From Candidatus Heimdallarchaeota archaeon (GTDB taxonomy: Archaea > Asgardarchaeota > Heimdallarchaeia > Heimdallarchaeales > JAJRWK01): a stretch of 19,899 nt of DNA. The first letter of the stretch is position 1. Each line of letters begins with the position of its first letter. The notes under the pieces are model-generated. The model was not told the DNA's origin and searched no databases. It saw only the letters and a program-made list of their open reading frames with translations. The stretch covers positions 1 to 19,899 of the forward strand of contig JAMOVR010000354.1 in assembly GCA_027061945.1 (NCBI GenBank), read 5' to 3'. Of the stretch, positions 1 through 19,899 are shown piece by piece. The translations under genes and the position numbers were made by a program.

Positions 1-233
1 TCTTTAGTTTAGTAAATAATTATTAATATAATATCGTTAGAGTAAAAAAGAGATGTTCCTCCAAATGAATTCTTTTTTCGGCTACTAATTTTGTTTAAAT
101 AAAAAAATATAATCATTACTCTATACAAAGAATGTTTTAAAAAATTAATCCCTTTGTGTTTTCTTTAACGAAAGAAATTAGACCGAAGAAAACAAAAACA
201 GTGTATTATGAATATAACAAAGGGTGAAAACAT

Positions 234-3200
234 TTGCTTAAAGTGGAATATGAAACACTTTGTCCTGTATGTGGTGCTACATTAACTTTGGAAGAAATTA
301 ACAAACATATTTGTTTCCAGAAAAAAATTCCTTTATCCAAGCCATTTGAATTACATGAACTAAATACCTTTGAAACTCTGTTTAAGGACTGCGTTGGGGA
401 GCCCCGAAGTATTCAAAAGTTATGGATGAAACGTCTATTGAGAGGTGAAAGCTTCGCAGTAACTGCTCCTACCGGCATAGGAAAAACTAGGTTTGGACTA
501 GTCGCATCTCTTTTCTTTAGTTTAAAAGAAAAAAGAAGCTATTTATTATTCCCAACATCTCTTCTGGTAAAGCAAGCATATGATCTTCTTTCAAAATTTG
601 TTTCGATTATAGAAAAAAAGCATCAAAAAAAACCGAAAATTGTAGCCTACTTTTCAGACATGAAAGAAAAAGAAAAAGAGTTGGTTAAGAAATCAATTAG
701 TAATGGAGAATTTGATATTTTATTGACTACAACACAGTTCTTAACTAAAAATTTCTCTGTAGTAAGGAATAATACTATGGATTTTATTTTTGTTGATGAT
801 GTCGATTCATTATTAAAGAACTCAAGAAACGTAGAAAAAATTTTGAATCTACTTGGTTTCCGCAGGATTAATGATAAATGGTCTGGCGAGGCTAGGGGAT
901 CATTAATGGTTGCTTCTGCAACGGCAAAACCTGGAAAGTCTACAATGTTATTCAAAGAACTATTAGGTTTTGACGTTGGTGGTTCAAGTTTTGTCTTAAG
1001 AGATGTTTATGATATAATTTTAAGGAAAAAAGAGGTGAATTCATTAGAAGAAATCCTTAAAAAGATGGAAACCGGTGGTATCATTTATACTGAAAATACT
1101 GATATTGCTGAAAAATTATATGAAAAATTATCGAAAAAAGGATATAAGATTGGGTTGGTTACTGCCCAAGACAAACGTCCTTTTGAAGATTTTAAAAATA
1201 AAGATCTCGATTTTTTGATAGGTACCGCTCATTATTATGGAAGCTTAATAAGAGGCTTGGATCTGCCAGAAATAATAAAATTCGTGGTATTTTATGGTAT
1301 ACCCTCGTTTAAGGTATCAATAGATAAAATTCCTCTTGGCTTCCTAAAACAACTAATTCTGAAGTTTTATGATGAAGAATCGATGTCTGAATTTAGAGAA
1401 TTACTTAATTGGAAAACTGAAGAAGATATTGATCAAGAACTTTTAAATAAGGCTCAAGAAAGAGTAAAGTCATTATTACTTTCTAAACAAAATTATTTAA
1501 ATGATATTTCAATAATTGGAGACACCATTGTTTTTCCAGATCTAAAAACATACATACAAGGTAGTGGCCGGACATCTAGATTAATGCCTTGGGGTTTAAC
1601 TAAGGGCGCATCATTTGTTATGGAGGACAATGAATCGATCATTTCTGCTTTTATTAACAAAGCAGGTTATTATGGTATTGATTTTCAAGAATATCATGAA
1701 GTAGACTTAGAATTAATTAAAAAAGAGTTATATGTTTCTAGGACCCCAAAATTAGAAAAAACAGACATTATTAAGCCAGCGTTATTCATAGTTGAAAGTC
1801 CTACTAAAGCAAAACACATTGCCCATTATTTTGGAAGACCTAGTATAAAGAAAAAAGGCAGTATAATAGCTTATGAGGTTTCTAATGAAAAATATTTGTT
1901 AATGGTAACTGCAAGCTTAGGACATGTTACGGATTTAATAATTGGGAAGGGCTATCATGGAATTAAAATAACAGATAAAAAGGAGTTTATTCCAATTTAT
2001 TCCCCAATTTACAAATGCGCACAATGTGGATATCAAATTAGCATGGAGATTGATAAATGTCCTAAGTGTGGAAGCGAAGAGATTATTTCTTCAAAAGAAA
2101 GAATTAATGATTTACGTTCTGTTGCTTATGAAACTGAGTTAGTAATCATTGGAACGGATCCTGATTCTGAAGGAGAAAAGATTGCATGGGACCTACAGAA
2201 TTTATTGAGTCCTATTGCCAAAGTAACTCGTGCGGAGTTTCATGAAGTCACTCCTAAAGCAATTAGAACTGCCTTATCAAGCTTACGAAGTATTGACCTT
2301 GATAGGGTGGAAGCACAAGTAGTTCGTAGGATTGAAGATCGGTGGATTGGTTTTATTCTTTCTCAGCACCTGCAAGAACGCTTTAATAATAAAACATTAG
2401 CTGCTGGTAGAGTTCAAACACCCGTATTAGGGTGGATAATAAAACAAGAACAAAAATCTCGAGAGAAAATAAGAATATACGTAATAAAAGATTTTGATAT
2501 AGAATTAAAACCAATAACAGAAGATAATATCAAAGAGAGCGTTATTTTAGAGCTTGAGATCAAAGAAGTTAAAACTGAAGAAACGACTTATTCTCCTTTG
2601 CCTCCATTTACTACAGATGTAATGTTACAAGCTGCCACTCAAAAATTGGGTTTTTCAACAGCAAAAACAATGGACTTAGCCCAAAAACTGTTTGAGGCTG
2701 GATTAATTACTTATCATAGAACAGATTCTACTCATGTTAGTGATAATGGAATAAAATTAGCAAAAGCATTTTTGAAAGAAGATTTTGAAGGTCGTAGTTG
2801 GGGTGCCGCAGGAACTCATGAATGTATAAGGCCCACTAAACCTTATCCATTAACTGTTATAAGACAATTAATAAAAGAAGGCATTGTGCCAGGTGAAGAA
2901 ATCAATGAAGAGCATTTAGCGCTTTATGATTTGATTTTCCGTAGATTTATGGCAAGTCAAGCAAAAAAATTCATTGTAATAGAAAAGCACTATATTATTG
3001 AATTTGAATGGGGATCAGCAAAACAAAAAATTAATAAAAAAATTGCAGTCCATGCAGAAGGTCGTGCCCATGAATTATATCCATACGTAAAAATAAGAAA
3101 AGAGTTGCCCGTAGGTAAAGTTCGTAAAATTGCAAAGCTAGAATCTAAGCCACTAGCTATTCCTTTTAACGAGGCAGAGATTGTTAATCTAATGAAACAA

Positions 3201-3461
3201 AGGGGTATTGGCAGACCATCCACTTATGCCATAATAATTGATAAACTTTTCCAGAAAAATTATATTTTCAAGAAAAATAACCGGCTCTTTAGCACTAAAC
3301 TAGGAAAACAAATCTATGAATACTTAGAACAAAACTTTAGTCATCTGATCTCAGAAGAAAGAACCAGAAAATTAATGGAAAAAATGGATCTGGTTGAAAA
3401 AGGACAAGTGGAACCTGAGAGACTAATAGAAGAAATTTATCAAGAGACAAAAGAGATATAG
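234..3461 (+). CDS. rgy: Reverse gyrase (SF2 helicase-like domain fused to type IA topoisomerase)
   Basis: N-terminal CPVC zinc motif. Helicase motifs: Walker A APTGIGKT, motif II FVDDVD, SAT, QGSGRTSRL. TOPRIM motifs: IVESPTKA and GTDPDSEGE. Inserted zinc ribbon CAQCG..CPKCG. Catalytic-Tyr motif ITYHRTDS. TTG start at 234 lies 6 nt after AGGGTGA (221-227); GTG at 243 is an alternative start. Confidence 0.95.
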   Translation: MLKVEYETLCPVCGATLTLEEINKHICFQKKIPLSKPFELHELNTFETLFKDCVGEPRSIQKLWMKRLLRGESFAVTAPTGIGKTRFGLVASLFFSLKEKRSYLLFPTSLLVKQAYDLLSKFVSIIEKKHQKKPKIVAYFSDMKEKEKELVKKSISNGEFDILLTTTQFLTKNFSVVRNNTMDFIFVDDVDSLLKNSRNVEKILNLLGFRRINDKWSGEARGSLMVASATAKPGKSTMLFKELLGFDVGGSSFVLRDVYDIILRKKEVNSLEEILKKMETGGIIYTENTDIAEKLYEKLSKKGYKIGLVTAQDKRPFEDFKNKDLDFLIGTAHYYGSLIRGLDLPEIIKFVVFYGIPSFKVSIDKIPLGFLKQLILKFYDEESMSEFRELLNWKTEEDIDQELLNKAQERVKSLLLSKQNYLNDISIIGDTIVFPDLKTYIQGSGRTSRLMPWGLTKGASFVMEDNESIISAFINKAGYYGIDFQEYHEVDLELIKKELYVSRTPKLEKTDIIKPALFIVESPTKAKHIAHYFGRPSIKKKGSIIAYEVSNEKYLLMVTASLGHVTDLIIGKGYHGIKITDKKEFIPIYSPIYKCAQCGYQISMEIDKCPKCGSEEIISSKERINDLRSVAYETELVIIGTDPDSEGEKIAWDLQNLLSPIAKVTRAEFHEVTPKAIRTALSSLRSIDLDRVEAQVVRRIEDRWIGFILSQHLQERFNNKTLAAGRVQTPVLGWIIKQEQKSREKIRIYVIKDFDIELKPITEDNIKESVILELEIKEVKTEETTYSPLPPFTTDVMLQAATQKLGFSTAKTMDLAQKLFEAGLITYHRTDSTHVSDNGIKLAKAFLKEDFEGRSWGAAGTHECIRPTKPYPLTVIRQLIKEGIVPGEEINEEHLALYDLIFRRFMASQAKKFIVIEKHYIIEFEWGSAKQKINKKIAVHAEGRAHELYPYVKIRKELPVGKVRKIAKLESKPLAIPFNEAEIVNLMKQRGIGRPSTYAIIIDKLFQKNYIFKKNNRLFSTKLGKQIYEYLEQNFSHLISEERTRKLMEKMDLVEKGQVEPERLIEEIYQETKEI

Positions 3462-3494
3462 TAAAAAATTATTATTGTCTTGTTTATTACAGAT

Positions 3495-3591
3495 GTAAAA
3501 TTACTTTTTGTTTTGTTGTAGTTAGTGTTTTTTTTCTTTATCAAGAAGGAATATTGTCCTGATCTAGTCTTTTTTTAGTATGTTCGAATGC
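3495..3591. repeat. Inverted-repeat copy A (~97 nt), partner of 7081-7175
   Basis: By hand alignment, the reverse complement of 7081-7175 matches 3495-3591 with 6 substitutions and one 2-nt indel. Confidence 0.85.
3541..3591 (-). pseudogene. Relic 3' end (16 codons plus stop) of a paralogue of the 6178-7131 membrane-protein gene
   Basis: The minus strand reads AFEHTKKRLDQDNIPS*, versus AFEHTKKRSDQNNIPS* at the end of the 6178-7131 ORF. The frame upstream of 3591 is broken by several stop codons. Confidence 0.6.
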
Positions 3592-3799
3592 AACGTAGCA
3601 ATATTCTCATCATTCCTAGTCACTTGCCTTTCAGAAGAAAACTTTCTGCCGATAGCATTACATTCTTTTAGTAAGTTCCCTATTAATGCGTATTAAGAAC
3701 ATTGTGAACAATAACATAACTGAAAGTAGTGGGTTTCTGACCCATATCTATCGTGGGATGAGAAGTGATTAATATAATTAATTTTGAAATTTAAATTGA

Positions 3800-4621
3800 A
3801 TGCCTAGTAATCCGGATTTAACTTCTTTCTTTGAAGATTCTGACCGTCCTTCGGACAAAGAAGAAGCATTATTACGTCGAATTGAAGAATTAGTACGTGA
3901 CTATGCAAGCACAACTGGTCATACTTATTCGCCTATGATCCGTCGTTATCGCGCTTCAGGAGTCCCTTATTGTAACCGAAAACTTGCGTTAGAAATGTTA
4001 CTAAGGATAGAAGAACTTGAAACATTAGAAGAGGATGAAGTATTAATGGGCACTGCAATGACAGGGCAATTAATCCATGATTTTTTAGAAAAAGCCTTAG
4101 AACCCATTTTAATCTCTTCTGAAGAAGAAGTAGAGCTTGATTTTGGAGATTTTAAAATATCTGGGCATTATGATTTACTGGTTAAAGATATTGATGGTAG
4201 TAAAGTAGTAATCGACGTAAAAACATGTTCTGACGCATCAAAAGTTAAACCTAAAGAATCTCATCGAAGGCAACTTTCCGTTTATCAAGCAGCATTAGGA
4301 GGAATTCCTGGAGCATTATTATATGTTGAAAGGAATAATTTTAGAATGAAGTTATTTAGGTTTGATTTTGACAAAGAGCTCTTTTCACAAGTAGCTTCTA
4401 AAATCGCAGAATTAAACGCATCTTTGCTAAATATTGCGAATTATTTTGGCTATTCAAAAGAAGTAAAATCTGGAATTCCTTTTGAAATAAACCTTAATTT
4501 TACTCAAATAAAAGATGTTATTGGAAAAGGCCTTCTTCCGCCAGCAATACCGGAATTTGAATATGAATGTAGAAACTCTTGGTCTAAATGCCGTTTTTAT
4601 GATATCTGTTACGAGAAATAA
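3800..4621 (+). CDS. Cas4-like / RecB-family PD-(D/E)xK nuclease with putative 4Fe-4S cysteines
   Basis: N-terminal YCNRK cysteine motif. Nuclease motifs GHYDLL (D), VIDVKT (DxK) and QLSVY (QxxxY). C-terminal cysteines CRNSWSKCRFYDIC. A TATA-like ttaatataat lies ~23-32 nt upstream and there is no SD, suggesting a leaderless mRNA. Confidence 0.75.
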   Translation: MPSNPDLTSFFEDSDRPSDKEEALLRRIEELVRDYASTTGHTYSPMIRRYRASGVPYCNRKLALEMLLRIEELETLEEDEVLMGTAMTGQLIHDFLEKALEPILISSEEEVELDFGDFKISGHYDLLVKDIDGSKVVIDVKTCSDASKVKPKESHRRQLSVYQAALGGIPGALLYVERNNFRMKLFRFDFDKELFSQVASKIAELNASLLNIANYFGYSKEVKSGIPFEINLNFTQIKDVIGKGLLPPAIPEFEYECRNSWSKCRFYDICYEK

Positions 4622-4806
4622 ACAAAAAATTATTTGGCAAGCCATTTCGTTTGTTTTTGTTAAAAATAAAAAATAAGTCTCTTTATTTGATACACAAATT
4701 TTTATTTTCTTTGGGTGTTGAAGTTTTTTCCTTAAGTGGTAACACTGTGAAGGGTTTTTTCCTTATGAAAAAAATGTTTTAAGTCTTCCCTTGTTCTTGT
4801 TGGTTG

Positions 4807-5985
4807 ATGGAAGAATTCGATTTGGTTGTTGTTGGTGCAGGTCCCGCAGGTAACAGGGCAGCGATAAGTGCTGCAGAGGCAGGTGTAAATACTTTGCTTC
4901 TCGAAGAACACCCGATCATTGGAAGGCCAATTTCTTGTGGCGAAGGAATAAGTAGAGATGCTTTAAACACTTTTGATCTTCCAGTTGAAGATGCGGACTA
5001 TTTTAATCGCCCTGTAAAGGAATTTAGAATGTTTGCTCCTAATGCTAGTGTAGTTAAACTGAGAATTGATGGCTTTATAATAAACCGAGAAAAATTTGAT
5101 CAGTATAATGCAAAGTTAGCAGCTGAAGCAGGTGCCGAAGTAAAAACCAGACATCGAGTAATTGGTGTTAAAAGAGTAGGAGAGGAATTAGAAATTCAAG
5201 TATTAAAAAATAATTCTGAAAAGTTATCTTTTTCCTCAAAAATAGTAATCGATGGTACTGGTCCGTCGGCTAGAATAGGTAAAATGATAGGTGCTCAAAC
5301 CCCCGAAAAATATGTTTTTGGCGTGGAATATAAACTTAAGGGGATTACAACTGAAAGTTTTGACTTTTATCTTGACTTTGAAAAATATAAACGTGGTTAT
5401 ATATGGATTTTTCCAAAAGGAGATGACCATGCAAACGTAGGCATAGTAACAACAAGACCAGAACCAAGAAAACTACTAGATGAATTTATTACAGAAAGGC
5501 AAATTGAAGGAGAAATAATGCAATATATTGGGGGAGCAATTCCTATGACGGGGCCTGTAAAAGAACCGGTGGAGAATAATTTCTTGGCGGCGGGTGATGC
5601 TGCAGGAACTGCTAATGCATTGTTTTATGGTGGTATACGTGCGGCCCTTATATCTGGAGACTTAGCAGGAAAGATAGCTAGTAAAGCAATAAAAGAGAAA
5701 AATTATTCTAAAGAACGTTTAATGGAATACCCAAACATTCTCTTCACCCTCCCAATTGCTGATGAGAGTATAATCTTAGCACATAGAATCTTTTATAATT
5801 TTAAAAATGATGTTTATAATCATTTTTCTACGATTCTTGATGGATATTATTTAGATAAATTAGGTATTTCAGGTTATCTCAAAGCAGGATATATTGGTTT
5901 TCTAGATAAATATGGACGAAAAATGAGAAAAGAACTTTGGACAATGATTAAAGGCTTTAAAACAACTGCAGAATGGGGATTTTAA
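4807..5985 (+). CDS. Geranylgeranyl reductase-family FAD-dependent oxidoreductase (likely archaeal lipid saturation)
   Basis: N-terminal FDLVVVGAGPAGNRAAISAAEAG dinucleotide-binding fold followed by PISCGEGI, and GDAAG later. Length is typical of the family. I prefer ATG at 4807 over the TTG at 4804 given in the ORF track. Confidence 0.85.
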   Translation: MEEFDLVVVGAGPAGNRAAISAAEAGVNTLLLEEHPIIGRPISCGEGISRDALNTFDLPVEDADYFNRPVKEFRMFAPNASVVKLRIDGFIINREKFDQYNAKLAAEAGAEVKTRHRVIGVKRVGEELEIQVLKNNSEKLSFSSKIVIDGTGPSARIGKMIGAQTPEKYVFGVEYKLKGITTESFDFYLDFEKYKRGYIWIFPKGDDHANVGIVTTRPEPRKLLDEFITERQIEGEIMQYIGGAIPMTGPVKEPVENNFLAAGDAAGTANALFYGGIRAALISGDLAGKIASKAIKEKNYSKERLMEYPNILFTLPIADESIILAHRIFYNFKNDVYNHFSTILDGYYLDKLGISGYLKAGYIGFLDKYGRKMRKELWTMIKGFKTTAEWGF

Positions 5986-6099
5986 TTCTGTCGACGAGAA
6001 GTTTCCTTTCTTCTGAAAAGATGGGTGGGGGGTGAGAGATACTATAAGATCGCCATTACAATGATGTTATCCTGAAACAAACCTTTTCTTTTAACCAAT

Positions 6100-6123
6100 A
6101 AGCTCCTCGCAAAAGAAGGAGTA
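6100..6123 (+). repeat. Small hairpin element, family member 1 (AAGCUCCU-CGCAAAAGA-AGGAGUA)
   Basis: Related to 13044-13065 and 17211-17232. The stem CUCCU/AGGAG differs from CCCCU/AGGGG by a compensatory C-G to U-A change. Confidence 0.4.
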
Positions 6124-6177
6124 ATTCGCATTTTTTTGATACTGTTTATAAATAATAATTTCCTTTGATAATCGTTT

Positions 6178-7131
6178 ATGATAGACAATAAGAACATAAA
6201 AGCATTAATCACTTTACTTTTGTTTGGACCTTTTTTTGGTGAAGCAGTTTCTATGTCCACACCATTATCTGCATTTATTCTTCCTCAAGTTATTATACCA
6301 TTAATGATGCTATATGGTTTAGGACTTGTAATAATACATTATCTTAAAACAACTAAGCACTTATCTACAACAAGTATTCTTTTGTTAGGTGGTGTTTATG
6401 GGATACTAGAAGAAGGCCTGAGTTTGAAAAGTTTTTTCAATCCTAACTGGAAAATAAACGAATTAGCTATTTATGGCCGTGTTTGGGGTACAAACATGGT
6501 ATGGTCTGTAAGTGTTACATTATATCATGTAGTAGTGAGTATTTGGGTACCACTTACGTTATTCGAGATTTTTTTCCCAGAGTATAAATACAAACCATTG
6601 TTAGAAAGCAAGAAATCTATTGTTTTTGCAATTATATTATATTTTTTTAGCTTATTATTGTTCTTTATAGTATGGCCTTATAAAGTCCCAACAACACCTT
6701 ATTTACTCACGATGATTATTACCGTTATTCTTTTCTTATTAGCCCTCAAACTACATGAAGATGATTTTGAAAAAGAAAAATTAACATCTTCCCCCCTCAG
6801 AATTTATTTTTCAGGTATTGCAGGATTCTTTTTATGGGTAATTTTCTCATGGTTTATGGTAGAGAGCAATATCCCCTGGGAAGTCCCATTTGCTTTAATG
6901 ATTGGACTTCCTTTATTCGTCGTTATTTTAAGTGGTGGTCTAAACAAATATTGGGATGATAAACAAAAATTAGTACTAATTACAGGAATCATGACACCGA
7001 TGATGATATTATTTCCATTTTTAACTGAAACTATTCCGCAAGCAATTGTTTCTATTATTTCAATTATTATCTTAGGAAGAGCATTCGAACATACTAAAAA
7101 AAGATCAGACCAGAACAATATTCCTTCTTGA
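6178..7131 (+). CDS. Polytopic membrane protein of unknown function
   Basis: 317 aa with about 8 hydrophobic segments. TATA-like tttataaata (6145-6154) sits ~24-33 nt upstream of the ATG with no SD, suggesting a leaderless mRNA. I recognise no family. Confidence 0.7.
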   Translation: MIDNKNIKALITLLLFGPFFGEAVSMSTPLSAFILPQVIIPLMMLYGLGLVIIHYLKTTKHLSTTSILLLGGVYGILEEGLSLKSFFNPNWKINELAIYGRVWGTNMVWSVSVTLYHVVVSIWVPLTLFEIFFPEYKYKPLLESKKSIVFAIILYFFSLLLFFIVWPYKVPTTPYLLTMIITVILFLLALKLHEDDFEKEKLTSSPLRIYFSGIAGFFLWVIFSWFMVESNIPWEVPFALMIGLPLFVVILSGGLNKYWDDKQKLVLITGIMTPMMILFPFLTETIPQAIVSIISIIILGRAFEHTKKRSDQNNIPS

Positions 7132-7175
7132 TAAAGAAAAAAAACACTAACTAACAAAATAAACAGTAATTTTAC
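7081..7175. repeat. Inverted-repeat copy B (last 17 codons of the 6178-7131 gene plus ~44 nt downstream)
   Basis: See copy A at 3495-3591. Confidence 0.85.
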
Positions 7176-7197
7176 AAACTAACGTTATTAGATTTAT

Positions 7198-7734
7198 CTA
7201 TGTATTTTGATCTTTTTCTCTTTCTTCTTTAAGATCTTCTTCAGTTTTTGAAATTGAGCGATTTTTCTTTTTTTTCTTTTTTTTACGTTTTTTTGGTTTT
7301 GCTTCTTCATCTAAATATATTTCACTTGGTAATTGATGCTCTGGAAGATTAACTCCTCTACCCACAATCGCTCCAAACCATTGAATCACGCTAATTAAGA
7401 ACGCATACGTTATAGCATTAATTAGAATATCATAGCCAGTATTACCCCTTATGATTTCATTTATCATCTCTACTAGCGTGAAGATGATAAAAGTAATCAG
7501 TACTTGTTTAGAGACTAACTTTTTTCTTTCCATTATTCCTATAGGAACTTCTCTTATCATTACTCCTACAAAAAAAGCGGCGACAAATATCAATATCATA
7601 AAAGGAATGTAGAAGTTAGTACCCCAAACACTAAGTGAAAAAATTGTGTGTAAGAATAAAAGAATTACCGGTAATGCAAGAAATTGCTTAGGTGTCAATG
7701 AGGATTGCTGTTCTGAACTTGTCATTGGAACCAT
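7198..7734 (-). CDS. Small membrane protein (about 4 TM) with Lys-rich acidic/basic C-terminal tail
   Basis: 178-aa ORF with hydrophobic helices and the tail PKKRKKKKKKKNRS..EEDLKEEREKD. The start overlaps the upstream gene by ~47 nt in another frame, suggesting an operon. Confidence 0.6.
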   Translation of the reverse strand: MVPMTSSEQQSSLTPKQFLALPVILLFLHTIFSLSVWGTNFYIPFMILIFVAAFFVGVMIREVPIGIMERKKLVSKQVLITFIIFTLVEMINEIIRGNTGYDILINAITYAFLISVIQWFGAIVGRGVNLPEHQLPSEIYLDEEAKPKKRKKKKKKKNRSISKTEEDLKEEREKDQNT

Positions 7735-8752
7735 TTAATTTTACTTTTTTAGGAAAACAAATGTTTTTGCATGATGGACAGATCCCATCTTTCCATACAT
7801 AATAATAAAGTTCTTTAGAATGAAATAGGCTACCACAAAAATCACACATTACAACATCATCTTTTTCTGTCAGTGGATTTCCACACTCACAACATTTTAC
7901 TACATTCTCATAGAACGTTTTAGGGTAACGAGCTTTGGGAACTGAAAAAAGATTATATCTAACAACTTTCAAAATATTAAAAAGTTCGAAAAATATCGCA
8001 GTGCTAAGTTCTAAAAATCCATTTCTGATCCAGTAATATAAAGACAATGCCAGGTAAAGAATAAAAAACGCTGCTAAGATCAAAGGCATTCGATTCAAGA
8101 TATATTTCTGCATTACTCCCCAATAATATGCTTCTAAAATAATGATCTCAGTAAATAATAACGCAATAGTGTTTTTTATTAATGCATCCATTCTTGTACC
8201 CCAGTCCTTAATCCCTAATTTTCCTTCCCACCACAAATCATGGTTTTCTTTTAGGCTGTCACCTAAAACTCCTGGTTTAAATAATAAAGTTAGGGTCTTT
8301 CGTGGTATGTTACTTCCTTTTTCGGTGCCACCAAAAATCTCAGAAATCATTTTAAATGGGATAAAAGGGATTAAAAACAGGAAATATAAAGTTAAAAGTA
8401 ATGTGCTATAAGTAAAATAGACTAAGTAGAAAAGAGGAGAAAATATTGTAAGGATTATTGCAAGAATTAGAGCATGAGATTTTTTAACAGTAATTTTTCG
8501 CCATTGTATTCTTACCCAGTGAGCAGGATTACGATAAATGTATGAGCAATAATAACAATATGAATGTTTTTTGCCTTTTCCAATCATTCTAGTGAACCCA
8601 GTAGGTACTGCTCGAAGTTCTGAAATCGGAAAATATCCCTTACAGCTATGACATTGTTTTAGTTTTTGTTTTGAATTAGTGTATTTAATACCGTTTGAAG
8701 AATGTCTATTCCTTTTATTTCTAAGATTGTTCTTATTAGTATTCTGATCCAT
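7688..8752 (-). CDS. Membrane-anchored zinc-finger protein: N-terminal zinc ribbon, about 5 TM, C-terminal RING/PHD-like cross-brace finger
   Basis: N-terminal CHSC..(x27)..CYYC. C-terminal CCEC-x12-CDFC-x4-H-x13-CPSC-x3-C (nt 7757-7894), with the RING-H2-like string CGSLFH..VW..CPSCK. A GGAGA SD lies 5 nt upstream of the ATG at 8752. Confidence 0.7.
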   Translation of the reverse strand: MDQNTNKNNLRNKRNRHSSNGIKYTNSKQKLKQCHSCKGYFPISELRAVPTGFTRMIGKGKKHSYCYYCSYIYRNPAHWVRIQWRKITVKKSHALILAIILTIFSPLFYLVYFTYSTLLLTLYFLFLIPFIPFKMISEIFGGTEKGSNIPRKTLTLLFKPGVLGDSLKENHDLWWEGKLGIKDWGTRMDALIKNTIALLFTEIIILEAYYWGVMQKYILNRMPLILAAFFILYLALSLYYWIRNGFLELSTAIFFELFNILKVVRYNLFSVPKARYPKTFYENVVKCCECGNPLTEKDDVVMCDFCGSLFHSKELYYYVWKDGICPSCKNICFPKKVKLNGSNDKFRTAILIDT

Positions 8753-9088
8753 TACTGTCTCCTTTTTCTAAATTTCCTTTAAAAAGGATGCGTATCTTTA
8801 TCTTTAGTTTTCATGATTAATTTAAAAAAATTAAGACCTATTTTTAGTGTAATAATTATTATTTTTATTAATGGTATTTATCTCGTTTTTCTGAACGGTT
8901 TGTTCCAGAGGTTTTTTATTATCGTTGAATTTGCTCTCTGTAGTACTTATTATTTTGATTTTTCTTACATTTTATACTGATTTATCCTTAACAACTTTTT
9001 TAGTGTCGTTAACAGAATTGTTTTAGCTTGGAGTACTTATGATAACATGTTACTAGATAATTCTTGTTTAATCTTTGGGTGATTAAAA

Positions 9089-9544
9089 ATGGCAAAAGAA
9101 AGAACTTTCGTAATGATTAAACCAGATGCTGTTCAAAGAGGATTAGTCGGAGAAATCATTAAAAGAATTGAATCCGCAGGATTAAAGATTGTTGCTATGA
9201 AATTTATCAAGCCTTCTTTAGAACAAGCAAAAAAGCATTATGCTATTCATGAGGGAAAATCATTTTATGACAAGTTAATTACGTTTATCACTTCTGGTCC
9301 TGCTGTTCCTATGGTTGTCGAAGGAGAAAATGCAATTAATAGGGTTCGTCAACTTATGGGGAAAACAAATCCTTTAGATGCAGACGTTGGGACTATTCGT
9401 GCCGATCTTGCGATGGATATTGGAAGGAACTTAATTCATGGAGCAGATTCCCTTGAAAATGCAAAATATGAGATTGGTATTTATTTCACTGAAGAAGAAC
9501 TTGTTGACTGGGAGTGGATTCTAGAGCAATGGATTTATGAGTAA
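9089..9544 (+). CDS. ndk: Nucleoside diphosphate kinase
   Basis: ERTFVMIKPDAVQRGLVGEII and the active-site region NLIHGADS; 151 aa. SD GGGTGAT (9077-9083) lies 5 nt upstream. Confidence 0.95.
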   Translation: MAKERTFVMIKPDAVQRGLVGEIIKRIESAGLKIVAMKFIKPSLEQAKKHYAIHEGKSFYDKLITFITSGPAVPMVVEGENAINRVRQLMGKTNPLDADVGTIRADLAMDIGRNLIHGADSLENAKYEIGIYFTEEELVDWEWILEQWIYE

Positions 9545-9620
9545 TCCATGCAATTACAGTTTAAAACAATAAAAATAACAACAAATTAAAATAATTGTGA
9601 ATTGTTTCTCGCTTTCGTAT

Positions 9621-9793
9621 GGGCCTCTCTTACCGTGCGTTCACGGTGTTGGAGGACTCGCGCACGGAACAATTTCACTAAGGCCTCTGCTTCAGAGGTG
9701 TAATCAACAAACACATGTATGACATCCTGGAAAAAATTATCGGCTTTCATCCCTATCTCACCGTGTAGATGGAAAGGGAATTGATGCCGATAA
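9621..9793. ncRNA. GC-rich structured element (candidate small RNA or infB leader), family not recognised
   Basis: A GC-rich island in an AT-rich spacer. Helices: 9633-9639/9661-9667 (7 bp), 9621-9626/9681-9686, 9684-9689/9693-9698, and a composite hairpin 9737-9744/9786-9793 with inner stems 9750-9754/9775-9779 and 9755-9758/9767-9770. Strand not determined. Confidence 0.4.
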
Positions 9794-9853
9794 AGTTAAA
9801 AAAGAAAATATTATTGCTTTGATTATTTATTAAATAAATTCGGGTGAAAAACC

Positions 9854-11680
9854 ATGTCCGCTTCGTCCCCAGTTAAAAAAGAAGAAATTAAACGTATAAG
9901 ATCTCCAATCGCCGTAGTATTGGGTCATGTTGATAGTGGTAAAACCTCTCTACTCGACTCTGTAAGAGGTACAGCAGTTCAAGCACGCGAGGCTGGTGGA
10001 ATTACCCAACACGTAGGTGCGTCATTCTTCCCAGCAGACACAATAATTAAAGCAGCAGAGCCCGTCGCTAAAGCTTTAAACATTAAAATAGAGTTAAAAA
10101 TTCCAGGATTACTAATAATTGATACACCTGGACACGCTGCTTTTGTCAACTTACGTGCAAGGGGGGCGAGTGTCGCGGACATTGCTATTCTTGTAGTAGA
10201 CGCCACAAGAGGATTTCAAGCGCAAACATACGAATCAATAGACATATTAAAACAAAGAAGGACTCCCTTTATTGTAGCTTTGAATAAAATAGATCGACTT
10301 CCTGGTTGGAAACCTAATAAAGGGGAATCATTTCTTTCCACTATTAAAAAGCAAAATAAAAGAACCCAGCAGGAATTAGATAACAAGATTTATGAAGTAC
10401 AGGGTGAGCTCTCTTCTTTAGGATTTCCTGCTGAGAGATATGATAAAATAAGAGATTATACCAAAGCTGTAGCAATAGTACCTGTAAGTGCACATACAAA
10501 GGAAGGGATACCTGATCTTTTCCTAATACTCTCAGGGATTACTCAGCAGTACATGATGAAAAGACTACGTTATAGTGAAGGGCCTGGAAAAGGCGTTGTA
10601 CTTGAAGTCCGAGAAGAAGAAGGAATGGGAACTACTTTAGATATTGTTCTTTATGATGGAGTTATCAAAAAAGATGATACTGTTGTTTTTGCTACTAAAC
10701 AAGGAGCTAAATCTAGTAAAGTAAAGGCGTTACTGCTTCCTAAACCCTTAGATGAAATGAGAGATCCTCGTGATAAGTTCTCAAGAGTGAATGAGATTTA
10801 TGCTTCTGCGGGTGTGAAATTATTATTACAAGAACCAGAAGGAGCGTTAGCTGGTGCACCTATTTTTGTGGCATTATCAAAGAAAGAAGAAGAAAAACTA
10901 CGAAAAGAAATTGAAGAAGAGTTAAGAGCATTGAGAATTGACACACAGGATGAAGGTATAATTCTTAAAGCAGACACACTAGGCTCTCTCGAGGCATTGG
11001 TTGGTATGCTGCGGAGCCATGGGATACCAATAAGAAAAGCTGATGTGGGTGATATATCTAAAAGAGATGTTATGGAAGCATTAATTACAGCAGAAAAAGT
11101 TCCGCAGTATGGTGCGATAATAGGCTTTAATGTTGGTTTCCAAGGTGACGCGGAAGAAGAAGCGTACTTACAAGGATTGCCCGTATTTCTTGGCAATATA
11201 ATTTACCACGTAATAGATGAGTATTTAGCGTGGAAGGCGGAGATTGAAGAAAAAGAAAAAAGTCAAGTACTGGCAGACTTACAACGACCTGGAAAAATCA
11301 GGATTTTACCGAACTATGTTTTTAGAATTAGTAAACCTGCCGTTGTTGGTGTTGAAGTATTAGAAGGAATGATAACGCCTAAGAATATTCTCATAAGAGA
11401 AGATAATAAAAGAGTAGGAACAATTCAGCAAATTCAAGAAAACCGACAAAATATTGATAAGGCAACAAAAGGAAAACAAGTAGCAATCAGTATAAAAGGG
11501 CCTACTGTGGGAAGGCAAATCAAAGAGGATATGATACTATACACGGATATTAGGGGAAGAGATGCTAGATTATTAATGACAAAATATAAGGACCAGTTAG
11601 AACCAGGTGAATATGAACTTTTAGAAGAGATAGTTAAAATAAAACAGAGAGCAGGACATCGTTACTGGCCTTTTGCATAG
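9854..11680 (+). CDS. infB: Translation initiation factor aIF5B (IF-2 family GTPase)
   Basis: G-domain motifs GHVDSGKTSLLD, DTPGH and NKID; 608 aa with archaeal aIF5B architecture. SD GGGTGA (9842-9847) lies 6 nt upstream. Confidence 0.95.
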   Translation: MSASSPVKKEEIKRIRSPIAVVLGHVDSGKTSLLDSVRGTAVQAREAGGITQHVGASFFPADTIIKAAEPVAKALNIKIELKIPGLLIIDTPGHAAFVNLRARGASVADIAILVVDATRGFQAQTYESIDILKQRRTPFIVALNKIDRLPGWKPNKGESFLSTIKKQNKRTQQELDNKIYEVQGELSSLGFPAERYDKIRDYTKAVAIVPVSAHTKEGIPDLFLILSGITQQYMMKRLRYSEGPGKGVVLEVREEEGMGTTLDIVLYDGVIKKDDTVVFATKQGAKSSKVKALLLPKPLDEMRDPRDKFSRVNEIYASAGVKLLLQEPEGALAGAPIFVALSKKEEEKLRKEIEEELRALRIDTQDEGIILKADTLGSLEALVGMLRSHGIPIRKADVGDISKRDVMEALITAEKVPQYGAIIGFNVGFQGDAEEEAYLQGLPVFLGNIIYHVIDEYLAWKAEIEEKEKSQVLADLQRPGKIRILPNYVFRISKPAVVGVEVLEGMITPKNILIREDNKRVGTIQQIQENRQNIDKATKGKQVAISIKGPTVGRQIKEDMILYTDIRGRDARLLMTKYKDQLEPGEYELLEEIVKIKQRAGHRYWPFA

Positions 11681-11822
11681 TGATCTTTTGTTCACGTTTT
11701 ACTTCATCTTATTACAATCTTTTTTCATAACTTTTAGATATAAAGAATAAACTACGAAAAAAACTCCGTAACTCAAAAAATAATAAGTAGTTTCAAATAA
11801 AACGATATATTTGTGAGACCCC

Positions 11823-12629
11823 ATGAAACATCCCTCTTATAATTCAAAAGACAGGAATGCAATTAGAAATTATTATTCTAATTGGAATTATGACTGTCAA
11901 GACATAGATTTACGTTTTAGAGGAATAAAAATCATGGGGCTAGTTAGAACAATAAAAAAAAGAAAGACTAAATGGCATATATCATGGTCATGGTTACAAA
12001 AAACAATCAATAAACGCAGAGTAAATAACAACAATATTGCTATTCATTTAAGACAATATATTAACACACGAAGATTTCCTCTAAGAGTATTCATGACTTC
12101 AGTAGAGTTCTTTGATCCTAGAGCTTTAGGAAAAAGAAGATTAGGTTATCCTAGAATACTTCGCTCAGGAATAGTCTCTTTTGAAGAAGATTCTTCATTA
12201 CAAAGCTCAATTCATACTGCTCTTATATTGTCAGATGTATTAAAAAACATGCAACATAAGTTCGTTTTTACAGGAAATAAAAGTATACACGTCTGGGTTT
12301 TAGACTTTAAGTGGGAAGAATGGGTCCCCAAAAAATATTTGGTTAGAAATTATTATAAAGCACACTTAAGAGAAGTCAGTGAATATTTAGCTCGAAAAAA
12401 TTTTTTCGAATGGGTTGCTGAAACGAGTGGGGTTAAGAACTTAGATCGTAGCACTACTACCGATACAAGAAGGGTTATCCCGGTGCTTGATACTTTAAAT
12501 GCATTGACATGGAGAAAAGTCATTGAACTTAACCGTAAGGAACTTGAACTAGATGATCCTAATTATATACAGGGAGTGGCGAATGTCCGCTCCCTAATAG
12601 GGGATGGACTGCCCAGACGGGCGGGATGA
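11823..12629 (+). CDS. Compact archaeo-eukaryotic primase small-subunit-like protein (PriS-like)
   Basis: AEP motifs in the right order: IRNYYSNW and FPLRVFMTSVEFFDP in the N-terminal region; motif I IVSFEEDSS (ExD in place of DxD); motif II FTGNKSIHVWV; motif III LDRSTTTDTRRVIPVLDTLN. The last ~19 codons run into a GC-rich RNA-like element, so the true 3' end is uncertain. Confidence 0.6.
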   Translation: MKHPSYNSKDRNAIRNYYSNWNYDCQDIDLRFRGIKIMGLVRTIKKRKTKWHISWSWLQKTINKRRVNNNNIAIHLRQYINTRRFPLRVFMTSVEFFDPRALGKRRLGYPRILRSGIVSFEEDSSLQSSIHTALILSDVLKNMQHKFVFTGNKSIHVWVLDFKWEEWVPKKYLVRNYYKAHLREVSEYLARKNFFEWVAETSGVKNLDRSTTTDTRRVIPVLDTLNALTWRKVIELNRKELELDDPNYIQGVANVRSLIGDGLPRRAG

Positions 12630-12760
12630 TCAGCCCTTGGGGGATATGAGAGGGATAGACTCCCGGAGCAAGATCCTCTTCCCCAATGGAAATGAAGCTC
12701 CGGGTAAAAAATTTTTATATATCTTATTTAAGTAAGGAGATCTGCTATTGTTGTATTCCA
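12572..12760 (+). ncRNA. RNase P RNA-like structured RNA (boundaries uncertain, may extend to ~13072)
   Basis: GGCGAAUGUCCGCUCCCUAAUAGGGGAUGG resembles CR-I (GAGGAAAGUCCGGGCUCCAUAGGGCAGGG). GAUAGACUCCCGGAGCAAGAUCC resembles the conserved GGUAAACUCCACCCGGAGCAAGGCC block. GGAGAUCUGCUAUUG resembles GUAGGCUGCUUGAG. A perfect 12-bp hairpin sits at 12753-12785. I did not find CR-IV/CR-V or the P4 3' strand. Confidence 0.4.
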
Positions 12761-12905
12761 ATCACATAAATCGTGATTGAATACTCTGTTTTAGCTTTAT
12801 TTTTGATTATTATCTCTACGTTGTCTATATTAATATTATAATTTCTCATTCCCAATCTACCTTTCCAGAAAGAAGGAAAGTTTTCTTCAAGAGCGTTTAA
12901 CTTTC

Positions 12906-12952
12906 TCGGCGGGAAATCCTCTCCCTTCCGCAAGGGAGGGAATGAAAGCCGA
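12906..12952 (+). ncRNA. GNRA-capped hairpin module with asymmetric internal loop (paralogue of hairpin 12662-12704)
   Basis: Outer stem UCGGC/GCCGA. Inner 8-bp stem 12922-12929/12934-12941 capped by GCAA. It shares AUCCUCUyCCC and GGrAAUGAArGC strings with the 12662-12704 hairpin. Confidence 0.4.
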
Positions 12953-12989
12953 AAACATCATATGTTTTTTTGTATATTTTTTTCTTGCA

Positions 12990-13072
12990 GGGCTGGGACG
13001 GCCCGTAGCGCCTGTGGAGAGAGTCTCCTCTGTGAAGCAGGAAGCCCCTAGCAAAAGCAAGGGGTAGCTCAC
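12990..13072 (+). ncRNA. GC-rich structured module (hairpins 12990-13004 and 13032-13072), possibly part of the same RNA as 12572-12760
   Basis: Stem GGGCU/GGCCC. Extended hairpin GUGA(A)GC-AGGAA-GCCCCUAGC-AAAA-GCAAGGGGU-A-GCUCAC. The minus-strand ORFs called here are low-complexity and implausible. Confidence 0.35.
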
Positions 13073-13111
13073 AAAAGAAGTATAGGTATATAGGTCACTT
13101 ATACATTTATA

Positions 13112-14368
13112 CTATATTTTTAGTCCTCTATTGATGATTAGCTCTCCTAAAATAAACACTCCAAGTATGTTTTGTTTGTTTTGAAGGATAGTAATGTCTT
13201 TTAATGGGTCTTCTTTTAGTATTAAAACATCAGCATCATATCCTTCATGTAAATATCCTGTTTTAGGAGCACGCGGGCCTAGCGTTAGTGGACCATTATA
13301 TGTAGAAGCATGAATCGCTTCTAATGGTGTCATTCCGATCTCAGTAAGATTCTCAAGTTCCTTTGCATTTTCACCCCATGGAACAAGAGAATCTGATCCC
13401 GAAGAATAAATATCTGTTCCCATAGCAATTTTAACTCCTTTTTTATATGCCAGTTTCATTCCATTCAAGTGATCTTTCATAACAACTTTCATCTTCTCAA
13501 TTACTTCTGGCTGAGCACCCATTTTAGGTCCTAACTCCATAAGCCTTCTAGTAATATAGATCGTGGGAACTAGAAAAGTTCCTCTCTCAATCATTAAGTC
13601 AATAATTTCCTCATTGATCCAAGTACCATGTTCAATGGAATGAACACCGGCCTCAACCGCTACTTTCATTCCAGCAGCACCATGTGCATGAGCCATTACA
13701 ATTCTATCTTTTGCCTTTGCTTCTTCAACAATTGCTTTTACTTCTTCATAAGTAAATTCCTGGTGATGAGGAGAATCTCTCTGACTCATTACACCACCAC
13801 TAGCCATTATCTTAATGTGATCGGCACCTGCCCTCAACTGCATTCTTACTGCTTTCTTTGCTTCCCAAGGCCCATCTACTATTCCCGACCCGAAAAACGG
13901 GTTCTGGAATGCTTTCAAAACATCTAACGGCACCATGTGCATGTCTGCATGCCCGCCGGTAGTGCCCAAAGGTGCACCTGGGGCAAAAACTCTTGGACCA
14001 ATCACAGAACCATCGTTAATCATGTATTTAAGATCTAAACCAATTCCACCAGCTTCTCTTACACCTGTAATTCCCGCTTCCACCGCGGTTTTCGCATCAT
14101 ACGTTACTCTCATTGCCATCTGTGTTGGTGGTGTTAATAGCCATTCTGAGGGATTAGCAGTTTTTACACCAAAGAAATGAGCATGTGTATCCCACATTCC
14201 GGGCATTACTGCCTTCTCATTAATAGTCACGTCCGCTTTAGGGGCATGTTCCGCTTCTCCAGCATAAACAATTTCACTTCCTGAAAAAACAAGTGCTCCA
14301 TTCTTTACTGGCCCGTCAAGTGAGCCATCTATTAAAACATCAGTTTCGATCTTGACTGTTTTTTCCAT
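13112..14368 (-). CDS. Metal-dependent amidohydrolase-superfamily protein (COG1228-like)
   Basis: HxH motif MWDTHAHFF, KIMASGG (carbamylated Lys position), AHAHG, IEHGT, GTDI, DADVLIL. I prefer ATG at 14368 (MEKTVK) over the TTG at 14374. Confidence 0.85.
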   Translation of the reverse strand: MEKTVKIETDVLIDGSLDGPVKNGALVFSGSEIVYAGEAEHAPKADVTINEKAVMPGMWDTHAHFFGVKTANPSEWLLTPPTQMAMRVTYDAKTAVEAGITGVREAGGIGLDLKYMINDGSVIGPRVFAPGAPLGTTGGHADMHMVPLDVLKAFQNPFFGSGIVDGPWEAKKAVRMQLRAGADHIKIMASGGVMSQRDSPHHQEFTYEEVKAIVEEAKAKDRIVMAHAHGAAGMKVAVEAGVHSIEHGTWINEEIIDLMIERGTFLVPTIYITRRLMELGPKMGAQPEVIEKMKVVMKDHLNGMKLAYKKGVKIAMGTDIYSSGSDSLVPWGENAKELENLTEIGMTPLEAIHASTYNGPLTLGPRAPKTGYLHEGYDADVLILKEDPLKDITILQNKQNILGVFILGELIINRGLKI

Positions 14369-14605
14369 AAACAATCAGATCTGGAATAACTTTATAATTC
14401 TTATTAGCATGTTGAAACGAAATAAACAGATATGTAATATCTTACCAAATTTTTACTAAATCATTTATTTATTTTTTTAATTTATGCTTGAAAAAAACAT
14501 TCTCGCAACCCATTAAAGATTTTCTTTTTAAAAATAATCTTTGCTTATTATGTGTTATGTTACACACCTTTACCCTTAATTATTAGTTTGAATATACATG
14601 AAACA

Positions 14606-15295
14606 ATGTCTTTTTACCGTCACCACTCAGATGAGACCTTTTTAGGAGTTATGACGTCATTAATTTTTTTGACGCTACTAATTTGGAACTTTCAAAGTGC
14701 TTTCTACTATCTGGGATTCCCACCCTCCGCGGTGCTTTTGATAATATGGCTTTCTTTCTTGGGGAGCTTAATTAATATCCCTATTACTTATGTAGAAAGC
14801 GAAGGAACGGAGGTTGTTGAAGTTCCAGTTTCTTTTTTTGGGTTTAGGTATGTTGTTCCAGTTTATAAACAACCAAATCGTACTCTCATAGCAATAAATG
14901 TTGGTGGTGCAGTAATTCCCGTAATTATCGCTACATTATTGTTAATTATGCGTCCCGTGGCAATTCTATATGTTATTCCCGGAACTATTATTGCTGCTAT
15001 TATTATTCATCGTTTTGCTAAGGTCGTTCCTCATGTAGGTATTGCAGTTCCTTTTTTTGTCCCTCCGATGGTTAGTGCATTAATCGCAGTAATCTTCTCT
15101 TGGGGTAATCATGAATTAGCACCTATTATTGCTTATTCTGTTGGTACTTTTGGTTCTTTAATAGGAGCAGATCTATTAAATCTGAAAAAAATTCCTGAAA
15201 CTAAAGCCCCTATCGCTTCGATTGGCGGTGCAGGAACTTTTGATGGTGTCTTTTTGGCAGGGATCTTTGCAGTATTATTAGTTGCATTTTTCTAA
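14606..15295 (+). CDS. Polytopic membrane protein (possibly DUF1614-type)
   Basis: Hydrophobic throughout, with a conserved-looking INVGGAVIPV motif. The first in-frame ATG is at 14606; the ORF track starts at GTG 14552. Family assignment is from memory only. Confidence 0.55.
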   Translation: MSFYRHHSDETFLGVMTSLIFLTLLIWNFQSAFYYLGFPPSAVLLIIWLSFLGSLINIPITYVESEGTEVVEVPVSFFGFRYVVPVYKQPNRTLIAINVGGAVIPVIIATLLLIMRPVAILYVIPGTIIAAIIIHRFAKVVPHVGIAVPFFVPPMVSALIAVIFSWGNHELAPIIAYSVGTFGSLIGADLLNLKKIPETKAPIASIGGAGTFDGVFLAGIFAVLLVAFF

Positions 15296-15425
15296 AAAAT
15301 AAAGCCCCTATCTCTTTTTTTCTTATATTTTATGTAGTTAAATATTTTAGAGATTATAATTACGAAGATATCTTAATAGTCAATTTCAAAAAGTATATTG
15401 AATAGAAGCGTTTAGGCGGGAATAA

Positions 15426-16292
15426 ATGAATGCTCTGTATGTGTTATTATTAGCAGTCCTTGTTAATATTCCAATAGCATTATATGCAATATTGAAAAAA
15501 TCCTTACGTATTCCCGATGGTTTATTGGCTGCGGCAATTATGGGAATATTACTTTTTATGGCAAATTGGTTTTATTGGGCCGCGGTAATCATTTTTTTTG
15601 CTTCATCTTCTCTTCTTACAAGATATAAAGAAAAAAACCGTATAAAACAGGAAGCTATGGAATATGCCGAAAAAGGAGGTACTCGAGATGCATTTCAAGT
15701 ATTTGCAAACGGCGGTATCGCGATGCTCGCAGCAATTTATGTAATTATTAACCAAGGAATATGGAAAGGGTCTCTTACAGATCCAATTGCAATTGGTGCA
15801 ATAACCTCAGTAGCAACTGTGACGGCAGATACATGGGCAACTGAAATCGGAGTTCTTTCTAGAAAGCAACCAGTGTGGATTTTGAATCCTTTTAAGAAAG
15901 TTCCCCGTGGAACATCTGGAGGCATTTCTCTCCGTGGGATTGGTGCTACTGCTTTAGGGAGTTCCCTAATTGCGTTTTCATATTTCTTTGCAGCAACTCT
16001 TGAAACAAAAAATTATCAAAAAATACTCATAATTACAATAATAATCTTAATTGGCGGGATTTTTGGTTCATTAGTTGATTCTTTTTTAGGAGCGATAATT
16101 CAAGCGCAATATGAATGTCCAGTTTGTAAGAAAATAACAGAAAAAAAAGTTCATTTAAAATGTGGTGGGACAATTACTAAACATGTTAAAGGGCTTAAAA
16201 TAATAAATAATGACATTGTTAATGTAATTGCTGCATTGATCCCCTCAATAATTGTCTACTTTTTTACAAAATATGTTTATTATCCCTACTAA
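15426..16292 (+). CDS. DUF92/TMEM19-family integral membrane protein with zinc-ribbon-like insertion
   Basis: FASSSLLTRYKEKNR, GGTRDAFQVFANGG and GGIFGSLVDSFLGAIIQ match the TMEM19/DUF92 signature strings. Insertion: CPVCKK..x11..HLKCGG. AGGCGGG lies 5 nt upstream of the ATG. Confidence 0.7.
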   Translation: MNALYVLLLAVLVNIPIALYAILKKSLRIPDGLLAAAIMGILLFMANWFYWAAVIIFFASSSLLTRYKEKNRIKQEAMEYAEKGGTRDAFQVFANGGIAMLAAIYVIINQGIWKGSLTDPIAIGAITSVATVTADTWATEIGVLSRKQPVWILNPFKKVPRGTSGGISLRGIGATALGSSLIAFSYFFAATLETKNYQKILIITIIILIGGIFGSLVDSFLGAIIQAQYECPVCKKITEKKVHLKCGGTITKHVKGLKIINNDIVNVIAALIPSIIVYFFTKYVYYPY

Positions 16293-16423
16293 TTTTGTGA
16301 TTAATTTATTATTTTTCTAAAAAATATTGAAAACTTAATGTATACTACTCTAAAATCGAAAAATAATTGTGTGTATCTGTGAGTGTTTATTAACAAAGAA
16401 AAACTTATACTTTAGTGAATAAA

Positions 16424-17158
16424 ATGCCCCCGGGTGGAATACATTTAGCCATTGGGATGTGGCTGGGGAAAAAAACAACACAGCGTCATTTTCGACTAGG
16501 GATTATTTTTGGTTCGATATTACCGGATATCGACTTACTTTTTAGTGTGATTATCTTTTTAATTACAAAAAATCTAAATGAAGCAATTTCAATACATAGG
16601 ACTGTTACACATAGTTTCGTGACTTATACTACGTTTTTAATATTAGTAATGATCTCAACACTAACCGGAATAACTGATGAATACGTATTATCTTTTGCTT
16701 TTGGCCTGTGGATAGGTACTTCTATTCATATTGTCTTAGATCTTTTTTATCTCGCCGGTGTTCAGATTTTCTATCCTTTTGGTGGATTTATTTCACTTAG
16801 CCCAATTAATTATGCTGATCTTTCTCCATTTTGGCAACGCTTCTTGCTAAGTATTGATTATTTAACAGATCCCCTATTGTTTTATATTCCACTTTGTAAG
16901 TATGTTAACCTTCTAAAAGTGGACGCTAGTAGAAAAAGGTGTTTCTTGTTATATTTCATGATTTATTGGTCGGTATCTACTAATCTATCATTTTTGTTAA
17001 TTGGAATATTAATTCCAGTACCTATCGAAAAATTTGTCATTATGGTGTATATCCCTGGGATTTTTACTCTTACTTTCTCAATATTTTCGCCCCTAATTTA
17101 TAGGAGAACAATTCTTCATCCGAAGTTTAGTCCTTATAATTACTATCAACGATATTAA
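16424..17158 (+). CDS. YdjM/DUF457-family membrane-bound metal-dependent hydrolase
   Basis: GSILPDIDL and HRTVTHS signature motifs followed by hydrophobic helices. Start is ATG 16424 or GTG 16415. Confidence 0.7.
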   Translation: MPPGGIHLAIGMWLGKKTTQRHFRLGIIFGSILPDIDLLFSVIIFLITKNLNEAISIHRTVTHSFVTYTTFLILVMISTLTGITDEYVLSFAFGLWIGTSIHIVLDLFYLAGVQIFYPFGGFISLSPINYADLSPFWQRFLLSIDYLTDPLLFYIPLCKYVNLLKVDASRKRCFLLYFMIYWSVSTNLSFLLIGILIPVPIEKFVIMVYIPGIFTLTFSIFSPLIYRRTILHPKFSPYNYYQRY

Positions 17159-17200
17159 AAGTGGTAATAATAAAAGTGATTTTGGTGAAAGCATTCTTAA

Positions 17201-17238
17201 TGAAGCAAGAAGCCCCTCGCAAAGCAAGCGATAGATCA
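17201..17238 (+). repeat. Degenerate copy of the 13033-13071 element
   Basis: TGAAGCAAGAAGCCCCTCGCAAAGCAAGCGATAGATCA versus TGAAGCAGGAAGCCCCTAGCAAAAGCAAGGGGTAGCTCA gives 33 of 39 positions by hand alignment. It lies between convergent genes. Confidence 0.5.
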
Positions 17239-17679
17239 ATAAGCATTAACCACTACTTTATTGTTCAAATAGGTATCAAGATCTTGAGCCATTATTTTAT
17301 CTATCTTCTCAATTTTTATCCCCAAAGAAACAAGAGCTTGAACAATTTCATTTCTTACATCATCTTCATTTTCATCTTCTAACGCATAAAATAACCATGG
17401 AATACTCTTCTCTCTTTTAAGTTTCTTTAACACATCTACTGCAGCGATTTTCACGTATTTAGAAGAATTTAGTTTTAATGCTGCGTAAAGCAGTTTGAGA
17501 TCTGGTTTTTTTTCTCGTAATTGCTCATAGATCTTTACAATTATTCGAGCTCCCTTCTTCTCCATTTCTAATTCATCTCCTCTTCCCTGTCCTGACCCCA
17601 AAATAGTTTTGCCTTTTACTTGATACGTTGTTAAAAGGCTTTCTAAGGCCAGGAGCTCCGCATCTAACTTTTCAGGCAT
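17236..17679 (-). CDS. HEAT-repeat (PBS-lyase HEAT-like) protein
   Basis: Repeated pattern of helix, loop, then D/E-x-x-VR-x-x-A: KYVKIAAVDVLKKL and EDENEDDVRNEIVQALVSLG. Confidence 0.6.
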   Translation of the reverse strand: MPEKLDAELLALESLLTTYQVKGKTILGSGQGRGDELEMEKKGARIIVKIYEQLREKKPDLKLLYAALKLNSSKYVKIAAVDVLKKLKREKSIPWLFYALEDENEDDVRNEIVQALVSLGIKIEKIDKIMAQDLDTYLNNKVVVNAY

Positions 17680-17845
17680 ATACTATTTATAAACTCAAAT
17701 TTAATAAAAAGAGAAACAACACCAGGCTATTATGTGCATATTCTCTCGAAAACATATTTGACTAAAATGCTTTAATAATAAAAGGAGATAATGTTTTAAT
17801 AATTTTTCAGATTTTCTTGCATAAAGAAAAGAACTATTGTATTAT

Positions 17846-18787
17846 TTAGAATGCGGAAACTTCAATATCTAATTGTTTTACAAGCTCTTTATACCGATTT
17901 CTTACAGTGACTTCTGTTACTGTAGCGGTTTCTGCTATTTCTCTTTGTGTCCGGCGTTCTCCCTCTAAAATACTAGCAATATAGAGTGCGGCAGCAGCTA
18001 ATCCTGTTGGATCTTTACCAACTGTAAGTCCTTTTGCTTTAGCTTTTGTTAACAAGTTTACTGCTCTTCTAGTAACTCTACCACTTAGACGTAGTTCGCT
18101 TGCAAATCTGACAATATAATCCACTGGATTTGGCGGTGGAATTTTTAGTTGTAATTCAGTGACTAATAATCTATATGAACGCCCTAATTCTTTTCTAGAT
18201 ACCCTTGAGTTTTGAGCGATTTCATCAATGGTCCTGGGGACACGCCTTAATCTAGCGGCAGCATATACTGCAGCAGCAATCATTGCTTCGATGCTCCTTC
18301 CCTTTATGAGTTGTCTTTCAATGGCTGACCTATAAATTAGTGCAGCAGTTTCTTTTACGTTTCTAGAAAGTCCTAGTTGGGAGGACAACCTATCCAATTC
18401 ACTCATCGCTAAAACTAAGTTTCTGTCCATTGAAGAAGAAACACGAGAACGAGTGTGCCACCTCTTTAAACGATACATTGTGGCTTTTTGTTGGGGGGAT
18501 AGTCTTTTACCATATACATCTCTGTCTTCCCATCCGATTTCTGTGCTGAGGCCTTTGTCGTGTAGACTTAACGTACTGGGTGACCCGACTCTTGCTCTCC
18601 TCCCTTTTTCTTCATTTGTGAACGCCCTCCATTCTGGTCCATCATCTATTAAGTGCTCTTCTATTACTGCTCCGCAATTCATACAGATTATCTCTCCTCG
18701 AGAGGGATCCGTAATGAATTTGGTTCCCCCACATTCTGGGCACTTTGGAAGGTTCTCTGATGTGGTTCTATTTACATTACTACTCAT
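17846..18787 (-). CDS. tfb: Transcription initiation factor TFB (TFIIB homologue)
   Basis: N-terminal zinc ribbon CPECGG..CMNCG, B-linker and two cyclin-fold repeats. I prefer ATG at 18787 (MSSNVN) because GGAGGA lies 5 nt upstream of it; the ORF track starts at 18802. Confidence 0.93.
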   Translation of the reverse strand: MSSNVNRTTSENLPKCPECGGTKFITDPSRGEIICMNCGAVIEEHLIDDGPEWRAFTNEEKGRRARVGSPSTLSLHDKGLSTEIGWEDRDVYGKRLSPQQKATMYRLKRWHTRSRVSSSMDRNLVLAMSELDRLSSQLGLSRNVKETAALIYRSAIERQLIKGRSIEAMIAAAVYAAARLRRVPRTIDEIAQNSRVSRKELGRSYRLLVTELQLKIPPPNPVDYIVRFASELRLSGRVTRRAVNLLTKAKAKGLTVGKDPTGLAAAALYIASILEGERRTQREIAETATVTEVTVRNRYKELVKQLDIEVSAF

Positions 18788-18832
18788 TTTAATCCTCCAC
18801 ATTCTTTTTATTACAAAGCGACAAAGAGTCTC

Positions 18833-18855
18833 TCAACTAACGCAAGGTTAGTTGA
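18833..18855 (-). promoter_or_regulatory. Perfect 9-bp hairpin in the putative tfb leader
   Basis: TCAACTAAC-gcaag-GTTAGTTGA, 46-68 nt upstream of the tfb ATG and downstream of a TATA-like TTAAATAAG (minus strand, ~18892-18900). Confidence 0.35.
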
Positions 18856-19093
18856 TACTCAGACCCCGCCAACAACACAATACCGAAACGCTTATTTAAG
18901 TGATTTGGTGTAACATAATAAATTTTACTGCGAGAAATCACCAAATGGAATACTTCGCCTCCTAATTATTGCGAAAAATACATTTTTACGTGGTGGGAAG
19001 CACCTCTATCCAAAACACCTAAAAAACAAGTTTTAACTAGTTTATTAATTCTTAACTCAAAAATTGTTCCTTAATTATATTCAAAAAAGATTG

Positions 19094-19414
19094 TTATTTG
19101 TTTTTAGTATCAGGTTCAGGAGGATATTTCTCACCTCTCTCTTCGTATTCTTTTTGTCTCTCCCGAATCACCGAATCTAATTTCTGTAAATCTTCGACCA
19201 TAATCCCCTTGGCGCTAAAAATATTTTTATGTTCTAAGAGAACACATTTAATTCGGGTTTTGCATTCTTCGGGAGTAATTTTGTCGGCCCAACTGCAATA
19301 TAGTCTTTCAATGTGGTGACATGGAGGATGTTCTAACGGTAAATACGCGTGGAACCACAGTTTCTGCTTGCCTATACCAAAATGGATTTCTTGATACCAT
19401 GCTTTTGAACTCAT
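19094..19414 (-). CDS. Hypothetical 106-aa protein (Cys/His-containing N-terminal half, acidic/basic tail)
   Basis: Open frame with non-repetitive composition. Its ATG overlaps the stop of an upstream small ORF (TAATG). No family recognised. Confidence 0.5.
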   Translation of the reverse strand: MSSKAWYQEIHFGIGKQKLWFHAYLPLEHPPCHHIERLYCSWADKITPEECKTRIKCVLLEHKNIFSAKGIMVEDLQKLDSVIRERQKEYEERGEKYPPEPDTKNK

Positions 19415-19515
19415 TAGTCTCTCCGCTTCTTTTTTTTCATTCTAACTCGCCCACATACGGGGCAGATAAATTTATCGTGTTTATGAAATCCTCCTTTTCT
19501 TTTTACTTCTTTCAT
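19414..19515 (-). CDS. Small zinc-ribbon-like basic ORF (33 aa from ATG; up to 48 aa from TTG at 19560)
   Basis: My own translation of the minus strand gives MKEVKRKGGFHKHDKFICPVCGRVRMKKKKRRD*. The upstream in-frame extension adds YCKYH, giving CxxH..CxxC. It is not in the ORF track because it is too short. Confidence 0.35.
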   Translation of the reverse strand: MKEVKRKGGFHKHDKFICPVCGRVRMKKKKRRD

Positions 19516-19706
19516 TTTAACGGGAGGATCATGGTATTTGCAGTACACGAAAATTCCCAATTGAAATTATTTCTAAAATATCCAAAAATTTTTGCTTAAA
19601 CACAAAAAAAGATGTTCCTAAGTGCAGGTCCAAACATTAAAAATAGATTATTTATAATAGTAACACCTATTATGTTACGTTATTACGTAATTAATTATGT
19701 CTTTTT

Positions 19707-19721
19707 CGCAAAGCATTTATT
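19707..19721 (+). promoter_or_regulatory. BRE/TATA-like promoter for the 5S transcript
   Basis: cgcaaag (BRE-like, purine-rich) followed by catttatt, centred ~27-33 nt upstream of 19745-19751. Confidence 0.4.
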
Positions 19722-19750
19722 GTTTTTGTGTTGAAATGTTTTTGCTGGTG

Positions 19751-19894
19751 TGCCGTCGTGACCGTAAGTCAAGCCGGCTGGCGTGCCAGTTGGTAGTGAG
19801 CTGTGCTCGCGAAGGCTGGCAAGTCCTGGCTCGCCAGGACCATAGCGGCCGGGTGATACCCGCTCCCATCCCGAACGCGGAAATCGCGACGGCA
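19751..19894 (+). rRNA. 5S rRNA gene with circularly permuted segment order
   Basis: 19833-19882 carries the 5S 5' part (GCCAGGAC CAUAGCGGCCGGG..ACCCGC UCCCAUCCCGAAC GCGGAA). 19768-19830 carries the 3' part (GUCAAGCCGGCUGGCG..GGUAGUGAGCUGUGCUCGCGAA..GUCCUGGC). The halves are in reversed order. The flanks 19751-19761/19884-19894 are complementary. Confidence 0.8.
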
Positions 19895-19899
19895 TTTTT
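19895..19899 (+). terminator. Oligo-T tract immediately after the 5S terminal helix (runs off the window)
   Basis: TTTTT directly follows 19894. Archaeal termination commonly occurs at oligo-T. Confidence 0.4.

Follow-up and report, generated by a model that had tools for sequence, protein, structure and literature searches.

The 500-nt GC-rich locus at 12572-13072 of the window (the whole 19,899-nt stretch of DNA analysed here) very probably juxtaposes two unrelated elements: a conserved structured RNA that runs over the end of a primase-like gene, and a miniature TnpB-type element. The host lineage comprises vent archaea, kin of the Heimdallarchaeales family JAJRWK01. A first-pass annotation had interpreted the locus as an RNA with RNase P-like blocks and offered, as a fallback, several adjacent small RNAs or a novel RNA. 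The fallback proved essentially right, with a structured RNA beside a TnpB derivative, whereas the RNase P headline fails, one reason being that the downstream modules are the ends of an insertion-sequence derivative. The layout it described was largely reproduced. GC content switches at 12572, from 32% in the preceding ORF to 59% in 12572-12704 (whole window, 34%), and the last 58 nt (∼19 codons) of the ORF 11823-12629, whose TGA (12627-12629) is within GGGAUGAUCAGCCC, lie beyond the switch. An AT-rich stretch (12705-12896, 27% GC) and two further GC-rich modules (∼12907-12951 and 12988-13072) follow. The locus and its neighbours are arranged as follows:

11823-12629, + strand: PriS-like (archaeo-eukaryotic primase) ORF, 268 aa; the last 58 nt, including the stop codon, lie inside the RNA
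12572-12704, + strand: structured RNA 'module A', 133 nt, from an alignment of five distinct orthologues
12705-12896, no strand: AT-rich spacer, specific to this window
12897-13072, + strand (orientation of the missing tnpB): gene-less miniature IS200/IS605-family (TnpB-type) element, 176 nt
13112-14374, - strand: convergent amidohydrolase gene (Pfam Amidohydro_1, E=3.8e-46), a neighbour outside both elements

Module A is a conserved structured RNA domain, lineage-specific and previously undescribed. Across the five orthologues, 93.6% of alignment cells were paired, and 13 pairs had changed on both sides, compared with at most four when the partners were slid. Of three measures of such both-sided change, two were reached by none of 500 shuffles and the third by one of 500. 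As the five sequences come from two subclades only, these compensatory changes represent few independent events. The many G-U pairs assign the RNA to the + strand. Searching ∼420 kb with model R1 returned exactly one copy per orthologous locus and zero elsewhere, and an Rfam search of 12572-12704 matched no family. The RNA core was 69-90% identical, compared with 56-74% for the ORF DNA, and its best conserved portion is the 75 nt 3′ of the stop codon. In all five loci the RNA overlaps the last 49-61 nt of the PriS-like ORF, and it stays joined to this ORF although the downstream neighbour differs. A T-run terminator 3′ of the RNA was present in the window and in locus L001 only, and absent from the L003 clade.

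The fold of the RNA comprises one hairpin at the 5′ end and, separated by a partly invariant linker, two of kink-turn-like form:

12572-12594, + strand: hairpin H1, GGGAGUGG paired with CCGCUCCC around a 7-nt loop, entirely within the ORF
12598-12639, + strand: kink-turn-like hairpin 1 (Kt1), in which UAGGGG (12598-12603) closes with CCCUUG (12634-12639)
12633-12659, + strand: linker, with invariant GCCCUUGGGGGA (12633-12644), a variable AU-rich 5-7 nt and invariant AGGGAUAGA (12651-12659)
12662-12704, + strand: kink-turn-like hairpin 2 (Kt2), with a closing helix of CCCGGAGC and GCUCCGGG

The pairing of H1 is retained despite an identity of 35-48% between clades (83% within the L003 clade), with compensatory changes in four of nine pairs and a loop that reads YGAAYNN in four of the five sequences. 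Kt1 has two additional pairs (12605-6 with 12631-2) and a C-stem of CUGCCC/GGGCGG (12609-12614/12619-12624). Its n-strand G12607 A12608, its bulge G A U (12625-12627) and its b-strand G12628 A12629 give the tandem pairs G12628.A12608 and A12629.G12607; GGA and GAUGA are invariant in all five sequences, and pairs 40/67 (U-A to C-G) and 47/56 (C-G to U-A) covary. In Kt2, the C-stem UCC/GGA (12674-6/12688-90) carries an 11-nt loop with an invariant CCCC, and the n-strand G12672 A12673, the bulge AAU (12691-3) and the b-strand G12694 A12695 give G12694.A12673 and A12695.G12672. Here GA and AUGA are invariant, and covariation affects four of nine closing-helix pairs and three of four C-stem pairs, as exemplified by the change from UCC/GGA to CUGC/GCGG.

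Both hairpins thus combine a C-stem, a 3-nt bulge ending in U and tandem sheared G.A/A.G pairs, and in both the GA dinucleotides (all four constant in 5/5 sequences) sit beside covarying helices, the C-stems and closing helices showing one to four compensatory pairs apiece. Neither kink-turn is fully standard: each has one additional base left unpaired next to the G.A pairs, at position 3b in Kt1 and as an A of the n strand in Kt2. The asymmetric A/G-rich internal loop on which the first-pass annotation had based its kink-turn-like guess for 12662-12704 was seen again, with agreement from four orthologues, and its proposal of L7Ae sites appears essentially right for the whole of 12572-12704, in that the sequence signature predicts L7Ae binding. 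A pseudoknot between loop and linker is possible: G12640-A12644 could pair with loop nucleotides U12680-C12684, a pairing that covariation neither supports nor refutes because its four G-C pairs are invariant. GGGG (12600-3) and GGGA (12652-5) are rival partners.

The gene over which the RNA extends encodes a rare protein, found in only five clusters among 5.8 billion proteins. The top match of its AlphaFold model (pLDDT 76.7) was Sulfolobus solfataricus PriS (1zt2_A, E=5e-7), with other archaeo-eukaryotic primases also matching; an NCBIfam search gave weak PriS matches, and the motifs ExD, GNKSIH and D..RR.IP...N are invariant. All five orthologous loci share the order ndk-infB-ORF, and the more distant homologues L007 and L008 are without the RNA. 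The eight C-terminal residues of the protein are modelled at pLDDT <50. Protein conservation across 12572-12629, which had been named beforehand as evidence against an RNA, was not seen; instead, the two clades cross this region in different phases. The invariant TAGGGG is read in phase 1 in three loci and in phase 2 in two, yielding unrelated C-terminal peptides, IGxGLxxWxG* in the window, L001 and L010 and NRGRTVQ* in L003 and L013. That one conserved sequence is crossed in two phases indicates that conservation acts on the RNA and, if the RNA is functional, shows how selection at the RNA level can overwrite an ORF tail. In three of the five loci the stop codon is the UGA of Kt1 itself, and in all five it lies within the kink-turn or its hairpin loop.

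One could instead suppose that 12572-12629 is conserved as a C-terminal peptide and that the remainder is a GC-rich terminator-like stem with no specific function. The shared ending IG(D/G)GL..W.G* of the window, L001 and L010 is in line with this, as is the terminal RLPDWV of the distant homologue P0005, which is similar to GLPSWVG, so that some of the overlap may be coding sequence inherited from an ancestor. As an account of the whole RNA, the peptide explanation is extremely unlikely. L003 and L013 use another phase over the same nucleotides, and the L003 protein occurs on four contigs from different samples or assemblies; moreover, the best conserved part lies beyond the stop codon, and every helix shows compensatory changes. 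Archaeal termination uses T-runs and is not known to use such structures.

Downstream of module A, the window departs from its relatives. The spacer is missing from every orthologous locus, and no homologue of it was found in any locus retrieved. Its hairpin at 12753-12785, previously described as perfect, is an inverted repeat of 6+6 bp with one C bulged, and a second, terminator-like hairpin (12861-12880) is followed by a T-run. In the orthologous loci, a methyltransferase gene in convergent orientation follows the RNA within a few tens of nt, and the called ORFs are ∼100-120 nt apart.

The remaining GC-rich sequence, 12897-13072, is an ORF-less TnpB derivative inserted into the intergenic region. 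With an nhmmer profile of the unit, the window scored 205.7 bits, and at least 10 near-identical copies were found in metagenome Ga0256835; the profile had 89 matches in 588 kb. Ten full ORF-less units had a mean column identity of 88%, and their neighbours differed (EamA, acyl-CoA dehydrogenase, AMMECR1, AIM24, ABC transporter and NifU). The mini-element therefore occurs in multiple copies with sharp boundaries in unrelated contexts, and it has no terminal inverted repeats. In L043, L048, L062 and other loci, the two halves are separated by ∼1.1-1.2 kb; the ORFs enclosed in these three carry OrfB_IS605, HTH_OrfB_IS605 and Cas12f1-like TNB domains. Homologous ends thus enclose tnpB in other metagenomes, with right ends that can be aligned as far as GGGGUAGUUCAC. 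The window copy has no ORF within its 176 nt, which makes it an ORF-less derivative. Three parts can be distinguished:

12907-12951, + strand: left-end subterminal hairpin (module 12906-12952 of the first-pass annotation)
12953-12987, + strand: AT-rich linker with TATA-box-like motifs, corresponding to the probable tnpB promoter region of full-length elements
12988-13072, + strand: right end, an omega-RNA (reRNA)-like scaffold remnant ending in GGGGUAGCUCAC (formerly module 12990-13072)

The left-end hairpin is kept across 30 diverse copies, and for the pattern CGGCTTTCAT..GCCGANAAAGTT the window has two occurrences where zero are expected; the metagenome contigs have 76, whose modal span is 49 nt. 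A paralogy between 12662-12704 and 12906-12952, suggested earlier, turned out to be weak, as the score of 26 was reached by 9 of 1000 shuffles and other window sites scored equally or higher. In contrast, 12896-12951 is clearly related to 9741-9800 and to the ends of TnpB elements. The linker is probably promoter-like, with TATA(A/T)A keeping a fixed distance of 6-9 nt to the hairpin across diverse copies and TTTATATAG on the tnpB strand. The right end aligns with its counterparts in full-length elements; these counterparts overlap the final ∼105 nt of tnpB in the sense orientation. The G-U pairs of the right end fall on the + strand (columns 10/16, 34/90 and 97/132). Rfam gave a sub-threshold RAGATH-18 match at 13011-13043 (+ strand; 26.7 bits, gathering score 44.9), and the full-length elements had no match at E≤0.1. 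Like IS200/IS605 TnpB elements and their omega-RNAs (reRNA/sotRNA; PMC12558985), the mini-element has subterminal hairpins at both ends and no terminal inverted repeats; its right end overlaps the 3′ end of tnpB in full-length relatives, and the scaffold stops exactly at the element boundary. It differs in having lost tnpB and ∼35 nt of scaffold. An omega-RNA role is suggested by position only; haloarchaeal sotRNA families of Rfam did not match, and RAGATH-18 matched only weakly.

What kind of RNA, then, is module A? No test of RNase P identity supported an atypical, expanded or rearranged RNase P RNA. The three RNase P-like strings on which that proposal rested are literally there (12578-12603, 12654-12676 and 12737-12751), and such words are no commoner than chance, the CR-I word occurring with ≤3 mismatches at 47 sites in the window where 41.5 were expected. 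The 'CR-I' string spans a hairpin's loop and 3′ arm, the orthologues do not share the sequence of that hairpin, and the 'P15' string falls in the spacer that they do not have. Since none of the orthologous loci has the 'P15' block or either downstream module, these do not form one essential RNA with 12572-12704. The Rfam models RNaseP_arch, RNaseP-T, RNaseP_bact_a/b and RNaseP_nuc were applied, at the gathering score and at E≤10, to the whole window, to 12400-13200, to 12565-12712 (148 nt, laxest filters) and to the four orthologous loci, and there was no match at E≤10, that is, no significant model hit, an outcome that had been listed in advance, together with a canonical RNase P RNA elsewhere in the genome, as counting against RNase P. 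The best CR-I site in the RNA (GAGGAAAGUCC, P4 5′ strand) is 12578-12588, with 3 of 11 positions mismatched, and CR-V (ACANAANNCGGNUUA, P4 3′ strand) had no site at ≤3 mismatches within 12572-12704. No long-range P4 was evident, as CCCGGAGC pairs locally with GCUCCGGG, with covariation. Local alignment to Escherichia coli rnpB (M1 RNA), a bacterial reference, scored 18-22, compared with shuffle means of 17.7-19.1, and was equalled or exceeded by 40 to 207 of 300 shuffles; model R1 did not match rnpB.

An RNase P RNA that has been drastically reduced and/or circularly permuted is therefore, in our view, highly unlikely as the identity of 12572-12704. In one such mapping, H1 would be a P5 stub, AAAUA would be J5/15, the Kt1 hairpin P15-P16, AGGGAUAGAYU a CR-V-like strand, and CCCGGAGC/GCUCCGGG a loop-closed P4. 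A few short words are indeed shared with RNase P RNAs, among them CCCGGAGC, and AAAUAGGGG and CCCGGAGCAAG occur verbatim in M1 RNA; yet two readers assigned the same words to different helices, and we regard the resemblance as loose. Archaeal RNase P RNAs are likewise GC-rich and contain L7Ae-type kink-turns, and the P16/P17 kink-turn of type T supports a pseudoknot (PMC13462272), just as a kink-turn hairpin here may place its loop for one. One nanoarchaeon has an RNase P RNA that is shorter still than type T and resisted folding into the typical secondary structure (PMC3655853). Permutations are invisible to covariance models, and the same contig carries a 5S gene, at the window end, that by eye does appear circularly permuted, as had been noted. 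Against this, CR-I, CR-IV and CR-V are absent from the 133-nt RNA or unconserved: the L003 clade does not keep the CR-I-like AA, the position of CR-IV varies, and a bulged U is missing. Heimdallarchaeia are not known to be without a normal RNase P RNA.

Kink-turns fused to an ORF end also recall C/D-box sRNAs. In Pyrobaculum, the C box of 23 such sRNAs provides the stop codon of an upstream ORF, and sense-overlapping sRNAs are thought to be co-transcribed and then excised (PMC6009581). In both systems the UGA of a RUGAUGA-type motif serves as the stop, the ORF tail tolerates dual use, and the RNA is probably co-transcribed and L7Ae-protected (PMC6009581). An aberrant, topologically permuted C/D-like guide, with Kt1 as D-(closed terminal stem)-C, Kt2 as D′-loop-C′ and linkers that guide Nop5-fibrillarin, would suit the way in which GA-type and RUGA-type strands are ordered and oriented; AUGAUCA agrees with a C box at six of seven positions in the window and L001, C/D sRNAs often overlap ORF ends and supply the stop codon, and sub-threshold Rfam matches include sR60 (10.5 bits, E=5.8) and the H/ACA-class Pyrobaculum PyrR210 (12.5 bits, E=3). 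We nevertheless judge it very unlikely. Neither D nor D′ is present as a CUGA box, the spacers measure at least ∼39 nt rather than 10-12 nt and largely paired with one another (helices 2 and 5), and the C-like box decays to AUGAGCG in the L003 clade. With 133 nt instead of ∼55, without canonical boxes or 10-12-nt guides, and with each kink-turn capping its own hairpin beside an extra 5′ hairpin and a possible pseudoknot, module A is not a member of the C/D family (C/D/C′/D′ boxes, 10-12-nt guides, ∼50-60 nt). Nor does it resemble H/ACA sRNAs, which have a pseudouridylation pocket, an upper-stem kink-turn and an ANA box 3′ of the lower stem: its kink-turns abut the closing helices, leaving no pocket, and the sequence 3′ of the last helix is not conserved (UAAAAA, CUCCCA, UAGCUA, CACUUA and CAAUUA).

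The explanation of the whole locus that we favour, with some reserve, is an L7Ae-RNP RNA domain co-transcribed with the primase-like mRNA, next to a TnpB mini-element. The RNA would be made by transcription of the PriS-like gene; co-transcription is most likely because no promoter is positioned to start the RNA upstream of H1. Transcription might start internally, 3′ of H1, from a TATA-like AT-rich motif (12562-12569), which would contradict simple co-transcription. L7Ae would then lock two sharp bends, one per kink-turn hairpin, so that the C-rich Kt2 loop could dock on the linker's invariant G-tract. The product would be a compact, nuclease-resistant RNP with the invariant purine-rich strands AAUAGGGG and AGGGAUAGA left exposed. 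The domain might remain on the mRNA as a 3′-terminal stabilising or L7Ae-sensing element, in which case the terminating ribosome must unfold it, as the stop codon is within Kt1. Alternatively, it might be trimmed out as a stable small RNP, like the archaeal C/D-box sRNAs that overlap ORF 3′ ends.

A purely cis-acting element of the primase-like mRNA, with no separate small RNA, seems to us somewhat unlikely. Abundant free L7Ae would bind both kink-turns and block or slow the ribosome at the Kt1 stop, or shield the 3′ end, coupling output of the primase-like protein to the free L7Ae pool. The strict linkage of RNA and ORF in all five loci and the position of every stop codon speak for such an arrangement. 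L7Ae is known to bind and regulate mRNAs through kink-turns, with translational control documented in Sulfolobus (PMC5539422), and the L7Ae-responsive mRNAs of Sulfolobus acidocaldarius (l7ae, nop5 and others; PMC5539422, PMC6298567) resemble module A in having an mRNA-embedded kink-turn that could couple expression to free L7Ae. These cases, however, involve single kink-turns in 5′ UTRs or near start codons (PMC5539422, PMC6298567), whereas module A has two at or after a stop codon, within a larger conserved fold. The invariant single-stranded blocks and the conserved loop also suggest a specific tertiary fold or partner beyond a roadblock, and conserved complementarity of the RNA to the 5′ region of its own gene was not found. 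Going further, one may speculate that the RNA is a subunit of a novel L7Ae RNP of thermophilic Heimdallarchaeia, working with the primase-like enzyme as scaffold, regulator or template-like cofactor, or else a topologically rearranged descendant of an RNA from a classical kink-turn RNP, of RNase P-like or C/D-like type, the 5S gene being permuted in this lineage as well; we regard this as improbable. If true, it would represent a gene-plus-cognate-RNA module in the archaea closest to eukaryotes.

If functional, as the covariation indicates, module A is a new structured RNA family for the Asgard archaea, whose non-coding RNA repertoire is almost unexplored. Two kink-turns over the stop codon of a replication-type gene are an unusual arrangement, and one in which a role of L7Ae-type proteins at the 3′ ends of mRNAs can be put to a concrete test; such a role, if true, would tie DNA-replication functions to the homeostasis of ribosomes and RNPs. 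When an AT-rich thermophile has a GC-rich RNA with short RNase P-like words, those words are by themselves no evidence for RNase P. The transposon remnant is ordinary, but it carries a caution: gene-less TnpB elements leave GC-rich omega-RNA-like islands that mimic novel RNA genes. Beyond both elements, the amidohydrolase gene has an orthologue in the L001 lineage that lies in a different context, without the GC-rich modules.

The abrupt change to GC-rich sequence at position 12572 was confirmed: the PriS-like ORF (11823–12629) up to that point has a GC content of 32%, versus 59% for 12572–12704, in a complete metagenomic contig of 19,899 bp with 34% GC overall. Further downstream, the GC content is 27% at 12705–12896 and 51% at 12897–13072. 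The TGA stop of the ORF does lie within GGGAUGAUCAGCCC, placing the last 58 nt of the ORF inside the GC-rich block, and every RNase P-like string quoted in the first-pass annotation is present in the sequence. The reverse gyrase gene (see list), together with GC-rich islands within AT-rich DNA, indicates a thermophilic host. The best named relatives of the neighbouring amidohydrolase are Kariarchaeaceae and Heimdallarchaeota proteins (56–57% identity). Among the orthologous loci, L010 belongs to contig JAJRWK010000177.1; JAJRWK01 is a GTDB family name in the order Heimdallarchaeales (PMC11193907). We infer that the host lineage is a deep-sea-vent relative of the Heimdallarchaeia family JAJRWK01.

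Archaeal genes of the contig
234–3461: reverse gyrase
9089–9544: nucleoside diphosphate kinase (ndk)
9854–11680: aIF5B/IF-2 (infB)
17846–18802: TFB
encoded in the window: geranylgeranyl-reductase-like enzyme

By gathering orthologous loci in three ways (via the ORF, the downstream methyltransferase and a DNA pattern), we recovered the GC-rich block in four additional distinct forms, represented by L001/L002, L003–L006, L010 and L013/L014. In all of these loci the block covers the last 49–61 nt of the ORF, and the gene context is ndk–infB–ORF wherever the contig extends far enough. Among the orthologues, the core of the block is 69–90% identical, compared with 56–74% for the ORF DNA. The ORF product itself is predicted to adopt a genuine archaeo-eukaryotic primase fold: the structures it matches best in the PDB are S. 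solfataricus PriS, human Pri1 and the polymerase domains of PrimPolC and LigD, and the catalytic-type AEP motifs are invariant in its homologues. Despite these motifs and the PriS-like predicted fold, the family has no Pfam match, and it is very small (a collection of 5.8 billion proteins yields five clusters at 90% identity).

The two clades read the shared block in different phases. In the window, L001 and L010, the invariant UAGGGG lies in codon phase 1, the C-terminus reads ...IG(D/G)GL..W.G* and the stop is the UGA of GGGAUGA, whereas in L003 and L013 it lies in phase 2, giving the C-terminus ...NRGRTVQ* with a UAG stop in a hairpin loop; four contigs of differing sample or assembly origin carry the gene for the L003 protein. 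Homologues of the ORF thus do not keep a conserved protein sequence through 12572–12629. Since the same conserved nucleotides yield two unrelated peptides, selection on this region acts on the RNA. The C-terminus of one distant homologue lacking the RNA, RLPDWV, is similar to GLPSWVG, and part of the overlap may have descended from coding sequence.

Comparison of the five sequences resolved three hairpins, H1 at the 5′ end and two kink-turn-like hairpins (Kt1 and Kt2), arranged as follows.

Features of the conserved RNA
12572–12594, + strand: H1, 35–48% identical between the two clades with pairing kept
12598–12603 with 12634–12639, + strand: closing helix of Kt1 (UAGGGG with CCCUUG), preceded by an AAUA junction (J)
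12609–12614 with 12619–12624, + strand: C-stem of Kt1, topped by a variable tetraloop
12625–12627, + strand: GAU bulge of Kt1, followed by sheared pairs G12628·A12608 and A12629·G12607 and then by two covarying pairs
between Kt1 and Kt2, + strand: linker in which a variable, AU-rich segment separates invariant GCCCUUGGGGGA from invariant AGGGAUAGA
12662–12669 with 12697–12704, + strand: closing helix of Kt2; its C-stem pairs 12674–12676 with 12688–12690
12672–12673 and 12694–12695, + strand: Kt2 core, with n-strand GA, bulge AAU and b-strand GA
Kt2 loop, + strand: 11 nt, with CCCC kept in all five sequences

Across the three hairpins and a candidate pseudoknot, 93.6% of cells were standard pairs, and 13 pairs had changed on both sides. 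When the 3′ partners were slid by 1–3 columns, 45–60% of cells stayed paired with no more than four both-side-changed pairs, and the both-side-change measures were reached by none of 500 shuffles for two of the three and by one of 500 for the third. The compensatory changes come from five sequences in two subclades, which means few independent events; the evidence for a conserved structure at 12572–12704 is good but not overwhelming. The RNA is assigned to the + strand because its frequent G–U pairs would be A–C mismatches on the opposite strand. All four GA dinucleotides are invariant and the adjacent stems covary, the signature expected of functional kink-turns; we call both hairpins kink-turn-like because each carries an extra unpaired base beside the G·A pairs. 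In the candidate pseudoknot, the loop CCCC(U) could pair with GGGG(A) at 12640–12644, and as every base involved is invariant, covariation speaks neither for nor against it.

A covariance model of the RNA (R1) found one full copy per orthologous locus (128–151 bits), or a partial copy where the contig stops within the RNA. It gave no match elsewhere in the window, nor in E. coli rnpB, the loci of distant ORF homologues or another 344 kb of archaeal metagenome loci. The search for distant copies gave one match in 185,579 species genomes and none in JGI metagenomes. A viral origin was discarded, as two IMG/VR pattern matches were at chance level and lacked the structure. We conclude that 12572–12704 holds a conserved kink-turn-like RNA that is truly novel, narrowly distributed and fused to the gene of a primase-like protein. 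In L007, the gene for a distant PriS-like homologue, P0004 (32% identity; longest contig of its cluster 1.13 Mb), has another kind of GC-rich hairpin (GGCGGAGGAAUCCCUCAUUUCCCC...AAUUCCUCCGUC) after it at 10733–10800, in place of the kink-turn RNA. On the JAJRWK01 contig, a tRNA gene (L010 4112–4184; Rfam 65.4 bits) lies ∼3.3 kb from the RNA.

One initial reading of the block was a very atypical RNase P RNA, expanded or rearranged, and a very reduced RNase P RNA is on record from a nanoarchaeon (PMC3655853). However, each defining feature that could be checked failed. Rfam RNase P models, at gathering thresholds or at E ≤ 10, gave no match in four slices of the window, including 12400–13200, nor anything in four orthologous loci. 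Words resembling CR-I, the conserved 5′ strand of RNase P helix P4, occur at chance frequency (GAGGAAAGUCC with up to three mismatches, 47 times in the window versus 41.5 expected), and the 3′ strand CR-V (ACANAANNCGGNUUA, up to three mismatches) has no match inside the RNA. The five orthologous RNAs also aligned to authentic E. coli rnpB (M1) no better than their own dinucleotide shuffles. A circularly permuted mapping, with H1 as P5, AAAUA as J5/15, Kt1 as P15–16 and the last hairpin as P4, was dropped: the L003 clade no longer has the key CR-I-like adenines, the bases at the CR-IV position vary, and the supposed P4 helix is a local covarying hairpin. The models, the CR-I and CR-V scans and the M1 shuffles thus leave the RNase P interpretation of 12572–13072 unsupported; we consider it very improbable for 12572–12704 and stop short of zero because of the nanoarchaeal precedent and because permutations are invisible to covariance models.

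Other identities fared no better. No Rfam family reached threshold on the RNA, and with the laxest filters the matches of recognisable type were limited to an H/ACA-class sRNA from Pyrobaculum (12.5 bits) and a C/D sRNA (10.5 bits), each scoring far under gathering. The RNA has neither the D boxes and short guides of a C/D sRNA nor the pocket and conserved ANA box of an H/ACA sRNA; ARAGORN found no tRNA, tmRNA or split tRNA, and the core motifs of hammerhead or other ribozymes are absent, with no Rfam match. A SECIS or selenocysteine read-through was rejected by eye, the next in-frame UGA being 22 codons on in the window, six in L001 and not conserved. Nor did we see a conserved slippery site for programmed frameshifting (the A-run is 2 to 5 long) or conserved flank pairing for bulge–helix–bulge excision or circularisation. 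No conserved complementarity was found between the RNA, its invariant purine-rich single strands included, and the 5′ region of its own gene.

As H1 lies inside the ORF and no promoter-like element is present at a suitable distance upstream of it (a comparison restricted in L001 by an N run at ∼3193–3202, masked or a scaffold gap, upstream of the primase-like ORF), the primase-like mRNA probably includes the RNA as its 3′ part. Many C/D sRNAs of Pyrobaculum share sense-strand sequence with ORF 3′ ends; in 23 cases the C box provides the stop codon, and the overlapping sRNAs are thought to be co-transcribed and then rescued from the decaying mRNA (PMC6009581). L7Ae, moreover, binds and regulates mRNAs via K-turns (PMC5539422). 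Building on these two precedents, we propose that L7Ae could bind both putative kink-turns and stabilise a compact fold. The RNA domain might then protect or regulate the mRNA 3′ end, where a terminating ribosome would need to open H1 and Kt1; alternatively, the domain might persist as a small RNP. That the purine-rich single strands of the RNA are invariant points to a specific partner.

Of the RNA locus originally proposed for 12572–13072, only 12572–12704 stands, as the novel RNA; the rest is a spacer followed by a transposon remnant. The stretch 12705–13072 is absent from every orthologous locus, and the downstream modules are likewise missing from the amidohydrolase neighbourhood in relatives. 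The left hairpin (12906–12952), presented earlier as a paralogue of 12662–12704, shows a marginal, weak and non-specific likeness. Its motif CGGCTTTCAT...GCCGANAAAGTT (12896–12951, minus strand) recurs at 9741–9800 (two matches in the window versus none expected) and occurs 76 times in JGI metagenome contigs, mostly with a 49-nt span. In metagenome Ga0256835, at least 10 contigs carry the whole 157–177-nt unit (13072 down to 12897) with a mean column identity of 88%, sharp boundaries and unrelated neighbour genes. A profile of the unit gave 89 matches in 588 kb, and at several loci its two halves flanked an opposite-strand ORF, with ∼1.1–1.2 kb between them. All three enclosed ORFs scanned (L043, L048 and L062) had OrfB_IS605, HTH_OrfB_IS605 and Cas12f1-like TNB domains and are TnpB. 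In tnpB orientation, which is the + strand of the window, the order is as follows.

Features of the mini-element
12907–12951, + strand: left-end hairpin
after the left-end hairpin, + strand: TATA-like segment (TTTATATAG in diverse copies)
next in full-length order, + strand: tnpB, missing from the window copy
to 13061–13072, + strand: right end, stopping at GGGGUAG(U/C)UCAC and overlapping the tnpB 3′ end in full-length elements

Because homologous ends flank tnpB, 12897–13072 is an ORF-less miniature IS200/IS605-type element, an ordinary transposon remnant. The right-end alignment has conserved helices with G–U pairs on the + strand, in the same position and polarity as TnpB omega-RNAs (PMC12558985); a RAGATH-18 match at 13011–13043 is sub-threshold (26.7 versus 44.9 bits) and serves as a lead only. 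With the tnpB linkage, readings of the downstream modules as H/ACA or C/D sRNAs, replication-origin boxes or a mobile promoter were dropped, and the minus-strand small ORFs 12745–12933 and 12887–13072, which are low-complexity and overlap the IS ends, were not treated as genes.

Related copies occur elsewhere in the window. A second, diverged ORF-less TnpB mini-element lies at ∼9600–9800 between ndk and infB, with a left-end-type hairpin at 9741–9800 and a GC-rich hairpin at 9616–9673; its tnpB orientation would be minus. As the ndk–infB spacer of L001 is only ∼40 nt, this copy has inserted into a conserved gene pair. Just past the YdjM-like gene, a lone fragment at 17180–17238 is similar to the omega-RNA-like right end of the element family (nhmmer E = 9.4e-5; 23-nt BLAST match). 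Several Ga0256835 contigs, including L025, L036 and L069, have between two and four mini-elements, complete or partial, within a few kb, so the family is highly repeated in the AT-rich archaeal genomes of this metagenome.

At the contig end, the 5S rRNA gene (19751–19899) looks circularly permuted. Its 3′ part (GUAAGUCAAGCCGGCUGGCGU...GGCAAGUCCUGGC, 19765–19831) precedes its 5′ part (CCAGGACCAUAGCGG...CCCGAACGCGGAA, from 19835) with a short joining loop, and the Rfam 5S model aligns at positions 1–68 only (27.7 bits versus a gathering score of 38). In a full-text literature search, reports of permuted 5S genes were found for organelles only (PMC4267664). Complementary UGCCGUCG and CGACGGCA on either side of the two halves could pair into a processing stem, and beyond the gene there is a T-run at the contig end.

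What the first reader, a model, noticed from the sequence alone, without database searches (positions are those of the whole stretch)
19751..19894. Circularly permuted 5S rRNA gene with a new terminal helix
On the + strand, 19768-19830 (GUCAAGCCGGCUGGCGUGCCAGUUGGUAGUGAGCUGUGCUCGCGAAGGCUGGCAAGUCCUGGC) is the 3' two-thirds of a 5S rRNA. It contains the helix II 3' strand, loop-E-like GGUAGUG/GCGAA, the helix IV hairpin GAGC-UGU-GCUC and the helix I 3' strand. Only 2 nt later (UC, 19831-19832) comes 19833-19882 (GCCAGGACCAUAGCGGCCGGGUGAUACCCGCUCCCAUCCCGAACGCGGAA), the 5' third. That part contains the helix I 5' strand, CAUAGCGG, loop C closed by CCGC/GCGG, and the AA bulge. Joining 19882 to 19768 in silico recreates the near-universal CGGAAGUYAAGCC string and a collinear 5S of ~113 nt. 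The native helix I strands (19823-19830 / 19833-19840) are perfectly complementary and become a capped hairpin. The new ends are held by UGCCGUCGUGA (19751-19761) pairing with UCGCGACGGCA (19884-19894): 10 Watson-Crick pairs plus 1 G-U. A BRE/TATA-like box lies upstream and T5 lies downstream. It is not a tandem repeat: the sequence upstream of 19762 is not a 5S 5' half, and the sequence after 19883 diverges from 5S. Two models fit. In the first, the mature 5S is stably permuted, with an extra 11-bp helix emerging at the helix III AA bulge. In the second, the ends are ligated into a circle and re-opened at the helix I cap, as for permuted tRNA genes and circular archaeal pre-rRNA intermediates. 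I see no canonical bulge-helix-bulge at the junction, which favours the first model, but the window ends at 19899.
Basis: partly seen in the sequence, partly recalled or inferred. Interest (0 to 1): 0.9.

Follow-up and report, generated by a model that had tools for sequence, protein, structure and literature searches.

The report
Permuted 5S rRNA gene, Asgard archaea
This thermophilic Asgard archaeon and its relatives encode 5S ribosomal RNA with the two parts in swapped order, flanked by a tRNA-splicing-type signal that should cut and rejoin the transcript into an intact, probably circular, 5S RNA, which would explain why no 5S gene could be found in complete Heimdallarchaeum genomes.

Summary
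Window 19768-19882 is a complete 5S rRNA in circularly permuted order. A covariance model built only from ordinary 5S rRNAs that I permuted in silico matches it end to end (68 bits, E 6e-17). Rfam's own model sees only the 5' half, below threshold.

The same arrangement occurs in at least 20 distinct sequences. The named ones are all Asgard MAGs, including the complete Ca. Heimdallarchaeum aukensis genome, whose authors reported that no 5S gene could be predicted.

The leader and trailer do form a bulge-helix-bulge-like motif:
- a 12-bp outer helix (19750-61 / 19884-95);
- a 4-bp helix, CCGU 19762-65 with GCGG 19877-80;
- two 3-nt bulges (19766-68 and 19881-83).

Symmetric cleavage inside the bulges followed by ligation gives exactly ...CGCGGAA-GUCAAGCC..., the collinear 5S sequence. 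This holds in other lineages that have different helix sequences and a register shifted by one base.

Helix I is closed by conserved UNCG-type tetraloops. The mature RNA is therefore most likely a 115-nt circle, as with the permuted SRP RNA of Thermoproteus. Cleavage, ligation and circularity are inferred, not shown. I found no published description.

The parts
19710..19721 (+). Promoter-like element: AAAGC (BRE-like) followed by ATTTATT (TATA-like), about 30 nt upstream of the leader helix.
   Evidence: Read from the sequence. TTTATA-like boxes preceded by AAAG lie 25-40 nt upstream of the outer helix in most relatives (L155). The transcription start is inferred, not shown.
19750..19761 (+). 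Leader strand of outer helix A (GUGCCGUCGUGA).
   Evidence: Pairs with 19884-19895, 12 bp. 0 of 20,000 flank shuffles reach this length. It covaries across lineages. It is present in the MFE fold at 37 and 70 C.
19762..19765 (+). 5' strand of the central 4-bp helix H (CCGU).
   Evidence: Pairs with GCGG 19877-80 and is contiguous with helix A. The partner covaries: CCGC/GCGG, CAGG/CCUG, CGGG/CCUG, CGUG/CACG, CGGG/CCCG. The conformer with H forced is within 0.7-1.0 kcal/mol of the MFE.
19766..19768 (+). Bulge b1 (AAG). Under the canonical rule the 5' cut falls after A19767, so the product starts at G19768.
   Evidence: Geometry. The start coincides with the first base of the full-length R1 match. 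Cleavage itself is inferred.
19768..19829 (+). 3' part of 5S rRNA (Rfam positions 52 to the end): base of helix III, loop B, helix II 3' strand, loop A, helix V, loop E, helix IV hairpin, helix I 3' strand.
   Evidence: R1 full-length match. Helices are supported by covariation in alignment A2. The rejoined product folds as a canonical three-way 5S.
19830..19833 (+). CUCG tetraloop capping helix I, at the site where an ordinary 5S has its two ends.
   Evidence: Relatives have UUCG, UACG, UGCG or CACG here, and L140 has a 6-nt loop. The hairpin stem is 99.2% paired with 6 of 8 pairs covarying.
19834..19882 (+). 5' part of 5S rRNA (Rfam positions about 2-51): helix I 5' strand, CAUA, helix II 5' strand, helix III with loop C (CCCAUCCCGAAC), and the AA bulge.
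   Evidence: Rfam RF00001 positions 1-52, 35.9 bits; R1.
19877..19880 (+). GCGG: 3' strand of native helix III (partner CCGC 19860-63) and, in the precursor, 3' strand of helix H (partner CCGU 19762-65).
19881..19883 (+). Bulge b2 (AAA). Under the canonical rule the 3' cut falls after A19882, so the product ends at A19882.
   Evidence: Geometry. The end coincides with the last base of the R1 match. Cleavage is inferred.
19884..19895 (+). Trailer strand of outer helix A (UCGCGACGGCAU).
19895..19899 (+). T-run (TTTTT), a likely archaeal terminator, cut by the window end.
   Evidence: Relatives have T4-T8 directly after the trailer helix and then unrelated sequence.

Best explanation
This is the working 5S rRNA gene of a thermophilic Asgard archaeon, encoded in circularly permuted order.

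1. It is a self-contained transcription unit (TATA-like box, about 150-nt RNA, oligo-T).
2. In the primary transcript the leader and trailer pair into a 12-bp helix. This helix continues without a break into a 4-bp helix, made by leader CCGU and the 3' strand of helix III (GCGG).
3. The result is a bulge-helix-bulge-like motif with two 3-nt bulges (AAG and AAA).
4. The tRNA splicing endonuclease cuts inside both bulges. RtcB-type ligase joins A19882 to G19768, which rebuilds the normal helix III with its AA bulge.
5. The product is a 115-nt covalently closed 5S rRNA. Helix I, where ordinary 5S RNAs have their ends, is closed by a stable tetraloop. I think this circle is the form that enters the ribosome.

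Shown here: the permuted order, the completeness of the 5S, the motif geometry, and its conservation and covariation.
Inferred: transcription limits, cleavage, ligation and circularity.
For: Full-length permuted 5S:
- R1, built from in-silico-permuted ordinary 5S only, scores 68 bits (E 5.6e-17) on exactly 19768-19882. It scores 60-85 bits on 19 related elements.
- In alignment A2, 95.8% of cells are paired and 20 of 25 pairs show compensatory changes. 0 of 500 shuffles reach this.

Motif:
- A strict A-H-bulge / H'-bulge-A' geometry occurs in 9 distinct lineages. A is 5-15 bp and H is 4 bp.
- Every lineage pairs 5/5 proximal A positions and 4/4 H positions with its own partner strand. Partners swapped between lineages pair only 2.4/5 and 2.3/4 on average.
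- The predicted junction is the collinear sequence in all of them. This includes lineages where the register is shifted by one base: L106 (b1 AAA, b2 GAU) and L129 (b2 GAA).
- The BHB conformer is nearly isoenergetic with the native fold.

Cap: 4-nt UNCG-type loops in nearly all lineages.

Only 5S gene:
- Rfam finds no 5S at gathering score in the window or in six related Asgard loci.
- The authors of the complete Heimdallarchaeum genomes state that 5S genes 'could not be predicted' (PMC8813620). Ca. H. aukensis carries the permuted gene (L107).

Precedents:
- The Thermoproteus permuted SRP RNA is cut at a leader-trailer BHB by the splicing endonuclease and is circular when mature (PMC4731332).
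- E. coli tolerates a 5S whose native ends are closed by a tetraloop (PMC7283268).
Against: - There is no RNA data, so no cut, ligation or circle has been observed.
- The motif lacks the second flanking helix of a strict hBHBh' motif: nothing pairs beyond b1. It therefore needs an endonuclease that accepts relaxed substrates, and the enzyme type in this lineage was not examined.
- In one clade (8 sequences, including L007 and L126) a hairpin of about 30 nt separates helix A from H. In L141, H has a G.A mismatch.
- The unconstrained MFE fold of the window transcript prefers native helix III plus the outer helix. That is what a stably permuted RNA would look like.
- The exact cut position within a bulge (after the second base) comes from my own knowledge. 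The product is the same for a cut after base 1 or base 2.
- A paper lists a '5S rRNA gene' for one Jordarchaeum MAG (PMC9723677); I did not check it.
Confidence: 0.6

Rival explanations
1. Stably permuted linear 5S. The transcript is not cut at the motif. The mature RNA keeps its ends at helix III, held by the extra 12-bp helix projecting from the AA bulge.
For: The MFE fold of the window transcript is the native 5S plus the outer helix. The outer helix is conserved by covariation. Permuted 5S RNAs that stay permuted exist in brown-algal mitochondria (PMC4267664).
Against: - It does not explain why 4 leader bases next to the helix always complement the 3' strand of helix III, which would compete with the native fold.
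- It does not explain why exactly 3 unpaired bases are kept on each strand.
- The appendage would vary from 5 to 15 bp, with extra hairpins and outer helices in some lineages, at a conserved site of the ribosome.
Confidence: 0.12
2. Circular intermediate re-opened at the helix I cap. Cutting and ligation at the motif are followed by cleavage in the CUCG loop. This gives a conventional linear 5S.
For: Permuted tRNA precursors and circular pre-16S/23S rRNAs are re-opened after ligation (PMC4267664; PMC8339473).
Against: - The cap is only 4 nt and is a UNCG-type tetraloop in nearly all lineages, closing a fully paired covarying stem. That looks like a structural element, not a spacer with a processing signal.
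- No enzyme is known that would open it.
- Capped helix I is functional in E. coli.
Confidence: 0.12
3. Cut but not ligated. The endonuclease removes leader and trailer, and the mature 5S is a linear permuted RNA with a nick in the helix III bulge.
For: The same motif evidence as the main explanation. Ligation is the step with the least sequence evidence. In P. furiosus, ligation of 23S is slightly less efficient than cleavage (PMC7758197).
Against: In archaea, RNAs released from BHB motifs are generally circularised: tRNA introns, pre-rRNAs and the SRP RNA. In Thermoproteus the unligated SRP RNA binds its proteins poorly.
Confidence: 0.12
4. Assembly artefact or dead rearranged pseudogene.
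For: The element sits at the very end of the contig, and at the ends of several other contigs.
Against: - The same junctions occur in many independent assemblies.
- They occur inside long contigs: L006, L155 (45 kb), and L107 in a closed 3.08-Mb genome.
- There is extensive compensatory covariation.
- Promoter and terminator signals are conserved.
- Contig ends are explained by the element being a repeat longer than k.
Confidence: 0.02

Closest known systems
Permuted SRP RNA gene of Thermoproteus tenax and T. uzoniensis (Plagens et al. 2015, PMC4731332)
   Same: A universal structured RNA whose canonical gene was 'missing'. The gene is permuted, with its own TATA promoter. A short leader and trailer fold into a BHB. 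In Thermoproteus the splicing endonuclease cuts the BHB and the ends are ligated, restoring the functional element in a circular mature RNA. Here the gene order and the motif are shown, and the cut, ligation and circle are predicted by analogy.
   Different: The RNA is different (5S rRNA, a ribosome component) and so is the phylum (Asgard, not Thermoproteota). The distribution here is much wider. Processing and circularity were demonstrated there and are only predicted here.
Circularly permuted tRNA genes (Cyanidioschyzon merolae; cited in PMC4267664)
   Same: The 3' half is encoded before the 5' half. The ends of the precursor form a BHB, and there is a circular intermediate.
   Different: In tRNAs the circle is re-opened at the linker between the native ends. 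Here the linker is a 4-nt stable tetraloop and is probably kept.
BHB processing stems of archaeal 16S/23S pre-rRNA; circularly permuted or circular 23S (PMC7758197, PMC12918454, PMC8339473)
   Same: A leader-trailer helix with a 3-4-3 BHB, cut by the endonuclease EndA and ligated. In some archaea the circular or permuted form is the mature one.
   Different: Those genes are collinear in the DNA. 5S rRNA was explicitly considered not to use this pathway (PMC12918454).
Permuted mitochondrial 5S rRNA of brown algae (Valach et al. 2014, PMC4267664; Rfam mtPerm-5S)
   Same: A 5S rRNA in which helix I is a closed hairpin and the ends lie elsewhere.
   Different: There the ends lie at the open three-way junction, there is no leader-trailer helix or BHB, and the RNA stays permuted. 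No Rfam family other than RF00001 gives a meaningful hit here.
Engineered cp5S rRNA in E. coli (Huang et al. 2020, PMC7283268)
   Same: Native 5S ends joined by a tetraloop, with the RNA opened elsewhere. The resulting ribosomes are functional.
   Different: That construct is artificial, opened at loop C or D, and inserted into 23S rRNA.

Membership tests
5S rRNA (Rfam RF00001) | Collinear full-length match to the covariance model at or above the gathering score (38 bits) | tested here: not met
   No hit at gathering score in the window. Only positions 1-52 or 1-68 match, at 35.9 and 27.7 bits.
5S rRNA (Rfam RF00001) | All structural elements present (helices I-V, loop C CCCAUCCCGAAC, loop E, AA bulge) once the order is corrected | tested here: met
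   The permuted-order model R1, built from ordinary 5S only, gives 68 bits over 121/121 positions at 19768-19882. Covariation is seen in helices I, II, III and IV. The rejoined RNA folds as a three-way 5S.
5S rRNA (Rfam RF00001) | It is the 5S used by the organism (no other 5S gene; incorporated into 50S) | not testable with these tools
   Only 19.9 kb of this genome is available. Indirect support: no 5S could be predicted in complete Heimdallarchaeum genomes (PMC8813620), and one of these carries the permuted gene (L107).
Permuted RNA genes matured through a leader-trailer BHB (permuted tRNA, Thermoproteus SRP RNA) | 3' part of the RNA encoded upstream of the 5' part in one transcription unit | tested here: met
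Permuted RNA genes matured through a leader-trailer BHB (permuted tRNA, Thermoproteus SRP RNA) | Central 4-bp helix flanked by 3-nt bulge(s), formed by leader and trailer at the ends of the mature sequence | tested here: met
   A 12 bp, H CCGU/GCGG, b1 AAG, b2 AAA. The geometry is kept with covariation in 9 lineages. Both bulges are present. The helix beyond b1 is absent, so the motif is relaxed (hBH) rather than strict (hBHBh').
Permuted RNA genes matured through a leader-trailer BHB (permuted tRNA, Thermoproteus SRP RNA) | Cutting in the bulges and joining restores the canonical sequence | tested here: met
   In silico only...AACGCGGAA.GUCAAGCC..., with equivalents in every strict lineage. 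The product limits equal the limits of the R1 match.
Permuted RNA genes matured through a leader-trailer BHB (permuted tRNA, Thermoproteus SRP RNA) | Cleavage by splicing endonuclease and ligation demonstrated (junction reads, in vitro cleavage) | not testable with these tools
   No transcriptome or enzyme data are available. The junction 20-mers are absent from all 1.16 Mb of fetched DNA, so they are usable as RNA-only markers.
Brown-algal mitochondrial permuted 5S (mtPerm-5S) | Ends at the junction of the alpha and gamma domains; match to the mtPerm-5S model | tested here: not met
   The break here is in the helix III bulge, between Rfam positions 51 and 52. The Rfam E-value scan of 19600-19899 lists only RF00001 and two chance hits.

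The most novel reading that the evidence does not exclude
In a large part of the Asgard archaea (several Heimdallarchaeia lineages and Jordarchaeia), the ribosome contains a covalently circular 5S rRNA. It is made from a permuted gene by the tRNA splicing machinery. The permutation would be a single ancient rearrangement and could serve as a rare genomic marker for branching order around the origin of eukaryotes, which have collinear 5S genes.
Probability: 0.4. Interest if true: 0.9.

Novelty: new variant of a known kind. Interest (0 to 1): 0.85.

Why it matters
- It explains a documented gap. 5S rRNA genes could not be predicted in the closed Heimdallarchaeum genomes (PMC8813620), and standard Rfam-based annotation misses the gene here.
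- It extends the 'permuted gene plus BHB plus circularisation' route, which among universal structured RNAs in archaea was so far described only for the SRP RNA of two Thermoproteus species (permuted tRNA genes use it too). The new case is a ribosomal RNA that was thought not to use this route, in the archaeal group closest to eukaryotes.
- It predicts a naturally circular 5S rRNA in ribosomes.
- It gives annotators a concrete model and gives experimenters RNA-only junction sequences to look for.
- The presence or absence of the permutation across Asgard lineages is a discrete character that can be mapped on the tree.

Tried and rejected
- Rfam on the 3' piece alone (19766-19831) gave no hit. 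I replaced it with a permuted-order model built from ordinary 5S.
- Relic of a tandem duplication: I tested whether the leader and trailer resemble the organism's own 5S halves. Local alignment scores were no better than shuffles in 10 lineages, so I dropped the idea.
- Calibrating the cut position on intron-containing tRNAs of the same lineages: ARAGORN found no intron-bearing tRNA in 26 loci.
- A literature search for the exact cut position inside BHB bulges gave nothing usable. PMC7758197 says only 'symmetrical positions within the bulges'.
- Extending the window: the TFB protein with its first start codon was not on record. With the second start it led to a contig that also ends in the element.
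- Protein synteny between the window and the loci of relatives: none. Only the 147-nt element is shared.
- The first genome-collection pattern was too loose: 120 rows, mostly tandem bacterial 5S genes and chance hits.
- H alone is not significant in a single sequence. 75-97% of shuffles give some 4-bp H in the scanned range. The evidence lies in its contiguity with A, the fixed 3-nt bulges and the covariation.

Full report
**What is there.** The window has about 33% G+C, but 19750-19895 has 63-66%. Rfam finds nothing in the window at gathering score and ARAGORN finds no tRNA.

With relaxed thresholds RF00001 matches only the 5' half of a 5S rRNA. It gives 27.7 bits when run on 19600-19899. It gives 35.9 bits (E 8e-7, model positions 1-52) when the stretch is cut at 19883. 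The upstream piece 19766-19831 gives no Rfam hit on its own. The break lies between model positions 51 and 52. That is after the AA bulge of helix III and before the 'GU' that closes the base of that helix.

**Direct test of the permutation.** Rfam could not be run on a rearranged string, so I permuted the model instead.
- I took 17 ordinary 5S genes (6 archaeal, 11 bacterial) that Rfam scores at 75-95 bits in loci fetched for other reasons.
- I cut each before G52, joined its native ends with TTCG, and aligned the results.
- I built covariance model R1 from that alignment. No Asgard sequence went into it.
- R1 matches window 19768-19882 over all 121 positions with 68.0 bits, E 5.6e-17.
- Ordinary collinear 5S genes reach only 39-46 bits with R1.

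The window therefore holds one complete 5S rRNA in permuted order.

**It is not an artefact.**
- An independently assembled contig (L001) is identical across the element.
- Two collection scans, using patterns that demand a 3'-half motif upstream of loop C, found the same arrangement in many places.
- Named genomes that carry it are Ca. Heimdallarchaeota S139_metabat2_scaf2bin.022 (L006), 'archaeon Dive96_bin2.176' (L072, L043, L108), Ca. Heimdallarchaeota bin51 (L007), the closed genome of Ca. Heimdallarchaeum aukensis PM71 (L107) and Ca. Jordarchaeia QC4 (L106). Fourteen further metagenome loci also carry it.
- All score 60-85 bits, full length, with R1.
- None of the six that I tested has a 5S hit at Rfam's gathering score.
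- In the model-based alignment of 20 elements (18 distinct), 95.8% of cells are paired and 20 of 25 pairs show compensatory changes. 0 of 500 shuffles reach the observed values, and slid controls give 29-48% pairing.
- The hairpin that replaces the open end of helix I is 99.2% paired, with 6 of 8 pairs covarying.

**Host.**
- The window encodes a reverse gyrase (234-3461), TFB and aIF5B.
- The aIF5B's best named relatives are almost all Asgard: Heimdallarchaeaceae, Heimdallarchaeum endolithica, Kariarchaeaceae, Gerdarchaeota, Thor and Odin.
- An unnamed 84%-identical protein lies in the same MAG as L006.

The host is therefore a thermophilic Asgard archaeon, filed by NCBI under Heimdallarchaeota.

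The outer helix is 12 bp (G19750-A19761 with U19884-U19895).
- Immediately 3' of it on the leader, CCGU (19762-65) can pair with GCGG (19877-80).
- In the native 5S, GCGG is the 3' strand of helix III and pairs with CCGC 19860-63.
- This leaves AAA (19881-83) bulged between GCGG and the trailer helix. It leaves AAG (19766-68) unpaired after CCGU.
- So two 3-nt bulges sit on opposite strands, separated by a 4-bp helix. This is the 3-4-3 core of the archaeal bulge-helix-bulge motif as defined in PMC4731332 and PMC7758197.

A script that enforces this geometry finds it in nine distinct lineages:

| Lineage | Helix A | Helix H | b2 |
|---|---|---|---|
| window | 12 bp | CCGU/GCGG | AAA |
| L006 | 10 bp | CCGU/GCGG | AAA |
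| L072 | 9 bp | CCGC/GCGG | AAA |
| L136 | 13 bp | CCGU/GCGG | AAA |
| L106 | 15 bp | CGUG/CACG | GAU |
| L129 and L145 | 15 bp | CGUG/CACG | GAA |
| L140 | 10 bp | CGGG/CCCG | AUA |
| L107 / L142 / L153 | 5 bp | CAGG/CCUG | AAA |

- The helix sequences are unrelated between lineages, yet each lineage pairs 5/5 and 4/4 with its own partner. Swapped partners pair 2.4/5 and 2.3/4 on average.
- Flank shuffles never reach the observed helix A length in four of six lineages tested.
- A 4-bp H alone is common by chance. The evidence is its contiguity with A, the fixed bulge sizes and the covariation.

**What cutting and joining would make.** BHB motifs are cut at symmetrical positions within the two bulges and the ends are ligated (PMC7758197). 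By my knowledge of tRNA introns the cut falls after the second bulge base.
- For the window this gives a 115-nt product, G19768 to A19882, with the junction ...AACGCGGAA-GUCAAGCC.... That is the near-universal collinear string.
- The product limits are exactly the limits of the R1 match.
- A cut after the first bulge base would give the same product.
- In L106 and L129 the motif sits one base further 5' in 5S numbering. The bulges have different sequences, yet the product is again ...CACGGAAGUCAAGCC.... In the Heimdallarchaeum type it is ...CCUGAAAGUUAAGCC..., where the first A pairs in helix III.
- A register that moves while the product stays canonical is hard to explain unless the motif is used.
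- The conformer with H formed lies within 0.7-1.0 kcal/mol of the MFE at 37 and 70 C. The rejoined RNA folds into the standard three-way 5S.

**Fate of the product.** The former ends of helix I are bridged by 4 bases: CUCG here, and UUCG, UACG, UGCG or CACG elsewhere. One lineage has a 6-nt loop.
- A short, extra-stable UNCG-type cap on a covarying stem looks structural. It does not look like a spacer to be cut.
- E. coli ribosomes accept a 5S whose native ends are closed by a tetraloop (PMC7283268).
- The closest precedent is the permuted SRP RNA of Thermoproteus, which stays circular.
- Mature circular or permuted 23S rRNAs are reported in archaea.

I therefore favour a circular mature 5S. 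The remaining probability is split between a nicked product, re-opening at the cap, and an unprocessed RNA carrying an extra helix.

**Transcription unit and copy number.**
- TATA-like boxes preceded by AAAG lie 25-40 nt upstream of the outer helix in most lineages. T-runs follow the trailer within 0-25 nt.
- The element is a repeat. L043 and L108 are identical for 141 nt and then diverge.
- L155 and L006 come from organisms with an identical aIF5B, and they carry the element in unrelated contexts.
- The k=141 contigs L001 and L072 end exactly 140 nt after the first base of the outer helix (window 19750; L072 3907).
- This explains why the window ends at 19899. It indicates at least two copies per genome in the relatives and probably in this one too, from where its contigs end.

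**Caveats.**
- There is no RNA evidence.
- The motif lacks a helix beyond b1, so it is a relaxed BHB.
- In a clade of eight sequences a hairpin of about 30 nt sits between helices A and H. L141 has a mismatch in H.

**Literature.**
- Full-text searches for permuted or circular 5S in archaea or Asgard found only the mitochondrial case and unrelated work.
- Wu et al. 2022 state that 5S genes could not be predicted in their closed Heimdallarchaeum genomes.
- A 2026 paper states that 5S rRNAs, unlike 16S and 23S, are not processed through circularisation.
- The held library lacks most subscription journals, so prior description cannot be excluded.

Noticed in passing
window 234-3461 (+): A 1075-aa ORF with helicase (DEAD, Helicase_C), Toprim and Topoisom_bac domains, that is, a reverse gyrase. 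It marks the host as a (hyper)thermophile, which fits a 33% G+C genome carrying a 63-66% G+C RNA.
   Followed up: partly
window 19889-19899; L001 1; L072 4046; L043 and L108 1-141; L155 21451-21565: Contigs end in or start with the element. The k=141 contigs L001 and L072 stop exactly 140 nt after the first base of the outer helix. L043 and L108 share 141 nt and then diverge. L155 and L006 hold the element in unrelated contexts in organisms with an identical aIF5B. The transcription unit is therefore a repeat with at least 2 copies per genome.
   Followed up: yes
L007, L126, L128, L133, L134, L139, L148, L152 (about 50 nt upstream of the 5S body): In this clade the leader carries a conserved 7-bp hairpin between the outer-helix strand and the 4-bp helix. 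It also carries a second NCAG next to the outer helix that can pair with CUG(A). The result is a three-way junction instead of a plain bulge-helix-bulge.
   Followed up: partly
L007 7201-7283, L107 6779-6865, L126 468-552, L128 6196-6280, L134, L139, L142, L146, L153: A tRNA-Ser(GCU) gene lies roughly 150-300 nt from the permuted 5S on the opposite strand in the Heimdallarchaeum-type loci. This is conserved local synteny that is absent from the window's lineage.
   Followed up: no
L155 21452-21670 (-): The source's gene caller placed a 72-aa ORF on the opposite strand over the permuted 5S. It is probably a spurious protein prediction caused by the unannotated RNA.
   Followed up: no
window 6178-7131, 7198-7734, 11823-12629, 19094-19414: Four ORFs of 106-317 aa have no Pfam match. 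The 268-aa ORF after aIF5B has a 267-aa counterpart in the same position in L155 and L156.
   Followed up: no
L005, L086, L088, L112, L114 (bacterial loci from the first scan): Firmicutes MAGs carry two full 5S genes in tandem, only 5-12 nt apart and flanked by tRNAs. These are the main false positives for any 'permuted order' pattern.
   Followed up: partly
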